Origin: Fidelibacterota bacterium
GTDB taxonomy: Bacteria; Fidelibacterota; Marinisomatia; Marinisomatales; TCS55
DNA length: 64,000 bases
Assembly: GCA_046861385.1 (NCBI GenBank)
Contig: JBHHTW010000006.1
Coordinates: forward strand, 29,801-93,800
Direction: 5' to 3'
Numbering within the stretch: position 1 is the stretch's first letter; the number at the start of each line of letters is the position of its first letter. This document shows positions 1 through 64,000 of this stretch, one piece after another. Under the pieces are notes generated by a model. It was not told where the DNA came from. It saw only the letters and a list, made by a program, of their open reading frames with translations, and ran no database searches. A program made the position numbers and the translations under genes.

Positions 1-506
1 ACCATTGTGAATGTGGCTAACCGAGGACTGATGTCTATTGTGTCTAATTCTCTTTTGGCTTCTTTTGTTTTAACCTGTTTTTTAGGGGAAGGTGCGGCTG
101 TTTTTTGCATGGGTGTGGGAACAGTATATTCCTGTGCTTTTTTGTTGCCCGGATCCCATTTTAAAATCAATTCCCATGTTTTTAAGATAGATGATTCTGC
201 TCTCTTTAGTTTAATTTGAACATCAACTAACGCTAAAGCCGCCTGTAAATGAACTGTGCCATTTGTCAATACTGCCTTCAGAGATTTTTCAGCATTGACA
301 TAATCTTTCAAAGATTGTTGAGCTTTCCCTAATACGAATAAACCATCAACGTTTTCCGGATGGTGTTCCAATCCTATTTCACAAACTTTTCTGGCTCTTA
401 CATAATCATCAATGATGAAATAATGATTTGCCAAAACAGGAAATAACACCGTTTCGAATTGTTCGGCAAAATGAAGTTCCAAGGCGGTACGGCTATTCAG
501 ATCCAT
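1..506 (-). CDS. TPR-like protein (partial, runs off window start)
   Basis: Absent from the ORF track; read manually from ATG at 506: MDLNSRTALELHFAEQFETVLFPVLANHYF...ARKVCEIGLEHHPENVDGLFVLGKA..., open to position 1; TPR-like helical pattern. Confidence 0.7.
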   Translation of the reverse strand, partial: MDLNSRTALELHFAEQFETVLFPVLANHYFIIDDYVRARKVCEIGLEHHPENVDGLFVLGKAQQSLKDYVNAEKSLKAVLTNGTVHLQAALALVDVQIKLKRAESSILKTWELILKWDPGNKKAQEYTVPTPMQKTAAPSPKKQVKTKEAKRELDTIDISPRLATFTM

Positions 507-509
507 GGA

Positions 510-914
510 TCAACGACGGTTGGATTGAATCCAGTCTGTAATATAATCGATGGTTTCCTGAACGGGTGTACCGGGTCCGAATAATTTACCTACACCGATT
601 TCAGCTAATGCTTCCATATCTTTTTTCGGAATAATACCGCCACCGGTGAGAAGAACATCATCTAATTCCTTCTCTTTCATCAGTTCCACTACCCTTGTGA
701 AAATAGTCATATGGGCATTATTGAGACTGGACAAGGCAATGACATCCACATCTTCCTGCAAAGAAGCAGAAACAATCATTTCCGGTGTTTGTCTCAGCCC
801 AAGGTAAATGACTTCCATCCCGGCATCACGATATGCAGATGCCAGAATTTTAATCCCTCGATCGTGGCCATCCAAACCAGGTTTGGCCATTAGAATTCTG
901 ATTTTTCTTTCCAT
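510..914 (-). CDS. Methylmalonyl-CoA mutase C-terminal-type cobalamin-binding domain protein (stand-alone)
   Basis: [11 protein letters not shown] (DxHxxG B12 motif), LSSL, GGGIIP, FGPGT. Confidence 0.92.
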
Positions 915-974
915 TACATTCGACTTCTTATTGACAGAAAATTACGACGTTTGGTCGTTTCTTTTCAGGATTAA

Positions 975-1418
975 TCATTCTTTGCTGTTTAGAACAATGG
1001 TTACCGGTCCGTCGTTATCAATCTTTACATTCATCATGGCACCAAATTTTCCACATTGAACGGGAATGTTTTTGGATTCCAATCTCTTCATAAAATCTTC
1101 ATAGAGAGCCTCTCCTTTTTCAGGAGGTGCGGCTTGAATAAAACTGGGGCGGCGGCCCTTTCGCGTATCGGCACAAAGAGTGAACTGGCTTATCACCAAT
1201 GCGGATCCATTCACATCTTTAATCGATAGGTTCATTTTATCATTTTCATCGTTAAATATGCGAAGTACAGAAATTTTATCAGTGAGAAATTGACTATCTT
1301 GTTCTTTGTCATCAATCATGATGCCCAAAAGAATAACCAGTCCATGATTAATTTCCCCTATAGTTTGATGGTTAACAATCACTGATCCGGATGTAACACG
1401 CTGCAGAACAGCGATCAT
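975..1418 (-). CDS. dtd: D-aminoacyl-tRNA deacylase
   Basis: QRV, SQFTL, GRRPSF, NDGPVT motifs. Confidence 0.96.
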   Translation of the reverse strand: MIAVLQRVTSGSVIVNHQTIGEINHGLVILLGIMIDDKEQDSQFLTDKISVLRIFNDENDKMNLSIKDVNGSALVISQFTLCADTRKGRRPSFIQAAPPEKGEALYEDFMKRLESKNIPVQCGKFGAMMNVKIDNDGPVTIVLNSKE

Positions 1419-4400
1419 TTAGTCACCCACACATTCTCTTTCCCATAAACTTCTCGAAGCTTTTTTAAAAACTCGCGGCTGGAAGAAACGCGAGAATTGT
1501 GTGAAAAAATCTTTCGACCTTTTCCTTCTTTTGCTCCTATATGAAACATTAGACCGCAGTTGCCGTGATATTGTTGTACCAATGAAAATAGTGCGTCCAC
1601 TGTATCAGGAATCATTTGATCGGGTTCGAGTCGGATATTCACATGTTTTGAAAAGTAATCACGTGCATTATCCAATGAAACAATTTCATCGGCAATGATT
1701 TTTAAATCACTGAAATCAGATGTGTCCGTTGGTTTACCGCTTACAAAAACAATTTCGTCATTATCCAGTATATCTTTATATTTCTCGAATACACTGGCAA
1801 AAGCCAATACCTCAGCCTGACCGCCGAGGCACTCAAGCTTAAAAAATGCCATTTGGTTATTTTTGCGGTCAAAGTGTAATCTAAATTCCTGAATGCTCCC
1901 ACCCAAGCGCACATTGTCTAAGGTGATTTCCTCTACATTTTCAGTGAAATCATAATTACTAAATTCCTCTAAATCTTCGGCGTATTTTAATAGAGGATGG
2001 CCGGTTAAATAGAGGCCTAAAACGTCTTTTTCTTTTTGCAGTGATATGGTATCTGTCCAGGTTTCAGCCTTGATCAATTCGGGTGTCATGGCGTGATGAC
2101 CATTGGTTGCTGAACTGAATAAATCCTCCTGATTGCGATGTCGATTTTCCTGAATTTGCTGACCATATTTAAGTGCAATATCAATGGATTCAAATTTTTC
2201 TGCCCGCGTACCGCTCATGCTATCCATGGCACCTGCCATGATCAGGCTTTCTAATACTTTACGATTGACTGCTCTTAATTCTACATTTGAAGTAAAATCG
2301 AATAATGAATCAAATGTTTTTTTTGTATTTCTTGTTTCCAAAATATGCTCTAACGCCTTTGTCCCCACATTCTTGATGGCGTTCAGTCCGTAAGAAATTG
2401 TTTTATCATTCACCGGTTTAAAGTGAATATCAGAAATATTCACATCTGGTGCATCCACTTTTATTTTTAGCTTTCGGCATTCATTAATCAGAATAACGAT
2501 ACGGTCAATATTAGACATTTCACTGGTGAGGTTTGCGGCCATGAATTCAGCCGCATAGTATGTTTTTAGCCAAGCCGTTTGATATGCAACATACGCGTAG
2601 GCGGTGGAATGACTTTTGTTAAATCCATATTCAGCAAATTTTTCGATGAGGGCATAAATCTTTTCTGCTGCAAGACGGCTAATATTATTCTCCATCGCAC
2701 CATCAATAAATTTTAGTTTTAATTCCTCCATAAGTTCACGAATTTTCTTCCCCATTGCCCGGCGCATTATGTCTGCTTCGGCCAGTGAAAATCCTGCAAT
2801 CTCGTGAGCTATCTGCATTACCTGTTCCTGGTAAACGATAATACCGTATGTTTCCTTGAGGATATGCTCCATTGTGGGATGAAGATAAGTAATCTTTTTC
2901 TTTCCATGTTTTCGTTTGATAAAGTCATCAATATTTTCCATGGGACCCGGACGGTAAAGAGCATTCATGGCAATCAGATCTTCAATCTGGGTTGGTTTCA
3001 GTTTCTTCAAAAATTCCCGCATACCGGATGATTCAAACTGAAACACTCCTATGGTCATCCCTTTGGCAAATAATTTGTACACGTTTTCATCGTCCATAGG
3101 AATTTTGTTTATGTCTACTTTAACATTTCGCTCTCCCAATAATTTTAATGTATGATCAATGACCGTTAAGTTCCTCAAACCCAGAAAATCCATTTTCAAT
3201 AAACCCAGATCTTCCAAACCTTTCATATCATATTGGGATGTGATATCACCGGTACTGGACTTAAAGAGAGGTGTATAATCTGTTAAATCTCCGGGTGTGA
3301 TTACAACGCCGGCTGCGTGAGTAGAGGCATGACGATTCATCCCTTCCAGCGTTAAGGCGTGATCCACAAGTTCTTTATATTGACTATCAGCGGCTTCTCG
3401 CAACGCCGGGCTCTGTTCCAAAGCTTGTTTTAGTGTGACAAAAGGTCCGGCGGGAATCATTTTTGCGATTTTATCTACTTCACCAAATGAAAATCCAAGA
3501 ACACGTCCGACATCCCGAATAGCCTGACGCGCTTTCATTTTTCCAAAGGTAATAATTTGAGTTACAGAATTTTCACCATATTGTTTTTTTATATAATCGA
3601 TAACTTCACCACGGCGTTCGATACAAAAGTCTATGTCAATATCCGGCATACTGATACGTTCCGGATTTAAAAACCTCTCAAAAAGCAGTCCGTGTTTCAG
3701 CGGATCAATCGTTGTTATATCAAGTGCAAAAGAAACCAAACTTCCCGCTGCTGATCCACGTCCGGGGCCAACCGGTATATTATTATCTTTAGCATATTTT
3801 ACAAAATCCCTTGTAATCAAAAAATAACCGGCAAATCCCATTTGTTTAATGACATTCAATTCGTGGGTTAATCGCGATTGGAGTTCCGGGGTAATGCCCC
3901 CGTACAAATTGCGAACACCCTCTTCGCATAAATTTTGGAGATAATCGTCCGGATTACTGGACGGCGCATCTGGGGGAATCGGAAACATTGGCAAATGATA
4001 ATTCCCCATGGGTAGCTCCAAATCGATACTGTCCGCTATTTTTCGGGTATTTTCCATCGCTCCTGGATAATTTTTAAATAATTTATACATATCATCCTGC
4101 GATTTAAAATAGAATTCGGGCGTTGCATACCGCAGACGGTTTGGGTCATCTCGTTCTTTACCCGTCCCCAGGCAAATATGAATATCATGAGCTTCCCAGT
4201 GATCGTGTACCGCATAGTGTGCATCGTTTGTAGCTACAAGGGGCAAGTTCAACTCTTTCGCCAGCTTGGTAATAAGTTCTATATTTCTTGCTTCGGCATC
4301 AATACCATGATTTTGAATTTCTAAATAGTATCTTCCAGGGAACATTTCCGCAAACTCCAAAGCAGCGGCCTTGGCGCCCTCCCAGTCTCCATTCACTAGC

Positions 4401-4846
4401 TTTTCAGGAATTTCTCCTTTTAAGCACCCGGATGAACATATTAACCCTTCGCTGTGTTGTTTCAGCAATTCTTTATCAATCCGCGGACGATAATAAAACC
4501 CTTCTAGATAACCGAACGTCACCAATTTCATCAGATTGCGGTACCCAGCATAATTTTGTGCTAGAAGTACGAGGTGATTATTCCCCCAGCCTCCTTCAGA
4601 CCGTGGTTTCTTATCAAAACGGCTGCCATGAGCAACGTAGATTTCACATCCTATAATGGGTTTAACACCTTTTTTCATCGCCGATTTATAATAAGGTATG
4701 GCGCTGAACATATTGCCATGCTCAGTCAAAGCTACAGAATCCATTCCCAAATCATCAATAGTATTCACCAGCGTCTGGACGGTTTGTGCGCCGTCTAAGA
4801 GACTGTAATCAGAATGGTTGTGTAAATGGACGAATTCAGTTGACAT
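1415..4846 (-). CDS. dnaE: DNA polymerase III alpha subunit
   Basis: PHP domain HLHNHSDYSLLDG, GPGRGSAAGS, MPDIDIDF, KMDFLGL, YGFNKSH. Confidence 0.98.
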   Translation of the reverse strand: MSTEFVHLHNHSDYSLLDGAQTVQTLVNTIDDLGMDSVALTEHGNMFSAIPYYKSAMKKGVKPIIGCEIYVAHGSRFDKKPRSEGGWGNNHLVLLAQNYAGYRNLMKLVTFGYLEGFYYRPRIDKELLKQHSEGLICSSGCLKGEIPEKLVNGDWEGAKAAALEFAEMFPGRYYLEIQNHGIDAEARNIELITKLAKELNLPLVATNDAHYAVHDHWEAHDIHICLGTGKERDDPNRLRYATPEFYFKSQDDMYKLFKNYPGAMENTRKIADSIDLELPMGNYHLPMFPIPPDAPSSNPDDYLQNLCEEGVRNLYGGITPELQSRLTHELNVIKQMGFAGYFLITRDFVKYAKDNNIPVGPGRGSAAGSLVSFALDITTIDPLKHGLLFERFLNPERISMPDIDIDFCIERRGEVIDYIKKQYGENSVTQIITFGKMKARQAIRDVGRVLGFSFGEVDKIAKMIPAGPFVTLKQALEQSPALREAADSQYKELVDHALTLEGMNRHASTHAAGVVITPGDLTDYTPLFKSSTGDITSQYDMKGLEDLGLLKMDFLGLRNLTVIDHTLKLLGERNVKVDINKIPMDDENVYKLFAKGMTIGVFQFESSGMREFLKKLKPTQIEDLIAMNALYRPGPMENIDDFIKRKHGKKKITYLHPTMEHILKETYGIIVYQEQVMQIAHEIAGFSLAEADIMRRAMGKKIRELMEELKLKFIDGAMENNISRLAAEKIYALIEKFAEYGFNKSHSTAYAYVAYQTAWLKTYYAAEFMAANLTSEMSNIDRIVILINECRKLKIKVDAPDVNISDIHFKPVNDKTISYGLNAIKNVGTKALEHILETRNTKKTFDSLFDFTSNVELRAVNRKVLESLIMAGAMDSMSGTRAEKFESIDIALKYGQQIQENRHRNQEDLFSSATNGHHAMTPELIKAETWTDTISLQKEKDVLGLYLTGHPLLKYAEDLEEFSNYDFTENVEEITLDNVRLGGSIQEFRLHFDRKNNQMAFFKLECLGGQAEVLAFASVFEKYKDILDNDEIVFVSGKPTDTSDFSDLKIIADEIVSLDNARDYFSKHVNIRLEPDQMIPDTVDALFSLVQQYHGNCGLMFHIGAKEGKGRKIFSHNSRVSSSREFLKKLREVYGKENVWVTK

Positions 4847-5681
4847 AGTTATCTATAAAAAAAGCCAGTAATCCTGCAATTGTACTGAATTTTAATACCT
4901 CGGAAAATCGTTTTGCCTGTTTAATTTCAGGCGATTTCAGAAACGAAAATACGATCATTGCCAATGGTATTTCCACACCTAAAACAAGAATAATCAAATA
5001 TAAGAGTCCATAATATCCCAAGATAAAGGGAATCGGTGATCCCAGCCCAATAATAAATGCAGCGGTGATGGTAATGTAACCTGATTTACGCATTCCAAAT
5101 TTTACAGGAAACGTGTTCAGTCCGGCTTTTGTATCTCCTTCAATGTCCGCCATATCTTTTACGAGTTCCCGGACAAATGTGAGTCCAAATGCTAATAGTG
5201 CAGGAATAATCATCGGTTCTATATTATTAAAGGCTGCCCCGGCAAAAATAAATGCTAATCCCAAAATCAATGCTATTGATGCATTTCCTATTAAGGGTGT
5301 TCCTTTCAGGCTCCCACTGTAAATAATCATAATAGGCATTGAAATTCCGATAGCGATGACACGAGCAATCATTGGTAAACCAAAAGCGAATATACTCCCA
5401 GCCACAAAAAGAATAACAGCCAAGGACATGGCTGTTTTAATTTTTACATGCCCCGTAACCAAAGGTCGTTTGGGCCGATTTACTGTATCTGCTTTGTAAT
5501 CTTTTACATCGTTGTATGCATTGGCAGCGGCATTGTAACACACCACAACACCAATCGTTATTAACAATGTTTTCGTTTCATAAAAACTATCTAATATACC
5601 AGCGCTGACTACCATAGCAAACCCACTGGTCAATAAATTCAACGGACGCAATAGTTGAATATGCCACCAGATAAAATTCAT
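4836..5681 (-). CDS. UbiA-family prenyltransferase, DGGGP synthase-like
   Basis: LLRPLN, NDVKDYKADTVNRPKRPL, RELVKDMADIEGD, TFPV; multiple TM helices. Confidence 0.85.
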   Translation of the reverse strand: MNFIWWHIQLLRPLNLLTSGFAMVVSAGILDSFYETKTLLITIGVVVCYNAAANAYNDVKDYKADTVNRPKRPLVTGHVKIKTAMSLAVILFVAGSIFAFGLPMIARVIAIGISMPIMIIYSGSLKGTPLIGNASIALILGLAFIFAGAAFNNIEPMIIPALLAFGLTFVRELVKDMADIEGDTKAGLNTFPVKFGMRKSGYITITAAFIIGLGSPIPFILGYYGLLYLIILVLGVEIPLAMIVFSFLKSPEIKQAKRFSEVLKFSTIAGLLAFFIDNYVN

Positions 5682-6541
5682 TTTACCTGCACTTTTAATA
5701 TTCGACTATCTCCATTAAAATCAGATATAAATTTTATTTGTTCAAAATCATTGGTTTGAAAATATTCACCTGCTTTTTGGGGATGATCCTCGAGACCAAC
5801 TTCCATAATCAGCCAGCCATTGGGACGGACCCATTTCTTCGCTTCCTTGGCTAAATGTCTATAAAATGTGAGACCGTCACGATGATCTGTAAGCGCCTGA
5901 TGGGGTTCATACCCTCGAACTTCCTTCATGATAGTATCCATTTCATCTTGGGGAATATACGGTGGGTTCATCAGTAACCCATTATAGATCGGTTCCAAAG
6001 GATGATAATTTAAAAAATCAGATTCATTGAATTTCACGTTTGATACTTTATTCAATGCTGCATTCTCTTCTGCGATTGCCAAACTTTTTAATGAGATATC
6101 TAATCCGTCTAATATTGAATGGAATAATTCGGCAGCAACTGATATAGCTATACATCCTGATCCGGTTCCAATATCAACCAATCGTGGATGTTCAAATTCT
6201 TGAAATGTATAGAGGGCAACATCTACCAAACGTTCTGTTTCCTGTCTGGGGATTAATACGTCTTTGGTCACCTTAAATCGTCTTCCGTAAAATTCTGTCC
6301 ATCCGGTGATATATTGCGCCGGTTCGCCGGATGAGCGTCTTTTAACCCATTGTTTAAAAATAATCTCTTGTTCTTTGGAAATCTGAAAATCGATTAACTG
6401 AAGTTCTGAAAGTTTACAATTAAGTAGTGAGGATAAAAGCCATTTTGCCTCTTGTTGTGGATCATCAACATGTGACGACAATTGATTCGCTGACCAATCC
6501 AGCCAATATTTGATTTGATTGTCTATTGGAACCGGGACCAT
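5678..6541 (-). CDS. prmC: Release factor glutamine methyltransferase
   Basis: GEPAQYI, LIPRQETE, DIGTGSG, NPPY; directly downstream of prfA. Confidence 0.95.
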   Translation of the reverse strand: MVPVPIDNQIKYWLDWSANQLSSHVDDPQQEAKWLLSSLLNCKLSELQLIDFQISKEQEIIFKQWVKRRSSGEPAQYITGWTEFYGRRFKVTKDVLIPRQETERLVDVALYTFQEFEHPRLVDIGTGSGCIAISVAAELFHSILDGLDISLKSLAIAEENAALNKVSNVKFNESDFLNYHPLEPIYNGLLMNPPYIPQDEMDTIMKEVRGYEPHQALTDHRDGLTFYRHLAKEAKKWVRPNGWLIMEVGLEDHPQKAGEYFQTNDFEQIKFISDFNGDSRILKVQVK

Positions 6542-7602
6542 CAGTCCCCCGCTAATAGCTCCTGTTGTTCTGCAAGTTTTAATTGCTCAATCAGTTCTTT
6601 AATATTGCCATTCAATACTTCTTCCAAATTATACGCTGTATAATTGATTCGATGATCTGTAATTCGTCCTTGTGAATAATTATATGTACGGATTTTTGCC
6701 GAACGGTCGCCCGTGGATACCATAGATTTCCGGACATCAGCCCTCTCTTGCGCCAACCGCTCTTGTTCTTGCGCCAATAATCTTGAACGCAACACTTTCA
6801 TTGCCAATAAACGATTTTGATGCTGAGATTTTTCATCCTGGCATGATACAACCAAACCCGATGGCAGATGGGTAATGCGTATGGCAGATTCTGTTTTATT
6901 CACATGCTGACCACCCGCGCCACTGGCGCGGAAGGTATCAATTTTTAAGTCATTTTCATTAATCTCCACTTCTGCTTCTTCAGCTTCAGGCAAAACGGCT
7001 ACGGTGGCAGCTGATGTATGCACACGCCCGCCAGCTTCGGTCTTTGGAACACGCTGAACACGGTGTACACCGCTCTCATATTTCATAAATCCAAAGGCGC
7101 CTTTACCCGTGATGGAAAAAATGATTTCCTTATAACCACCAATTCCTGTTTCATTTACATTCATCACTTCGCTCAACCAATTGTTTCGTTCTGCATAGTG
7201 GGTATACATGCGATATAAGTCTGCTGCAAACAGAGCCGCTTCCTCGCCGCCGGTTCCCGCACGAATTTCAACTATCGTATTCTTATTATCATTTGGGTTT
7301 TTGGGCAACAACAATGTTTTAAGTTCTTCTTCTAATAATTTTTTCTGTCCCCTCAATTCAGACAATTCCTCCTGGGCAATCTCTTTCAGGTCTGTTTCAT
7401 CGCTTAATAGAATTTCTTCATCGTCTTCAATTTGTCGGATAACAGATAAATATTCTTCCCCCTTATTTACAATAGCAGATAATTGACTGTGTTCTTGGGC
7501 CGTTACTCGTAACATGTCTTGATTGGTCATCACAGCTGTTTCGGTTAATAACCGACCCAATTCATTATACCGGGCGATAACTTTTTCGATTTTATCCTTC
7601 AT
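6541..7602 (-). CDS. prfA: Peptide chain release factor 1
   Basis: [16 protein letters not shown] (PxT), GAGGQHVN. Confidence 0.97.
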
Positions 7603-8561
7603 TAGATAGCATCGGCCATATATTTTTTACCTGCCATTTTATTATATTGATCGCCAAAGGCATTTTTTAAGGCGGTAATCGCCACTTCAATCATATCATC
7701 ATCCGGCGGTTGAGTGGTAATCCTCTGCAGCCATAATCCTGGAGCCCTCAACGCATGAAAAAACAGATTTTTATCCTTACGAGCTGTGAGTTTAATAATT
7801 TCATAGGATACACCGGCAACGATTGGCATAAGGGGTAAATGAAATGCAATGCGATAAAATATGGTAATTTCGCCCATTATGGCTATAATGATTGTATCAA
7901 TCAAAGCAAAGACAAGGATAGCTGATAACAAAACAATGAAAAGGAAACTGGTTCCGCAACGAGGGTGGTAGGTTGGAAATGATTGGGCATTTTCAATAGT
8001 AACATTTTTCCCCGACTCAAAATTGAATACCACGCGGTGTTCTGCGCCATGATAGCGAAAAAGACGCTTCACATCTTTCATCATAGAAATAGCTAATAAA
8101 TACAAAATGAAAAATGAGATGCGAAAACACCCTGAAATCAAATTAAAAAATAAGGCATCTCTCTCTATATCCATTAACCATGTTGTAATCCACAAAGGAG
8201 CGACAACAAACATCCCAATCGCAAAGCCAATCGCAAATAACATTGAAAGTGAATTTGACAGTTTTCCGGGTTTTTTATCGGCTTCATCCGGCATGGCAAT
8301 ATCCGCGGACCATTGCAAAGTGGACATACCCATTTTCATAGATTCGAATAAAGCCATGATTCCCCTTAACACAGGCCATTTCCAGAAGGACGATGATTCC
8401 ACTTGAGAAATGAATGCATGTTTATCTATATGCATCTTACCCTCTGGATCACGTACAGCTGTAGCATATGCGCCCGGAACACGCATCATCACTCCTTCGA
8501 TGACGGCTTGCCCGCCAACAAGAATGGACGGTTTCATGAATGCGATTAGCAATTGTTTCAT
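7602..8561 (-). CDS. DUF1385 (YqhQ-like) membrane protein, putative metallopeptidase
   Basis: [25 protein letters not shown]; usual rpmE-DUF1385-prfA synteny; start uncertain (8567, 8561 or 8537). Confidence 0.9.
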
Positions 8562-8565
8562 AGAC

Positions 8566-8607
8566 AAAAAATTGGCTCCGTGCAGGAAATTCCTGTCTCC
8601 GGAGCCA
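8566..8607 (-). terminator. Intrinsic terminator-like hairpin after rpmE
   Basis: Minus strand TGGCTCCG...CGGAGCCA stem with inner CAGGAA/TTCCTG, followed by ATTTTTT. Confidence 0.55.
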
Positions 8608-8625
8608 TCATATGTTTATAATAAG

Positions 8626-8832
8626 TTACCGGGTGGTTTTAGCGTATTTCGCCTTAAACTTTTCGATACGTCCGGCTGTATCTACCAACTTTTGTTTTCC
8701 TGAGAAAAACGGGTGGCAAACCGAACAGATATCAAGACGCTGATCTCCAACAGTACTGTACACTTCGAATGAATGACCGCAAGCGCAATGTACTTTGCCA
8801 AGTTTATATTCGGGATGGATTCCCTGTTTCAT
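8626..8832 (-). CDS. rpmE: 50S ribosomal protein L31 (Zn-binding type)
   Basis: [27 protein letters not shown]. Confidence 0.97.
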
Positions 8833-8846
8833 AATAAAACTCCTTA

Positions 8847-10055
8847 TTAATTCAATTGTTTTAATGCGTATGCTACTTTGGATATGCCTCTTCGAATTGT
8901 ATCCCTATCCGTAGCGCACGAAAATCTTATATGCCCTGGCGCTCCGAAACCGTCCCCGGGAACGGTCACCACAGACCCAGAATTTAATATATATCCACTC
9001 AGATCGAAAGAATCCTGAATAATTTTACCATTGATCTTTTTTCCGATATAATGAGACATATTTGGAAATGTATAAAATGCGCCACCGGGGATTGCACAGG
9101 AAACGCCAGGAATTTCATTCAATAAACCCACCATTAAATCGCGGCGTTTTTTAAACTTCAACCTCATTTCCTCCACAGGTCGTTGATCACCGGTTAATGC
9201 TGCAATGGCAGCACGCTGACCTATGGAATTCGCACAGGATGTTGCCTGACCTTGAACCTTGCTCATGGCTTTAATGATCGCCTGCTCTCCCGCTGCATAT
9301 CCAATTCGCCAACCTGTCATGGCGTAGGTTTTTGAAAGACTCATACATGTGATTACTCTTGCGCCAATATTATGATCACGATTCAATTTTTCGGCGCTGA
9401 TAAATCCTCCATCAAAAATCAGTCGTTCATAACATTCGTCTGAAATCACAGTCCAATCACGGTTTGCTGCAATATTTAACAGCCTCATTAGTGCTTCCGA
9501 GCTCCACACTCCCCCGGTTGGATTAGATGGGGAATTAACAATGACACCTTTAATATTTTCCGTGGTTTTCTTTTCCAAATCATTGAAATCTACTTCAAAT
9601 TGCTTTTGGGAAAGCGTATTTACGATGATGGGTTCAGCATCTGCCAACCGTACAAATTCAGGAAACGATACCCAGTACGGTGTAAAAATAACCACTTCAT
9701 CACCTTGATCAAATAAAACTTGACAGGCGTTGTACAGGCTTTGTTTTTCACCATTTGAAACCAGAATTTCGTTTGGAATATATTCCAAACCGTTTTCCCT
9801 TTTTAATTTCTCACAAATCGCCTGGCGGAGTTCAATCATGCCGGAGCCAGCTGTATACTTTGTATATCCGTCGTCCATTGCTTTTTTCCCAGCCTCGATG
9901 ATATGATCCGGTGTATTAAAATCGGGCTCTCCTACGCTGAAGTTGATTACGTCAATGCCTTGAAATCGCATTTCAGCTGCCTTTGAAGCCATTTCCAGAG
10001 TATACGAAGGCTTCACCCGTGAAACGCGTTTTGCGAACTTGAGTTGAGATGTCAT
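8847..10055 (-). CDS. PLP-dependent aminotransferase class I (aspartate aminotransferase-like)
   Basis: [33 protein letters not shown]. Confidence 0.93.
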
Positions 10056-11144
10056 TTATAATTTATGCTGTTTTTTATGAAATTCAGGACTGTTGAATTT
10101 TGCATCTTCAGGACTGGCGTTGTCTGATACATCTATTTCAGAAAACGAATCATCTGTTTCTATCTCAAATTCTTCAGATAGTACTTTTTTACTGCTCTTC
10201 CTAACCGGTTTTTTCGTGGGCTTTCTCACGTTTTTTTTCACCGTCTTTTTTCCCGGTTTTTTAATTGGCTTTTCGTCTAGTTTTTCATCTTTTTCTTTAT
10301 CTTGTTTTTTGTTAGTCGTTTCCTTTTTAACTCTATTTCGTTTTGGTTTCGGAACATCTTTCATCGAGACACCTTCGAGATCAGACTCCGCATAAGCAAT
10401 TTGTGCCTCGGCTTCTTTTTTCTCAACATTTTCGTCTAATTCTTCCAGATCGAATTGAAAGGACTTTGGGTTAAACATACCATATAGTGCTCCATAACCG
10501 CGCGTAATTCCATTTCCAATTCCCATATAATTCGGGAGGAGAAAGTTGGTTCGAAATTCACCGGAAAATGCTCCCCAGAAACGTTCATCAACTGGTTTTG
10601 GAAACATGGAGGTTAGGTTCACTTTTGTAAAGATTTTGTCAGTGATCTCAACTCCCATTTCACGGGCAAGAAATACAATGTTTTGTCCCAAAAGCCGATT
10701 CAGAAATGATATACGTTCCATATTATTCAAGAAACGATAGCGACTGCCTGTGGTTTGATTTAACGCTACCCAGGGGGTCAGAAATCGATACCTGATTAAT
10801 CTGTCCACTTGTCTAAAGTGATCTGAGTTGGATACCACATCTGTATCAAACACCTGAAATGTAATATTGCCAAAGTCCAATATGTCGAGTCTGTCTGCTA
10901 ATTCTATAACAGGATCCACTCCTTCATGGATTCCGACAATATATATTTGCTCATTCAGGATTTTTACTTGCACCCGGGGGTAAAGAAATTGATCCCGGTA
11001 TGTACCATCCATCATTGAAATTACTTCCAAATCAGGATATTGACGCATAAAGACACCTTTAACCTGATATGGCGTCTTTCTGACTGGCTTATCCGTTAAA
11101 ACACGAACAGTAACTGTGCGCACCTCACTGTTACTATATTCCAT
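10056..11144 (-). CDS. cas6: Stand-alone Cas6 (Cas6b-like RAMP) protein with long charged C-terminal tail
   Basis: YPRVQVK, YRFLTPWVALNQ, FSGEFRTNFLLPNY and C-terminal G-loop GIGNGITRGYG (GhGxxxxxGhG); SD GAGGTG at 11150-11155; stop abuts next ATG (TAAATG). Confidence 0.82.
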   Translation of the reverse strand: MEYSNSEVRTVTVRVLTDKPVRKTPYQVKGVFMRQYPDLEVISMMDGTYRDQFLYPRVQVKILNEQIYIVGIHEGVDPVIELADRLDILDFGNITFQVFDTDVVSNSDHFRQVDRLIRYRFLTPWVALNQTTGSRYRFLNNMERISFLNRLLGQNIVFLAREMGVEITDKIFTKVNLTSMFPKPVDERFWGAFSGEFRTNFLLPNYMGIGNGITRGYGALYGMFNPKSFQFDLEELDENVEKKEAEAQIAYAESDLEGVSMKDVPKPKRNRVKKETTNKKQDKEKDEKLDEKPIKKPGKKTVKKNVRKPTKKPVRKSSKKVLSEEFEIETDDSFSEIDVSDNASPEDAKFNSPEFHKKQHKL

Positions 11145-11170
11145 ATTTACACCTCATTAGTTAGTTATAA

Positions 11171-11194
11171 TAAAAGGACTGCACCTTTAGCAGT
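11171..11194 (-). terminator. Small hairpin with short U-tract between rho and cas6
   Basis: Minus strand ACTGC-TAAAGGT-GCAGT then CCTTTTA; weak. Confidence 0.35.
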
Positions 11195-11203
11195 AAGTTA
11201 CAT

Positions 11204-12451
11204 TTATTGATTCATAGTTTCCATAAATTCTTCATTGCTCTTTGTCCGCTTCATTCTTGTATGCATAAACTCCATTGCTTCAATAACGTTCATTTCATTT
11301 AAGAGTTTCCTTAAAATCCACATTCTTCCAAGTGTCTTTTTATCCAGGAGCAATTCTTCTTTTCTTGTCCCGGAACGCACAATATCAAACGACGGGTATA
11401 TACGACGGTCACTTAGGCGGCGGTCTAAAACAAGTTCCATATTACCTGTTCCTTTAAACTCCTCAAAAATGACTTCATCCATCCTGCTTCCTGTGTCGAT
11501 CAAGGCGGTGGCAATAATTGATAAACTTCCACTTTCTTCAGTGTTTCTTGCTGCACCAAAAAATTGTTTCGGTTTTTTTAAAGCATTGGAATCAACACCA
11601 CCAGATAAAATTTTACCACTGTGTGGAATGACTGCGTTGTGAGCACGCCCTAGGCGTGTAAGGCTATCAAGTAATATGACTACATCATGGCCATATTCTA
11701 CCATGCGCCTTGCTTTTTGCAAAACCATATCTGCAACGGCAACGTGACGTTCGGGTGGTTCATCAAAAGTAGAGCTCACCACTTCTGCATCGACATGTTG
11801 TTTCATATCTGTTACTTCTTCCGGGCGTTCATCAATTAATAGGATAATTAATTTGATTTCCGGATGATTATTCAATAATGAATTAGCGATTTTTTGCAGC
11901 AGAACTGTTTTTCCTGTCTTTGGTTGAGCTACAATCAATCCTCGCTGTCCTTTCCCAATAGGAGAAATTAAATCCATAATCCTGGTTGATAAATCCTTTG
12001 GATCCGTTTCCAGGTTGAATTTTTTATCTGGATATTTTGGTGTTAGATTATCAAACAAGATTCCTTTTTTAACTTGATCCGGCGATTCGTCATTCACCGT
12101 TTCCAGTTTCAGCAGCGCGTAAAACCTTTCTTTTTCTTTTGGCTTTCGAATTTGCCCATAAACAGAATGTCCTGTTTTTAAACCGAAACGCTTAATTTGC
12201 GACGGACTCACATAAATATCATCCTGACCCGGTAAATAGTTATAATCAGGGCTTCTTAAAAAGCCGTAACCTTCGTTCAATACTTCCAGAACTCCTCTGG
12301 CGTGTAAAACGCCTTCTTTCTCGTTTTGTGCTTCAAGAACTTTAATAATTAATCCCTGCTTATTCAAGCCGGAAGAGCCCTGGATCTTTAAATCCTGAGC
12401 CAATTTTACCAGTTCTTTAATATTTAGGGATTGTAGTTGATTAACATCCAT
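11204..12451 (-). CDS. rho: Transcription termination factor Rho
   Basis: [43 protein letters not shown]. Confidence 0.98.
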
Positions 12452-12556
12452 ATATAAATAACTCCAATTGAATTATGACGGTATATTTTTTTAATGAAAT
12501 TTTCTTTGTGAAATATATTCCTGCGGAAGCAGGTGCATAGAAAGCGTGAAATTACT

Positions 12557-13807
12557 TTAAATGAACTCCTTGTCAAAGGAAAAATGAAAATGCTTAAATA
12601 TATGTTCTGCAATATAATGGGAGCCAAAAACCAACCCCGGTTTTTCCTTGTTAATAGAAGATGTAAAGTCCTTTAAATGATTGATTGGGTGAGCATCGAT
12701 ATCATATTTTTTTAAACATTGGCTCAAATCAATGGCGGGCATGAGAAGATTATTTTCATCGCCAATCGTCCAGATGGTTTCAAATTGATCCTTTATTGAA
12801 GATGCAATCAAACTAAATTCTTTATCTTCTTTCAAAGCCATGAGTCCAATGGGTTTCCCGCTAAATAAAGCATTTATTGTATTGAGGGTGGCGTTGATTC
12901 CATCTGCATTATGGGCAACATCGTAAATAATTGGAGGACAAGAAGATAAAATTTGGAAACGACCCGGCCAAGCTACTTTTTTTAGACCCATATTTATGTT
13001 ATTTTGTGTTATTCCAATATTCAAAGCACGAACGCCTGCAATCGCGAGAGAAGTGTTAATAGCTTGGTGATTTCCAATGAGCGATGTTGTGTGCGTAGAG
13101 CCGTCCCAAATAAATGTTGTGCCTGTTAAGGAAATATTACATTGATCGGGTTTTTTAAGAAATTGGATATTCGCACCGACTGATCTGGCTTTTTTTTCGA
13201 AAACGGTTTGAACGGTGTTCGCTTGGACACAACTTATCACCGGAATCTCTTTTTTTATAATTCCGGCTTTCTCTCCAGCAATATCATAAATCGTTCCACC
13301 CAATATTTCTCGGTGATCCATACTCACTGTTGTAAGAATTGAAATTTCAGGATTGATTACATTTGTTGAATCCAGTCGCCCGCCCAAACCTGTTTCAATA
13401 ACCGCGTAATCAACCTTCTTTTTTTGAAAATACCAAAGTGCCATAGCGGTTGTTGTTTCAAAAAATGTACTTTGAATGACTTTAATATCTTTAGAGAATA
13501 AATCCATGAATTCCACAATATGGGTATCAGAAATTGGAATACCATTAACTCTAATACGCTCGTTGAAGTGAATTAAATGAGGTGATGTATATAAACCAAC
13601 TTTTAATCCTGCCTCATGCAAAATGGAATAAATCATCGCACATGTAGATCCCTTACCGTTTGTTCCCGCCACATGAATGAGCTTTAATTTTTTTTGAGGA
13701 TTATCACAGGCTCTTAGCAACTGTCTAGTATGATTTAGCCCAGTTTTAATTCCAAGGCGCTGTAAGGAGTATAGTTCTTTTAGGATTTGCTGAAAATCAG
13801 AATTCAT
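12557..13807 (-). CDS. folC: Folylpolyglutamate/dihydrofolate synthase
   Basis: HVAGTNGKGS, YTSPHL, ETGLGGRLDSTN, DVAHN. Confidence 0.95.
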   Translation of the reverse strand: MNSDFQQILKELYSLQRLGIKTGLNHTRQLLRACDNPQKKLKLIHVAGTNGKGSTCAMIYSILHEAGLKVGLYTSPHLIHFNERIRVNGIPISDTHIVEFMDLFSKDIKVIQSTFFETTTAMALWYFQKKKVDYAVIETGLGGRLDSTNVINPEISILTTVSMDHREILGGTIYDIAGEKAGIIKKEIPVISCVQANTVQTVFEKKARSVGANIQFLKKPDQCNISLTGTTFIWDGSTHTTSLIGNHQAINTSLAIAGVRALNIGITQNNINMGLKKVAWPGRFQILSSCPPIIYDVAHNADGINATLNTINALFSGKPIGLMALKEDKEFSLIASSIKDQFETIWTIGDENNLLMPAIDLSQCLKKYDIDAHPINHLKDFTSSINKEKPGLVFGSHYIAEHIFKHFHFSFDKEFI

Positions 13808-14600
13808 GAACCATTTGGACGTTATCTAAAGATGAGCCCAAAAAGCGTTTACCAATCGCCTCAAACCTCAAGGGAATATCTGTGACGTAACACGTGAGAG
13901 ACCCCGCTTGGTCGTCGGTATTTAACAAATGAGAGTTTGACAGCTGTGTTTGTATTTCTTGCGCTACTGCTTCCGCTGAATCTATTAGAGTCATTTTTTC
14001 ATTGACATAATTAGCGATAATGTTTTTTAATAATGGATAATGAGTACACCCTAGAATCAACGTATCAATCTGATTATTATTAAACGGTTTCAAATAATGG
14101 GCGGTTATTTGCTCGACAACATTCCCTTCCAGCCAACCTTCTTCAGCCAGTGGAACAAAAAGGGGACACGGTTGTGCGCTGGTAACAACATTTTTATCTA
14201 AACTATAAATTGCTTTTTCATAGGCACCAGAACTAATGGTAGCAACAGTTCCAATGATGCCTACGTGTTTATTTTGTGTTGCTATCACCGCTTCCTTTGC
14301 CCCGGGATTGATAACGCCAACAACAGGCTCATTAATATTATTCATTAATGTATCTAGTGCCATTGCAGACGCAGTATTGCACGCAACGACTATCAATTTG
14401 GAATTGTTTTTTATTAAATAATCCGTAATGTCATTAGAATATTCAATAATGAGTTCTTTACTTTTATTGCCGTAAGGGACTCGGGCTGTATCGCCAAAAT
14501 ATATAATCGATTCATTCGGAAGAAGTTTTTGTATTGCTTTCACAACGGTTAACCCTCCCAATCCAGAATCAAATACACCGATGGGTCTTGAATCAGACAT
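13797..14600 (-). CDS. murI: Glutamate racemase
   Basis: FDSGLGG, PYG, ACNTAS, LGCTHYP. Confidence 0.97.
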   Translation of the reverse strand: MSDSRPIGVFDSGLGGLTVVKAIQKLLPNESIIYFGDTARVPYGNKSKELIIEYSNDITDYLIKNNSKLIVVACNTASAMALDTLMNNINEPVVGVINPGAKEAVIATQNKHVGIIGTVATISSGAYEKAIYSLDKNVVTSAQPCPLFVPLAEEGWLEGNVVEQITAHYLKPFNNNQIDTLILGCTHYPLLKNIIANYVNEKMTLIDSAEAVAQEIQTQLSNSHLLNTDDQAGSLTCYVTDIPLRFEAIGKRFLGSSLDNVQMVHEF

Positions 14601-16093
14601 TAACCTTCTACCAATAATTCTTCCCGAAGAGTCCGGAATTTTATTATTGCATTAAAAATTCCAACTGCAATTTTTTGTCGATATGCAGTTTGTTTCATAC
14701 GAGCTTCTTCAGTCGCATTTGAAAGAAAGCCGGTTTCGATAAGTACATTGGGCATGCTCGCTCCTATCAGAACAACAAATCCTGCTTGTTTTACACCTCT
14801 GTTTGTGCTGTTCAATCTTTTGCCTAATTCTTCTTGAATTAGTGCAGCTAATTTTTCACTTTCTTTCATGAACATTGATTGAGCCATCGTTGCCATAATT
14901 AAATTTTCTCCTGTTAATTCCTTATATTTTTCTCCACTGTGTTCCTCCATTTTGATGACTGAATTTTCGCGATGCGCCAATTCGATGGCATCATCAGATT
15001 TCCCTTGTTTTAGCAAGAATGTCTCAAACCCTCTTGCTGAGCGATTTGGATTGCTATTACAGTGGATGCTTACGAACATTTTCCCATTATTTTCATTTGC
15101 AATTTTGGTGCGTTTCCACAATGGGATAAAAACATCTTCGTCTCGAGTATACACGACATTAATATTGGTTTTCTTTTCTAGGAGAAGCCCTAACCGCTTG
15201 GTGATATCCAATACAATATCTTTTTCCCGAGTCCCCCTTTTCCCAACTGTGCCGCCATCTTTACCACCATGCCCGGCATCCAACACCACTGTATCTAGTT
15301 GCCATCTTTCTCTTAATGCTCTAATGCGGTCAGCGCTTTTGTCAAAGGGAGTCCGCAACGTGATTACAATTGCATTTGGATCCTGGCTTTGAAATACTTC
15401 ATGCCCTATTATATCTGATCGTAGACGAAAAGCTAATTGAGCCGATTCCGTGAATTGATGTGCGGCTACTTTTGCCACAACACCTCGAGTATCCGTTTTT
15501 TTTATTTGTATGGAATCTACTAGTCCATCCTGAATGGTGAGATAAAACCATCCATTTTCGTGAACAAATGAACTGATATGGCCTGTGTCAAAATGCTGTC
15601 GTGTATGAAGTGTTAAAATGGTTCCGTTTGATTTCTGGTCAATGTCTAAATCGGTAATATTGTAATTAACCACATTTATATCCAGTCTCAATTTTTTAGG
15701 ATCATAAGACAACCCTGGCAAAACTGTTTTTTTAAGAATATTTAAAAATGGTATTGTTGGCAAATAAATATCATTATCTTTATCTCTGGCATAGACAGGC
15801 ATGTGATACACTTCTTCATCTACCAAAACATAACTTGAATTGTTTGAAATTTTTATGCGCTTATTAGAGAAGTAAAGCACCATTTTCTTTCTATCATGAT
15901 TTATATAGGGCTGTCTGGATGTTAGAATTTCAGATAGATTTTTTGCAGAGATAAACGAAGGGTTCTCATCCAATATTTTTAGCTCAGATTCCTGTTTGCT
16001 TACACTATTATATACTGTAATAGAGGCATTCATCCATGATGAACAAAAAAGTATTATTAATAGACTATTTATGATAATGTTTCTGTGAATCAT
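14600..16093 (-). CDS. N-acetylmuramoyl-L-alanine amidase (Amidase_3, AmiA/B/C-like)
   Basis: Signal peptide; LDAGHGG, E, SIHCN, LIETGF. Confidence 0.93.
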   Translation of the reverse strand: MIHRNIIINSLLIILFCSSWMNASITVYNSVSKQESELKILDENPSFISAKNLSEILTSRQPYINHDRKKMVLYFSNKRIKISNNSSYVLVDEEVYHMPVYARDKDNDIYLPTIPFLNILKKTVLPGLSYDPKKLRLDINVVNYNITDLDIDQKSNGTILTLHTRQHFDTGHISSFVHENGWFYLTIQDGLVDSIQIKKTDTRGVVAKVAAHQFTESAQLAFRLRSDIIGHEVFQSQDPNAIVITLRTPFDKSADRIRALRERWQLDTVVLDAGHGGKDGGTVGKRGTREKDIVLDITKRLGLLLEKKTNINVVYTRDEDVFIPLWKRTKIANENNGKMFVSIHCNSNPNRSARGFETFLLKQGKSDDAIELAHRENSVIKMEEHSGEKYKELTGENLIMATMAQSMFMKESEKLAALIQEELGKRLNSTNRGVKQAGFVVLIGASMPNVLIETGFLSNATEEARMKQTAYRQKIAVGIFNAIIKFRTLREELLVEG

Positions 16094-16137
16094 AGGCGGG
16101 AAGTTATTCTCATAAAACCAACCTCTGCAATGGTACT

Positions 16138-17937
16138 CTATAAATTTATTTGGATAGCTAACGCTCCGGTTTTATCAGTAGTTCCTTTGAATGTTGTGAA
16201 CGACCATCTAACTCTGTATCTAATAAATATTCGATAATTGCTATGGTCTGATATTTGAATTCTTGCTCCAATTTGTTGACTATCACGACTGACAGCAATG
16301 CTGTTCATTTCCCCCGGAAGATTGAGTCCCCAAAAATATATTCTACTATTATAGTCATCAACTTTAGACACAATCCAACTGACTGTGGCACCGTAATTAT
16401 TTCCTTTGAAACGTATTCTTGTTTCCAACCCGTACCCCCAGGAAGGATTCATATTAAATGTTGCTGTATTTATCTGCCATCGGATATTTGCCCGTTTATT
16501 TATTTTGTATTGATATTGCCATTTTGATGTGGTTCGTTTTATTTCAGAATAATTAACATTATTTGGGAAATAGGCTTCAACGGATGTTTGCGAATTTTGT
16601 TTGAATTGGATTATTATTTGATGAACTAAATGAGACCATTTCCAACGAATTCCGTTTTCCTGTTTGATCAGGCGATATGGAGAATAAGAGTCTTCTTCAA
16701 TTTTATGAGCAATATCACTATATAAAGCAAAAACATGATTTTTCATTTTTACTCTCACATTCTGAAAAACACCCTTTTCACCATCTTGATACCCTCTCCA
16801 TTCTGAAAATGGTTGTGAGCGGTATGTTCTAAAATGATGAGGGTACGATCGAATGGTCACTAAATATTTGATTTCTTTTAATCGAAACAACGCTCCTGAC
16901 AAAAATGAAATGTCCTGTAAATTATGAATCGCACTTTCGCCAAACCACTCCCAATTGTGCCATCTGCCTGTAGTAAAAACAGATCCCGATGCCTTAGTGA
17001 ATACAGTGGATTTCCTCAAATCAACTACCCGTTGGTTATTAATGATAATTCCAATGTGATTGTCAAAAAAATCATTACTCCATAAGAGAGTGCTTGAGTT
17101 CTCCTTTAAATTATTTTCAGCAGTTAAATCATTTTTTGTTATATGCAAACCTGTTTCATCTATATTGATTTTACCATTTTCTACTTTTCCGTCCTGGAGT
17201 GAATTCCCAATTGAAAAGATTATTTCGCCAAAGTTGGATTCCCATTGAACCCCAAGTCCTTTCGTGCTCCAATATTCATTACTTGACCGATATGGTTTTA
17301 ACCCTTTTCCTTTTCTGGTTAATACATTGATTGTTTCAAATCCCTTATAAGGCGAAGTTGCTCTCCAGGTTATTAAGCCAAAACCACCTTCCAACTGATG
17401 ATCCCCAATTATCCAACGCATTGATTTCCCATTTCCCTGAAGGTTAAATACAGCGTGGTCTAATATATTTCTTTCACCCGGATCTTTTTCAAACAACAAG
17501 TGAACATGATAATCACGAAACGAAACCGATGTTCGCAAATCATGTCTGATGCCATTCGTTTGTGTGATTTTTTCCCTGACCGATCCATGAATTTGCGGTT
17601 CATTAATGATGTTAATATTATTGATTAATATTTGAATTGATTTAGACAACTGACTACTTGTTTTCAATTCGTCTATCGTCTTTACTTGACCAAGTATTTT
17701 TTGATCATCGGTTGAAATTATAGAAATATTCGAAAGAATGATAAGGGCATTTTTTGTGGTTTGTTCTTCATTTAATAAGCTATTTAAATAAATGATATCT
17801 TCTTCCGGGATCACCGCTTCCGAATCATACCCGAATTGATTGAGGATTTCTTCTGTGGAGTTTGTTTTATCGTTGGATGGAAAACCCAACACCCATCCAA
17901 TGAGAAATATCCAGATAATTGTGAGTTGAAAAAGCAT
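16138..17937 (-). CDS. Putative outer-membrane beta-barrel protein (resembles FCB-group ComEA/HhH-associated barrel family)
   Basis: Signal peptide, FEKDPGE motif, amphipathic beta strands, C-terminal LAIQINL. Confidence 0.55.
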   Translation of the reverse strand: MLFQLTIIWIFLIGWVLGFPSNDKTNSTEEILNQFGYDSEAVIPEEDIIYLNSLLNEEQTTKNALIILSNISIISTDDQKILGQVKTIDELKTSSQLSKSIQILINNINIINEPQIHGSVREKITQTNGIRHDLRTSVSFRDYHVHLLFEKDPGERNILDHAVFNLQGNGKSMRWIIGDHQLEGGFGLITWRATSPYKGFETINVLTRKGKGLKPYRSSNEYWSTKGLGVQWESNFGEIIFSIGNSLQDGKVENGKINIDETGLHITKNDLTAENNLKENSSTLLWSNDFFDNHIGIIINNQRVVDLRKSTVFTKASGSVFTTGRWHNWEWFGESAIHNLQDISFLSGALFRLKEIKYLVTIRSYPHHFRTYRSQPFSEWRGYQDGEKGVFQNVRVKMKNHVFALYSDIAHKIEEDSYSPYRLIKQENGIRWKWSHLVHQIIIQFKQNSQTSVEAYFPNNVNYSEIKRTTSKWQYQYKINKRANIRWQINTATFNMNPSWGYGLETRIRFKGNNYGATVSWIVSKVDDYNSRIYFWGLNLPGEMNSIAVSRDSQQIGARIQISDHSNYRIFIRYRVRWSFTTFKGTTDKTGALAIQINL

Positions 17938-18700
17938 AACTTATTTTTATTTGTTTATAATCGATATTTATTCCCAGTGTTAATTGGTTTGGTGATGTTG
18001 CATGTCCGGCACATACGCTGATCCATGGCATTAACAAAAACTCGCCACCAAATTTTATTCGACTCTCATTGAGAGTTTCTTGTTCCCATTCGAAAATGAA
18101 TTGTACCTTTTTTGAAGGATCAACCAAAAACCCTGAGGAAATAACCTGCGGCAGCGAGTCTTTGGATTTGCCAATTATTGGCGCATTGATATTTCTTAAA
18201 CTACCAAACCAGTGAATATTATCATCTAATGCTGCTCTCCATCCAAGATTTAAGCCTGCGGTTCGGTCGCTGCCATATTGCTTGATTTTCAGATCATAGA
18301 TCATTACTGATGCGCCCAGAATCAATTTCTTTTTGATCTTTGTCCCGGTTACAATCCCCCAAATAGTTTCACGATATAACTTATCTCCAAAAACACTTCC
18401 CCCGGCTGAAATATTCCAGCGACGAAATGACCCGGCAATGACGGCACTGCGATGACTTAATGCCTTCAGTGAAAATTTTTCTCCCCATGCGACACCAAAT
18501 TTACTTTTTTCAAACAGCATTACGCTGGCAGGGTCACTAAAAGTACCAATCGGATTAGATTGAGTGTTGACCAATAAATACCCGGTTGCCACAGCTTCCG
18601 GGGCAGAAGGATAATGCTCAAAAGCGCCAAAAAGCTGGTTAAGTCCAGTTATCAAATAAACAATTGAAATCACCGTTGTTCTTTTTATTTGAAGAATGAT
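17867..18700 (-). CDS. Putative outer-membrane beta-barrel protein (PorV/PorQ-like)
   Basis: SDPAS (NPA-like) motif, alternating beta strands, aromatic C-terminus; track start GTG 18673, but SD AGGAGGT at 18708-18714 points to ATC 18700. Confidence 0.55.
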   Translation of the reverse strand: MILQIKRTTVISIVYLITGLNQLFGAFEHYPSAPEAVATGYLLVNTQSNPIGTFSDPASVMLFEKSKFGVAWGEKFSLKALSHRSAVIAGSFRRWNISAGGSVFGDKLYRETIWGIVTGTKIKKKLILGASVMIYDLKIKQYGSDRTAGLNLGWRAALDDNIHWFGSLRNINAPIIGKSKDSLPQVISSGFLVDPSKKVQFIFEWEQETLNESRIKFGGEFLLMPWISVCAGHATSPNQLTLGINIDYKQIKISYAFSTHNYLDISHWMGVGFSIQR

Positions 18701-18903
18701 TACTAGTACCTCCTATATGAAAAAACAAACAAATATCTGAAAAAAACATCAAAAACCCAATCAACTAGATGCTCTTTATATTAAGAAATTGCTTTATTCC
18801 TAAAACGATAAAAATTCAAAAAACGATTTGCAATATCTCACATTATATAATGTTTAAACGAAATAATTATGAATAGTTTACACAACATTTTGTCTATAAA
18901 CAA

Positions 18904-18927
18904 CTACGCCCCGATAAAGGGGCGCAG
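18904..18927 (-). terminator. Terminator hairpin after small membrane protein pair
   Basis: Minus strand CTGCGCCCC-TTTATC-GGGGCGTAG followed by TTGTTT. Confidence 0.65.
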
Positions 18928-18956
18928 CATTCAAAATGGATATTATTGGCTGTGGT

Positions 18957-19169
18957 TTATTTTTTGGAGTTCATAGCAACGAGAAAAATCAGTGCTAACA
19001 GACCCGCAAGGCCTGCGTCACCAAATTGTCCCATCAAACTACCTACTCCTGCAATCACGCCAAATGGATCGTCAAATAAAATTCCTATGACAATACCGAG
19101 GACCACCAGCGTTTTCAGCAGGTCGGTTATTTTGGCTATCCATTTATTTACTTGGTCAAAAGCATTCAT
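18957..19169 (-). CDS. Small two-helix membrane protein (paralog 2)
   Basis: 70 aa, SD AGGAGG, GLAGLLALIFLV motif shared with upstream paralog. Confidence 0.85.
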   Translation of the reverse strand: MNAFDQVNKWIAKITDLLKTLVVLGIVIGILFDDPFGVIAGVGSLMGQFGDAGLAGLLALIFLVAMNSKK

Positions 19170-19247
19170 ATTTCCTCCTATGATGAGGTTATCAGGATCA
19201 AACAGGGCTCAAATTTGCAAAAGAGCCCTGTAATTTCATCCCGTTAA

Positions 19248-19457
19248 TTATCCCACCATGGATACGAGAAATAGTAACGCTAATAAACCCGCTAGTCCAC
19301 CGTCAAGAAATGTGTTTACTAAATCAACTATACCACCAACGGGGTCAAAACCTGTTGCGTATAAAATGTTAGCAAAAACGAAGAATACGATTAAGCCTTT
19401 AACAAGACTTACGATTCCTGCGACGACACTATTGACAGTTGAGCTTACATCAGCCAT
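19248..19457 (-). CDS. Small two-helix membrane protein (paralog 1)
   Basis: 69 aa, SD AAGGAGG, GLAGLLALLFLV motif. Confidence 0.85.
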   Translation of the reverse strand: MADVSSTVNSVVAGIVSLVKGLIVFFVFANILYATGFDPVGGIVDLVNTFLDGGLAGLLALLFLVSMVG

Positions 19458-19624
19458 GATGTTCCTCCTTGGTTTGGTTATTAGTAAAACAGAGGCAGTT
19501 CGCCCCCGTTTGTTTGGTATGTTTTTCTTGATTGAGATGGATTTTAAATATCTTCAAATCATCTGAATTTAAGCACATTTCAATATTTATCAACATTTTT
19601 ATTCCGTGGGTATAATTTAATCAT

Positions 19625-20536
19625 TTAAGTGCTGTTCTCGACGGAAGACGATCTGGCGCCTCGGATAACTGCATCTACTACCAGATATCGGGATAACCAA
19701 TAATGATCACAAAATCGGTGTGTTTTCTGTACCCCGAAGCGCAAAATTGGATTGAATAGGCTATACCCTTTTATGGAATGAATCCATTGGCCTCCTAAAT
19801 GATTGGTATATTGCGGATATTGAGTAATTAGCGACGGTAAATTGGTTTTTCCATACTGAAACATTGATTCACAAAACGTGCCAAAACTCCGTTTATGATG
19901 GTGTTCACTCACGGCTTTTAATGAAAATCTCAACGAATCCGGATATGCTTCCCAAAGGCGTATTGCCAACTCGGTGTCTTCCCCGCCATACATGGTGATA
20001 TTTTCATCAAAAAGATCTATAATTTCAAATACGGATCGCCTTACAGCTGTATTATTAAACAAAAAATATTGGAAATTGATTGGCTCTCCCTCTTCAAACC
20101 GGCGCGCGCCACGTCTTTTATCATATAGATATTTATCTAATGAGTTTATTTTTTCATTCTTCGGCATTTTAGAGTCGCCTATTACCCCAACTACATTATT
20201 ATTGGAAAGAACTTGGGTTTGCATTTTTATCCAGTTTTGCTTTACAACCATATCGCTGTCCAAAAAGCAGATGACGTCTCCATTCCCAGCCCTTATTCCT
20301 GAATTTCGAGAGGAAGCCAATCCTTTATTACGTTCATGGTGAATAACAGTAATATTTGACTGATTGGAAAATGATCCGAGCAATTCAGCCGTATGATCCG
20401 TTGAACCATCATTGACTAAATAAATTTTTACTGTATTATCATATTCTTGATTTATTACGCTCCTAACACATTTCTCAACAACATGAGCAACATTATAACA
20501 AGGAATAACAACATCTACAGTGGGACAATAATTCAA
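19625..20536 (-). CDS. Glycosyltransferase family 2
   Basis: VVIPCYN, NDGSTD, FLDSD, GGEDTEL. Confidence 0.93.
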   Translation of the reverse strand: MNYCPTVDVVIPCYNVAHVVEKCVRSVINQEYDNTVKIYLVNDGSTDHTAELLGSFSNQSNITVIHHERNKGLASSRNSGIRAGNGDVICFLDSDMVVKQNWIKMQTQVLSNNNVVGVIGDSKMPKNEKINSLDKYLYDKRRGARRFEEGEPINFQYFLFNNTAVRRSVFEIIDLFDENITMYGGEDTELAIRLWEAYPDSLRFSLKAVSEHHHKRSFGTFCESMFQYGKTNLPSLITQYPQYTNHLGGQWIHSIKGYSLFNPILRFGVQKTHRFCDHYWLSRYLVVDAVIRGARSSSVENST

Positions 20537-21621
20537 AGGAGCCCTCTCTCTTCATAATAGCCATACAATACGTCAGCCGTATTATGTAAGTCATGATGAG
20601 CTACAACCCATTTCCTACTTCTTTTTTTATGCTCCAGAATTTTATTCGGATTTTCGATTAACTCTAACAATGTGTCATAAAGAGTGTCTCCAGTTACATT
20701 GACAAACGGATGATTCGGAATGAACTCAACGTATTGTGGAATCAGTTCTGTTACACAGCATAACCCTAGAGACAATGCTTCCACAGAGTTCATACCGTAG
20801 CCCCAGCCCCCGCGATTGTGGACCTGATCGATCAAAATATCACAGGACTGCTTTACATGCTGAGCTTCCTCATGGGGCATGTTTTCAATTAATACAAATT
20901 CTATATTTTCATTTTTTGCCAGTTTTTCACAAATGGGTATTATTGTTTCACTTCCTTTGTAATATCTATTTGTAGGGCTGTGGCAAACTCGTATTGGTTT
21001 ATTAATGGTTTGTGGTTCACCGTGCTGACTGGTGTCAAATGGGAGAAATAAATACTTTATGTTTGGATGTTTTTCCATGAGATCAAGCTCGCTGGTTACA
21101 TTCAATCTACTGGCTTTATCTATGGTATCAATGACGCCTCTGGTTCGCATATCCTGACCATGATATGTACAGACAATTGGTTTCCCGGCTTCTATCAGTT
21201 TTTTCACAAAGCGGCTGTCACGATAAAATTCCAAACCCCAGTCAAGGTGATAGATATCATAATTTAATAGTCCCAATTTTTTAATAGCCGGTTCGATCTT
21301 AAAACTCCACAACCAATCCCTAAATTTGAAATACCATTTTTCCGGTATTGAATTAGGGCGCCAAACGGGCGGGTAACCTTTTTTTTCCTGGTAATCTCCA
21401 TCTCCTCCTCTTGCCAGTTGATAATATCGATGCCGGCTTTTCATATACAAAGGATTGGCTTTTACCAACGGTAGGTTTAAACAAATACCCGGATCATAAT
21501 GATGTTTCGTAGGATAAAGAGTAATAAACGTACATTCATTTCCCCGCGCTTCGTGGGCTTGTTTCCAAAGGCTGAGTGTCCCCACTGTATTTTCCGGGGC
21601 AATATATAGAATTTTTTTAAT
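20533..21621 (-). CDS. GT-B fold glycosyltransferase (GT4-like)
   Basis: HSPTNRYYKGS, DILIDQ, GYGMNSVEALSLG; the N-terminal strand KKILYIAPEN lies upstream of the track start 21585, implying ATT start at 21621. Confidence 0.8.
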   Translation of the reverse strand: MKKILYIAPENTVGTLSLWKQAHEARGNECTFITLYPTKHHYDPGICLNLPLVKANPLYMKSRHRYYQLARGGDGDYQEKKGYPPVWRPNSIPEKWYFKFRDWLWSFKIEPAIKKLGLLNYDIYHLDWGLEFYRDSRFVKKLIEAGKPIVCTYHGQDMRTRGVIDTIDKASRLNVTSELDLMEKHPNIKYLFLPFDTSQHGEPQTINKPIRVCHSPTNRYYKGSETIIPICEKLAKNENIEFVLIENMPHEEAQHVKQSCDILIDQVHNRGGWGYGMNSVEALSLGLCCVTELIPQYVEFIPNHPFVNVTGDTLYDTLLELIENPNKILEHKKRSRKWVVAHHDLHNTADVLYGYYEERGLL

Positions 21622-21630
21622 TACAATACC

Positions 21631-22413
21631 TTACTTTGAGTTCTTTTGAAATATAAATGCATAATCATCAAAACTATCTGAATAACTAAATTTTCCATGA
21701 AATTTACGATAAAGAAGTTCAAAATTCATTTTTTCCATTTTATCTATTAAATCTTTTACAGTAATTCCCCATTGAAAAACATGATGTACGTCTCTCCAAA
21801 TTTTCCCGTGTTCAGCATTGATTTTATACGTTTTATTTATCAAGTGTTGAGATAACGGATGCTCACGTTCAAATGGTACATGCTGAAAATATTCATCAAA
21901 ACCCAAATCCAACAAACGGATTGTTTTGTCTGTCTTATTGAACATTTGGTTAAAAATCACAAAATATTTCGTCTTATGAGAATACAATTCTAAAACTTCA
22001 TCCCAGTCCGGATCAACTTGGTGTAAAAGCACATCAAATAAATAAATTGCATCTACATTCACAATTTTTGATATGGCATTGGCATCTGTAAAATTCAATT
22101 CTAGGGAAGTTATTTTGCTATTGTTTTTGCTTAAATCTAAATATTCCTGAGTGAGTTCCGTGTCTACTTGGATTACCTTGTCAACGTTATGTTTTTGAAT
22201 TGTGTAAAAAGAGTAAGCTCCATGAATTTTATAGATACCTCCAAGATCTGCAATTGTTTTGATATCTCCATCGGTCAATTCAAATAATCTATCAATTAAC
22301 ATTTTCTTTGATCGATCAAAATAAATGGGATAACCATACGCTATTTTTGCCCATAATCCATAAATGCCTTTACGAACTCTTTTTAATCTTATTATTTTTC
22401 CGTTCTTTATCAT
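21631..22413 (-). CDS. Putative class I SAM-dependent methyltransferase
   Basis: IADLGG motif I, VD motif II, DAIYLFDVLLHQ motif IV-like. Confidence 0.6.
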   Translation of the reverse strand: MIKNGKIIRLKRVRKGIYGLWAKIAYGYPIYFDRSKKMLIDRLFELTDGDIKTIADLGGIYKIHGAYSFYTIQKHNVDKVIQVDTELTQEYLDLSKNNSKITSLELNFTDANAISKIVNVDAIYLFDVLLHQVDPDWDEVLELYSHKTKYFVIFNQMFNKTDKTIRLLDLGFDEYFQHVPFEREHPLSQHLINKTYKINAEHGKIWRDVHHVFQWGITVKDLIDKMEKMNFELLYRKFHGKFSYSDSFDDYAFIFQKNSK

Positions 22414-22519
22414 TTTGTTGTTTGGCTGTTAAATCGTATGATCATTATTTAATAGGCGATTTTAGGGCGAAGTATAATACTTTCATATTTGACGATATTA
22501 TTTCTGGATGTAATATGTA

Positions 22520-24310
22520 ATGTCTAATGAAATTAATACAATTTATTCATATGAACATTTTATGAAACTGCATAGAAAAATAAAACAAGCGATCCCGTTT
22601 TTACAGTCTACTGTGACCCGGCGTGAGCTTATTGGTTTATTAGGGGCCATGATTGCGCACGTGTTTTTCCTGACAGAAATTGTTGAATTTGTGGGTTTTA
22701 ATGTTTTACGCATATTTTTTTCAATCGTTGTTTTCGCAAATTTTTCTCTCCTATTGTTTTCTATCTTTCAACATTACCGAATCAGAATATTTGGATTGGG
22801 TATATATCTTTTATTGCTTTGGTCTAATGTGATCCACTTCAGATTCTTCGGTTCTACTATGCATTTGGGTTCAATGTTAAATTTTGGATTTCTACCGATC
22901 CTTGGATCACAAATAATGTATTTATTCCGCTGGACAGACAGTGTTTATTTGTTATCATTGATCACAGGGTTAATCTTTTTTAAACATTCAAATATATTAT
23001 CAATCCAAAAACGCAAATATCAAATAGCAATCCTGACCGGCACATACATTATTTTGCAAGTGTTTCTTTATTTTGCCGCAACACAAAGCTCTCTCAACTC
23101 AGCCAGAAAATACAATGAACCATTTACACGGTGGGATATCTACAAGGAAATTCGAATTGAGAGCCGAGATCATACTGGCAGTGTTTTGTATTTTGGATTT
23201 CTCTGGACTTACGGAGTTGATCTATATCGGATGAATAAAAACCCCGGACAATCAGAACCAATTCCCGAAACTAATTTTTCCATTGATATACCACCGGGAA
23301 AACGGCGGAATATTATTGTCATCCAAGTGGAATCTCTTGATAATAATGTGATTCATCATACTGTTGGGGATCAACTGGTCATGCCCTTTCTTCATCGCTT
23401 AACGGAGGGGTCGATTTATTTTCCGAACATATTCGCCCAACATACCAGCGTGGGCGGAACCTCCGATGCCGAGTTCAGTATGTTAACCTCCCAATATCCC
23501 CTTGGAAAAAAAGGCGCTTTTTTCGCCAACGGATTAGAAAAGCTGCCATCTGTTCCGGCATTATTAAATCGCAACGGATACGTAACATTGGTCTTTCATG
23601 GCAATTCCGGTTCTTATTTCAACCGCAAACAAGGCATGATGCAGCTTGGATTTCAAGAAACATTTTTCAAAAATGATTTTACCATCACCGATCCTGATAA
23701 ATGGCATGCCCTGAAGGATAAAGATTTTTTTCTACAAGTCGAAAAAACATTGTCTGGGACAAATAATCCATATTTCGCTTTTATCCTGACTTTAACCAGC
23801 CACACCCCATTCGACCTGATTGATGAATCTGATTTTACTGTTGATTTCAATATAAAAAATCCCCTGGTTCGTAATTATCTGAATTCCATGGCTTATGTGG
23901 ATGGCGTTTTAGAAGAATTTATTTCTACAATGCAGCAAACGGATCCCAATTCCCTTATCATTATTTTTGGTGATCACTGTGCGAATATTAATGAACCGGA
24001 ATATGCTTCTTATGATATAAAAGGGCTGGAGCCAATTCCATTATTTATATTAGATCAAATGAATCCATCAAAAATGGAATTATCAATTTCAGGCTCCACA
24101 ATTGATATTAGTCCCACATTATTTGATTATCTCGGAGTTGATCTCCCAACCTTCTGGCAGGGGAAATCATTGCTGGATGAACAAAATACTAAAAATACAT
24201 TCATTTTGAATTCACAATACTATTTTGATGCTAATAGAACAATGCAAAAAATATCGGATCGGTCCGTTGATACAAAGGAGTTATACAGAATTCAAAAATA
24301 CATTTGGTAA
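22520..24310 (+). CDS. LTA synthase/MdoB-family sulfatase-fold membrane transferase
   Basis: About 5 N-terminal TMs; NIIVIQVES, GGTSDAEF (Thr nucleophile), TSHTPF, FGDH. Confidence 0.88.
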   Translation: MSNEINTIYSYEHFMKLHRKIKQAIPFLQSTVTRRELIGLLGAMIAHVFFLTEIVEFVGFNVLRIFFSIVVFANFSLLLFSIFQHYRIRIFGLGIYLLLLWSNVIHFRFFGSTMHLGSMLNFGFLPILGSQIMYLFRWTDSVYLLSLITGLIFFKHSNILSIQKRKYQIAILTGTYIILQVFLYFAATQSSLNSARKYNEPFTRWDIYKEIRIESRDHTGSVLYFGFLWTYGVDLYRMNKNPGQSEPIPETNFSIDIPPGKRRNIIVIQVESLDNNVIHHTVGDQLVMPFLHRLTEGSIYFPNIFAQHTSVGGTSDAEFSMLTSQYPLGKKGAFFANGLEKLPSVPALLNRNGYVTLVFHGNSGSYFNRKQGMMQLGFQETFFKNDFTITDPDKWHALKDKDFFLQVEKTLSGTNNPYFAFILTLTSHTPFDLIDESDFTVDFNIKNPLVRNYLNSMAYVDGVLEEFISTMQQTDPNSLIIIFGDHCANINEPEYASYDIKGLEPIPLFILDQMNPSKMELSISGSTIDISPTLFDYLGVDLPTFWQGKSLLDEQNTKNTFILNSQYYFDANRTMQKISDRSVDTKELYRIQKYIW

Positions 24311-24313
24311 AAA

Positions 24314-25420
24314 TTATTGAAGAAGTGTTGTATAAATATCAAATAGTTGTTTTTCTTGTGCTTCCCAAAAATATTTTTCATTAAAGGCTTCGTATCCATT
24401 TTGGCTGAATAAAGAATATTTTTCATTATCGTCAAATAGGGTAATAATTCCTTCTGCTAAAGCGGAGTGGGAATCGGGTTCTACGCAAATACCGCACTGG
24501 ACTTTATCAATATATTTCCTGGAAGGCGGAAGATCGAAAGAAACAATCGGCAGCTTACATGCACTGTATTCAAACATCTTTATAACAATATTATTTCGAA
24601 ATTTATCTATATTATAAAAAGGAAGAAGACCTATGGAGTGTTCAGCAATTTTTGCTGCAATTTCCGGATGAGGAATTGGATCGACCAAACAGATATTTTT
24701 CTGTAAACCGTAATTTTCAATCAATTGCCTGCATTTCTTCTTTTCATTCGGATAGGAAAAATGTCCCACCAGATCCAGCCCTGCATCAGGATATTTATTT
24801 ACAACCCGCCTCATCGCTTCAATCATTAAAAACAGACCCCGTTCCCGACGCAGCTGGCCATGATAAATAATGGTAAATGGGCGTTGATCTATTGTTTTGT
24901 CATCAATATTAAAAATATCTTTATTGGGATAATTATAGATTAACGTACAAGGTCCAACGTCTTTGTAGTAATCAAAGAGCCAATCATCGCTGGCAATATA
25001 ATGATCTATATTTTTTAGAAACCAGTTTTCAAATTGCCCCATTCCGAATCCAAGCATTTGAGGAATCGGAAACGGTTTTCTAGAAAATTCCCGGTACATG
25101 GCACTCCAATCCTCCGCCGGATCGTATATTAATTTAACATTATGTTTGGACTTGTATTTTACTGCCGGGGGCAATAATTGCGGTTCTGTAATCTGAATAA
25201 TATCCGGTTGAATTGCTTTGAGGTGTTCAATAATCCAAGTTGATTTTCTAACTGAAGACGCACCATCATTTCCAGAAATTGAAATTCCATCGCTTTCTGA
25301 TGAATTGACCCTCGGGTTAATGATTGAGACTGATGCAATTTTTTTCAGGGATCGAGCGAGTTTATAATAAATACGATCGTCGTATGGATTTGGATTGGTG
25401 GTTAAAAGACAGATTTTCAT
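24314..25420 (-). CDS. Glycosyltransferase family 4
   Basis: KICLLT, YHGQLRRERG, KMFEYSACKLPIV. Confidence 0.92.
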   Translation of the reverse strand: MKICLLTTNPNPYDDRIYYKLARSLKKIASVSIINPRVNSSESDGISISGNDGASSVRKSTWIIEHLKAIQPDIIQITEPQLLPPAVKYKSKHNVKLIYDPAEDWSAMYREFSRKPFPIPQMLGFGMGQFENWFLKNIDHYIASDDWLFDYYKDVGPCTLIYNYPNKDIFNIDDKTIDQRPFTIIYHGQLRRERGLFLMIEAMRRVVNKYPDAGLDLVGHFSYPNEKKKCRQLIENYGLQKNICLVDPIPHPEIAAKIAEHSIGLLPFYNIDKFRNNIVIKMFEYSACKLPIVSFDLPPSRKYIDKVQCGICVEPDSHSALAEGIITLFDDNEKYSLFSQNGYEAFNEKYFWEAQEKQLFDIYTTLLQ

Positions 25421-26862
25421 TTTTTAAAAGGAATATACGACTGTATAAACTGTTTTTCTCTTGGGGCAAAAAATCGGGTTACCCATAGCAGTGTTGGATA
25501 TAAACATAGAGTAATGAAACCAATCACCCAACTTTCGCCTAAAAATTTCCACGCTAGGAAAAGGCCTCCCGTTATGAGAATTATTCTTGCGAGGCGTTTC
25601 CATTCCCAGGTAAGGGGATAAAAACGAATGATTACAAAATACTGCAATATTACCATGATACAATAACCGATCAAAGTTGCGACCGCTGCTGATTTATACC
25701 CAAATCTAGGGATGAGCAGAAAATTTATTATAATATTGATAAGAGCAGCCGCACCATTCAAGACCGGAATCCAACCATTCTTCTTTTTAATATAAATACC
25801 TGGGAGCTGCACCAGAAATGCACCGAGGAAAATATAAGCAAGCAGCACGATGGGAACAATGCTCAAACTGTCCCAATAAACCGGGCTGATAATCGGACGG
25901 CTTCCAATGGGGATTTGAACTAAATACTTAATAAAAAAGGTCAGAATGAGAAATATATAGGAAGTGACCAGCATAAAATAAGTTCCTGTCCTGGCGAACA
26001 ATTGCGGCGCATCTTCCTTGTCCGCCTGCTTTAAATAGTAAGGCTGCCAGGCAAATTTGAATGCCATTACAATAATGAGCATAAAGATTCCCAATCGGTA
26101 ACTGGCGCTGTACAGACCCACGGCCTTTTCATCCACAAGCCATTTAATCATGTACCGGTCAATCAATTCATTGAAAATACTGGCAATCCCGGATGGAATG
26201 TACGGCAGGGCAAAAATGAACAGTCCTTTCCACCAATGTGGACTGAATCGTAATTCCATCGTTTTGATGATTTTGGGTAAAATCAAAAGAAAGGCAGTGC
26301 CGGACGCGATGAGGTTGCTTAAGAAAATATATTCAATACTGAGCTGTAGAATTCCGATCCACCAGATATTCAATCCCAAAACAATCATCACATGGGACAG
26401 CTCAATCGAAACAAAATGATACGGTTTATTTTCTAATCGGAGGAGGACCTTTGGAAGTGCAATGAAAGTATCAAACGCAAGAATTCCGATGGCAAGTCGA
26501 ATAAGATGGGTATATTGGCTTCCAACCGTAAGGCTGGAAATTCCACCGGAAAAAATAAACATTAAACCGCCTAAAATAAGAGACGATATTAATAGAGAAA
26601 TAAAGGTCGTGGAAAAAATGGTTTTCTTATTTTCATCTGTTTTTTCCAATCCTTGGTACCGCATATAGGCAACATCCATTCCATGAGAGAACAAAATATT
26701 TGCAAAAGCAATAAAAGCATAAAGAAGAGACACTACGCCATATTCGTCTGGACTAAGGCGGTGTGTATATAATGGTAGTAAGAGGAAATTGATGAAACGG
26801 GTAATAAAATGCCCGAATCCGTACACAACAGATTGTTTTCCCAGTTGAATTAATGATGACAT
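25417..26862 (-). CDS. Wzx-type oligosaccharide flippase
   Basis: LGKQSVVYG, LLPLYT, EYG, DRYMI, VGLYS; more than 12 TMs; start moved to ATG 26862. Confidence 0.9.
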   Translation of the reverse strand: MSSLIQLGKQSVVYGFGHFITRFINFLLLPLYTHRLSPDEYGVVSLLYAFIAFANILFSHGMDVAYMRYQGLEKTDENKKTIFSTTFISLLISSLILGGLMFIFSGGISSLTVGSQYTHLIRLAIGILAFDTFIALPKVLLRLENKPYHFVSIELSHVMIVLGLNIWWIGILQLSIEYIFLSNLIASGTAFLLILPKIIKTMELRFSPHWWKGLFIFALPYIPSGIASIFNELIDRYMIKWLVDEKAVGLYSASYRLGIFMLIIVMAFKFAWQPYYLKQADKEDAPQLFARTGTYFMLVTSYIFLILTFFIKYLVQIPIGSRPIISPVYWDSLSIVPIVLLAYIFLGAFLVQLPGIYIKKKNGWIPVLNGAAALINIIINFLLIPRFGYKSAAVATLIGYCIMVILQYFVIIRFYPLTWEWKRLARIILITGGLFLAWKFLGESWVIGFITLCLYPTLLWVTRFFAPREKQFIQSYIPFKK

Positions 26863-26878
26863 TAAGAGATCGTTTGAA

Positions 26879-27841
26879 TTAGAAACGAATTTCCAATGTA
26901 TCCCTGAATTGACCGGCGGCGCCAAAATTTTCTTTAAACCGTGCCAGCCCCATGTTGGGTTCTTCATTGACCGTAAATATACCAAAATCAAAAACAGAAA
27001 AATGTTTGTCAATTGCCCATTCAAATATTTTATAGAACAGCAGATTAATCGGCCGGCTTTCCTGATAATCTTCATCATGGCTGATGTAAAATGCCAATAC
27101 AACACGATCAGTCACTGAGAAATTCACAACGCCCGCAACCATTTTATCTTCTATAAAAGCACCAAATAAATGAATTTTATCAGGAAACAGTTTTTTGAGA
27201 TCGATCAGTTCTTCCAACGTATGTGTCGGAGTAACATTGTGTCGAATACTCAAATTCTTTTTTAATATTTTATAAAATACGGCAAAATCATCTGATTTTT
27301 TTATTACTACACCGGATTTCTCTGCTTTGCGGACGGCGGTTCGATGTGTTGATTTAAATTTCCCTAAATTTTCTCCAATGGTTTTTTCCAGAAAAAGGAC
27401 ACTGGATATTTCCCTTTTTATGTACGAAAAACCATTATGTCGTAACGCAAAATCGATATAATGGGAAAGGCGTTTGCTGTAAATCGTTGGCGGCTGGGTT
27501 AAACGAATTCCATCAAAACCGTTATTCCTTCCATAAGAAACCAGTTGTTCAACTACATCCAACGCATCAGCAAAGGCAAGATTTTCATTTACCACTAATG
27601 AACCGATTGAGGCGCCGGGATGAGATATCAGCCATCGCTTTTTTTCCTCAATTATTTCTGCGGCAGGAAAAAGACCGATCCGTTTTTCTTTTTTATAACA
27701 TTCAAGACTATGATCCAAAAATCTGTCCGAGGGGTGATAACCAAGAAATTTACGGGTGTGGAACAATGTACCGTTATTTGCGGAGGAAACGAAACTGTCC
27801 CACTCAACTGGATTGTTGTTATATCTCTTTAATGTAATCAT
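26879..27841 (-). CDS. FemAB-like GNAT acyltransferase
   Basis: WDSFV, TLFH, RKAEK, FDFG, GLARFKENFG. Confidence 0.85.
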   Translation of the reverse strand: MITLKRYNNNPVEWDSFVSSANNGTLFHTRKFLGYHPSDRFLDHSLECYKKEKRIGLFPAAEIIEEKKRWLISHPGASIGSLVVNENLAFADALDVVEQLVSYGRNNGFDGIRLTQPPTIYSKRLSHYIDFALRHNGFSYIKREISSVLFLEKTIGENLGKFKSTHRTAVRKAEKSGVVIKKSDDFAVFYKILKKNLSIRHNVTPTHTLEELIDLKKLFPDKIHLFGAFIEDKMVAGVVNFSVTDRVVLAFYISHDEDYQESRPINLLFYKIFEWAIDKHFSVFDFGIFTVNEEPNMGLARFKENFGAAGQFRDTLEIRF

Positions 27842-27931
27842 AGGATAATTAGAACGAAAAATTAGGTGGAGATGTTTCCATATACAATTCCTGATTGATT
27901 TACCTTTGCACTGCTAAAATCACATCTCTAA

Positions 27932-29586
<1,655 letters not shown>

Positions 29587-29595
<9 letters not shown>

Positions 29596-29656
29596 TTAAT
29601 GGTAACTGGTGAGTGGTAACTGGTGAGTGGTAACTGGTGAGTGGTAACTGGTGGGT
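29587..29656 (+). repeat. Heptamer tandem repeat, (GGTAACT-GGTGAGT)n
   Basis: Ten consecutive 7-mers, including three perfect 14-bp units at 29601-29642. Confidence 0.9.
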
Positions 29657-29774
29657 TGTGGAGCGCCAGCCCGCCGTGGCGGTGGGACTTGGCAATGAGA
29701 GCTTATACCCCAAAATCTGCCTGGAAGACAATGGGGAATTAAAATACAATGGTTAATATGAAATGTTTAATCAT

Positions 29775-30353
29775 TTAAAATCCGAGGTTATAATATATTC
29801 TGTCCCCGCCCATTTTACCGGTACAGATTAGTTCAACATTTTTTGGTTTTGATTTGAAATCGTAGATTAATTCTGCTGTGACTGATTTTGTTGGTTTAAT
29901 AATAGCCAAGTCCTGATATTTTCCTTCAAAGGGATTTAACTCGCCCTTGTTTTCTCCATTGCCAATCACTTTCAACAAAGCCATGGCTGAAAAATCCAAA
30001 TCCTTTGTGGGGTGAATGTTTGTCACTCGCAGCGAAACGGTTACTCTATTTCCATTGCGGGCCGCTTCCAGGAGATTGTATTTCCCGTGGTCAGCAATCT
30101 GCTCAACTCCGACAGGATGAGACACCCTTCCTTCTTTCAAGGATTCAATTGGAATATAAAATTCAATGGTCGCTTTAATAAACTTCCCTGACTTATCTTT
30201 TTTCAGTTTTACAACTTTTGTCCCCGGATATAATTGCCCGACCTGATTATTTTTTGATTCATCCCGGGAAGAATAAATCTTGGTATTTTTAATTGTTTCT
30301 GTTTCCTGGGCAAAAATGAGAAGAGGTAATAGTAAAGAAAATAAAAATTTCAT
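29775..30353 (-). CDS. Secreted protein, possible SH3-like + DUF4352-like Ig domain
   Basis: Signal peptide MKFLFSLLLPLLIFA; VGQLYPGTKV (SH3b-like); VTVSLRVTN...IKPTKSVTAELIYD. Confidence 0.5.
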   Translation of the reverse strand: MKFLFSLLLPLLIFAQETETIKNTKIYSSRDESKNNQVGQLYPGTKVVKLKKDKSGKFIKATIEFYIPIESLKEGRVSHPVGVEQIADHGKYNLLEAARNGNRVTVSLRVTNIHPTKDLDFSAMALLKVIGNGENKGELNPFEGKYQDLAIIKPTKSVTAELIYDFKSKPKNVELICTGKMGGDRIYYNLGF

Positions 30354-30360
30354 GAGCGTA

Positions 30361-31086
30361 TTAAAATGTAAGCGTATTCGTTTTAATAAAAGCGTCTAAA
30401 TAAATCTCTACTCTTCTATTCCTGGCTCGGGTTCCCATGATAGCCAAACTATTTTTTCCGACTTTATCGATATTTACAACGGGGCGATATTCACCATAGC
30501 CCATGGCAGAAAATTTGTTTTCCGGTATTTGTGAAAACTCACTTAATAGTTTTACAATATTTAAAGCTCTGGCAGTGGATAAATCCCAATTGCTTTCATA
30601 TTTCGCATTTTCCGGAAGAGCGAGATCGTCTGTGTGTCCTTCACATCTGATTTCAACATTCAAAAAACCTCCGCCTTTTTCAATGGCCTCTATCAGTTTG
30701 TCGTATTTTGGGTCATCATTGACATTCAATACTTTCGATACACGGATAATTCCTCCTATTTGTCTTAACAAAGGATATACCATTGGTTGAACTTCTGCCT
30801 CCATCGATTTAAACAATCGACCGCTGGCCATGGTGATTTTTACACCTTTTGTCACTCTTTCCACTGAAACGTAGGATGATTCAATACTTTCTCTCAGTTC
30901 CTCGTACGTTTCATCTAATAGCATGTTGATGACCCGGTCTATATGCTTTTCAGCATCATTCAAAATAACCAATAATAAAATGAAAAATGTTAATAATAGG
31001 GTAACCATGTCTGCATAGGTCAATGCCCATGCAGTACTTTTGGCTCGGGCTTCGGTGGCAGAAACAGCTATAGATTGATGCGCCAA
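30361..31086 (-). CDS. motB: MotB/PomB-family stator protein (OmpA-like PG-binding domain)
   Basis: WALTYADMVTLLLTFFILL TM with Asp; EGHTD, NWDLSTARA, NRRVEI. Confidence 0.9.
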   Translation of the reverse strand: MAHQSIAVSATEARAKSTAWALTYADMVTLLLTFFILLLVILNDAEKHIDRVINMLLDETYEELRESIESSYVSVERVTKGVKITMASGRLFKSMEAEVQPMVYPLLRQIGGIIRVSKVLNVNDDPKYDKLIEAIEKGGGFLNVEIRCEGHTDDLALPENAKYESNWDLSTARALNIVKLLSEFSQIPENKFSAMGYGEYRPVVNIDKVGKNSLAIMGTRARNRRVEIYLDAFIKTNTLTF

Positions 31087-31089
31087 GGA

Positions 31090-31905
31090 TTAATTCTCTA
31101 CTTGTCTCTCTGTTCTGGGTACAAATGTCATTAGTTTTTCCTTAATCAGAATTGGATGGTCTTTTTTATGGATGCTGATAATTCCTTCCATAACAATGTT
31201 TTTGAGCATCATTTCATTTTCTGATTTTCGTTTGAGTTTTCCGCCAATGGGTAAAAACACAAGATTGGCAAGCAATACACCGTAGAATGTGGTGATCAGC
31301 GCCAATCCCATCCCGGCTAACAATTCGGCGAATTTTTGAGCCACATCAAAGGACATGGCATCAATTGCCTGGCCGCTGCCTGCACCGGAAAAATTGTTCA
31401 TCATAATTATTAACCCAATAATCGTCCCTAGCATACCAAATGCCGGAGCATAGGCACCCATATAAAAGAAAATCTCTTGTCCCATTGCATGCCGTCTTTC
31501 AACATTATTCAATTCCAGACGTAAATAAGTACGTAATAATCCGGAATCGCGTTCGTTAATAGCTAATTCTATACCGTTTCGTAAAAATGAATCTTCAATA
31601 TTTGACAGATCCGTTTCTAATGATATAATTCCATCTTTACGGGCTTTTTCAGCTTTTTCTACAATTTGATTGATCATGCTCTGGTAGTCATATTCTTCTC
31701 CTGTAAACACATTTTTTACAACATGGAAAATATTCAGGACATGTTTTAAAGGATAATTCACGAGCGTGGCAGCAAATGTACCGCCGAACACAATCAGGAT
31801 TGAGTTAAGATTATAGAACCAATAAAGGTCGCCTCCGTTTCGGATAACGCCTATGGATATGATTGCGATTCCTGCAAATAATCCTAATGCTGTTCCTAAA
31901 TCCAT
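31090..31905 (-). CDS. motA: MotA/PomA-family stator protein
   Basis: MDLGT, IVFGGT, ARKDGIISLE, APAFGMLGTIIGLI, ALITTFYG. Confidence 0.92.
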   Translation of the reverse strand: MDLGTALGLFAGIAIISIGVIRNGGDLYWFYNLNSILIVFGGTFAATLVNYPLKHVLNIFHVVKNVFTGEEYDYQSMINQIVEKAEKARKDGIISLETDLSNIEDSFLRNGIELAINERDSGLLRTYLRLELNNVERRHAMGQEIFFYMGAYAPAFGMLGTIIGLIIMMNNFSGAGSGQAIDAMSFDVAQKFAELLAGMGLALITTFYGVLLANLVFLPIGGKLKRKSENEMMLKNIVMEGIISIHKKDHPILIKEKLMTFVPRTERQVEN

Positions 31906-32094
31906 ACGAACTCCTTAATTAAATGAGCAATGCTAATTAGTTAATGGAAATTTATTTACTCCTCTGGTGTGCAAAGTTAATACATATATTTTTTGATCGG
32001 TAATGGTTGAAATAAACAAAGATTGTTCATATACTTTTTATCATATTGAGGCTGTTTCTTTTACATTTCACTGGTTGGTTTATGAAATAATTCT

Positions 32095-34158
32095 ATGCAT
32101 TTCATTTGTTACATATGTTTTTTCTTTCTGTATTTATTTGTGTACAGTTCTACTCTTTTACCTCAAACAACCCTTTCAGCCGGTGATTTAATGATGGTCA
32201 CAGTAAACGCCGATGGGAATGATAACTTCGATTTTGTTCCGTTGATCGATTTAGAAGCCAATACTGTTATCTATTTTGCTGATAATGCCTGGAATAGTTC
32301 CGCCGTATTGAAAACAAATGAAGGAACTTTAAAATATACATCCTCGTCAGCCGTATCTGCCGGTTCTATTGTTTCTTATCCCGGATCAATTGGGGGAAAT
32401 TGGAGTACGGAAGACGCCGGTTTTAATATAGCCGGTACTGGTGATAATATATTAGTGTTTCAGGGTAGTTCCTCTTCTCCTACATTCATTTATGGCATTG
32501 GTTGGGCAATATCTTCTCCTTGGATTTCATCTGGTATAGTATCAACTCATGATTCATATATTCCTACAGAAATAAGCACATCAGACAATACTGTTGTACA
32601 ATTAACTTCCGCCGATAATAACCAATACATCACCTCCAATGGTACGACCGGCCCCAAATCCACCCTGAGGTACCTGACCTCTCAAACGGGGAATTACAAT
32701 AGCAATAGTAGTACAGCATACACCGCCTTATCCGGTTCTTTTACTATTGGGCAGGCAATTAATGGCAGTTCCGGGTTTAGAATACTATCCAGTCCGGTAT
32801 CCGGAACAATCTACAGTAATCTCCTGGAGCCATTGTGGACGCAAGGATTGGCGGGAGGAGACGTGACAACGGGTACGGCCAACGTTTGGTTGTATAATGC
32901 ATCCGGGGCATCATGGTCACCTTTGACCAACCTAGCAACAGATTCATACACTGCCGGTTCCGGTGTTTTGGTTTACGTATTCAGCGACGTCGATAACGAT
33001 GGGGTTGATGATTTGCCTGTTTACATTTCCGTTCCCGGATCGGAGAATAGCCCAACGGTTTCTGTTTCAACGCCGGCAAGCGCTTGGAATCTACTTGGAA
33101 ATCCATATGAAGCAACCATCGATGCGGATCAGTTATTTTCTGATAATACTAATTATACATCTGTTGTTTACGTTTGGGACGATGCCAATAGCGGCGGTGC
33201 GGACTATCTAACGTGGAATGGAAGTGCCGGAGATCTTTCAAACGGACTCATTGCGCCCTATCAGGGCTTCTGGATACAATCCGGGGCTGGCGGTACAAAT
33301 TTTGATTTCACATCAAGCTGTAAATCTTCCTCCGCCGGTACATTTTATAAAACGATCAATGACACCATTGCCGGCATGAGTTTTTCGATTGCTTCCGGAG
33401 ATTATAGGGATAAGGTTTTTGTGTCGTTTATGAATGATGGTAAATATGGAATAGACAATGCAGATGCATATAAACTTTTGCCAATATCGCCAACCGATAG
33501 GGTGGCCGCCCTCAGTTATTTTGAAGGAATTGGACTGGATATCAATAACCTGCCTTATTATTATGAGGGTTCGATTACCATTCCATTGGACATAATGTAT
33601 CTCACATTAGACGGGAATCAGAATTTTATTACAGAAGCCCATCCTATCACGGTGGGCTGGAATTTAAACAATCTGCCGAATCACATCTCCCTTATGCTGG
33701 TCAATAATAAAACGGGCGATTCGGTTGATTTGATGAATCAGAATGAGATATCCTTAAAAACATTAGGAAAGGGCAGTTTCCCGGCATTTGGATCCCAAGG
33801 TGTAAATATTTATCCCCAAATAGGGGAGAGTCTTTTTACCCTGAAAGTGATATATAATAATCTATCATCCAATAATGAGCAGCCAATTCTGCCGAAAAAA
33901 TTTGCGTTGTTTCCTCCGTATCCAAACCCGTTTAATTCTCAAACAACAATTTCATTTGATTTGGTTACAAGCGAAACGGTTCACCTACAAGTTTATGATA
34001 TTCATGGTCAATGGGTAGATACATTGATCAATGGACCTCTCCCTTCCGGCTATCACAGCGTGCAATGGAAGACAAATTGCCTTTCTTCCGGAATTTATCT
34101 GGTACAACTAAAAGCAGGTAATATGATATTTCACCAAAAAATAACTTTTATTAAATAA
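32095..34158 (+). CDS. Secreted Ser/Thr/Gly-rich protein with T9SS type A-like C-terminal sorting domain
   Basis: Signal peptide; WNLLGNPY; C-terminal YPNPFN...SSGIYLVQL...KITFIK. Confidence 0.85.
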   Translation: MHFICYICFFFLYLFVYSSTLLPQTTLSAGDLMMVTVNADGNDNFDFVPLIDLEANTVIYFADNAWNSSAVLKTNEGTLKYTSSSAVSAGSIVSYPGSIGGNWSTEDAGFNIAGTGDNILVFQGSSSSPTFIYGIGWAISSPWISSGIVSTHDSYIPTEISTSDNTVVQLTSADNNQYITSNGTTGPKSTLRYLTSQTGNYNSNSSTAYTALSGSFTIGQAINGSSGFRILSSPVSGTIYSNLLEPLWTQGLAGGDVTTGTANVWLYNASGASWSPLTNLATDSYTAGSGVLVYVFSDVDNDGVDDLPVYISVPGSENSPTVSVSTPASAWNLLGNPYEATIDADQLFSDNTNYTSVVYVWDDANSGGADYLTWNGSAGDLSNGLIAPYQGFWIQSGAGGTNFDFTSSCKSSSAGTFYKTINDTIAGMSFSIASGDYRDKVFVSFMNDGKYGIDNADAYKLLPISPTDRVAALSYFEGIGLDINNLPYYYEGSITIPLDIMYLTLDGNQNFITEAHPITVGWNLNNLPNHISLMLVNNKTGDSVDLMNQNEISLKTLGKGSFPAFGSQGVNIYPQIGESLFTLKVIYNNLSSNNEQPILPKKFALFPPYPNPFNSQTTISFDLVTSETVHLQVYDIHGQWVDTLINGPLPSGYHSVQWKTNCLSSGIYLVQLKAGNMIFHQKITFIK

Positions 34159-34188
34159 TGGACTATTAAATACAAAGGAGCGTGAATT

Positions 34189-34371
34189 ATGAAAAATAAT
34201 TATAAACAAATAATCGTCTTCGTATTTCTAATCATTTCTATACTAACTGCTCAACCGGCTTTTCCCAATTCTCCGAACCAAGCGCCAATTGGAGGTCTTG
34301 GTCTTCTCGCGGCAATCGGCGGTGCCATGGCTTTGAAAAAATTGCTGGACAGGAAAAAGAATCAAGATTAG
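34189..34371 (+). CDS. Minimal PID-CTERM-like sorting-signal peptide
   Basis: SD AAGGAG; signal peptide + Pro-rich QPAFPNSPNQ + APIGG + TM + KKLLDRKK. Confidence 0.75.
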   Translation: MKNNYKQIIVFVFLIISILTAQPAFPNSPNQAPIGGLGLLAAIGGAMALKKLLDRKKNQD

Positions 34372-34453
34372 GAACCTGATTAGGATAAGCTACTATCGAA
34401 TGATCTGTTTGAGTTGAAAAATGATACAGCCCTTCGGAAGGCTTTGGAAATAA

Positions 34454-35002
34454 ATGTACAAGCATTCCCTATTCTTGAAAAATAAAATATCACCTTTTAC
34501 TATTTTCCTTTTGAAAGCTGCCGGTGTATATGCTGCCTGGCAATTATTATATGATTTGGTTGTTTTACCTGATGGCAGACTGGATGCCTGGTTGAGCGTG
34601 TCGGGTGTGAAAATGGCCGCCGGAGGCTTATCCTTTTTAGGCTGGGAAATTGAATCGGCAGGCCGCTTCATCGGTATAATCGGGAATAGAGGCGTTGAGA
34701 TCCAAAACGGTTGTAACGGGATAGATTTACTAGGGCTTTATGGCGGTTTCATTATTGCGTATCCCGGCGATTTGAAAAAACGAATCTTATTTTTGACCGG
34801 CGGAATTGGATTATTATTTATAGCGAATGTATTTCGTATTGCATTTTTTACCATTTCCAATTTGTATTTCCCGGATTATTGGGAACCTGTACATATTTAC
34901 AGTTCTTATGTCTTTTTCTATCCAATTGTATTAATACTATGGTTTTTATGGATGACAATAAACGAACAAACAGATATTTTTTCTGGCGAAGGGTCCTTTT
35001 AA
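34454..35002 (+). CDS. Exosortase/archaeosortase-family protein (XrtF/XrtX-like)
   Basis: Catalytic triad-like NGCNG, ANVFRI, PVH; about 4 TMs. Confidence 0.85.
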   Translation: MYKHSLFLKNKISPFTIFLLKAAGVYAAWQLLYDLVVLPDGRLDAWLSVSGVKMAAGGLSFLGWEIESAGRFIGIIGNRGVEIQNGCNGIDLLGLYGGFIIAYPGDLKKRILFLTGGIGLLFIANVFRIAFFTISNLYFPDYWEPVHIYSSYVFFYPIVLILWFLWMTINEQTDIFSGEGSF

Positions 35003-35448
35003 ACCTGACCGTTATTGGGCTGGTTTACATTTTATGGTTCCGCCCGGCGCAATCCTATGCCGTCAGAAAAATTATTCTTCCCTCTTTTGATTGGTTAAAT
35101 AAGCAGGGTGGTGATATTTATTCTGAATTGGGAATAGACGAGTTTTTTCTTTCATCTGGTTCAAATGCCTTTCCAAGAGTTAAAATAGAAATTCCTTTTA
35201 ATGGCTATTTCTGGTTGGCCATGGCATTGATCTGGTCTGCAAAAAACAGGCGGTTTGGCCGGGTCATTTGGCTCTACAACTGGGCGCTATTTTTGATCAT
35301 CCCTTTTGTTGCATTAGGTATTTTGGGTGGTTTTACATGGCTGGCTCCGTTGGCAAATGTACACGAAAAAATATACAAGGCTTTATTTTTGATACTGGGA
35401 ATTCTTTCTGTTAAAGAAGCAGATACAGTGTTAAAAAATAATAATTGA
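34948..35448 (+). CDS. Membrane protein associated with exosortase
   Basis: About 4 TMs, overlaps exosortase 3' end; ATG 34948 preferred over track start 34879. Confidence 0.6.
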   Translation: MDDNKRTNRYFFWRRVLLNLTVIGLVYILWFRPAQSYAVRKIILPSFDWLNKQGGDIYSELGIDEFFLSSGSNAFPRVKIEIPFNGYFWLAMALIWSAKNRRFGRVIWLYNWALFLIIPFVALGILGGFTWLAPLANVHEKIYKALFLILGILSVKEADTVLKNNN

Positions 35449-35510
35449 GCGCTGCAGACCTATTATCGAAACACAGATTTGTTTGATTCAATTAATGAAA
35501 AAGTTCAGAT

Positions 35511-36335
35511 TTAATCTTTTTCCCTTCCCCGGGAAAAATCTTTACTGGATCGATACAAAAAATCTTTTTCTTCTTCAGTTAAATTTTCAAAACCGACTTT
35601 ATTAATTTTATCCAACAAATGATCAACCTTGTGCTGCATTTTCATTTTTTGCTGGCTTTTGCGTGTTTTTCGGGAAATTCTAAATTCTTCATACTGTTTA
35701 TAAACTGAAAACTTCAAATCATTCCAGTGCCTATAATACCGGAGATATACAAATCCGATCGCCATTCCCGAAAGGTGGGTTATGTGGCTGATATTAGAAT
35801 AGCTGTTAAAGGATGAAATAAATGCGATGACCCCCAGAAAAATCACAAACCATTTTACTTTGACGGGAAACAGAAAATAGAGGTAAACAGTCCGGTTTGG
35901 AAACATCATTCCATAAGCCAGTAAAATACCGTAAACAGCCCCGCTGGCGCCAATCAGGATTGAATAGGGCTGAGTTAGATTAAACAGGAGCCATATTAAA
36001 CCTGAACCAATGCCCGTTAAAAAATAATATTTCAGAAATTCCTTTTTCCCCCAAATGGATTCCATCTCTGAGCCGAACATCCACAATACAAACATATTGA
36101 TTAATACATGAAAAACTCCGCCGTGCATAAACATATAGGTCACCGGCTGCCAGATCATGGGCCACACTGTTTTGGGCGAAAGACCGAATAATCTCGCCAG
36201 ATCAACTTGGCTCGAAGAAATCACCTTGAGAAAAAACATTCCCACATTGATCCAAATCAGAATCTTTATTGCTTCGGTGAACAGTTTTGGCTTAAAGGAA
36301 AGATTCCCGTGTTCAGATTGAAATTGGTATCTCAT
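35511..36335 (-). CDS. Rhomboid intramembrane serine protease
   Basis: WQPVTYMFMHG, GASG, HLSG; C-terminal VDHLLDKI...L. Confidence 0.93.
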   Translation of the reverse strand: MRYQFQSEHGNLSFKPKLFTEAIKILIWINVGMFFLKVISSSQVDLARLFGLSPKTVWPMIWQPVTYMFMHGGVFHVLINMFVLWMFGSEMESIWGKKEFLKYYFLTGIGSGLIWLLFNLTQPYSILIGASGAVYGILLAYGMMFPNRTVYLYFLFPVKVKWFVIFLGVIAFISSFNSYSNISHITHLSGMAIGFVYLRYYRHWNDLKFSVYKQYEEFRISRKTRKSQQKMKMQHKVDHLLDKINKVGFENLTEEEKDFLYRSSKDFSRGREKD

Positions 36336-37204
36336 ACTAAACCTAGTTTTTTTAATTCATTGTATCGTTTTCTGTTTTTCCAATTCAGAATGGGTGTCAT
36401 GGTCGATTCAGGCGATTCGGGCACTTTTAACTGCGGCATGGTATAAAGTTCCATTTTGACATTCATTTTACTTTTTTGATTGTTTATATTATAAATCAAA
36501 TTAACAAACAAATCTCTTGGTAATATTCCTTTTAAATTTTTAAAACCATATTTTATTAGACCATCCCGTATTATTGTAGAGCAGCTGCGATCTAAAAAAT
36601 TGAATTCTGCATATTTTTCTGGTTTTTTCGGATTCACCGGAGCATGATGGATTGCGTCCAACTCTTCGTTATAAATCGTGCTCAATTTATCGGTGTCCAT
36701 TCCTTTGATCCGCAATACATGGATAGTCCGCATAAAATTACGTCCGAATTTATCATAGTAAGCTTTTCCATCTTCCAGAATTTCAAATTTTCCATTATTG
36801 GGTGACGGGGCAAATTCACCTAAGGCCGGACGGTAAAAATATTCCTCTTGTGTCATTATTTCATTTTCATTGATCATATGAGAAAAATTGTAAATATCAT
36901 TATTGATGCTAATGGCGTTATGCCCGAAAAATGATATGAGATATTTAACCAATCGTTCATTATAATAAAATTCGACAATGGGTTCTGATATCCTTTGAAT
37001 ATCCGGCCACATAATAATAATGGGCTTTTTAGTTTCATAATCCGTTTGAGGAAGCATTCTTGCGGAAACCTCTTTATTAAGCCAATGGGTTAAATAACCA
37101 TCCCAGATTAGATGATTTTCAAAATGTTTTTCTCCATCCCGCCCAAGGATGAATGATTTTCCGTCTTTTTCAGAAAGGACGCCTTTAATAATTGTATTGC
37201 CCAT
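36332..37204 (-). CDS. Hypothetical protein, possible permuted papain-like (His...Cys) hydrolase
   Basis: FFGHNAISIN...YNF and FNFLDRSCST. Confidence 0.5.
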   Translation of the reverse strand: MGNTIIKGVLSEKDGKSFILGRDGEKHFENHLIWDGYLTHWLNKEVSARMLPQTDYETKKPIIIMWPDIQRISEPIVEFYYNERLVKYLISFFGHNAISINNDIYNFSHMINENEIMTQEEYFYRPALGEFAPSPNNGKFEILEDGKAYYDKFGRNFMRTIHVLRIKGMDTDKLSTIYNEELDAIHHAPVNPKKPEKYAEFNFLDRSCSTIIRDGLIKYGFKNLKGILPRDLFVNLIYNINNQKSKMNVKMELYTMPQLKVPESPESTMTPILNWKNRKRYNELKKLGLV

Positions 37205-37205
37205 T

Positions 37206-37910
37206 TTATGACAATAACTGCTTCAGTACTTTTAAAGATTTAAGATTCCGGCACGTTTCAAAATGATATTCTATGTTTGATAAAATATAACTGCCGACAA
37301 CCTGCCTGTCTTTGGCTGTTATTTTCTGTGAAGCTAAATCAGACTTGAATGTGCTGTAACGAATATTTGTCTGAAGTAAAAATTCCAAAATCTGTCTACT
37401 ATTTGGACCGGCGTTTGGATCCGGCAGAACCATTCCCGGGAATTCTCTTTCCGGTAAATGCGGCTCAAATCCCAGCAAGCTCAATAATTTTAATTCATAG
37501 TACCAGAAACATAAATTAAAATGCTCCTCCTCTTCATGAAAAAAAGAAAGTGTTGCAGCGAGTTCCTCAAAAAGAGTTTCATGGGGATCGTGATCTGTAA
37601 TGGTTTTATTTGTTAATTCAATAGCAGAAAGCGCATATGTCAGCTTTTTCAGATCATCCTGAAAATGGATCCAATTTTTCATAAAACTCACTTTTGACAA
37701 TGTGTGCAAATCGCGGTTTTCTTTATAATAAAAAAGAATTTCCAAATAATTCGCAGGCTGAAAATAGGATCCCAATGGTTCTTTTTTCCGATGAGCGCCT
37801 CTGACCATGATGCTCGTTTTCCCATATTCCTTCGTAAAACAATGGGCAATAACGCTGCTGTTAGAATATGGAAAGCGTTTGAGAACAATGGCTGGTGTTC
37901 CAACGATCAT
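37206..37910 (-). CDS. recO: DNA repair protein RecO
   Basis: AIVLKRFPYSNSS, FTKEYGK, ELKLLSLLGFEP, LKSL. Confidence 0.9.
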   Translation of the reverse strand: MIVGTPAIVLKRFPYSNSSVIAHCFTKEYGKTSIMVRGAHRKKEPLGSYFQPANYLEILFYYKENRDLHTLSKVSFMKNWIHFQDDLKKLTYALSAIELTNKTITDHDPHETLFEELAATLSFFHEEEEHFNLCFWYYELKLLSLLGFEPHLPEREFPGMVLPDPNAGPNSRQILEFLLQTNIRYSTFKSDLASQKITAKDRQVVGSYILSNIEYHFETCRNLKSLKVLKQLLS

Positions 37911-37925
37911 GGTGATCGCTGCTGA

Positions 37926-39392
37926 TCAATACGCTTTTGCGTAAATCACCTCATGTTGTGCCGGTTTACCTGAATAAATACAATTTAAATTACTATGATC
38001 TTCATCAAAAGGAATACAGCGTATGGTCGCTTTTGTTTCTTCCTTAACTGCCGCCTCTGTCTCCGGATTTCCATCCCATCCGCATCGGATAAATCCGCCA
38101 TTTTTAATAACCGATTTGAATTCATCATAATTGGAAACCGTAAATGTATTGTCATCCCGAAATGTTTTTGCCTGTTTAAACAATTCCGATTGAATGTCCT
38201 CCAATAATTTTGGAATACTGCTCATTAAATCATTTTTATTCAAAAATATCTTTTCTCTTGTATCACGCCTCACCAAAACCACTTGGTTCTTTTCAACATC
38301 TCTGGGCCCTACTTCCATTCTTAAAGGCGCACCCTTCATTTCCCACTCATTAAATTTGAATCCAGCAGAATTATCCGTCCAGTCTTCGTGAATTCTGATA
38401 CCGTTCTCTTTGAGACCAAAGACAAAAGGTTCGATAAAATCCTTGATTGATTTTTCATGATCTTCATTCCGGGCAATGGGTACAATGACCACTTGATAGG
38501 GTGCAATCCGAGGAGGAAGCCGCAATCCTTTGTCATCTCCATGAGCCATAATAACCGCACCCACCAGCCGAGTGCTGATACCCCAGCTTGTGGCATAAAC
38601 GTAGTCTTCTCGATTATCTTGAGTCTGGAACTTCACACCAAATGCTTTGGCAAAATTCTGTCCGAGATTGTGCGACGTCCCGGCTTGGAGGGCTCGTTTA
38701 TCTCCCATCATTGCTTCAATACAATAGGTCGCTTCTGCGCCTGCAAATTTCTCTGCATCGGTTTTCAGCCCTGTGATTACAGGCATGGCCAGGAAATCTT
38801 CCGCTAACTGTCGATAAAGTTCTAAAATGGTCAATGTCTCTTTTTGAGCTTCCTCTGCTGTGGCATGGGCAGTGTGCCCCTCCTGCCAAAGGAATTCGGT
38901 TGTCCGGATAAACAATCGTGTGCGCATCTCCCAGCGAACAACATTGGCCCATTGATTGATCAGCAGCGGCAAATCCCGATAGGACTGGATCCATTTTTTA
39001 TACATTGACCAGATCACTGTTTCGGACGTGGGTCGCACGATCACTTCTTCTTCCAGTTTGGATTCCGGGTCCACAATGAGCCCTTTTTCATTGTCTGCTT
39101 TCAATCGAGTGTGAGTCACTACAGCGCATTCTTTTGCAAATCCCTCTACGTGCTCCGCTTCCCGAGCGAGAAATGATTTTGGTATAAATAAAGGGAAATA
39201 AGCATTCACATGACCCGTTTCTTTAATCATGCGATCAAATGTTTCTTTAATCATATCCCACAATGCAAAACCATAAGGCCGGACGACCATGGTTCCTTTT
39301 ACGGGGCCGTAGTCCGCCATGCCGGCCTTTAACACCACATCGGTGTACCAGGCTGCGTAATTTTGACTTTGTGGGGTTACTCCTTTAGACAT
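37926..39392 (-). CDS. proS: Proline-tRNA ligase (archaeal/eukaryote type)
   Basis: RPTSE, QWANVVRWE, FLWQEGHT, QAGTSH, C-terminal AKAY; start at MSKGV. Confidence 0.97.
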   Translation of the reverse strand: MSKGVTPQSQNYAAWYTDVVLKAGMADYGPVKGTMVVRPYGFALWDMIKETFDRMIKETGHVNAYFPLFIPKSFLAREAEHVEGFAKECAVVTHTRLKADNEKGLIVDPESKLEEEVIVRPTSETVIWSMYKKWIQSYRDLPLLINQWANVVRWEMRTRLFIRTTEFLWQEGHTAHATAEEAQKETLTILELYRQLAEDFLAMPVITGLKTDAEKFAGAEATYCIEAMMGDKRALQAGTSHNLGQNFAKAFGVKFQTQDNREDYVYATSWGISTRLVGAVIMAHGDDKGLRLPPRIAPYQVVIVPIARNEDHEKSIKDFIEPFVFGLKENGIRIHEDWTDNSAGFKFNEWEMKGAPLRMEVGPRDVEKNQVVLVRRDTREKIFLNKNDLMSSIPKLLEDIQSELFKQAKTFRDDNTFTVSNYDEFKSVIKNGGFIRCGWDGNPETEAAVKEETKATIRCIPFDEDHSNLNCIYSGKPAQHEVIYAKAY

Positions 39393-39470
39393 ATTGTTTG
39401 CTCTCATTAAAATTGATGCGGAAATTACCGGGGTTCGCGGGGGCAATCAAACGGTTTGTTCGCAAAAATT

Positions 39471-40223
39471 ATGATAACCAAAGCTGAAATAAAACATATC
39501 CAATCCCTTTTTCGCAGAAAAGGACGTAAAATAAACAGCCAATTCATTATTGAAGGAAAACGCCTTGTAAAGGAAGCATTAAATACCGGTGAATCATTTC
39601 AATCTGTTTTTTATACCAACGATTTTTCACAAGCAAATAAAGAAATGGTTGAAAAAATTTCTTCACACTTAACCGCTTGCCAAATGGTTAACGATAAGGA
39701 AATGGCTTCCATAGCAACAACCGACACACCCTCGGGAATTCTCGCTGTGTGTTCAATTCCGGAATACTCAAATGCCGTCCGTGAAGAGAATTGGATTTAT
39801 CTGGACAATATTTCAGACCCGGGGAACATGGGTACGTTGCTTCGGACTTCCGTTTGGTTCGGCATCCAAAATATTGTTTTATCTAAACAATGCGTTGATA
39901 TCTATAATCCAAAGGTGGTTCGCAGTGGAATGGGGGCACATTTTTATTTAAAGTCTATTTCTAATCGACCACTGGAGAATTTTAAAGAAACTCACACAAT
40001 CATTGGTGCTGACCAAAATGGGAACAGTATTTACGATTTTGAAATAACACTTCCTTGGATTCTCGTTTTAGGCAGCGAAGCGCACGGTCTTTCAAATAAT
40101 ACGCAAGCGCTGCTTGATCATATTATTTCTATTCCAAAAGTTGGTTATGGTGAATCATTAAATGTTGCCGTTGCCGGTGGGATTATTATGGAAAAGCTGG
40201 TGACTGAACGGGATAACTGGTGA
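39471..40223 (+). CDS. TrmH/SpoU-family RNA methyltransferase
   Basis: DPGNMGTLLR, LGSEAHG, ESLNVAVA. Confidence 0.93.
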   Translation: MITKAEIKHIQSLFRRKGRKINSQFIIEGKRLVKEALNTGESFQSVFYTNDFSQANKEMVEKISSHLTACQMVNDKEMASIATTDTPSGILAVCSIPEYSNAVREENWIYLDNISDPGNMGTLLRTSVWFGIQNIVLSKQCVDIYNPKVVRSGMGAHFYLKSISNRPLENFKETHTIIGADQNGNSIYDFEITLPWILVLGSEAHGLSNNTQALLDHIISIPKVGYGESLNVAVAGGIIMEKLVTERDNW

Positions 40224-40349
40224 GCAGTAACTGGTTACTGGTGAAAGAATAAATGGATGGGTTATGAAAAATGGTTGATGGAAGATAGAAAAGAATGCCT
40301 GATGCATGTCGGGATGGTAATTTGTAATTGGGGATTGGTTAACGGTCAC
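40212..40349 (+). repeat. Degenerate heptamer repeat tracts (GGTAACT/GGTGAGY family)
   Basis: GATAACT GGTGAGC AGTAACT GGTTACT GGTGAAA ... GGTAATT TGTAATT GGGGATT GGTTAAC GGTCACT. Confidence 0.6.
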
Positions 40350-40562
40350 TCCAACTTACAATGAGGGGCGGAAAACTTTATTCTGATGAGTGGCGGCGAT
40401 TTCTAATCGCTATTGGAAACCTTACACACCCCTACTAGAATCACTTCCTTTTGAAAATTTGATGTTTGATTTATTACCGTTACAAGATTATTTCGAACTA
40501 CCAATAATAATAAGGATGCAAGTTGATCAAAATGATGATAACCCGTTGTGGGTACACTATAA

Positions 40563-40763
40563 CTGAATTTGGAATCTTATTACAATTTTAGAAGATGTAC
40601 TTATGAATGGAGAATCCAAACCTGTATTACCTAAACCACTTTCCGTAGGTGAACCCATTAACGATAATTTTATCAATAAAGCAAAATAATCAGGACGGGA
40701 ATGATTGTAGTTGACACAAATATCATCAGCTGTCTTATGATAAAACAATATATTTTAATATAA
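40563..40763 (+). pseudogene. Degenerate FitA-like antitoxin 3' end + truncated PIN/VapC toxin
   Basis: ...ITILEDVL...FINKAK*SGRE* overlapping (ATGA) MIVVDTNIISCLMIKQYILI* at 40701-40763. Confidence 0.7.
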
Positions 40764-40833
40764 CAAATATGATATAAAATTGAGTCACTTTCGGAAGGTT
40801 CCTCATCTGAAATAAATTTAGCCTAAAAAAACG

Positions 40834-40864
40834 TTGAAGTATATAACGATTTAGTGTTACACTA
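40834..40864 (+). promoter_or_regulatory. Promoter with overlapping palindromic operator upstream of GntR
   Basis: TTGAAG (40834) and extended -10 TGTTACACT; palindrome TAGTGT-T-ACACTA at 40852-40864. Confidence 0.55.
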
Positions 40865-40889
40865 TAACGTATCACCAATACACTATTTT

Positions 40890-41258
40890 ATGAATTTAGA
40901 CTTTTCAGGTAATACACCCATTTATTTGCAGATCGCTGATATGATTCGGGATGCGATTCTTTCCGGCGGATTGCAAGAAGGTGAACCGATTCCATCTGTT
41001 CGGAAAATGGCCGTTGATTATAGTATCAATCATCAAACCATTTTAAAAGCAACACAGATTCTTATTAATGAGAACCTGATAGAGAAAAAACGGGGACAAG
41101 GAATGTTTGTCAAATCCAGAGCGGTAAAGAAACTGCAGAAAAGTGAAACCCGTGTGTTTTTAGATAAAGAAATTCCCGCGTTTATCCGTCGCGCAAAATC
41201 GTTAAATATGAGCCAGTCTGAAATAATCGAAAAAATTAAAACAGAATTTGGAGAGTAA
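40890..41258 (+). CDS. GntR-family (YtrA subfamily) regulator
   Basis: PIYLQI, IPSVRKMA, KKRGQGMFV; short C-terminus; precedes ABC genes. Confidence 0.92.
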   Translation: MNLDFSGNTPIYLQIADMIRDAILSGGLQEGEPIPSVRKMAVDYSINHQTILKATQILINENLIEKKRGQGMFVKSRAVKKLQKSETRVFLDKEIPAFIRRAKSLNMSQSEIIEKIKTEFGE

Positions 41259-41259
41259 G

Positions 41260-42114
41260 ATGAACCATTTGGTAGAATTAAAAAATGTAAATAAGCGATT
41301 CGGTAGCACAAAGGCGCTGGATGATATTTCATTGAAAATCCCTGGCGGAAGGATTGTAGGACTTGTGGGACCTAATGGCGCCGGAAAGACAACCATGCTT
41401 CGTGCCCTCACTGGGTTAATTAGTTACGATGGTGAAATTTCAATTCTCGGCGTTGAACCCAAAAAAGACCGTCCAAAGCTCATGGAAAAAACTGGAGTCA
41501 TTCATGATATCCCTGTTTTACCGCCATGGATGACCGTCAATCAGGTATTGAAATTTCAAGAGAATATCCATCCTGGCTTTCATTTGTCCCAATGTGAAAA
41601 AATGTTGGAATCCACTGAAATTACTTTCAATAAAAAAATTAAACATTTATCCAAGGGAATGAAAACACAACTTCATCTGGCGATTGTATTGTCCTCTGAT
41701 ACTCAACTACTTATTCTGGATGAACCCACACACGGGCTGGACATTCTTTTCCGCAAACGATTATACTCGTCTGTTTTGGAGGATTATTTTGATGAAACAA
41801 AATCCGTTTTAATTTCAACCCATCAAGTGGAAGAAGTAGAACATATTCTAACTGATGTCATATTTATCAACCACGGGAAAATCATACTTTATGAATCTAT
41901 GGAACGTTTAAGTGAAAAATATGTCCTATTAACAGTCGCTGATGCAGAAGCAGAAAAAGTCCGGAAAATGAATCCATTAACAGAAAATTATCTGCTGGGG
42001 AAAAGAACCTTTCTGCTTGATACACCGGACAGAAAAATAATCGAAGAACTTGGGAAAGTATCACCACCAACAGTTGTTGATATTTTCATGGCGATTATGG
42101 GAGGTGCAGAATGA
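41260..42114 (+). CDS. ABC transporter ATP-binding protein (YtrB-like)
   Basis: GPNGAGKTT, LSKGM, LDEP, STH. Confidence 0.95.
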   Translation: MNHLVELKNVNKRFGSTKALDDISLKIPGGRIVGLVGPNGAGKTTMLRALTGLISYDGEISILGVEPKKDRPKLMEKTGVIHDIPVLPPWMTVNQVLKFQENIHPGFHLSQCEKMLESTEITFNKKIKHLSKGMKTQLHLAIVLSSDTQLLILDEPTHGLDILFRKRLYSSVLEDYFDETKSVLISTHQVEEVEHILTDVIFINHGKIILYESMERLSEKYVLLTVADAEAEKVRKMNPLTENYLLGKRTFLLDTPDRKIIEELGKVSPPTVVDIFMAIMGGAE

Positions 42115-43178
42115 ACCAATTAATCACTTTATTTAAACGGGAATGGTGGGAATGGAAACGGGTTATTTTCTGGACAATCGGCGTTTTCTCTTTTTTGCTG
42201 TTGCTTTCACTGGTTCCAATTAACCGTTTGTCAAACACCTTTGAATCTTGGGCGGAAGATGAAAAACTATGGTTTAATGACGAAATGTCTGTCTCATATA
42301 ATTTTGATGATGAAGACTTAACGAAAAAGGAAATTGAGGATATTAAAAAATCATTATTGGCTATCGGTATTGATATAAACGAAGAAGATGTGGGATTCAT
42401 AGATTCTTTAGTTATACACCATAAAAAAACAACAAAAGAACAGATGAGTAACTCGCCGTTAACGGTGATAAAACCATATGGTTACGGAATCATGTCCGGT
42501 TTTACTATTATTCAGGTACTGGTATTGTTTATTTCTTTATTTTATTTTTCCGATTCGTTGTACAAAGAACGATCCAACGACAGTACACTCTTTTTTAGAA
42601 GTCAACCGGTAAACGACAATTTTATTATATTTTCTAAACTAAAGGCAGGTGGAATTGGCATTATTGGATTGACCCTTGCCATGTTGATGATATTGTTGAT
42701 GTATCTGCGAATCGCTATCTTGATAATCAGTGGAGATCTTTGGGAATTAATTTCAGAACCAATAAGTCAGATAAACATATTTGGAGTATTCGGTGATCTG
42801 GTTCTAATTCAAATCGTATCGCTGCTATGGTTGAGTCCGTTGATTTTATTTATGATGCTTGTTTCAGCGACCGTATCAAACCGCCCACTCATTGTGGGAA
42901 TCGGAACCCCAATATTATTGGCTATCACTTTACAAATAGTATTTGGTGAAAACGCTTTTGTTGTGCAGATCGGGGACATTTTCGGCGCAATAACAAAAAT
43001 GATTACAAGCCAAGATTTGATAAGAGAAATGAAATTTGTCCCGGCTGGCGGAGTAGATTTGTTTGGTTCGTTTTGGGGTTATTTATTCTCGGTACGAACA
43101 CTGCTGTCACTATTAGTTGATGGATTATTTTATACTGCAACATGGCAGATGTACCGGAAGAATATTTCGACGAATTGA
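42111..43178 (+). CDS. ABC-2-type permease
   Basis: KREWWE, LYKERSNDSTLFFRSQPV, about 6 TMs. Confidence 0.85.
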   Translation: MNQLITLFKREWWEWKRVIFWTIGVFSFLLLLSLVPINRLSNTFESWAEDEKLWFNDEMSVSYNFDDEDLTKKEIEDIKKSLLAIGIDINEEDVGFIDSLVIHHKKTTKEQMSNSPLTVIKPYGYGIMSGFTIIQVLVLFISLFYFSDSLYKERSNDSTLFFRSQPVNDNFIIFSKLKAGGIGIIGLTLAMLMILLMYLRIAILIISGDLWELISEPISQINIFGVFGDLVLIQIVSLLWLSPLILFMMLVSATVSNRPLIVGIGTPILLAITLQIVFGENAFVVQIGDIFGAITKMITSQDLIREMKFVPAGGVDLFGSFWGYLFSVRTLLSLLVDGLFYTATWQMYRKNISTN

Positions 43179-43206
43179 GATGTTAGTACAAATATAAAAA
43201 GATGTA

Positions 43207-43292
43207 ACTGCAGAAGCTAATAGTTATGTCGAAAAAGGACATAAAAAGGGGAATGCAATCATATAACTGTGGAGCATAATAACAAAACCTAA
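43207..43292 (+). pseudogene. 3' remnant of a paralogous MDR oxidoreductase
   Basis: TAEANSYVEKGHKKGNAII (2-nt frameshift) TVEHNNKT*, matching the C-terminus of the following intact gene. Confidence 0.75.
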
Positions 43293-43310
43293 AAAACTGG
43301 AAGAATACTA

Positions 43311-44279
43311 ATGAAGGCAATTGTATATACGAAATTCGGATCTCCTGACGTTCTTCAACTAAAAGAGGTGGAAAAACCTGCTCCGAAGGACAATGAAATT
43401 CTGATAAAAATACATGCGGCATCCGTAAATGCATACGACTGGCGTCACATGAGAGCTGACCCGTTCCTAATCCGCCTAATGGGCGCGGGACTTTTTAAAC
43501 CGAAACACCCGATACTCGGAGCGGATATAGCTGGGCAGGTTGAATCGGTTGGCAGCAGCGTAAAGCAGTTTCAGTCAGGTGATGAAGTCTACGGAGAAGG
43601 CAGCTACGGAGGATTTGCTGAGTATGTATGTGTTGATGAAAATAGATTTGTGCTGAAACCAGCTAATCTAACACTTGAGGAAGCAGCGGCTGTGCCAATG
43701 GCAGCGCTCACAGCTCTGCAGGGTCTTCGCGACAAAGGACAGATCCAGGCGGGGCAAAAGGTTTTGATTAACGGCGCATCTGGCGGCGTAGGTACGTTTG
43801 CAGTACAAATTGCCAAATCGTTCGGGGCTCATGTAACCGGCGTTTGCAGTACACCAAAAATGGAAATGGTGAGTTCTATAGGTGCAGACCAGGTCATTGA
43901 TTACACACGGAAAGATATTACGAACAATGGCCAGCAATATGACCTGATTTTTGATATTGCAGCATACCGTTCAATTTTAAAGTATAAACGTATATTAAGC
44001 GCCAATGGAAATTATGTTTTGGCAGGAGGCTCATTGGTCCGAATATTCCAACTTATGTTTACGCCAATGATTGGGATGAAGAATATGGAACTTATGGTTG
44101 CGAACGTAAACCAAAAGGATCTGCAATACATTACAAAGCTTATTGAAGCCAGCAAAGTGAAACCGGTTATAGATAAACAATACCCATTAAACGAGACGGA
44201 TGAGGCTATCCGGTACCTTGAAGATGGATATGCTCAAGGTAAAGTCATCATAACTAATGAGCATAATAACAAAACTTGA
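43311..44279 (+). CDS. NAD(P)-dependent MDR-family oxidoreductase (quinone reductase/ADH-like)
   Basis: MKAIV, ASVN, GADIAG, INGASGGVG, GKVII. Confidence 0.93.
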   Translation: MKAIVYTKFGSPDVLQLKEVEKPAPKDNEILIKIHAASVNAYDWRHMRADPFLIRLMGAGLFKPKHPILGADIAGQVESVGSSVKQFQSGDEVYGEGSYGGFAEYVCVDENRFVLKPANLTLEEAAAVPMAALTALQGLRDKGQIQAGQKVLINGASGGVGTFAVQIAKSFGAHVTGVCSTPKMEMVSSIGADQVIDYTRKDITNNGQQYDLIFDIAAYRSILKYKRILSANGNYVLAGGSLVRIFQLMFTPMIGMKNMELMVANVNQKDLQYITKLIEASKVKPVIDKQYPLNETDEAIRYLEDGYAQGKVIITNEHNNKT

Positions 44280-44596
44280 TGTTAATATTTGACATCAATA
44301 TCTGGAAATCGATAAACAGAAAGAATGGACAGAGTAATAAAGAAAAAAATCTCTTATTAACCCTCTCTGCTTTGCAACGAATTCCCCACAATACCAACAT
44401 ACTGAATTGTCAATTCTATCCTATTTGTCGTGCTACGGCTATAAAAAATATTGGGGTCTGGAAACATCAAAAAATGATAAAATATTTATTAAAGGATTTT
44501 CTTATTTGATGTTTGGTATTTTTAAAATAGGAGAAATTTATGATGCGTACAGATCAGCGAAATATTATCAACACCTTCAAGAATAAGGATTGAATT

Positions 44597-44995
44597 TTAT
44601 AAAGATAGAATTCTATTTTTTGTAATTCTATCTAATCCTTTATCCAAACTATAGATTTTACGATCATTTTCAGATTCTGAAACAGCCACCAGAAATGCAT
44701 CAATTATATCTCCTCCAATTATTAGCCAGAAATCAAACATTAGTAGGTAAACTGACTTATTCTTAATGTAAAATCCAGGGATCATAAGTAAAGAAGAAAT
44801 GATATTAATAATTTTACTGCGATCTACTTTATAAAAGCTCTGCATCACAAAAATGACTTGAAATAGCACAATGTGTAAACATTCCACGGATTCTTCTTTT
44901 TTCTTAAGTCTTTTAAATAAACGATTAATCTCGGAAACATTATCTCCATCACCGACAAGATATCGAAGTATAACATTTGTATCAATCAGGTTCAT
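44597..44995 (-). CDS. vapC: PIN-domain toxin (VapC)
   Basis: LIDTNVILRYL, DIIDA, YSLD. Confidence 0.88.
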   Translation of the reverse strand: MNLIDTNVILRYLVGDGDNVSEINRLFKRLKKKEESVECLHIVLFQVIFVMQSFYKVDRSKIINIISSLLMIPGFYIKNKSVYLLMFDFWLIIGGDIIDAFLVAVSESENDRKIYSLDKGLDRITKNRILSL

Positions 44996-45234
44996 TTTTT
45001 CGTAAATCCTTCTTTTGTTGCTTTTTTAATTTCATCCTCGCTTGGAAATCCATATTTTTTGTATTCTTCCTTCAAGCTTCCGCTTAAATCTATGGTTTCT
45101 TCTACAACAGGATATAGATGAATACCTTCATCGTTGTAAGTCACATCCACATCATCACCAATTTCTAAGTGATATTTTTTTCTGATTTTTGCCGGTAGAA
45201 CAACTTGCCCCTTATTATGAATTTTCATTTTCAT
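44992..45234 (-). CDS. AbrB/MazE/SpoVT-family antitoxin
   Basis: KGQVVLPAKIRKKY..GD; overlaps toxin start. Confidence 0.9.
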   Translation of the reverse strand: MKMKIHNKGQVVLPAKIRKKYHLEIGDDVDVTYNDEGIHLYPVVEETIDLSGSLKEEYKKYGFPSEDEIKKATKEGFTKK

Positions 45235-45249
45235 AATGAATCCCTTTTT

Positions 45250-45269
45250 GTTATACTATAGTGTATAAC
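45250..45269 (-). promoter_or_regulatory. Palindromic operator over the TA promoter -10
   Basis: GTTATAC-N6-GTATAAC; minus strand TTGCAT-18-TACACT. Confidence 0.55.
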
Positions 45270-45361
45270 CTTTGCTTAATACTATGCAAGTATTACTATT
45301 TTACAGTTAAGATTATTTGAACAGATAGAATGAGAAGTGTATTTTTTCGTGCTTAATTATT

Positions 45362-45434
<73 letters not shown>

Positions 45435-45451
45435 CTTTTTCTATTTAATAA

Positions 45452-46033
45452 ATGAAATTCCAAAATAAATACAAAATAGAATCCATTCGATTGAAATATT
45501 GGGATTATTCAAATCCCGGAATGTATTTCGTTACAATTTGTACAAAGAAATTTTATCATTGGTTTGGGAATGTTATAGATGGAGAAATGGTGTTGAATAA
45601 TTTGGGTAAAATTGCAGAAGAATGCTGGAATGAAATTACCGATCATTTTGGAAATGTTGAATTGGATGAATTTGTTATTATGCCTAACCATGTTCATGGC
45701 ATAATTACAATATTGGATGTAGAGACACGGCGTGCCGTGTCTCTACTGGAACATATCAATAAATTCGGTCCATTGAAAAAAGGTTCACTCCCAATAATTG
45801 TTGGGTCTTACAAATCAGCCGTTACCCGATTAATCCGAAAACACAATACTCCCAATTTCGCCTGGCAACGCAGATTCTACGATCACGTAAACAGAAATGA
45901 AGATTCTTTGGAAAAAATTCAAATCTACATTCGGACAAATCCAGAAATTTGGAATAAAGATCGAGATATCATTAATGAAGATCGGTTATTTATAAAGAAA
46001 ATTTTGAACAAGGAAATATCCTTAAAGGATTAA
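45452..46033 (+). mobile_element. REP-associated tyrosine (Y1/HUH, IS200-like) transposase
   Basis: YFVTICT, MPNHVH (HUH), WQRRFYDH, YIRTNP. Confidence 0.9.
45719..45746. repeat. GTAG-type REP-like palindrome inside the transposase gene
   Basis: GTAGAGACACGG-CGTG-CCGTGTCTCTAC. Confidence 0.85.
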
Positions 46034-46085
46034 TTCATTCGTTTTTTCTTGAATCAATTTCAAGGGTGTAATGCCAGTGAATAAA

Positions 46086-46499
46086 TTACTCTACTTCCAA
46101 TAATTCCACTTCAAAAATGAGTGTCGAGTTAGAGGGAATGACACCCATGTCCCTGTCTCCATAGCCTAATTCCGGCGGAATGGTCAATTTGCGCTTTTCT
46201 CCAACTTTCATTCCCATTAGACCTTGATCCCATCCTTCAATCACTTGTTTGGCTCCCACTGTAAAACGGAAGGGATCTCTACCGGGGTTTAGAGATGAAT
46301 CAAACACAGAGCCATCTTGCAAGGTACCTGTATAATGCACCGTTACAATACTGTGTTTTTCAGCGGCCATCCCTGCGCCTTCATTCATAATTTCAATAAT
46401 GAGTCCGTTTTCCATAGTTGTCCTTTTCGTTTGGCAGCTTATCAATAATAAGGAAAAAATTAGTAAAATTCTTCCGTGTCGAGTTATTAAATAAAGCAT
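46086..46499 (-). CDS. FKBP-type peptidyl-prolyl isomerase (probable lipoprotein)
   Basis: VHYTG, FDSS, VIEGWDQG, IPPELGYG, TLIFEVEL; lipobox-like LISC; start moved to 46499. Confidence 0.92.
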   Translation of the reverse strand: MLYLITRHGRILLIFSLLLISCQTKRTTMENGLIIEIMNEGAGMAAEKHSIVTVHYTGTLQDGSVFDSSLNPGRDPFRFTVGAKQVIEGWDQGLMGMKVGEKRKLTIPPELGYGDRDMGVIPSNSTLIFEVELLEVE

Positions 46500-46537
46500 A
46501 ATTTCAATGTAATTTCCCATTGAGTTTACGAAGTACC

Positions 46538-47839
46538 ATGACAAAAACAGAGAATATGTTTTCATCAAAACACCTGCCTCCTTTGGCTGATCGCATTCGC
46601 CCAACCACATTAGATGCATATATAGGACAAAATCATCTTGTAGATAAAGACCGAATTATTCGTAAATCATTGCAAAATAAAAAACCCTTTTCCATGATCT
46701 TCTGGGGACCACCCGGTTCAGGTAAGACAACTCTAGCCAGAATCATTGCCAAATCTGTTGATGCAGTTTTTTATGAGCTCTCTGCAGTCTCAAGTGGCGT
46801 GAAAGACCTGCGTGAAATTATTGCAAAAGGCAAACGTAACCTTGAAACGGGTCTTTCGACGATTCTTTTCATAGATGAAATTCACCGCTTCAGCAAGTCT
46901 CAACAAGATGCCCTTTTACATGCTGTAGAAGAAGGGATTCTAATATTGATTGGAGCCACCACTGAAAATCCGTCTTTTGAAGTCATCAGTCCCCTTCTCT
47001 CTCGTTGCAGAACTCTGACTCTAAAATCACTTTCGAATGATCATTTGACCCATGTATTGACTAGGGCATTTGAGCTAGACATCCTTTTATCAAAAGGCGT
47101 TGTTCACATCGATGATGAAATCCGGGAAAAGCTTGTTCATTCCGCCGGTGGCGATGCACGAAAAATGCTAAATACTCTTGAAGTGGCCATTAGTCTGATC
47201 AATGAAAAAGGAATCATTACAGATCAAATTCTGCAGGAAGCTCTCCAAAGTAAAACACAACTTTACGATAAAACGGGCGATTATCATTATGATACCATCA
47301 GTGCATTCATCAAGTCCGTTCGAGGAAGTGACCCTGACGCCGCTGTTTATTGGCTGGCCGTGATGCTGGAAGGTGGAGAAAAACCGGAATTCATTGCCCG
47401 GCGGCTTATCATCCTCGCTTCGGAAGATATTGGCAATGCGGATCCACAAGGTTTAACCATTGCCACATCCGGGTTTCAAGCTGTCCACATGATCGGAATG
47501 CCGGAAGCTGCTATTATTTTATCCCAGATTACAATATATCTTGCCAGTGCGCCTAAATCCAACGCTTCCTATAAAGCTGTAAACAAAGCAAGGAAAAAAA
47601 TAAAGGAACATGGAACTCCAAGAGTACCTTTGCATTTACGAAATGCACCAACAGAACTCATGAAAAATTTAGATTATGGCAAGGATTATAAATATCCCCA
47701 CAACCATTCCAATCATTTTATTAATGAAAATTATTTTCCTGAAAATGTGCAGGAAACCTTCTATAAACCAACCCAATTGGGTTATGAAGAATTCATTTCT
47801 AAAAGATTGAAAAAATGCTGGCCAAAGCGGTATAAATAA
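46538..47839 (+). CDS. rarA: Replication-associated recombination protein A
   Basis: PLADRIRP, WGPPGSGKT, IDEIHRF, ISAFIKSVRGSD. Confidence 0.96.
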   Translation: MTKTENMFSSKHLPPLADRIRPTTLDAYIGQNHLVDKDRIIRKSLQNKKPFSMIFWGPPGSGKTTLARIIAKSVDAVFYELSAVSSGVKDLREIIAKGKRNLETGLSTILFIDEIHRFSKSQQDALLHAVEEGILILIGATTENPSFEVISPLLSRCRTLTLKSLSNDHLTHVLTRAFELDILLSKGVVHIDDEIREKLVHSAGGDARKMLNTLEVAISLINEKGIITDQILQEALQSKTQLYDKTGDYHYDTISAFIKSVRGSDPDAAVYWLAVMLEGGEKPEFIARRLIILASEDIGNADPQGLTIATSGFQAVHMIGMPEAAIILSQITIYLASAPKSNASYKAVNKARKKIKEHGTPRVPLHLRNAPTELMKNLDYGKDYKYPHNHSNHFINENYFPENVQETFYKPTQLGYEEFISKRLKKCWPKRYK

Positions 47840-47918
47840 ATTTTAAAAAAATTATGTTTTTTCACTATCCCCTAATCTCTGCCTGTTTGCTTGCAGGCAG
47901 GTCATATTCATACAGACG

Positions 47919-50900
47919 ATGCTTATGAAGCTTTATCAAAATATCAGATGGGGATGTGCCTTTTTTGTCGCAATGGTCTTATTTATTTCACAACTTTCGG
48001 CCCAGAGCAATCGCCTTCGATTGAAACAAGCAGATCTTTTAGAGAATAAAACAATCAACGGGCAATCCGTACAAATTCTTACCGGAAATGTCGTTTTTCT
48101 AAAGGGAGATATGACCATTACTTGTGATACATCCCATTATCAAGAAAAGACGGGACAAGGACTTCTTTCCGGCCATGTCATAATGAATGAGGGAGATCAA
48201 AATCTCACAGCTGACTTTGTCCATTATGATTCACCAAATGATATTTTTACCTGTTACAACAATGTACATATTTGGGATAATGATTATGATCTGATAGCAG
48301 ATACAGCTATTTATTATTCAGCACTAGACAGCGGTATTGCCAATGGTCATGCTCGAATGGATCAGCAACGGCAGCTTATCACTGCCGACATTTTACGCTA
48401 CGTGAAACACAAAGGTGATAAGGCAGTTTCTTATCGAGCTGAAAACCATGTTCGAATTGTTGAAGGAGAACGTGTAGCCACTTGCGGAACTGCTATATAT
48501 GACGTTCATAATGACCGGACTTTATTGCAACTAAATCCAAAATTGGAGGAAAAAACACGCATTTTAGAAGGAAGTGAAATCCAATTGTTTTATAAGGAAG
48601 AAGTCTTGGATTATGTATTCATTCCTTCTAAAGCTCATGTGGTTAATACATCAAAAGGCTTTCGTGAAACCAATGTTAATATCCAAGATTCAACCATCAT
48701 TAATAGAGCAATTATTTCATATAAGGATGATATGACTGGAAAAATATTAAAAGGTATCTTTAAGGATGGTCGTCTTGATTCTGTACGTTTGGAAGGAATG
48801 GCAACAACCTTATATCATATATTTGAAGATTCCGTTTATCAGGGAAATAATCTTGCTTCCGGCGATACCATTACCATGTCATTTCAAAACACAGACAGCG
48901 TCGAAGTTGAATTGAATCGTATCTATGTTTCAGGCGGATCCAGAGGCGTATTCACCCCTGATTCATCCAATCAGGATATGGACGCTCCCATTACATATTC
49001 CTCAGATGAAATTATTTACGATATTCTTTCGACAAATACGGATCTAACTGGTGAAGCCAATATTCAATATAACGATATTAATTTAAGCTCCGGCTTTATA
49101 AACGTAGATTGGACTAATAATTTATTGAGCGCATTTCCCACTTTCCCAGGAGACACACTCTCCTCAGTGGATAAACCATCCCTTCTTGAAAAAGGTAGAG
49201 ACCCAATGGTTGGGGATACTTTACTGTATAATTTGAAATCGCGGAAAGGTCGAGTGAAACAAGGGAGGTCTCAAGCTGATGACGGTTATTATACCGGTAA
49301 AGAAATACGAAATCGAGACAAAAAAGTCTACTACATTGAAAACAGTTCTTATACCACGTGTGACTTAGAAACTCCCCATTTTCATTTTGAAAGTAGAAAA
49401 ATGAAAATTATTAATGATGATAAGGTTATTGCCCGTCCTATCGTTTTATATGTCAGTCAGATTCCTATCATTGGACTGCCCTTTGGTATTTTCCCCCATA
49501 AAAGCGGTGGACGACATTCCGGATGGATCATGCCCGGTTACGGTGAAAATCGCGTCCGTGGACAATATTTTAATAATCTTGGATATTTTTGGGCTCCGAA
49601 TGAATACTGGGGATCCAAGTTCACGATGAGCTTTGGAGACCGCCAAGGATTTATTTTCCATTTAGATAATGCTTATAATGTACGTTATAAATTCGATGGT
49701 TCATTGAATTTGCAAAGCAGGCAAATATTGTCCGGAACAGATAATATTACCGACATTGGTTTAGACCGTACGACCAGTTACCAAGTTCAATGGCGGCATA
49801 CACAAAAGCTTCGGCATAATCAAAATTTACGTGTGAATGCACATTATTCCAGCAGTGGCGAATTCAACCGAAAGTATACATCAGATCCCCAGCAACGAAT
49901 GGGGCTACAGCAAACCATTTCAAATGCGACGTATTCAAAGAGCTGGCCTTCTATTAAAGCGTCAATGAGCATGAATTTATCTGCTAAGACAAATCTCATG
50001 GCTGATGACAGAATCGATTCCAATTCTGTGTTTTATATGAAACCAACGCGTGCGGGAATGGAAACCAATATTACGACGGCAACATTTCCCTCCATGAGTT
50101 TTCGTCTTGGGCAACGAAATCTGTTCCAAGATAAAGGTAGTAAACAAAGATGGTACAATAACATCTCCTGGAGCTATAATACGTCTCTCACCAATAATGA
50201 GCGTATTTATTATGAAACAGAAGAAACTATCGTCAATGATACAACGACCCAATATTTTTGGAATGATGAGAGACTCAATTTCAACGACAATGTTATGCAT
50301 CATTCCATGTCATGGAATGCGCCGACCAAAATCTTAAAATATATCACATTTAATCCAAATTTAAGTCTAAAATCAGATTGGGTAAACCACACGTTTGATG
50401 GTAGCCTGGACAGCAGTACAAATAAGATTCAGACAAAGGAAATACCCGGCTTTTCCATGCGGACTACGGGTAGTTTTGGAACGTCAATCAACACACAGAT
50501 TTACGGACTTTTCCCCATTAATATCGGAAAAATAATTGCAGTAAGACACGTTGTATCCCCCTCGGTAGGATATTCATTTACTCCGGATTTTTCAAAAAAA
50601 GTTTTTGGTCAGAATCTCGGCTATTATGAAACCATTCTGGATACATCCGGACAGAAAATCTTCCACGATCGTTTCGGCGGTACACTTGCTGGCGGGACAT
50701 CAAGGAGAGAATCCCAGTCCATGACCTTTGGTGTAAATAACAATTTTCAGGCGAAAGTGAATGATGGTGAAAAAGATAAAATCATCAATCTATTTTCCTG
50801 GCGGACCGGAACCAGTTATAATTTTGTCGCCGATCAATTTAAACTTAAACCGCTATCATCTTCTATCCGCTCCAAAATCGGCTCATCGAGTATTGATTTG

Positions 50901-51482
50901 CGTATGACCCATGATTTTTATGAATATGACAATATTCATAAACAGAGAATTAATAAATACAGAACATCAGAAAAAGGATACATTCTGCCGCGTTTAACAA
51001 AAGTGGATCTTTCTACAGGTTTTAAACTTACTGGAAGACGGTTTGGTGCAAGCCAGGATGCCGACACAACCCGCACAAATGAATTAATTGATTCGCTTAA
51101 CGTGCCTTCGTTATCTCGGGAAAATGTAAATAAAAATCCAGGCGGTATATTATGGACAACGAATTTCAGTATCGGTTACTCTTTAAAGAAATTCGATCCC
51201 CGGAATCCAATCAAGACTTTTTGGTTGAATACCAATTCAACGTTCAACGTTACAAAAAATTGGAAGTTGAGTTATTCCGCCCGGTTTGATCTCATTGATT
51301 ATGAATTGATCAGTCATCAAGTTACTATTCATCGAGATCTTCACTGCTGGGAACTAAACCTCTCTTGGACACCCAGTGGATATGCTTCCGGATTCTATTT
51401 ACGCATTAATGTAAAATCACCGACGCTCCGGGATATTAAAGTTGAAAAAACCGGTGGTATTCGAAGAATTATGCCATATTAA
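47919..51482 (+). CDS. lptD: LPS assembly protein LptD with extended OstA/LptA-like N-terminus
   Basis: YTTCD..PHF, SGWIMPGYGE, C-terminal RDLHCWE; long beta-jellyroll-type N-terminus. Confidence 0.85.
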   Translation: MLMKLYQNIRWGCAFFVAMVLFISQLSAQSNRLRLKQADLLENKTINGQSVQILTGNVVFLKGDMTITCDTSHYQEKTGQGLLSGHVIMNEGDQNLTADFVHYDSPNDIFTCYNNVHIWDNDYDLIADTAIYYSALDSGIANGHARMDQQRQLITADILRYVKHKGDKAVSYRAENHVRIVEGERVATCGTAIYDVHNDRTLLQLNPKLEEKTRILEGSEIQLFYKEEVLDYVFIPSKAHVVNTSKGFRETNVNIQDSTIINRAIISYKDDMTGKILKGIFKDGRLDSVRLEGMATTLYHIFEDSVYQGNNLASGDTITMSFQNTDSVEVELNRIYVSGGSRGVFTPDSSNQDMDAPITYSSDEIIYDILSTNTDLTGEANIQYNDINLSSGFINVDWTNNLLSAFPTFPGDTLSSVDKPSLLEKGRDPMVGDTLLYNLKSRKGRVKQGRSQADDGYYTGKEIRNRDKKVYYIENSSYTTCDLETPHFHFESRKMKIINDDKVIARPIVLYVSQIPIIGLPFGIFPHKSGGRHSGWIMPGYGENRVRGQYFNNLGYFWAPNEYWGSKFTMSFGDRQGFIFHLDNAYNVRYKFDGSLNLQSRQILSGTDNITDIGLDRTTSYQVQWRHTQKLRHNQNLRVNAHYSSSGEFNRKYTSDPQQRMGLQQTISNATYSKSWPSIKASMSMNLSAKTNLMADDRIDSNSVFYMKPTRAGMETNITTATFPSMSFRLGQRNLFQDKGSKQRWYNNISWSYNTSLTNNERIYYETEETIVNDTTTQYFWNDERLNFNDNVMHHSMSWNAPTKILKYITFNPNLSLKSDWVNHTFDGSLDSSTNKIQTKEIPGFSMRTTGSFGTSINTQIYGLFPINIGKIIAVRHVVSPSVGYSFTPDFSKKVFGQNLGYYETILDTSGQKIFHDRFGGTLAGGTSRRESQSMTFGVNNNFQAKVNDGEKDKIINLFSWRTGTSYNFVADQFKLKPLSSSIRSKIGSSSIDLRMTHDFYEYDNIHKQRINKYRTSEKGYILPRLTKVDLSTGFKLTGRRFGASQDADTTRTNELIDSLNVPSLSRENVNKNPGGILWTTNFSIGYSLKKFDPRNPIKTFWLNTNSTFNVTKNWKLSYSARFDLIDYELISHQVTIHRDLHCWELNLSWTPSGYASGFYLRINVKSPTLRDIKVEKTGGIRRIMPY

Positions 51483-51523
51483 TTCTCTTTTCATACTGTA
51501 AAGAAATCATCGCAAATTCTGTT

Positions 51524-51871
51524 ATGGAAAAAACTAATTTTAGATACTGTCCGGAGTGTAAAGCTGAGTATGAGACTCAAATCGAATTTTGTTCAGATTG
51601 CAATGTAACCCTCGTGGGTGAACTGCCTTTAGACATCCCTCTGGATCAGATTGAATGGGTGGAAGCGGGTCAGTTTTCCGGGAAAATGTATGGTGAAATG
51701 GCAGGAGAAATTCTTGCAAAAAATAATATCCCCTACTTTTTGAAATCCGATTTTTTCTCCTCAGCCTTCAATATTACACCGGCTAATCTTCCCGGCACTA
51801 TTGTAAAGTTATTTGTTCCTGAATACCAAAAAAAAATAGCGGAACAATTAATCATGAATATCGCTGACTAA
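51524..51871 (+). CDS. Zinc-ribbon + DUF2007-like protein
   Basis: CPEC...CSDC; EILAKNNIPYF...VKLFVP. Confidence 0.65.
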   Translation: MEKTNFRYCPECKAEYETQIEFCSDCNVTLVGELPLDIPLDQIEWVEAGQFSGKMYGEMAGEILAKNNIPYFLKSDFFSSAFNITPANLPGTIVKLFVPEYQKKIAEQLIMNIAD

Positions 51872-51874
51872 ACA

Positions 51875-53119
51875 ATGGGCTATCGCACAATCAAAGGCAC
51901 CCATGATATTCTACCAGTTGATACCGACATCTGGCAGTATTTGGAGAAAATCATTCATCGTGTTTGCAGTCAGTATGGATATAGAGAAATCCGCACACCT
52001 ATTTTTGAGGATACAGGATTATTCAACAGAAGCGTTGGAGAAGATACGGATATTGTTACAAAAGAAATGTACACATGGGAAGATCGATCGGGTGGACAGT
52101 TAACCCTTCGCCCTGAATTGACAGCACCGGTAGTTAGATCTTTTATTCAACATAATCTGGGCGCACTATCCTCTCTGCAAAAATTGTATTATTTAGGTCC
52201 TCTCTTCCGCCGGGAGCGTCCGCAAAAAGGCCGCCAACGCCAGTTTCATCAATTTGGCGTAGAAGCATTTGGATCTGAACATCCAGAACAGGACGTTGAA
52301 GTAATTGCATTAGCTCACCATATATTTGACCAATTAGAGATTGACAATATTACGTTAAAATTGAACAGTATCGGATCGGGTGATTGTCGAAAAAATTACC
52401 GAAATGCATTACAAGAATTCCTATTACCTTATCAAAATGATTTATCAGAAACAAGTCAGCAGAGATTGGAGTCAAATCCATTAAGAATTTTGGATACTAA
52501 AATTCCCCATGAAAAAGAATTGATACAAAATGCACCTTCTATTTTAAATTTCCTGACGGAAGCAGATATTGATCATTTCGAATCCGTTCAATCTTTATTG
52601 AGAGGGTTAAATATTACTTTTGAATTGGACGAAACATTGGTTCGGGGATTGGATTATTATACACGTACAACTTTTGAATTCGTATCAGGAAATCTTGGAG
52701 CACAGGACGCCATTTGTGGTGGTGGACGATATGATAATCTTGTAGAAACGTTAGGTGGAAAACCAACGCCTGCAATCGGTTTTGCTGCAGGTATGGAACG
52801 TATTCTATTATCCATGGTAACAAATGAGCAAATGGATAAGCAAGAGTCCATCTATTTGATAAATCTGGAGGATACTGCGGTAGTGAAAGCAATGCAGATG
52901 GCACAAGAACTCCGGAGTAATGGAATCACTGTTTATATGGACACAAAACACCGCAGTTTAAAATCGCAAATGAGAGATGCAAATCGTTTGGGGTCAAAAA
53001 AAGTTATTATTTTAGGAGAGGAAGAATTGAAAAACGATCGAGTAAAAGTAAAAGATTTATTAAATGGTGAACAATCTGAAGTTGAAATAAAAGGATTAGT
53101 AAAATATTTCACTATTTGA
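51875..53119 (+). CDS. hisS: Histidine-tRNA ligase
   Basis: LRPELTA, FRRERPQKGR, RGLDYY, GGGRYD. Confidence 0.98.
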   Translation: MGYRTIKGTHDILPVDTDIWQYLEKIIHRVCSQYGYREIRTPIFEDTGLFNRSVGEDTDIVTKEMYTWEDRSGGQLTLRPELTAPVVRSFIQHNLGALSSLQKLYYLGPLFRRERPQKGRQRQFHQFGVEAFGSEHPEQDVEVIALAHHIFDQLEIDNITLKLNSIGSGDCRKNYRNALQEFLLPYQNDLSETSQQRLESNPLRILDTKIPHEKELIQNAPSILNFLTEADIDHFESVQSLLRGLNITFELDETLVRGLDYYTRTTFEFVSGNLGAQDAICGGGRYDNLVETLGGKPTPAIGFAAGMERILLSMVTNEQMDKQESIYLINLEDTAVVKAMQMAQELRSNGITVYMDTKHRSLKSQMRDANRLGSKKVIILGEEELKNDRVKVKDLLNGEQSEVEIKGLVKYFTI

Positions 53120-53186
53120 CTTTTCTGAAATTTAATCTACATTAACATACGCGCATGATCAGTACTAAATTAATCCAAATGGAAGA

Positions 53187-55700
53187 GTGATGAGCAAACC
53201 ATTAATTATTGTTGAATCCCCGGCAAAAGCACGGACCATAGAAAAATATTTAAAAAATGAATATGACGTTATCGCCTGCGTAGGTCATGTGAAAGACCTG
53301 CCAAGAAAAAAACTGGGTGTAGATGTTGAAAAAGACTTTATGGCAGAGTTTGTTGTTATGGATGATAAAAAAGAGATCATTAAGACAATTAAACAGAAAT
53401 CGAAGTCTGCAGCAGAAGTCATTTTAGCCACTGACCCGGATCGTGAAGGAGAGGCCATTGCTTCTCATTTAGCTGAAGAAGTTATCAATAAACACGTTGT
53501 AAGGGTTCAATTCACCGAAATTACCAAAGAAGGCATTATTGATGGAATGGCGCATCGCAGGGAAGTGGATATTGATTTAGTAAATGCCCAGTATACTAGG
53601 AGAATCATCGATCGACTCGTGGGGTATAAACTATCACGGTTATTGTGGAATACTCTACAAAAAACAATGAGTTTTGTCAAAGAATCGCTTTCAGCCGGTC
53701 GCGTTCAATCTGCCACATTAAAGCTCATAGTTGATCGCGAACGATTACGAGTTACATTTAAAGCATCCACTTATTTCGATTTGAAGGCAAATTTGGAAAC
53801 AGATGCGTTGGAAGGATTTTCTGCTGAATTGATTACCGTTGACGGAAAGCGTTTGGCAACCGGCAAGGATTTTGATAAAAATACCGGTACATTATTAAAG
53901 GATAATGTCATGCTTTTGACAACATCCCAGGCGGATGCATTGGTCAAGGAGCTCCAAAGCGGTCCTTGGATTGTAAAAAGGGTTGAAGAAAAGCCGCAGA
54001 CATCCTACCCTTATGCTCCATTTATCACGAGCTCTCTTCAGCAAGAGGCGTCTCGAAAACTCCGGTTTTCCGCCCGCAAAACAATGAGGATGGCTCAACG
54101 ACTCTATGAAGCCGGTTTTATCACTTATATGCGCACAGACTCTACACAATTATCACAAGAAGCATTGAACGGAGCTCGCAATACTATTCAATCAAAATAC
54201 GGAATCGAATTTCTCCCCGATAAACCTAATATATATAAAAGTAAAGTTAAAAATGCACAAGAAGCGCACGAAGCGATCCGCCCTGCAGGTGTTCAATTTA
54301 CAGATGTAAATGCTGTTCTTTCAAAAGTGGGTAAAGACGAAGGTAAGCTCTACGAATTAATATGGAAGAGAACAGTGGCCAGTCAAATGAAACCGGCAAA
54401 ATTGAAACGAACGATTGTCGATATTGAAAACCAAAACACCATTTTTAGAGCCCGCGGCCGTGTTATCTTGTTTCCCGGTTACATGCAAGCGTATGTAGAA
54501 GGTACTGATGATCCGGACGGGAAATTGGCAGATAGAGAACGTTTTTTACCTGAATTGAAAACAGAACAAAGACTTGCTTGCAATACATTGACCCCGGTAG
54601 AACATTCTACAAAACCGCCCGCTCGTTTTTCCGAGGCATCCATCATTAAAAAAATGGAGCGTTTGGGCATTGGACGCCCCTCTACGTGGGCCAGCATTAT
54701 CAGTCGAATTCAGGAGAAAGATTATATCCGCAATCAAAAAGGGGTCCTTACGCCTACATTTCTGGCCGTCGCTGTTACACAATTATTAGAAAATCATTTT
54801 GCCTCTCTGGTAGATTCGCGGTTTACGGCTAAAATGGAAGATGAATTGGATTCGATATCCAGAGGGGAATTAGAACCGTTACCTTTTATGCACACATTCT
54901 ATTTTGGAAATGAGAATTCAAAAGGTTTTGAAAAAATGCTCGAAGACGAAGTGGATATTCGTAAAGCATGTTCTGTTACTATTTCAAATAATACCGATGA
55001 TGAAATTGTAATTAGAGTCGGAAATTACGGCCCATTTTTACAAAAAGGCGACGAGCGTCGATCAATTCCTAATATGCTTTCGCTAGGCGATATTTCAGTC
55101 GATAAAGCGGAGGAAATATTATCAAAAGACCCCTCTCAATCTGAAATACTTGGAGTTGATGAAGAATCAGGTGAATCCATATATTTGAAAGAAGGCCCTT
55201 ATGGTTCTTATGTTCAATTAGGAGATTCGAAAAAAAGAAAATCCATCCCCCGTGGTACTGATAAGGAGCAAGTTGATTTAGAGCTGGCTTTGAGATTGCT
55301 TTCTTTACCCAGGCTGCTTGGAAATCATCCGGAGACAAATGAAGAAATACGGGTCGATTTTGGACGCTACGGCCCTTACTTTAAGGTGGGAGAAAAAAAT
55401 GTTAAACTCCCACACCCGCATAATCCTCTTGATGTTACTCTGGAAACGGCTATTGATATATTTAATCAACGAAATAAACCAAGTTCGGATCTAAAAAAAC
55501 TGGGTAATCATCCCGAGTCCGGTGAACTGCTCGTATTAAAAGAAGGAAGGTATGGGCCTTACATTTCCGATGGTAAATTCAATGCAGCGCTACCAAGGGA
55601 CGTTCTTCCTGAAAAGGTTGATTTAGAAATGGCAATTACCTTAATTAATAATCGCCGTGCAAAAGGTCCGGCAAAAAGACGTAGACGGAAAAAGAAATGA
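53187..55700 (+). CDS. topA: DNA topoisomerase I (type IA, C-terminal repeats and basic tail)
   Basis: VESPAKA, ATDPDREGE, SAGRVQ, ITYMRTDS, repeated GxYGPY. Confidence 0.97.
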   Translation: MMSKPLIIVESPAKARTIEKYLKNEYDVIACVGHVKDLPRKKLGVDVEKDFMAEFVVMDDKKEIIKTIKQKSKSAAEVILATDPDREGEAIASHLAEEVINKHVVRVQFTEITKEGIIDGMAHRREVDIDLVNAQYTRRIIDRLVGYKLSRLLWNTLQKTMSFVKESLSAGRVQSATLKLIVDRERLRVTFKASTYFDLKANLETDALEGFSAELITVDGKRLATGKDFDKNTGTLLKDNVMLLTTSQADALVKELQSGPWIVKRVEEKPQTSYPYAPFITSSLQQEASRKLRFSARKTMRMAQRLYEAGFITYMRTDSTQLSQEALNGARNTIQSKYGIEFLPDKPNIYKSKVKNAQEAHEAIRPAGVQFTDVNAVLSKVGKDEGKLYELIWKRTVASQMKPAKLKRTIVDIENQNTIFRARGRVILFPGYMQAYVEGTDDPDGKLADRERFLPELKTEQRLACNTLTPVEHSTKPPARFSEASIIKKMERLGIGRPSTWASIISRIQEKDYIRNQKGVLTPTFLAVAVTQLLENHFASLVDSRFTAKMEDELDSISRGELEPLPFMHTFYFGNENSKGFEKMLEDEVDIRKACSVTISNNTDDEIVIRVGNYGPFLQKGDERRSIPNMLSLGDISVDKAEEILSKDPSQSEILGVDEESGESIYLKEGPYGSYVQLGDSKKRKSIPRGTDKEQVDLELALRLLSLPRLLGNHPETNEEIRVDFGRYGPYFKVGEKNVKLPHPHNPLDVTLETAIDIFNQRNKPSSDLKKLGNHPESGELLVLKEGRYGPYISDGKFNAALPRDVLPEKVDLEMAITLINNRRAKGPAKRRRRKKK

Positions 55701-56122
55701 AAAAAATTATTCTAATTATATTTTGTTCTCTTCTATTTGGGAACCAGCAAGAGCGGATCATAGAGCTCGAAAAAAGTTTGATGGCTCCCTGCTGTTGGAG
55801 CGGCACGGTTTATGACCATGGACATAGCGAGTTGGAAGAGGGGATTCAGGCAATGGTAGAAGCTGGACGTACTGATGAACAAATTATCAATCACTATGTT
55901 CGAATTTATGGTGAAAGGATATTGGCTTTACCCGTTGCACAGGGATTTAATATATTTGCATGGTTAGCTCCTATCATCATCGCGGTTATTGGACTTACCT
56001 TTTTTACACTTTTTATTAAATCATCAAGGTCAACAACACCATCCATAAACGATGTTGTCGCAACGGATAAATCAATTCCCTATGATGAACAAATTGAGAG
56101 TGAATTGAAAGAACTAGATTGA
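55697..56122 (+). CDS. CcmH/NrfF-like cytochrome c biogenesis protein
   Basis: Signal peptide, LMAPCC, IINHYVRIYGERIL..P, TM, IESELK. Confidence 0.8.
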   Translation: MKKIILIIFCSLLFGNQQERIIELEKSLMAPCCWSGTVYDHGHSELEEGIQAMVEAGRTDEQIINHYVRIYGERILALPVAQGFNIFAWLAPIIIAVIGLTFFTLFIKSSRSTTPSINDVVATDKSIPYDEQIESELKELD

Positions 56123-57468
56123 TGGCAGACAAAGCTCATTCGTTGGATAAAATAGTTTCTCTTTGTAAACGCCGAGGTTTCATTTTTCAAAGTTCGGAAA
56201 TCTATGGAGGATTTGGCGCTGTATACGATTATGGTCCCCTTGGAATTGAATTAAAAAATAATATTTCTCAATTGTGGTGGCGAAATATGACTCAACTCCA
56301 TGAGAATATAGTCGGATTGGATAGTGGCATTCTGATGCATCCTAAAATCTGGGAAGCATCCGGTCATATCAAAGAATTTCACGATCCATTAGTGGATTGC
56401 AAGCAATGCAAATCTCGCTTCCGTGCCGACGAATTAGTCGAATCTGATTTTGAATCAGCTGACTGGTCTGCCATTCAATGCCCCAAATGCGGAACCACGG
56501 GGAATCTTACTGATCCGCGCCAATTCAACCTTATGTTTAAAACGCATATGGGTCCGGTGGAAAACGAAGGGGATATTGCTTATCTCCGACCTGAAACAGC
56601 CCAAGGTATTTATGTGAATTATCTCCTGGTCCAGGGCGCTATGCGGAAGAAAGTCCCTTTTGGAATCGCCCAAATCGGGAAAGCCTTCCGGAATGAAATA
56701 GTTGCCAGGAACTTCATATTTCGAACCCGGGAATTTGAACAAATGGAGATGCAGTATTTTGTAAAACCTGGAAGCGATGATGATGAAATGAAAACGTGGA
56801 AAGAAGAGCGCTTTAATTTTTATTTAGATAGTTTGGGATTAAATAAGGAAAAGCTTCGTTTTCATCAACATGGGGATGGTGAATTGGCTCATTATGCCAA
56901 AGAAGCCTGGGACGTTGAATATGAATTCCCCTTTGGTTGGTCGGAAATTGAAGGAATCCATAATCGAACGGATTTTGATTTAAGACGACACCAGGAATTT
57001 TCCGGGAAAAATATGCAGTATTCCGATCAAATATCGAACGAAAAATACTTCCCCTACATTATAGAAACATCTGCAGGGCTTAATCGTATGCTGCTGGCTG
57101 TTCTGGTTGATGCTTATTGGGAAGATACGGAAAATAACCGTACAGTGATGAAACTTCACCCAAAACTAGCGCCGGTTAAAGCTGTCGTTTGCCCATTGAC
57201 CAAAAAAGACGGTCTGCCTGAATTAGCACGAAAAGTAGTGGATGAATTGAAAAAACACCATAATGTTATTTACGATCAGCAAGGATCGATTGGTAAACGC
57301 TACTACCGGCAGGATGAGGCCGGAACGCCCTTTGGAATTACCGTGGACCACCAGTCTCTTGAAGATAACACCGTTACTCTTCGTCATAGAGACACTCAAA
57401 AACAAGATAGAGTATCTGTTGAGAGACTTGTAGAGAAAATCGAAAACGCCGTTTTATACTATTCATAA
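56122..57468 (+). CDS. glyS: Glycine-tRNA ligase (homodimeric type)
   Basis: KRRGF, YDYGP, LRPETAQG, FRTREFEQME, GSIGKRY. Confidence 0.97.
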   Translation: MADKAHSLDKIVSLCKRRGFIFQSSEIYGGFGAVYDYGPLGIELKNNISQLWWRNMTQLHENIVGLDSGILMHPKIWEASGHIKEFHDPLVDCKQCKSRFRADELVESDFESADWSAIQCPKCGTTGNLTDPRQFNLMFKTHMGPVENEGDIAYLRPETAQGIYVNYLLVQGAMRKKVPFGIAQIGKAFRNEIVARNFIFRTREFEQMEMQYFVKPGSDDDEMKTWKEERFNFYLDSLGLNKEKLRFHQHGDGELAHYAKEAWDVEYEFPFGWSEIEGIHNRTDFDLRRHQEFSGKNMQYSDQISNEKYFPYIIETSAGLNRMLLAVLVDAYWEDTENNRTVMKLHPKLAPVKAVVCPLTKKDGLPELARKVVDELKKHHNVIYDQQGSIGKRYYRQDEAGTPFGITVDHQSLEDNTVTLRHRDTQKQDRVSVERLVEKIENAVLYYS

Positions 57469-57498
57469 AACCAGATTATTTAAGTTAATTGTTTTTTA

Positions 57499-57773
57499 AA
57501 AAAAACTTTGGCATGTTTAACCATTTAGCCATAGTTTTGCTAATCCTTTTTTACAATGAAGGGAAAAATGTATGTTTTTTACACATACCTGTTAACTAAC
57601 CAAGGAGAAAATATGAAGAAACTTATGAGTTTAATCGCTGTCTTTGGGATGCTTTCAGGCCTCATGGCACAGAGTGGATCTATCTCTGGTACTGTAACTG
57701 ACCAGGATGGGAATGCCCTCCCCGGTGCCAATGTTGCCGTTGATGGAACATCCTTAGGCGCAGCGGCTGATGG
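57499..57773 (+). repeat. 275-bp direct repeat, copy 1 (promoter, leader and 5' coding end of TBDR)
   Basis: Aligns to 61432-61706 with 4 mismatches. Confidence 0.95.
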
Positions 57774-60315
57774 TCGTGGAGCATATTCGATTTCCGGCGT
57801 AGCCGCCGGAACGTATACCTTGTCCGTTTCATACATCGGTTATGAATCCGCCAGTCAAAGTGTGACTGTCAGTGCAGAAGCATCAACCCAAGCGAACTTT
57901 TCACTCGCTACGAGTGCATTAGCGGGCGCCGATGTTTTTGTTACAGGAACACGGGCAGCAGGACGGACAGCTATGAAATCCCCCACTCCCATCGACGGTT
58001 TCGATGATATGACATTGAGACGTCAAGGTAATGGTGATTTCACAGAAACACTGAAGAACATAGTGCCTTCATTTAATGCAACACCATTGACAGGTGATGG
58101 CGCAGCATTTGTACGACCTACTTCCATGCGTGGCCTTCCGCCGGATAATATTTTGGTAATGACGAATTCCAAACGCCGCCATCGTTCTGCATTGATCTCA
58201 CACTTTGGCGCTGCTATGAATGTTGGCGCTCAAGCTGTTGATGTGGGTATGATACCAAGCATCGCCATAAAAAAACTTGAAGTCTTGCGTGATGGAGCTG
58301 CGGCACAATACGGTTCTGATGCCATTGCCGGTGTGATGAATTTCATTCTAAAAGATAATTCTTCAGGTTATGAAGTTCAATTGACCGGTGGCCGCTGGAT
58401 GGAAGCTCCCAATGGGCGCGGTGGTGAAACTGATGTAACAATTGCAGCTAATATTGGATTACCTCTTACAGATGATGGTTTTGTCAATCTCAGTTTTGAA
58501 TATTCTGATAGACCTGAATTATCTCGCGGTTTCCAGCATGCATCTGCTTCTGATGGATACAAAGGTTGGGACGCTGAAGGTTTTACAAAGGATGATGAAT
58601 GGGGTTATGTTGGAGAGGGAACTGATAACACAGATGAATGGCAAACTGCCATGAACTGGGGTCGCCCGGAAAGCAATGGTTTTCGATCCGTTTGGAATGC
58701 AGGTTTAAAAATAAGCGACAATGTCGAAGCCTATTCCTTCGGAAATTACGCCGACACATTTGGAGAATATAGCTTCTTCCTACGTGCAGCAGGAAAATCA
58801 GGTGCCTTGACAGCTATCCCTCTTGACCCAACAGATCCTTCAAAAGGAGACTTTTCCTGGGGTGATACTTATCCATTGGGATTTACACCTCGTCTTGAAG
58901 GTCATGGAAATGATTTGAGCTCAGTCGTTGGTATTAAAGGTGATGATCTTTTTGGATTGGGCTACGACTTTAGTGCCAGTTATGGGAAAAATCATATTCG
59001 GTATTATCTGAAAAATACGTTGAACCTCTCTTGGGGGCCTTATTCACCTCATAATTTTGATATTGGAGACTTAGAGCAAGCAGAAACAAACCTGAATGCT
59101 GACTTTACTTACGCCTTATCAGAAGCTATTAATTTGGCTTTTGGTACAGAATGGCGTAAAGAATCTTACACAATGTTTCAAGGCCAAAAAGAATCTTGGA
59201 TGGCAGGTCCTTGGGCAACTGTACATACCTTAACATATGACTCTGCAGGTACAGGGAATATGGTCAATTATGGCTATACTGCCCCAGGTTCAGCCGCCAA
59301 TGGTATGCCGGGAACAAGCCCGGATGCTGCTGGTGTTTTCGATCGAACAAACACAGCATTTTATGCTGATGTTGAATATGCCATGGGCGATGCCTTGCTT
59401 CTGCAATTTGCAGCCCGTTCTGAAAACTTTTCAGACTTTGGTTCAACCAGTAATATTAAAGTTGCCGGTCGTTACTCAATAAGTGATTTGCTAACATTGC
59501 GTGGTGGTTATTCCACTGGCTTTAGAGCGCCAACACCTGGCCAATCGAACTATACGGGTATTGTTACCTCATTTGATGGAGTCACAGGTCTGCAAGTTCA
59601 AGAAGGTACAGTAAAACCGACTGATGCTCTTGCAGCTCAATACGGCGGTAAAGAACTTGGACCAGAAAATTCAGTCAATACTAGTTTTGGTTTTACATCA
59701 AACCCGATAGACAACCTGAGTTTGACTTTTGATATGTATCAAATTGATATTGAAGGTAAAATCTTAAAATCCCGTTCTATCTCTGTTGATGATCCAAATT
59801 TTTCAGAGTTAGCGTTTTACACCAATGCGTTGGATACAAAAACATCCGGCTATGATCTTGTTGCAGTTTATAGAATGGGTAATACCAATCTTAGTCTTGC
59901 AATGAACCATAATGAAACAGAAGTGGTTAAACAAAATCAGGTCAATGGTCAAAATCCAGTGTCTGATGGTAATGTTCAGAATCTTGAAGAAAATCTACCG
60001 AAAGATCGTATCACAGCTACTGTGACTCAAGACTTCGGAGAGGCTTTGTCTCTTATGGTTCGTCTAAATAATTATGGTGAATCTGTTGATGAACGCAGTC
60101 AGAAAGATGTCATTGACCCCATTACGTTTATCGATGTTGAATTGAGCTATGCTGTAAGCAACAATCTCAATGTGGTCTTTGGTGCAAATAATGTCACCAA
60201 TGCATATCCCAATAAAATATCCACACGTGCATCTCAAGGAATGCCTTATCCACGACGTTCGCCTCTTGGCTACCATGGTGGTTTTAGTTATCTGAAATTA
60301 TTGTATAACTTCTAA
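57613..60315 (+). CDS. TonB-dependent receptor with N-terminal CarboxypepD-like domain
   Basis: SD AAGGAG; GTVTD..GANV, EVLRDGAAAQYGSDAIAGV, C-terminal YNF. Confidence 0.95.
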   Translation: MKKLMSLIAVFGMLSGLMAQSGSISGTVTDQDGNALPGANVAVDGTSLGAAADGRGAYSISGVAAGTYTLSVSYIGYESASQSVTVSAEASTQANFSLATSALAGADVFVTGTRAAGRTAMKSPTPIDGFDDMTLRRQGNGDFTETLKNIVPSFNATPLTGDGAAFVRPTSMRGLPPDNILVMTNSKRRHRSALISHFGAAMNVGAQAVDVGMIPSIAIKKLEVLRDGAAAQYGSDAIAGVMNFILKDNSSGYEVQLTGGRWMEAPNGRGGETDVTIAANIGLPLTDDGFVNLSFEYSDRPELSRGFQHASASDGYKGWDAEGFTKDDEWGYVGEGTDNTDEWQTAMNWGRPESNGFRSVWNAGLKISDNVEAYSFGNYADTFGEYSFFLRAAGKSGALTAIPLDPTDPSKGDFSWGDTYPLGFTPRLEGHGNDLSSVVGIKGDDLFGLGYDFSASYGKNHIRYYLKNTLNLSWGPYSPHNFDIGDLEQAETNLNADFTYALSEAINLAFGTEWRKESYTMFQGQKESWMAGPWATVHTLTYDSAGTGNMVNYGYTAPGSAANGMPGTSPDAAGVFDRTNTAFYADVEYAMGDALLLQFAARSENFSDFGSTSNIKVAGRYSISDLLTLRGGYSTGFRAPTPGQSNYTGIVTSFDGVTGLQVQEGTVKPTDALAAQYGGKELGPENSVNTSFGFTSNPIDNLSLTFDMYQIDIEGKILKSRSISVDDPNFSELAFYTNALDTKTSGYDLVAVYRMGNTNLSLAMNHNETEVVKQNQVNGQNPVSDGNVQNLEENLPKDRITATVTQDFGEALSLMVRLNNYGESVDERSQKDVIDPITFIDVELSYAVSNNLNVVFGANNVTNAYPNKISTRASQGMPYPRRSPLGYHGGFSYLKLLYNF

Positions 60316-60339
60316 TTGGTTGCTTAAGGGCAATTACAG

Positions 60340-60371
60340 AAAAAGGCGGTGAGTTTTTCACCGCCTTTTTT
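60340..60371 (+). terminator. Intrinsic terminator (bidirectional)
   Basis: AAAAAGGCGGTGA-GTTTT-TCACCGCCTTTTTT. Confidence 0.9.
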
Positions 60372-60413
60372 ATTCCTTCACCGTTCAAAGTTACCTTAAT
60401 TTCACCATGGGTT

Positions 60414-61175
60414 ATGATTACGGATGATAAAATAATGATTGGAGTCGTTGGCGGAATAGGGCCATACGCCGGGATTGATCTTGTCCGAAAAATATTCAAC
60501 CAGACAAAAGCAACACGGGATCAAGACCATTTACCCGTATCTATGCTATCTGTTCCTCACACAATTTCAGATCGAACAACATATTTATCCGGTCAGACAT
60601 ATGATAATCCAGCTTTAGCAATTTCGGATGTGATTTCTACTTTAAATAAACAGGGGGCAACGGTTATCGGCATGCCCTGCAATACGGCCCATGCTGAACC
60701 AATATTCAATGAAATTGTAATTAGAATACCCAATGAAGTAAAACTGATCCACATGGTAAATGAAGTTGCATTATTTATCAATGAGATGTTTCCATCTGTC
60801 GTCAAAGTGGGTATCTTATCCACAACAGGAACACGTTATTCAAATGTGTATCCCAACTCATTGTCCCGCCATGGATTGGTTGGAATACAAGTTTCGAAAG
60901 AAATCCAGACAGACCATATTCATCCCGCTATTTATAATACAAATTATGGGATAAAAGCACACTCAAACCCTGTGAATGCTCAGGCAAAGAAGGGTTTATA
61001 TACCGGTATAGAATATTTGGTTGGCCAGGGAGCCGAAGTTGTCATATTAGGATGCACTGAGATTCCCCTTGCTCTAACAGACAATAAAATCAAAGGAATA
61101 CCGCTTATTGATGCAACTAATGTTCTCGCACAAGCATTAATTTTGGCATCTTCGCCTGAGAAATTGTTAGAATAA
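60414..61175 (+). CDS. Aspartate/glutamate racemase family protein
   Basis: IGVVGGIGP, MPCNTAH, LGCTEIP. Confidence 0.92.
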   Translation: MITDDKIMIGVVGGIGPYAGIDLVRKIFNQTKATRDQDHLPVSMLSVPHTISDRTTYLSGQTYDNPALAISDVISTLNKQGATVIGMPCNTAHAEPIFNEIVIRIPNEVKLIHMVNEVALFINEMFPSVVKVGILSTTGTRYSNVYPNSLSRHGLVGIQVSKEIQTDHIHPAIYNTNYGIKAHSNPVNAQAKKGLYTGIEYLVGQGAEVVILGCTEIPLALTDNKIKGIPLIDATNVLAQALILASSPEKLLE

Positions 61176-61176
61176 T

Positions 61177-61461
61177 ATGTCCAAACGAACCCATTCTACT
61201 TTTATTCACCTTGAGTGTACAAGCTGTAATAAAATATTTCCTAAAGAACAATTATTGAATCTTTGTCCATCCTGCAGTTTACCCCTCTTTGCAAGATATG
61301 ATATGGAGAGAGCCCGTGTAGAAAAGATTGATGGTATTATCAGTGATTGTGGTGCAGTTGTTAATCAGCGCAAAGAACAAGAAGGTTGGTTTGATGTTTC
61401 CACATTAAAAGAACCGTATCGCGTTGAGGGTAAAAAAACTTTGACATGTTTAACCATTTAG
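61177..61461 (+). pseudogene. Threonine synthase-like remnant (internal deletion and 3' truncation)
   Basis: N-terminal CTSC..CPSC..RYD joined directly to IDGIISDCG...WFDVSTLKEPYRVEGKKT; no PLP-lysine region. Confidence 0.8.
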
Positions 61462-61706
61462 CCATAGTTTCACTAATCCTTTTTTACAATGAAGGGAAAA
61501 ATGTATGTTTTTTACACATACTTGTTAACTAACCAAGGAGAAAATATGAAGAAACTTATGAGTTTAATCGCTGTCTTTGGGATGCTTTCAGGCCTCATGG
61601 CACAGAGTGGATCTATCTCTGGTACTGTAACTGACCAGGATGGGAATGCCCTCCCCGGTGCCAATGTTGCCGTTGATGGAACATCCTTAGGCGCAGCGGC
61701 TGATGG
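61432..61706 (+). repeat. 275-bp direct repeat, copy 2
   Basis: Aligns to 57499-57773; carries -35 TTGACA at 61441. Confidence 0.95.
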
Positions 61707-64000
61707 AAGTGGTGCTTATACTATAACCGGTGTTGCACCGGGTACGTATACAGTATCTGCTTCATACATCGGTTACGAATCTACCACCCAAAGTGTTACC
61801 GTCGGGGCAGGAGCAACGCAGGCTGATTTTGCACTTGCTGTAAGCGCATTAGCTGCAAAAGCAATTTCTGTAATCGGTTCTCGTTTTTCGCACACAGCAG
61901 AAGATCAAGCCGTTCCAGTGGACGTTTTTACCGCTCAGGAAATTCGCCGTGCCGGTTTTTCAGAAACCGCTCAAATACTACAGTCATTAGCACCATCTTT
62001 TAATATGCCCCGAACATCCATATCAGATGGTTCCGATACAGTCAGGCCCATGACCCTTCGCGGGCTGAGTGCCGGACAAGTATTAGTTTTGGTTAACGGC
62101 AAACGACGCCACTCTACAGCGCTGGTACATGTTAATAATAGTCCCAGTCGTGGTGATAACGGCGTTGATCTAAATGCGATTCCTGCCGCAGCCATTGAAA
62201 GAATCGAAGTTCTTCGGGATGGCGCCGCAGCTCAATATGGTTCTGATGCCATTGCCGGTGTGATCAATATTGTTTTGAAATCTGCCAATAGCGGTGGATC
62301 TTTTAATGTCTATACCGGACATAACGAACACGTAATTGAAGCGATTCCTGAAGGTTACGACCTCTATGGTATTAAATATGGCGACGAAACTGAACCTTAT
62401 ACCTGGAACCCGACAACTGAAGTTGATTACTCTCGCAAGGCTGATGGAAACCCGGAAGCCATTGTAACTAGTAGTAAAGATTATACCGTGAATGACGGTG
62501 AAGTGACTCAATATCAGTTGACCCGCGGTTTTTCTATTGGTGATGGTGGATCATTGCTTATTGCGGCTGAATACCGCAGTCGCGGTAGATCCAATCGTGT
62601 TGGCGTTGAAGGCGAACAGTATTTTGAACCCAACTCCGATTATTGGAGTGACGACGATGCTGAATCACAACGCCTGAAATCCGGTTCGAACTGGTTTGTC
62701 GATCCGTTCAGAATGATCTGGGGCGATCAAGCCCAGGACAATATGGGCTTCATGTATAATGCTGATTTGCCATCTGGCGATAAACGGTATTATGCCTTTG
62801 GTGGCTATACACTCCGCCACGGTGACACGGGTTGTTTTACACGTCAGCCTGACCAAGGTAATAAAGTTTGGCTAAGCTCCAATCCTACCGGTTTTGTACC
62901 TCATATCCAACCGACTGTGACGGATTTTTCAACTGGTTTAGGAGTTGAGGGCGTTTTCGGAAATTGGAGTTACGATATTAGTAATACATATGGTACAAAT
63001 GATTTCCATTTCTATATGAACAGTACAAATGCCTCCTACGGTCCAGAACAACTTCGTCGTTATGACATTGGTGGCTTCAAGTTTCAGCAGAATAGTACAA
63101 ATTTTGATGGAACAACAACAATGGGGAATATTGATGTAGCTGCAGGGTTAGAATTGCGGTCTGAAAATTTCCGTATTTATGCCGGTGAAACTGCTTCTTT
63201 CGCCAATGGACAAGCCGGTACGAGCGTTTCAGGATGGGATTCTTCATATGTTGACACCGCTGGTGTAACACAATATGTTGGGCTCAACAGCAAAACAGCT
63301 GGAAGCGGCTGTCAGTGTTTCAGCGGCTTTAAACCTTCCAACGAACTGGCTACAAAAAATGCTGACCGCAGTGTGATGGCTTTTTATGGTGACGCTGAAA
63401 TGGACATGGGTATGGTCCGAGTTGGCGGTGCTGTTCGCATGGAAAACTATAATGATACGCAATTAGATGGAACTGACCACACATACAGTAACTTGAGTGT
63501 TAAAGGAACAGTTCGAGCAGAACCTATGTCAGGTGTTGTGGTTCGAGGTGCATTCAGCACCGGTTTCCGCGCCCCGGCACTGGCCCAGGCTTATCAAGCC
63601 AAGATCGCTACAAACTTCCTGCCTGATCCTCAGACCGGTGAAACCGTGGCGTTTGAAGTGGGTACATTCCCGGTCAGTCATGGTTTTCCCCAAGCGTTGG
63701 GTGCTGAAGCACTTACCCCGGAAACATCAACTAATTTGAGTTTCGGGACTTCGTTAGTTTTGGGCGATATTCGCATCAATGCCGACTATTATAATGTTGC
63801 TCTTAAAGATCGCATCGTGTTAACCGGTAACTTTACCGGAAGCTCTGATACAACTGGTAATCCTTTTGGATATGCCATTCAATCTTTATTGGATGATGCA
63901 AATGAAAATGCCTCCGGAGGCCGTTTCTTTATGAACGGTGTTGACACAAAAACATCCGGAATTGATATTACAGCCGCCTATGGAATGGACCTCGGTGGAT
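61546..64000 (+). CDS. Second TonB-dependent receptor (partial, runs off window end)
   Basis: Absent from the ORF track; read manually: MKKLMSLIAVFG...TLRGLSAGQVLVLVNGKRRH...EVLRDGAAAQYGSDAIAGVINIVLK. Confidence 0.92.
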   Translation, partial: MKKLMSLIAVFGMLSGLMAQSGSISGTVTDQDGNALPGANVAVDGTSLGAAADGSGAYTITGVAPGTYTVSASYIGYESTTQSVTVGAGATQADFALAVSALAAKAISVIGSRFSHTAEDQAVPVDVFTAQEIRRAGFSETAQILQSLAPSFNMPRTSISDGSDTVRPMTLRGLSAGQVLVLVNGKRRHSTALVHVNNSPSRGDNGVDLNAIPAAAIERIEVLRDGAAAQYGSDAIAGVINIVLKSANSGGSFNVYTGHNEHVIEAIPEGYDLYGIKYGDETEPYTWNPTTEVDYSRKADGNPEAIVTSSKDYTVNDGEVTQYQLTRGFSIGDGGSLLIAAEYRSRGRSNRVGVEGEQYFEPNSDYWSDDDAESQRLKSGSNWFVDPFRMIWGDQAQDNMGFMYNADLPSGDKRYYAFGGYTLRHGDTGCFTRQPDQGNKVWLSSNPTGFVPHIQPTVTDFSTGLGVEGVFGNWSYDISNTYGTNDFHFYMNSTNASYGPEQLRRYDIGGFKFQQNSTNFDGTTTMGNIDVAAGLELRSENFRIYAGETASFANGQAGTSVSGWDSSYVDTAGVTQYVGLNSKTAGSGCQCFSGFKPSNELATKNADRSVMAFYGDAEMDMGMVRVGGAVRMENYNDTQLDGTDHTYSNLSVKGTVRAEPMSGVVVRGAFSTGFRAPALAQAYQAKIATNFLPDPQTGETVAFEVGTFPVSHGFPQALGAEALTPETSTNLSFGTSLVLGDIRINADYYNVALKDRIVLTGNFTGSSDTTGNPFGYAIQSLLDDANENASGGRFFMNGVDTKTSGIDITAAYGMDLGG

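Follow-up and report, generated by a model that had tools for sequence, protein, structure and literature searches.

A Cas6b descendant without catalytic histidines, encoded behind rho in the Fidelibacterota

Introduction

The locus described here raises the question of why a Cas6-like protein should be encoded among housekeeping genes, directly behind the gene for transcription termination factor Rho, in a bacterium of the phylum Fidelibacterota. The gene, called cas6L below, lies in the window, that is, the whole stretch of 64,000 nucleotides that was analysed. A first-pass annotation of this DNA had taken it for an orphan Cas6 gene, domesticated and independent of CRISPR, whose product acts on host RNA (in processing, termination or translation control) and which might be inherited vertically. 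Most of that interpretation held: the Cas6b fold, the independence from CRISPR and the vertical descent were all borne out. The part that needs qualifying is the reading of the motifs as those of a nuclease, because the catalytic histidines of Cas6b have been lost (see below), and an action on host RNA, termination or translation is a proposal.

The cas6L gene and its predicted fold

The motifs that had suggested a Cas6 protein are all found in the translation of cas6L (Table 1): YPRVQVK (residues 55-61), FLTPWVALNQ (121-130), FSGEFRTNFLLPNY (193-206) and GIGNGITRGYG (208-218). In the last of these, the glycine-rich loop, G208, G210, G216 and G218 are conserved in the alignment. The motifs go beyond a chance resemblance, since the matches to Pfam, to PADLOC models and to PDB sequences point the same way as the AF2/Foldseek analysis of the fold. 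In addition to the two Pfam domains, the PADLOC models for Cas6 and Cas6b match the protein at 3.8e-41 and 2.1e-39, and a phmmer search of PDB sequences matches Cas6b of Methanococcus maripaludis (Mm Cas6b; 4z7k/4z7l) with an E-value of 3e-28; a search of NCBIfam matched no family.

An AF2 model of residues 1-230, built from a 92-row alignment, has a mean pLDDT of 94.6 and a pTM of 0.90. The best Foldseek match of this core model is 4z7k_A (E 7.7e-20, TM 0.77/0.81), and among the matches listed all are Cas6 proteins or Cas6-containing effector complexes. As anticipated from the motifs, the protein is thus predicted to have the tandem ferredoxin-like (RRM/RAMP) fold, which in the model superposes on the solved Cas6b structure. 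Judged by its sequence and modelled structure, the cas6L product is a true Cas6b-fold relative.

Table 1. Features of the cas6L locus, with positions numbered from the first letter of the window
Feature	Position	Strand	Description and basis
cas6L	10056..11144	(-)	362 aa, Cas6b-derived (Cas6 domain and disordered tail); stop codon 10056-10058; ORF, Pfam, PADLOC, PDB, fold
Cas6b N-terminal ferredoxin-like domain, residues 7-102	10839..11126	(-)	PF17955 Cas6b_N, 40.1 bits (cut-off 25); pLDDT >90
Former catalytic loop, residues 43-45 (S-M-M)	11010..11018	(-)	At H38-N39-H40 of M. maripaludis Cas6b; phmmer and alignment columns
Cas6b C-terminal ferredoxin-like domain, residues 114-220	10485..10805	(-)	PF17262 Cas6b_C, 85.3 bits (cut-off 39.4)
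Glycine-rich loop GIGNGITRGYG, residues 208-218	10491..10523	(-)	Translation and alignment
Tail, residues 221-362	10059..10484	(-)	Acidic stretch, then variable Lys/Arg-rich stretch; predicted mostly disordered
Tail motif DVPKPKR (DVPKPxR in the alignment), residues 263-269	10338..10358	(-)	P265 nearly invariant
Acidic tail motif KKVLSEEFEIE / KKVLSEEFDIE, residues 319-329	10158..10190	(-)	F326 nearly invariant
Extreme C-terminal peptide KFNSPEFHKKQHKL, residues 349-362	10059..10100	(-)	F350, N351, H356, Q359 and H360 nearly invariant
rho, transcription termination factor, directly upstream of cas6L	11204..12451	(-)	415 aa; Rho_N, Rho_RNA_bind and ATP-synt_ab domains
rho-cas6L spacer	11145..11203	(-)	59 nt; SD GAGGTG 11155-11150; weak hairpin 11194-11178
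Class I/II aminotransferase	8847..10055	(-)	402 aa; start abuts cas6L stop; PF00155, 2.7e-75
Rest of row	5678..8832	(-)	rpmE 8626-8832; DUF1385 7602-8567 (Pfam); prfA 6541-7602; prmC 5678-6541

The former catalytic site

In Mm Cas6b, H38 and H40 are mutually complementary catalytic residues; activity is nearly abolished in the H38A/H40A double mutant, and Y47 also contributes (active-site passages of Richter et al. 2012, PMC3479195). The phmmer alignment of cas6L to 4z7k places H38-N39-H40 opposite S43-M44-gap and Y47 opposite F53. How general this replacement is can be read from a 98-row alignment of 63 canonical Cas6b rows and the 35 rows of the rho-linked clade to which cas6L belongs. At the H38 and H40 positions, 58 and 59 of the 63 canonical rows have His, as against none of the 35 clade rows, which mostly have Pro or Ser at the first and Leu, Ile or Met at the second. 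An H-x-H sequence in the catalytic loop was likewise found in none of 80 named species loci (see below). Two further residues change with the clade: the G-loop Lys of canonical Cas6b (57 of 63 rows) becomes Asn (32 of 35), so that RNA binding itself may differ, and a canonical Ser (54 of 63) becomes Phe (32 of 35). The motifs first taken as typical of a Cas6b-type RAMP nuclease do mark Cas6b domains and a Cas6b fold, but both catalytic histidines are gone clade-wide. Of the three roles that the first-pass annotation had proposed, RNA processing is consequently the least likely.

Loss of the histidines need not mean loss of cleavage, because Cas6 of Sulfolobus solfataricus cuts its repeat with no histidine in the active site; Lys25, Lys28, Lys51 and Arg231 are the important residues there (PMC3652601). 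The cas6L product might by the same token still be an endoribonuclease of the crenarchaeal kind, cutting a cellular RNA (perhaps the transcript of an operon, the precursor of a stable RNA or a leader connected with Rho) by means of conserved Lys, Arg or Tyr residues. In keeping with this, K19, K23, K29, R50, R57 and K61 are invariant in the clade and lie around the N-terminal domain, and Y55, the counterpart of Y49 in Mm Cas6b, shows almost no variation. Within the protein's own subfamily, on the other hand, the double histidine mutant is nearly inactive; both histidine positions are occupied by other residues in 35 of 35 clade rows, the tyrosine that contributes to activity in Mm Cas6b aligns with Phe53, and a search for a substrate among REP-like hairpins and rho-cas6L spacers (see below) yielded no candidate. 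A cas6L endoribonuclease is a possibility to be kept in mind, but a doubtful one.

Candidate RNA ligands

The genome that carries the window contains 29 sites of the form CAGACA-N4-TGTCTG, often as tandem pairs, compared with 0 for the reversed control. This REP-like hairpin was considered as a conserved ligand of cas6L and rejected on account of its patchy occurrence: among 41 genomes of relatives it is multi-copy (at least 8 sites per strand) in 7 and has at least one match in 11, whereas cas6L is present in 39. The spacer between rho and cas6L was searched as well. The word AGGTGTAG recurs in the spacers of close relatives, yet in only 6 of the 80 named loci, which excludes it as a conserved spacer element, and no k-mer is widely common to the rho-cas6L spacers of those 80 loci.

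The Lys/Arg-rich tail

Beyond the Cas6 domain, the proteins of the window's order continue into a tail of 86-155 aa (median 133.5), made up of about 21% Lys plus Arg and 19.5% Asp plus Glu in a sample of 126 homologs and the query. Three conserved islands stand out in the alignment within otherwise variable, low-complexity sequence (Table 1). At the extreme C-terminus, an ending of the form [KR]FN..x..H..QH.. is present in at least 120 of the 126 homologs of at least 295 aa, and 3 of the 123 ends listed do not have it. Members from other classes of the phylum are 220-260 aa long and have no tail. In an AF2 model of the full-length protein the tail is mostly below a pLDDT of 50. A small rise is seen at residues 255-270 (61-71), where a short strand (257-259) is predicted just before DVPKPKR, and C-terminal helices (345-361) are weakly predicted at about 50-59; the model neither shows nor excludes docking of the His-bearing C-terminal peptide on the core.

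Linkage to rho

The minus-strand gene order is folC, rho, cas6L, class I/II aminotransferase, rpmE, DUF1385, prfA and prmC, in agreement with the row described originally; rpmE, prfA and prmC are what we take these genes to be from their translations, which also served as tblastn queries in the comparison of loci below. The strong SD sequence claimed for cas6L is GAGGTG, 5 nt ahead of the ATG, and the cas6L stop does abut the next gene, its TAA being followed directly by the ATG of the aminotransferase.

The place behind rho is a fixed one. When a single genome of each species was scanned, 212 stretches proved to encode a relative, and 80 of them were kept for locus analysis; the names attached to these 80 are those of the phylum, or are uninformative ("uncultured bacterium", "FCB group bacterium", "bacterium TMED46"). 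All 11 loci of the same order (two of them cut downstream by a contig end) have rho as the next gene upstream in the same orientation, as do all 5 loci that represent the phylum's other families and classes, and an automatic rule finds it directly upstream in 79 of the 80 named loci. In the single exception, L073, a masked stretch of N interrupts rho, the last piece of which ends 60 nt before cas6L; with this locus counted, adjacency amounts to 80 of 80 named loci and to 96 of 96 in all. On the downstream side, 75 of the 80 named loci have the aminotransferase next, 3 have another gene and 2 are too short; a different downstream gene is also found in L020. The synteny to which the first-pass annotation pointed is thus a conserved one.

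The spacers between rho and cas6L in the 80 other species are AT-rich and short, with a median of 56 nt between aligned ends and some below 35 nt. Such short spacers favour a single shared transcript, and from this spacing cas6L is probably co-transcribed with rho. A functional tie between the two products is suggested by the order of the genes, though at most tentatively; a prediction of the complex of Rho with the cas6L product scored 0.01 against a mark of 0.32, a result that counts neither for nor against binding. In the most specific form of such a tie, the cas6L product would be a sequence-specific RNA-recognition cofactor, which would bind a defined motif in the nascent transcript by its former crRNA-binding surface and recruit or block Rho there, with Rho contacted through the conserved C-terminal peptide or the core domain. 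We regard this cofactor model as unlikely. If it were true, a CRISPR RNA-handling protein would have been exapted for programmable control of termination throughout the phylum.

The same gene row allows a quite different reading, in which the protein would serve as an RNA chaperone connected with ribosomes or translation, its Cas6 fold binding rRNA or another stable RNA, its tail acting like the basic tails of ribosomal proteins and its place behind rho being no more than inherited operon structure. The presence of rpmE, prfA and prmC in the row agrees with this, as does the disordered, Lys/Arg-rich character of the tail. The row is also not a purely functional grouping, because the aminotransferase, which has no obvious role in RNA metabolism, is part of the same conserved set. 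On the other hand, the constant neighbour of cas6L is rho (96 of 96 loci) rather than rpmE or prfA; the aminotransferase stands between cas6L and these two genes, and L020 as well as 3 of the 80 named loci have some other gene downstream. Furthermore, the short forms of other classes do without the tail altogether. A chaperone of this kind seems rather improbable.

Phylogenetic distribution and constraint

The homologs that carry informative names come from Candidatus Marinimicrobia, Neomarinimicrobiota or Fidelibacterota (SAR406), and their records label them either "hypothetical protein" or "CRISPR-associated endonuclease Cas6". Their relationships were examined in a quick IQ-TREE analysis of 98 rows and 223 columns, with SH-aLRT values as the only measure of support. 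All rho-linked forms fall into one clade of 35 rows (SH-aLRT 97). Within it, the sequences of the window's own order (98) nest in a group with those of families f19 and f21 of the same class (97), and the forms from other classes branch outside that group. Together with the conserved synteny, this nesting by host kinship upholds the suggestion of vertical inheritance.

The gene has also been lost repeatedly. In a sample of 401 genomes of the phylum, cas6L was not found, even with a profile query, in families f12 (0 of 37), f17 (0 of 38) and f30 (0 of 9), nor was it found in f18, f20, most of f24, f26 and f28. Such matches as occur in f28 have weaker E-values, typical of canonical Cas6b, and Cas1 is present in 7 of the 9 f28 genomes with a match. 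Three genomes of f12 have the order folC, rho, aminotransferase, rpmE; here cas6L is cleanly absent from its usual place after rho. The gene is therefore dispensable in some lineages. The genomes of family f12 are about 1 Mb in size.

Where the gene is kept, its Cas6 domain is under strong constraint. Against five or six relatives (pairs with saturated dS being left as "na"), the Cas6 domain has a dN/dS of 0.014-0.030 and the tail one of 0.11-0.22, compared with 0.014-0.026 for rho and 0.050-0.078 for the aminotransferase. The Cas6 domain is thus constrained as tightly as rho, in the manner of a housekeeping gene. The overall history is that of a single, ancient domestication, after which the gene was passed on vertically and lost several times.

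Independence from CRISPR

The claim that no CRISPR array or other cas gene lies nearby was confirmed both for the window and for the whole assembly (2.43 Mb, 104 contigs, 97.85% complete). Tandem Repeats Finder returned three rows for the window, none of them array-like, and a k-mer chain finder, combined with inspection of each candidate by eye, detected no CRISPR array in the assembly. Among the candidates, a repeat on contig C17 proved to be a plain 77-bp tandem repeat, and repeats at the ends of contigs C27, C56, C80, C91 and C96 proved to be two-copy or coding repeats. Family searches of the genome gave no Cas1, Cas2, type III RAMP or Cas7/DevR above cut-off, and for cas3_core only sub-threshold matches to helicases; the one Cas6b_C match is cas6L itself.

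Arrays are often lost from metagenome-assembled genomes. Because assemblies of this kind tend to lose them, the wider counts of cas6L and Cas1 carry more weight than the search for an array in the genome itself. In the 401 genomes of the phylum sample, a cas6L protein match is found in 224 and Cas1 in 62; a profile built from the most divergent members raises the first number to 225 and leaves the family tallies unchanged. For the order to which the window belongs (families f1-f16, genome G000 excluded; n=213), cas6L is found in 170 genomes and Cas1 in 15. All 15 genomes with Cas1 also have cas6L, which leaves 155 of the 170 carriers with no detected Cas1. Genomes that do have CRISPR carry a separate, canonical Cas6b copy. 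Genome G051 has both a rho-linked copy without the histidines and a second copy, away from rho, which retains H-N-H and groups among the canonical Cas6b sequences in the tree. The protein is therefore not a working CRISPR part, and its independence from CRISPR, originally conjectured from one locus, extends across the order.

That cas6L should instead encode an ordinary Cas6b, processing crRNA in trans for a distant or unassembled array, is scarcely credible: although some members are automatically annotated as CRISPR endonucleases, arrays often go missing from such assemblies and Cas1 occurs in 15 of the 213 genomes from the order, the great majority of carriers have no detected Cas1, the genome itself has neither an array nor an above-cut-off cas family other than cas6L, the catalytic dyad is lost while CRISPR-bearing genomes have their separate canonical copy, and both dN/dS and synteny mark out a core gene rather than a defence gene.

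A model for cas6L

The results argue that cas6L is, very probably, a domesticated and CRISPR-independent derivative of Cas6b. With the histidines lost, the gene conserved like a housekeeping gene and linked to rho, and the hosts mostly devoid of CRISPR, a CRISPR part has seemingly been recycled for core RNA work. The reading that we prefer goes one step further and takes the protein for a domesticated Cas6b descendant that acts as a non-cleaving RNA-binding protein; as a whole, this statement has in our judgement about an even chance of being right.

In this preferred model, the protein would bind a specific cellular RNA, recognized by sequence or structure, through the old crRNA-binding surface, and would hold it without cutting, or while cutting it only very slowly. 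The protein and Rho would be made from the same transcript, and the protein might act in concert with Rho on nascent or newly made cellular RNA, for example by marking or shielding particular transcripts or by chaperoning an RNA. Among members from the window's order, the disordered tail with its many Lys and Arg residues could add unspecific affinity for RNA, and the three conserved tail motifs, above all the C-terminal peptide KFNSPEFHKKQHKL, may dock a putative partner.

The wider interest of such a protein lies in the fact that the reuse of Cas proteins outside immunity is known mainly from multi-gene modules associated with defence or transposons. A single Cas6 that had become a core gene would be a clear-cut example of CRISPR machinery entering housekeeping RNA biology. 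Marinimicrobia, the hosts of cas6L, rank among the dark ocean's most abundant bacterial groups. The protein is also a natural Cas6b scaffold devoid of the catalytic histidines, with a putative RNA specificity. On the practical side, the pipeline label "CRISPR-associated endonuclease Cas6" inflates CRISPR counts for the phylum. Bench work should be feasible, because the cultured Fidelibacter multiformis carries a short member of the clade, 231 aa in length.

Comparison with known systems

No published account of cas6L was found in the accessible portions of the literature on Cas6 in this phylum, stand-alone Cas6 proteins, exaptation and Rho; supplements could list one. A solitary housekeeping Cas6 is likewise unnamed in the passages on "Cas6" and "RAMP" of the 2022 review of exaptation by Koonin and Makarova (PMC8730458).

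The closest known protein is the crRNA endoribonuclease of subtype I-B from M. maripaludis, Mm Cas6b (PDB 4Z7K/4Z7L), which has the same two-domain ferredoxin-like fold as that predicted for cas6L. At the TM-scores and phmmer E-value given above, the two are 27% identical in the Foldseek alignment, and they share YP.VQ.K, TPW.ALN, F.G.F..NF.LP.Y and the glycine-rich loop. Cas6b enzymes cut the repeat RNA 8 nt ahead of its 3' end without needing metal, and are encoded alongside an array and further cas genes of type I-B or III. Unlike Cas6b, cas6L has neither of the catalytic histidines and has Asn for the G-loop Lys; it has no array or cas neighbour and instead occupies a fixed place behind rho, it descends vertically under strong constraint, and in the window's order it carries the tail with its three conserved motifs.

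In the absence of a histidine near the active site, cas6L resembles Cas6 of S. solfataricus (Sso1437), as that protein is described in PMC3652601. The structure of Sso1437 (3zfv) is a distant Foldseek match to cas6L (TM 0.36/0.33). Sso1437 is a CRISPR-associated protein that cleaves the repeat 8 nt from its 3' end, whereas the genome of cas6L has no repeat and cleavage by cas6L is putative.

Finally, the derived, non-adaptive CRISPR-Cas variants listed by Koonin and Makarova (2022) include a Streptomyces type I-E module with a STAND NTPase, the haloarchaeal HRAMP system and Tn7-linked systems. Like cas6L, these are Cas or RAMP proteins that operate outside adaptive immunity. As described there, they are multi-gene systems, mostly linked to defence or transposons; cas6L, in contrast, is a single gene in a core housekeeping row.

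Repeated elements in the genome

The genome from which the window derives (G000) carries, outside the window, 29 REP-like palindromic hairpins with the core CAGACA-N4-TGTCTG, while the reversed control for this core matches no site in the same genome. The core is often lengthened into a stem of 10-12 bp, and the hairpins are often arranged as tandem pairs 24 nt apart. When multi-copy status is defined as at least eight sites per strand, the hairpin is multi-copy in only 7 of the 41 relatives' genomes (those of its own genus, G018 and G040), and this narrow distribution suggests that the family is a mobile or recently spread element. A second dispersed sequence, the AT-rich word ATTACGTTTTA[AC]ATAATTA, occurs at about 20 sites across the genome and may have a role in regulation or be associated with promoters.

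Tandem repeats are also found. The perfect 14-nt repeat of the window lies within the window's GC-richest 2 kb (GC 0.439, with positive GC skew), and words related to it (CACCAGTTACCACT...) are found elsewhere in the genome. Contig C17, with a GC content of 45% versus 39% for the whole genome, begins with three head-to-tail copies of one GC-rich unit, a repeat that was considered as a CRISPR array and rejected.

Coordinates of repeated elements and associated features
Feature	Location	Description
REP-like hairpin	C22:308-413	example site
REP-like hairpin	C54:2377-2416	example site
REP-like hairpin	C72:70011-70050	example site
14-nt tandem repeat	window 29585-29653	TGGTAACTGGTGAG, 3.9 copies
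GC-rich block	window 28001-30000	
Words related to 14-nt repeat	C96:540-700	example
Tandem repeat	C17:1-230	77-bp unit
rho-cas6L spacer	window 11145-11203	AGGTG(T/C)AG

Variation at the rho-cas6L locus

In the spacer between rho and the Cas6b-derived gene cas6L, the word AGGTG(T/C)AG recurs about 30-40 nt upstream of the cas6L start in the window and its near relatives (loci L002-L012). It is distinct from, and additional to, the SD proper, and is present in only 6 of the 80 named loci (one genome per species).

In three streamlined genomes of family f12, which are about 1 Mb in size, no cas6L separates rho from the aminotransferase gene (loci L024-L026). In two of the three, the alignment of their Rho with that of the window starts no earlier than residue 48-51, and thus the N-terminus of those two proteins differs from that of the window's Rho. 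Genome G051 (loci L020 and L023) has two Cas6b-type copies: a rho-linked copy without the catalytic histidines, followed at L020 by a membrane protein gene in place of the aminotransferase, and a separate canonical H-N-H Cas6b that adjoins a large ORF.

Follow-up and report, generated by a model that had tools for sequence, protein, structure and literature searches.

The gene directly downstream of rho in the analysed stretch of Fidelibacterota (Marinimicrobia) DNA (64,000 nucleotides, here called the window) encodes a Cas6b-like protein, which we read, with a probability of about 0.5, as a domesticated and probably non-cutting RNA-binding paralogue of Cas6b. In the ORF call, the gene occupies positions 10056 to 11144 of the minus strand, the strand on which all genes, domains and codons located below lie, and encodes 362 amino acids followed by a stop codon. 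A GAGGTG precedes the start codon, and the TAA stop abuts the ATG of a class I/II aminotransferase gene (8847 to 10055) directly downstream. On the other side, a 59-nt spacer (11145 to 11203) separates the gene from rho (11204 to 12451), whose product has the Rho_N, Rho_RNA_bind and ATPase domains. The original prediction had treated the gene as a Cas6 homolog, but it had missed the main point, that the gene is unconnected with CRISPR systems and accompanies rho across the phylum. Since the known residues for cutting and all CRISPR partners have been lost and very strong selection acts on the gene behind rho, a component of CRISPR immunity has seemingly been reused in the housekeeping RNA metabolism of the cell. 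In public records the proteins are annotated as "hypothetical protein" or under the misleading name "CRISPR-associated endonuclease Cas6" (e.g., P0029), and no published report of a rho-linked Cas6b family devoid of the histidines was found in the literature searched.

Homology and fold

We searched the protein against Pfam, NCBIfam and the PDB. Pfam recognized both Cas6b domains, namely Cas6b_N (PF17955) at residues 7 to 102 (E = 4.1e-10; 40.1 bits with a cut-off of 25) and Cas6b_C (PF17262) at residues 114 to 220 (E = 4.5e-24; 85.3 bits with a cut-off of 39.4). The Cas6b_N score is far lower than the 97.2 bits reached by the Cas6b that is encoded in a cas operon of the same phylum. The NCBIfam search gave no family. 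In the phmmer search of the PDB, residues 27 to 220 aligned to residues 22 to 215 of Methanococcus maripaludis Cas6b (4z7k; E = 8.3e-28), with 27% identity over ~195 residues. The AF2 model had block means of pLDDT of 93 to 98 for residues 11 to 220, and the top Foldseek matches were 4z7k and 4z7l (4z7k_A, E = 1.8e-18, TM of 0.83 normalised to the target), followed at a greater distance by 3zfv_A (E = 3.3e-05) and 4ill_A (E = 5.2e-06). Residues 1 to 220 (10485 to 11144) form the two-lobed ferredoxin-like (RAMP) fold of Cas6b in the model. By homology and by fold, the window protein is a true relative of Cas6b.

The protein shares with M. maripaludis Cas6b (PDB 4Z7K/4Z7L) both Pfam domains, the fold, the YPxxQxK motif and the glycine scaffold of the G-loop. 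However, it lacks the counterparts of His38, His40 and Tyr47 as well as the canonical Lys/Arg of the loop, having Phe in place of Tyr47 and Asn in the loop. In addition, unlike the M. maripaludis gene, it is accompanied by neither an array nor cas genes and is fixed in position behind rho, and the proteins of the window's order carry an additional tail of 91 to 140 amino acids.

Replacement of the active-site residues

Canonical Cas6b cleaves repeat RNA to give an 8-nt 5' handle. In M. maripaludis Cas6b, cleavage was drastically lost upon joint H38A/H40A mutation and reduced upon Y47A mutation, according to excerpts of Richter et al. (2012, PMC3479195). The original prediction stated that the segment EVISMMDG stands before YPRVQVK and that the catalytic histidines are absent from it, and both statements were confirmed. 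EVISMMDG comprises residues 40 to 47 (11004 to 11027), so that the interval of 11007 to 11027 given originally spans E40 to D46, and YPRVQVK follows at residues 55 to 61. The HNH motif cited for M. maripaludis-type Cas6b corresponds to H38-N39-H40 and indeed falls in the aligned region. In the phmmer alignment, V37-H38-N39-H40-R41 lies over I42-S43-M44-(gap)-M45, which puts S-M-M at the site of His38-x-His40. The codon of S43, over His38, is located at 11016 to 11018, and that of M45, at or adjacent to His40, at 11010 to 11012.

The loss of the histidine pair holds throughout the window's clade, of which 55 members were included in a MAFFT alignment of 109 sequences; the 47 canonical rows are a selection out of 59 representatives outside the clade whose motif could be read. 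At position 43, all 47 canonical sequences have His, as opposed to Pro in 49 and Ser in 6 of the clade members. Position 45 is His in 44 of the 47, as opposed to Leu in 44 and Met in 11. The place of Tyr47 is occupied by F53 (10986 to 10988), this position being Tyr in 44/47 canonical sequences and Phe in 52/55 clade members. The glycine-rich loop GIGNGITRGYG (residues 208 to 218, 10491 to 10523) was originally described as kept, and G210, G216 and G218 are indeed invariant in 109/109 sequences, although the basic residue of the loop has been replaced by N211 (10512 to 10514). This position is Lys in 43 and Arg in 2 of the 47 canonical sequences, but Asn in 55/55 clade members and in 6 of 7 short rho-linked forms.

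The motif was also tallied in all 150 representatives. A YPxxQxK-type motif together with 22 upstream residues was readable in 106 of them, comprising 52 with HxH, 5 with a single His, 47 of the His-less type P/S-[MFYL]-[LMIV]-[NDSA]-G and 2 others; the other 44, mostly fragments, did not match the regex. Furthermore, no His occurs among the 82 positions of residues 1 to 235 with at most one exception among 64 orthologs. As far as the alignments go, these replacements, together with the retained fold and glycine scaffold, are consistent with a protein in which binding was kept and canonical catalysis was lost. Against the RNA-binding reading, the folded domain is less basic, with a median net charge of +2 compared to +5 in canonical Cas6b.

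Absence of a CRISPR-Cas system

No CRISPR array was found in the 64-kb window or in the genome (97.85% complete), nor was Cas1, Cas2, Cas3_HD, Cas7 or Cas8b found in that genome. Cas6b_C had a single match in the whole genome. As a positive control from the same phylum, locus L078 contained an HNH-bearing Cas6b in a cas6b-cas8b-cas7-cas5-cas3 operon. Another genome of the window's genus (G184) carries the rho-linked gene and, separately, HNH-type copies of Cas6b.

Cas proteins are known to have been recruited by transposons, plasmids and viruses, and also occur as odd defence remnants. Array-less remnants are described in parts of Koonin and Makarova (2022, PMC8730458), for example the Streptomyces cas5-cas6-cas7-cas8 set with a STAND NTPase and the haloarchaeal HRAMP. 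As in the present case, Cas proteins were retained there in the absence of adaptation genes or arrays, presumably in a new role. Those remnants are multi-gene effectors with a patchy, defence-like spread, whereas we observed one Cas6b alone that is part of a housekeeping operon and is inherited vertically.

Linkage to rho, origin and selection

The gene row in the window is amidase, murI, folC, rho, the cas6b-like gene, aminotransferase, rpmE, DUF1385, prfA and prmC. The eight genes from the amidase to DUF1385 are syntenic among relatives, with prfA and prmC next in the window. Rho was located directly upstream in 66/66 related loci, and also in 9/9 distant lineages of the phylum whose proteins had 29 to 40% identity. 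In the loci of the most distant lineages (L072, L073 and L079), folC and the aminotransferase gene were not found in the 15-kb stretches, yet rho and the gene are still 16 to 23 nt apart. Outside family f3, the gene was present in all of the 115 genomes of the order that were searched. Rho also occurs without it, namely in 27/30 genomes of f3, 15/15 of f17 and 9/9 of f30, compared to 0/30, 0/15 and 0/9 for the gene. The genomic context of P0029 and P0031, the most basal His-less proteins, yielded nothing in two metagenome scans. Judging by its NCBI name, P0029 comes from a Fidelibacterota MAG.

A single branch with an SH-aLRT of 99 has 35 His-less rows on one side and 50 canonical rows on the other, and the inner branching follows kinship. 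On this phylogeny, the His-less forms have a single origin, and the gene is inherited vertically in Marinimicrobia as the gene after rho. Purifying selection on the folded domain is strong, with dN/dS of 0.015, 0.025 and 0.027 in the three pairs with unsaturated dS. In the same pairs, the values for the tail were 0.21, 0.13 and 0.11.

The C-terminal tail

The tail (residues 221 to 362, 10059 to 10484) is a polyampholyte, mostly of low confidence in the AF2 model. Over 64 orthologs it had a median length of 119.5 amino acids, with fractions of 0.21 for K+R and 0.22 for D+E, and it is absent from the short rho-linked forms; the tail, with its four conserved islands, was added in one order. Island 1, G(M/L)FNPxxFxF(D/N)x, covers residues 222 to 233 (10446 to 10481), and island 2, AESDLxxVxxxxVPKPKR, covers residues 252 to 269 (10338 to 10391). 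V264, P265 and P267 in island 2 are at least 90% conserved, and the model has a short strand at residues 257 to 259 and a pLDDT of 88 for residues 261 to 270. A Lys-rich stretch follows at residues 266 to 320 (10185 to 10349), with 26 K/R and 7 D/E in 55 residues and with a length and sequence that vary among orthologs. Island 3, KK(V/I)LSEEFxIE, is at residues 319 to 330 (10155 to 10190). Island 4, FNSPEFHKKQHKL, forms the extreme C-terminus (residues 350 to 362, 10059 to 10097), where the tail ends with FNSxEYHKKQHxL. This motif was found at the end of 63/63 complete orthologs, N351, H356 and H360 were invariant in 64 sequences, and the motif was unique in a six-frame translation of the genome.

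The tail matched no Pfam family (best E = 0.088), and a search of the ESM Atlas returned its own kind only, or scores below 0.9. A weak PDB match to a Lys-rich segment of a ribosomal protein (eL31, E = 2) was compositional only.

Proposed function and alternatives

We propose that the protein is a paralogue of Cas6b, the crRNA endoribonuclease of type I-B systems, that has been domesticated. It retains the two-lobed fold and the RNA-clamping glycine-loop scaffold, while the groups with a known or likely part in the chemistry of Cas6b were replaced by inert residues (Ser/Pro and Met/Leu for the His pair, Phe for Tyr and Asn for the loop Lys/Arg). Such a protein may grip one particular RNA of the cell firmly and leave it uncut, much as Cas6 proteins stay bound to the RNAs that they have produced. 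Where the tail is present, in the window's order, its Lys-rich stretch could add unspecific affinity for RNA, and the four short motifs could recruit partners. The adaptor role put forward in the original prediction is suggested by the tail and the gene context. Catalytically dead Cas6 proteins, such as Csy4 H29A, are used as RNA-binding handles in synthetic biology. The working principle would be the same here, with a Cas6 fold that grips RNA after the removal of the catalytic His, although the handles are engineered tools with a known hairpin target and the RNA of this natural protein is a proposed one. The family is a natural experiment on what Cas6 can do after the loss of its catalytic residues, and its members could serve as compact, natural, high-affinity RNA-binding modules. 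A single Cas6 kept in a housekeeping operon through the whole history of a phylum, with selection as strong as that on core genes, would show clearly how an RNA-handling protein of immunity can become an RNA factor of the cell.

The original wording, a nuclease lost or rewired with the G-loop kept, was right about the replaced residues and the retained fold and glycines, but loss of activity is not proven by them. A lesser, though serious, possibility is that the protein is still a site-specific endoribonuclease, with a His-free active site rewired around Lys, Arg and Tyr residues in the manner of crenarchaeal Cas6, and processes a housekeeping RNA such as a polycistronic transcript or the precursor of a stable RNA. 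The Cas6 proteins of Sulfolobus solfataricus (Sso1437, PDB 3ZFV; Sso2004, PDB 4ILL) likewise have no active-site His, and the excerpted account in PMC3652601 shows that such a Cas6 can bind and cut RNA by means of Lys25, Lys28, Lys51 and Arg231; unlike the window protein, they serve CRISPR arrays and belong to another Cas6 branch. A review (PMC6546412) also describes Cas6 catalysis as relying on His, Arg, Lys and Tyr in varying combinations. The tailed clade indeed has invariant K19, K23, Y26 and K29 in the strand-1/helix-1 region, together with R50, R57, K61 and R215 (64 orthologs), and the low dN/dS of the domain is compatible with an enzyme and with a binder alike. However, K29, K61 and R215 are family-wide rather than new residues. 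K19 and K23 are fixed in the tailed clade only and vary in the short rho-linked forms (Q2 K2 T1 R1 I1 at position 19; V3 K1 F1 S1 R1 at position 23), which excludes them as a catalytic set common to all rho-linked forms. Furthermore, all four chemistry positions became inert instead of acquiring other acid or base groups, and the glycine loop shed its basic residue instead of acquiring one. The non-cutting RNA-binding paralogue is the reading that we prefer.

The neighbourhood of rho might also be no more than inherited gene order, with a function unrelated to Rho, for example that of an RNA chaperone or of a ribosome- or nucleoid-associated protein acting through the Lys-rich tail. The synteny of the entire row, the families that have Rho without the gene and the eL31 match of the tail agree with this, as does the result that no Rho column was near-invariant in 41 sequences with the gene yet changed in at least 3 of the 5 without it, a weak test with its five negatives. 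We nevertheless consider it unlikely, given that rho and the gene remain together in the three distant loci where folC and the aminotransferase gene were not found. In addition, since a tail is lacking altogether in the short forms, the Cas6b fold must be the seat of the conserved function, and in every relative studied this fold binds RNA specifically and not in a general way. A tie to Rho-dependent termination beyond co-expression would be suggested by the gene position; a predicted Rho-Cas6b complex (32 rows for Rho and 109 for the Cas6b-like protein) scored 0.20 against a mark of 0.32 and is evidence neither way. Rather more speculatively, the Cas6b domain might read a specific RNA motif in nascent transcripts while the conserved motifs of the tail (VPKPKR, LSEEFxIE and, at the C-terminus, FNSxEYHKKQH, which contains two invariant His) recruit or block Rho or RNA polymerase. 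If this were true, Marinimicrobia would gain sequence-programmed termination or antitermination, and the protein would be the first Cas protein to have joined the core transcription apparatus of an entire phylum. Because Marinimicrobia (SAR406), which abound in the dark and low-oxygen ocean, have not been cultured, gene-level leads on their RNA biology are scarce. A stand-alone Cas6 that processes crRNA for arrays or effector genes at other genomic sites or lost during assembly is very improbable. The NCBI name of P0029 and the frequent lack of arrays in metagenome bins speak for it, but the catalytic residues are gone, the array and the cas genes are missing from a nearly complete genome, the gene is universal in the searched genomes outside f3, unlike the patchy CRISPR-Cas systems, and G184 holds it beside HNH-type Cas6b copies.

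Candidate RNA targets and spacer elements

No conserved RNA target of the Cas6b-like protein was found. The term "hairpin-binding" in the original prediction was a guess: according to part of the review cited above (PMC6546412), the M. maripaludis repeat adopts a stem-loop only when bound, and no conserved hairpin came to light here. REP-like paired hairpins, CAGACA-N4-TGTCTG, occur at 29 sites in the genome and were rejected as a conserved target. Counts of 7 or more copies were limited to 7 of the order's 111 genomes, most genomes carrying the gene have none, including one of the same genus, and no copy was found in the window or in 79 loci.

Loci L075 and L076, from the window's genus, encode Cas6b of the HNH/NNH type but cannot be called CRISPR-linked. 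No cas gene was found within the 9.3 kb of L075, where an ORF6N/Rha-like gene is the neighbour.

The spacer between rho and the gene contains a terminator-like hairpin, ACTGC-TAAAGGT-GCAGT with CCTTTTATTA (11178 to 11194), and also bears a degenerate GGTGTAG(CA) element conserved in relatives. GGTGTAG was found within 60 nt of the start in 35/66 loci, with near-variants in more. As a candidate autoregulatory site the element found no support: RNAalifold gave no consensus structure for it in 12 close relatives, intergenic sites were not enriched in the genome (7/72 and 5/32, with 7.5 and 3.3 expected) and the 9 distant rho-linked loci did not contain it. GGTGTAG(CA) is the only conserved non-coding element nearby, and it may be a lineage-specific cis element.

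Structure and active-site residues of the Cas6b-like protein

The gene product is a domesticated, histidine-less Cas6b: it has the Cas6b fold without the residues of Cas6b chemistry, lies outside CRISPR, is fixed after rho and is strongly constrained. The open frame (10056-11144, minus strand) has 362 codons. Pfam searches assigned Cas6b_N to residues 7-102 (E 4.1e-10) and Cas6b_C to residues 114-220 (E 4.5e-24), and an NCBIfam search of the 362-aa protein gave no match. An AlphaFold2 model on a 109-row alignment reached a mean pLDDT of 82.2 overall, and residues 11-220 had block means of 93-98. The best Foldseek match in the PDB was 4z7k_A, a chain of Methanococcus maripaludis Cas6b (E 1.8e-18, TM 0.83 normalised to the target, 27% identity), followed by further chains of 4z7k and 4z7l and then by type IV Cas6/Csf5 and other Cas6 structures.

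The original prediction placed EVISMMDG ahead of YPRVQVK where M. maripaludis Cas6b has its HNH motif, and the translated frame agreed in coordinates and letters: EVISMMDG occupies residues 40-47 (11004-11027) and YPRVQVK residues 55-61. In a phmmer search against PDB sequences, 4z7k/4z7l aligned to residues 27-220 (E 8.3e-28), with S43-M44-(gap)-M45 under H38-N39-H40. According to the mutant data of Richter et al. (2012, PMC3479195), H38A or H40A alone reduced cleavage, as did Y47A, and the double mutant H38A/H40A lost it drastically. The HNH motif is therefore real, and it is absent from the protein studied here.

We surveyed the 150 best representatives of 836 proteins found at E <= 0.001. 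A YPxxQxK-type motif with 22 residues ahead of it could be read in 106; the other 44, mostly fragments, did not match the motif expression. HxH was present in 52 of the 106 and one histidine of the pair in 5, whereas 47 had a His-less P/S-[MFYL]-[LMIV]-[NDSA]-G type and 2 another type. A MAFFT alignment of 109 sequences comprised the protein itself, 48 locus orthologs, 6 further tailed relatives, 7 short His-less forms and 47 canonical, His-bearing representatives, the last hand-picked from the 59 proteins outside the clade whose motif could be read (left out were the deviating P0092, P0141, P0142 and P0149, plus 8 with HxH). Position 43, corresponding to His38, was His in all 47 canonical rows, as opposed to Pro (49) or Ser (6) in the 55 rows of the tailed clade. 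Position 45 (His40) was His in 44 canonical rows and Leu (44) or Met (11) in the clade, so the loss of the histidines is conserved across orthologs. Position 53 (Tyr47) was Tyr in 44 and Phe in 52, respectively. The glycine loop was kept, as predicted, with G210, G216 and G218 invariant in 109/109 sequences; its basic residue at position 211 (Arg in M. maripaludis; Lys in 43 and Arg in 2 canonical rows) was replaced by Asn in 55/55 clade rows and likewise in 6/7 short forms.

Among 64 orthologs (the protein and 63 complete ones, leaving out the truncated L045, L065 and L066), 82 positions were invariant or had a single exception, and no histidine was found among such positions in residues 1-235. 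In the MAFFT alignment, many domain positions (K19, K23, E65, Q66, D90-F-G-N-I-T-F-Q97, E162, E187 and W190) were invariant in the tailed clade alone. The fold has therefore acquired new constrained surfaces along with the tail.

The C-terminal tail is present only in the order of this genome (median 119.5 aa, range 91-140; K+R 0.21, D+E 0.22). It exhibits four conserved islands separated by variable charged linkers: G(M/L)FNPxxFxF(D/N)x at residues 222-233, AESDLxxVxxxxVPKPKR at 252-269, KK(V/I)LSEEFxIE at 319-330, and a C-terminal [FY]N[STR]x[EK][FYH]H[KQRS][KMR][QR]Hx[LIFWV]. All 63/63 complete orthologs end in this C-terminal motif, in which N351, H356 and H360 are invariant and which was not found elsewhere in the six-frame translation of the genome. 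Residues 266-320 contain 26 K/R in 55 residues. The model of the tail was mostly unsure; a pLDDT of 88 at residues 261-270 and a short predicted strand at 257-259 hint that the VPKPKR island may pack on the fold.

Gene neighborhood, distribution and origin

The neighbors all lie on the minus strand with the gene. By Pfam, the row reads N-acetylmuramoyl-L-alanine amidase, glutamate racemase, a FolC/Mur-ligase protein, Rho, the gene, a class I/II aminotransferase, L31, DUF1385, RF1, PrmC and a UbiA prenyltransferase; the aminotransferase ATG directly follows the stop codon of the gene. We scanned one genome per species and obtained 66 loci. Almost all of them are titled as Marinimicrobia, Neomarinimicrobiota or Fidelibacterota MAGs or as "uncultured bacterium"; the titles of two others read FCB group bacterium, and L066, which is truncated, is titled Winogradskyella. 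In tblastn searches with the neighbors, rho was directly upstream in 66/66 loci and the aminotransferase directly downstream in 57; the locus ends first in six of the other nine, and the arrangement differs in three. L066 (CAXRJK010000109.1), binned as Winogradskyella sp., has a Marinimicrobia-type amidase-murI-folC-rho-Cas6b-like row and a Rho 80% identical to that of our genome, and is probably a mis-binned contig.

A domain-only search gave matches in 161 of 301 genomes. In the order of this genome, every family was complete (e.g., f1 41/41, f2 7/7, f4 25/25, f5 8/8) except f3, with genomes of ~1 Mb (0/30). Within the same class, f19 (7/8) and f21 (9/10) had matches, and f17 (0/15), f18 (0/2) and f20 (0/3) had none; other classes were patchy, and part of their matches are ordinary Cas6b. 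We retrieved 12 of the more distant or second matches with their surroundings. Nine of them, of 220-263 aa and 29-40% identity, lie 16 to ~70 nt after rho, and none of the nine has HxH; in three (L072, L073, L079) only rho and the gene are still found together from the row. The three away from rho have HNH (L075, L078) or NNH (L076), and that of L078 lies in a cas6b-cas8b-cas7-cas5-cas3 operon. The L075 (7313-7999) and L076 (7244-7900) genes occur in the same genus as our genome besides the rho-linked gene. At L075, the 9.3 kb of sequence around the gene contain no cas gene, and its neighbor is an ORF6N/Rha-like phage-regulator gene. It may represent another type of solo Cas6b, possibly carried by a mobile element.

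No CRISPR-like array was found in the 64-kb window, and an Rfam search of it gave one tRNA only. In the assembly as a whole, which comprises 104 contigs and 2.43 Mb and is 97.85% complete, this gene was the sole Cas6b_C match, and Cas1, Cas2, Cas7 (PF05107), Cas3_HD and Cas8b gave none, with control genomes giving matches. Three array candidates from a k-mer scan of the assembly were all plain tandem or coding repeats. The absence of CRISPR-Cas, above all of arrays, is never certain in a metagenome bin.

A quick IQ-TREE maximum-likelihood search on domain residues (85 rows, 233 columns, every third tailed-clade member) separated 35/35 His-less rows from 50/50 His-bearing rows, including L075, L076 and L078, by a single branch (SH-aLRT 99). 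On the His-less side, the tailed clade was followed by forms from the same class and these by forms from the same phylum. This unrooted tree fits one loss of the histidines followed by vertical descent. The NG86 dN/dS values against the three nearest orthologs with unsaturated dS were 0.015, 0.025 and 0.027 for the domain (residues 1-220) and 0.21, 0.13 and 0.11 for the tail.

RNA binding, cleavage and the relation to Rho

We suggest, with a probability of about 0.5, that the protein would still bind a specific RNA and probably hold it instead of cutting it, the tail lending unspecific RNA affinity and partner docking; to our knowledge, RNA binding is the one activity common to all studied Cas6 proteins. 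The main alternative is a rewired nuclease, which we consider less likely. Sulfolobus Cas6 likewise has no active-site histidine, and K25, K28, K51 and R231 are described as important for its catalysis (PMC3652601), and a review describes Cas6 catalytic sets as variable (PMC6546412). However, K19 and K23 vary among the short rho-linked forms in the MAFFT alignment, and the glycine loop lost a basic residue and did not gain one. Of the predicted change from RNase to hairpin-binding adaptor, the loss of the Cas6b chemistry residues and the retention of the loop glycines stand, while the His-free nuclease still competes with the adaptor.

A partnership of the Cas6b-like protein with Rho is favored by the unbroken adjacency of gene and rho across the phylum, by the short rho-gene spacers and by the persistence of the two genes together in lineages without the other row members; it is limited by the synteny of the entire row. 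It is also limited by the occurrence of Rho in 290/301 genomes, including the gene-less families f3 (27/30), f17 (15/15) and f30 (9/9); in f3 and f17, folC and rho are followed by the aminotransferase gene, with a clean absence of the Cas6b-like gene. The gene is therefore dispensable for Rho function as such, and if the two proteins act together, the Cas6b-like protein is an accessory. As a further limit on a partnership, no Rho alignment column tracked the presence of the gene. The f3 Rho proteins (L083:1285-2604, L084:1312-2598) carry a 19-25-aa Lys/Glu/Asn/Pro-rich insert between the N-terminal helices and the RNA-binding domain; f17 is likewise gene-less and its Rho has no such insert, so a link between insert and gene absence is not shown.

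Our literature search, which largely did not cover subscription journals, found no publication on a Cas6 that is linked to rho or comes from Marinimicrobia. The available portions of a 2022 essay on CRISPR exaptation (PMC8730458) and of the 2025 classification (PMC12669027) do not mention one, and the latter treats matches outside cas islands as false positives in profile building. Beyond the missing histidines, the analysis adds the replacement of Tyr by Phe and of the loop Lys by Asn, the anatomy of the tail (four islands and an invariant N/H/H), the clean loss of the gene but not of Rho in f3 and f17, dN/dS values, and negative results for candidate targets and for co-variation with Rho.

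Candidate targets and repeat elements

The search for an RNA target of the protein found nothing firm. Of the 66 loci, 35 have a heptamer, GGTGTAG (often AGGTGTAGCA), <=60 nt ahead of the gene start, at varying distances (-9, -25, -35 and -42 in rho-gene spacers of L002-L064), and a second conserved block, GTAA(A/C)TT, directly follows the rho stop. These conserved spacer elements showed no consensus structure. The rho-gene spacer of the window (11145-11203, minus strand) contains a terminator-like hairpin at 11178-11194.

REP- or MITE-like paired hairpins have a CAGACA/TGTCTG stem extended by a few bases and an [AG][AG]AA loop, and often form tandem pairs in which stem changes are compensated. 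This genome has 29 sites, including C1:526-565, C22:308-413 and C54:2377-2416 outside the window. Only 7/111 genomes of the order, belonging to four families, have at least 7 copies, a distribution suggestive of a mobile element or of rapid turnover.

A 14-nt unit, TGGTAACTGGTGAG, is repeated in tandem at 29585-29653 (3.9 perfect copies), and other parts of the genome contain related ACCAGTTACCACTC runs, e.g., C96:549-700. Two direct repeats ~3.93 kb apart, 57499-57798/61432-61731 (300 nt at 96%) and 58224-58353/62151-62280 (130 nt at 70%), suggest tandem paralogous genes. An 18-mer family, TAATTAT(T/G)TAAAACGTAA, is dispersed in the genome in ~10 copies, partly as adjacent units (ACGTAAATATGTAAAACG...).
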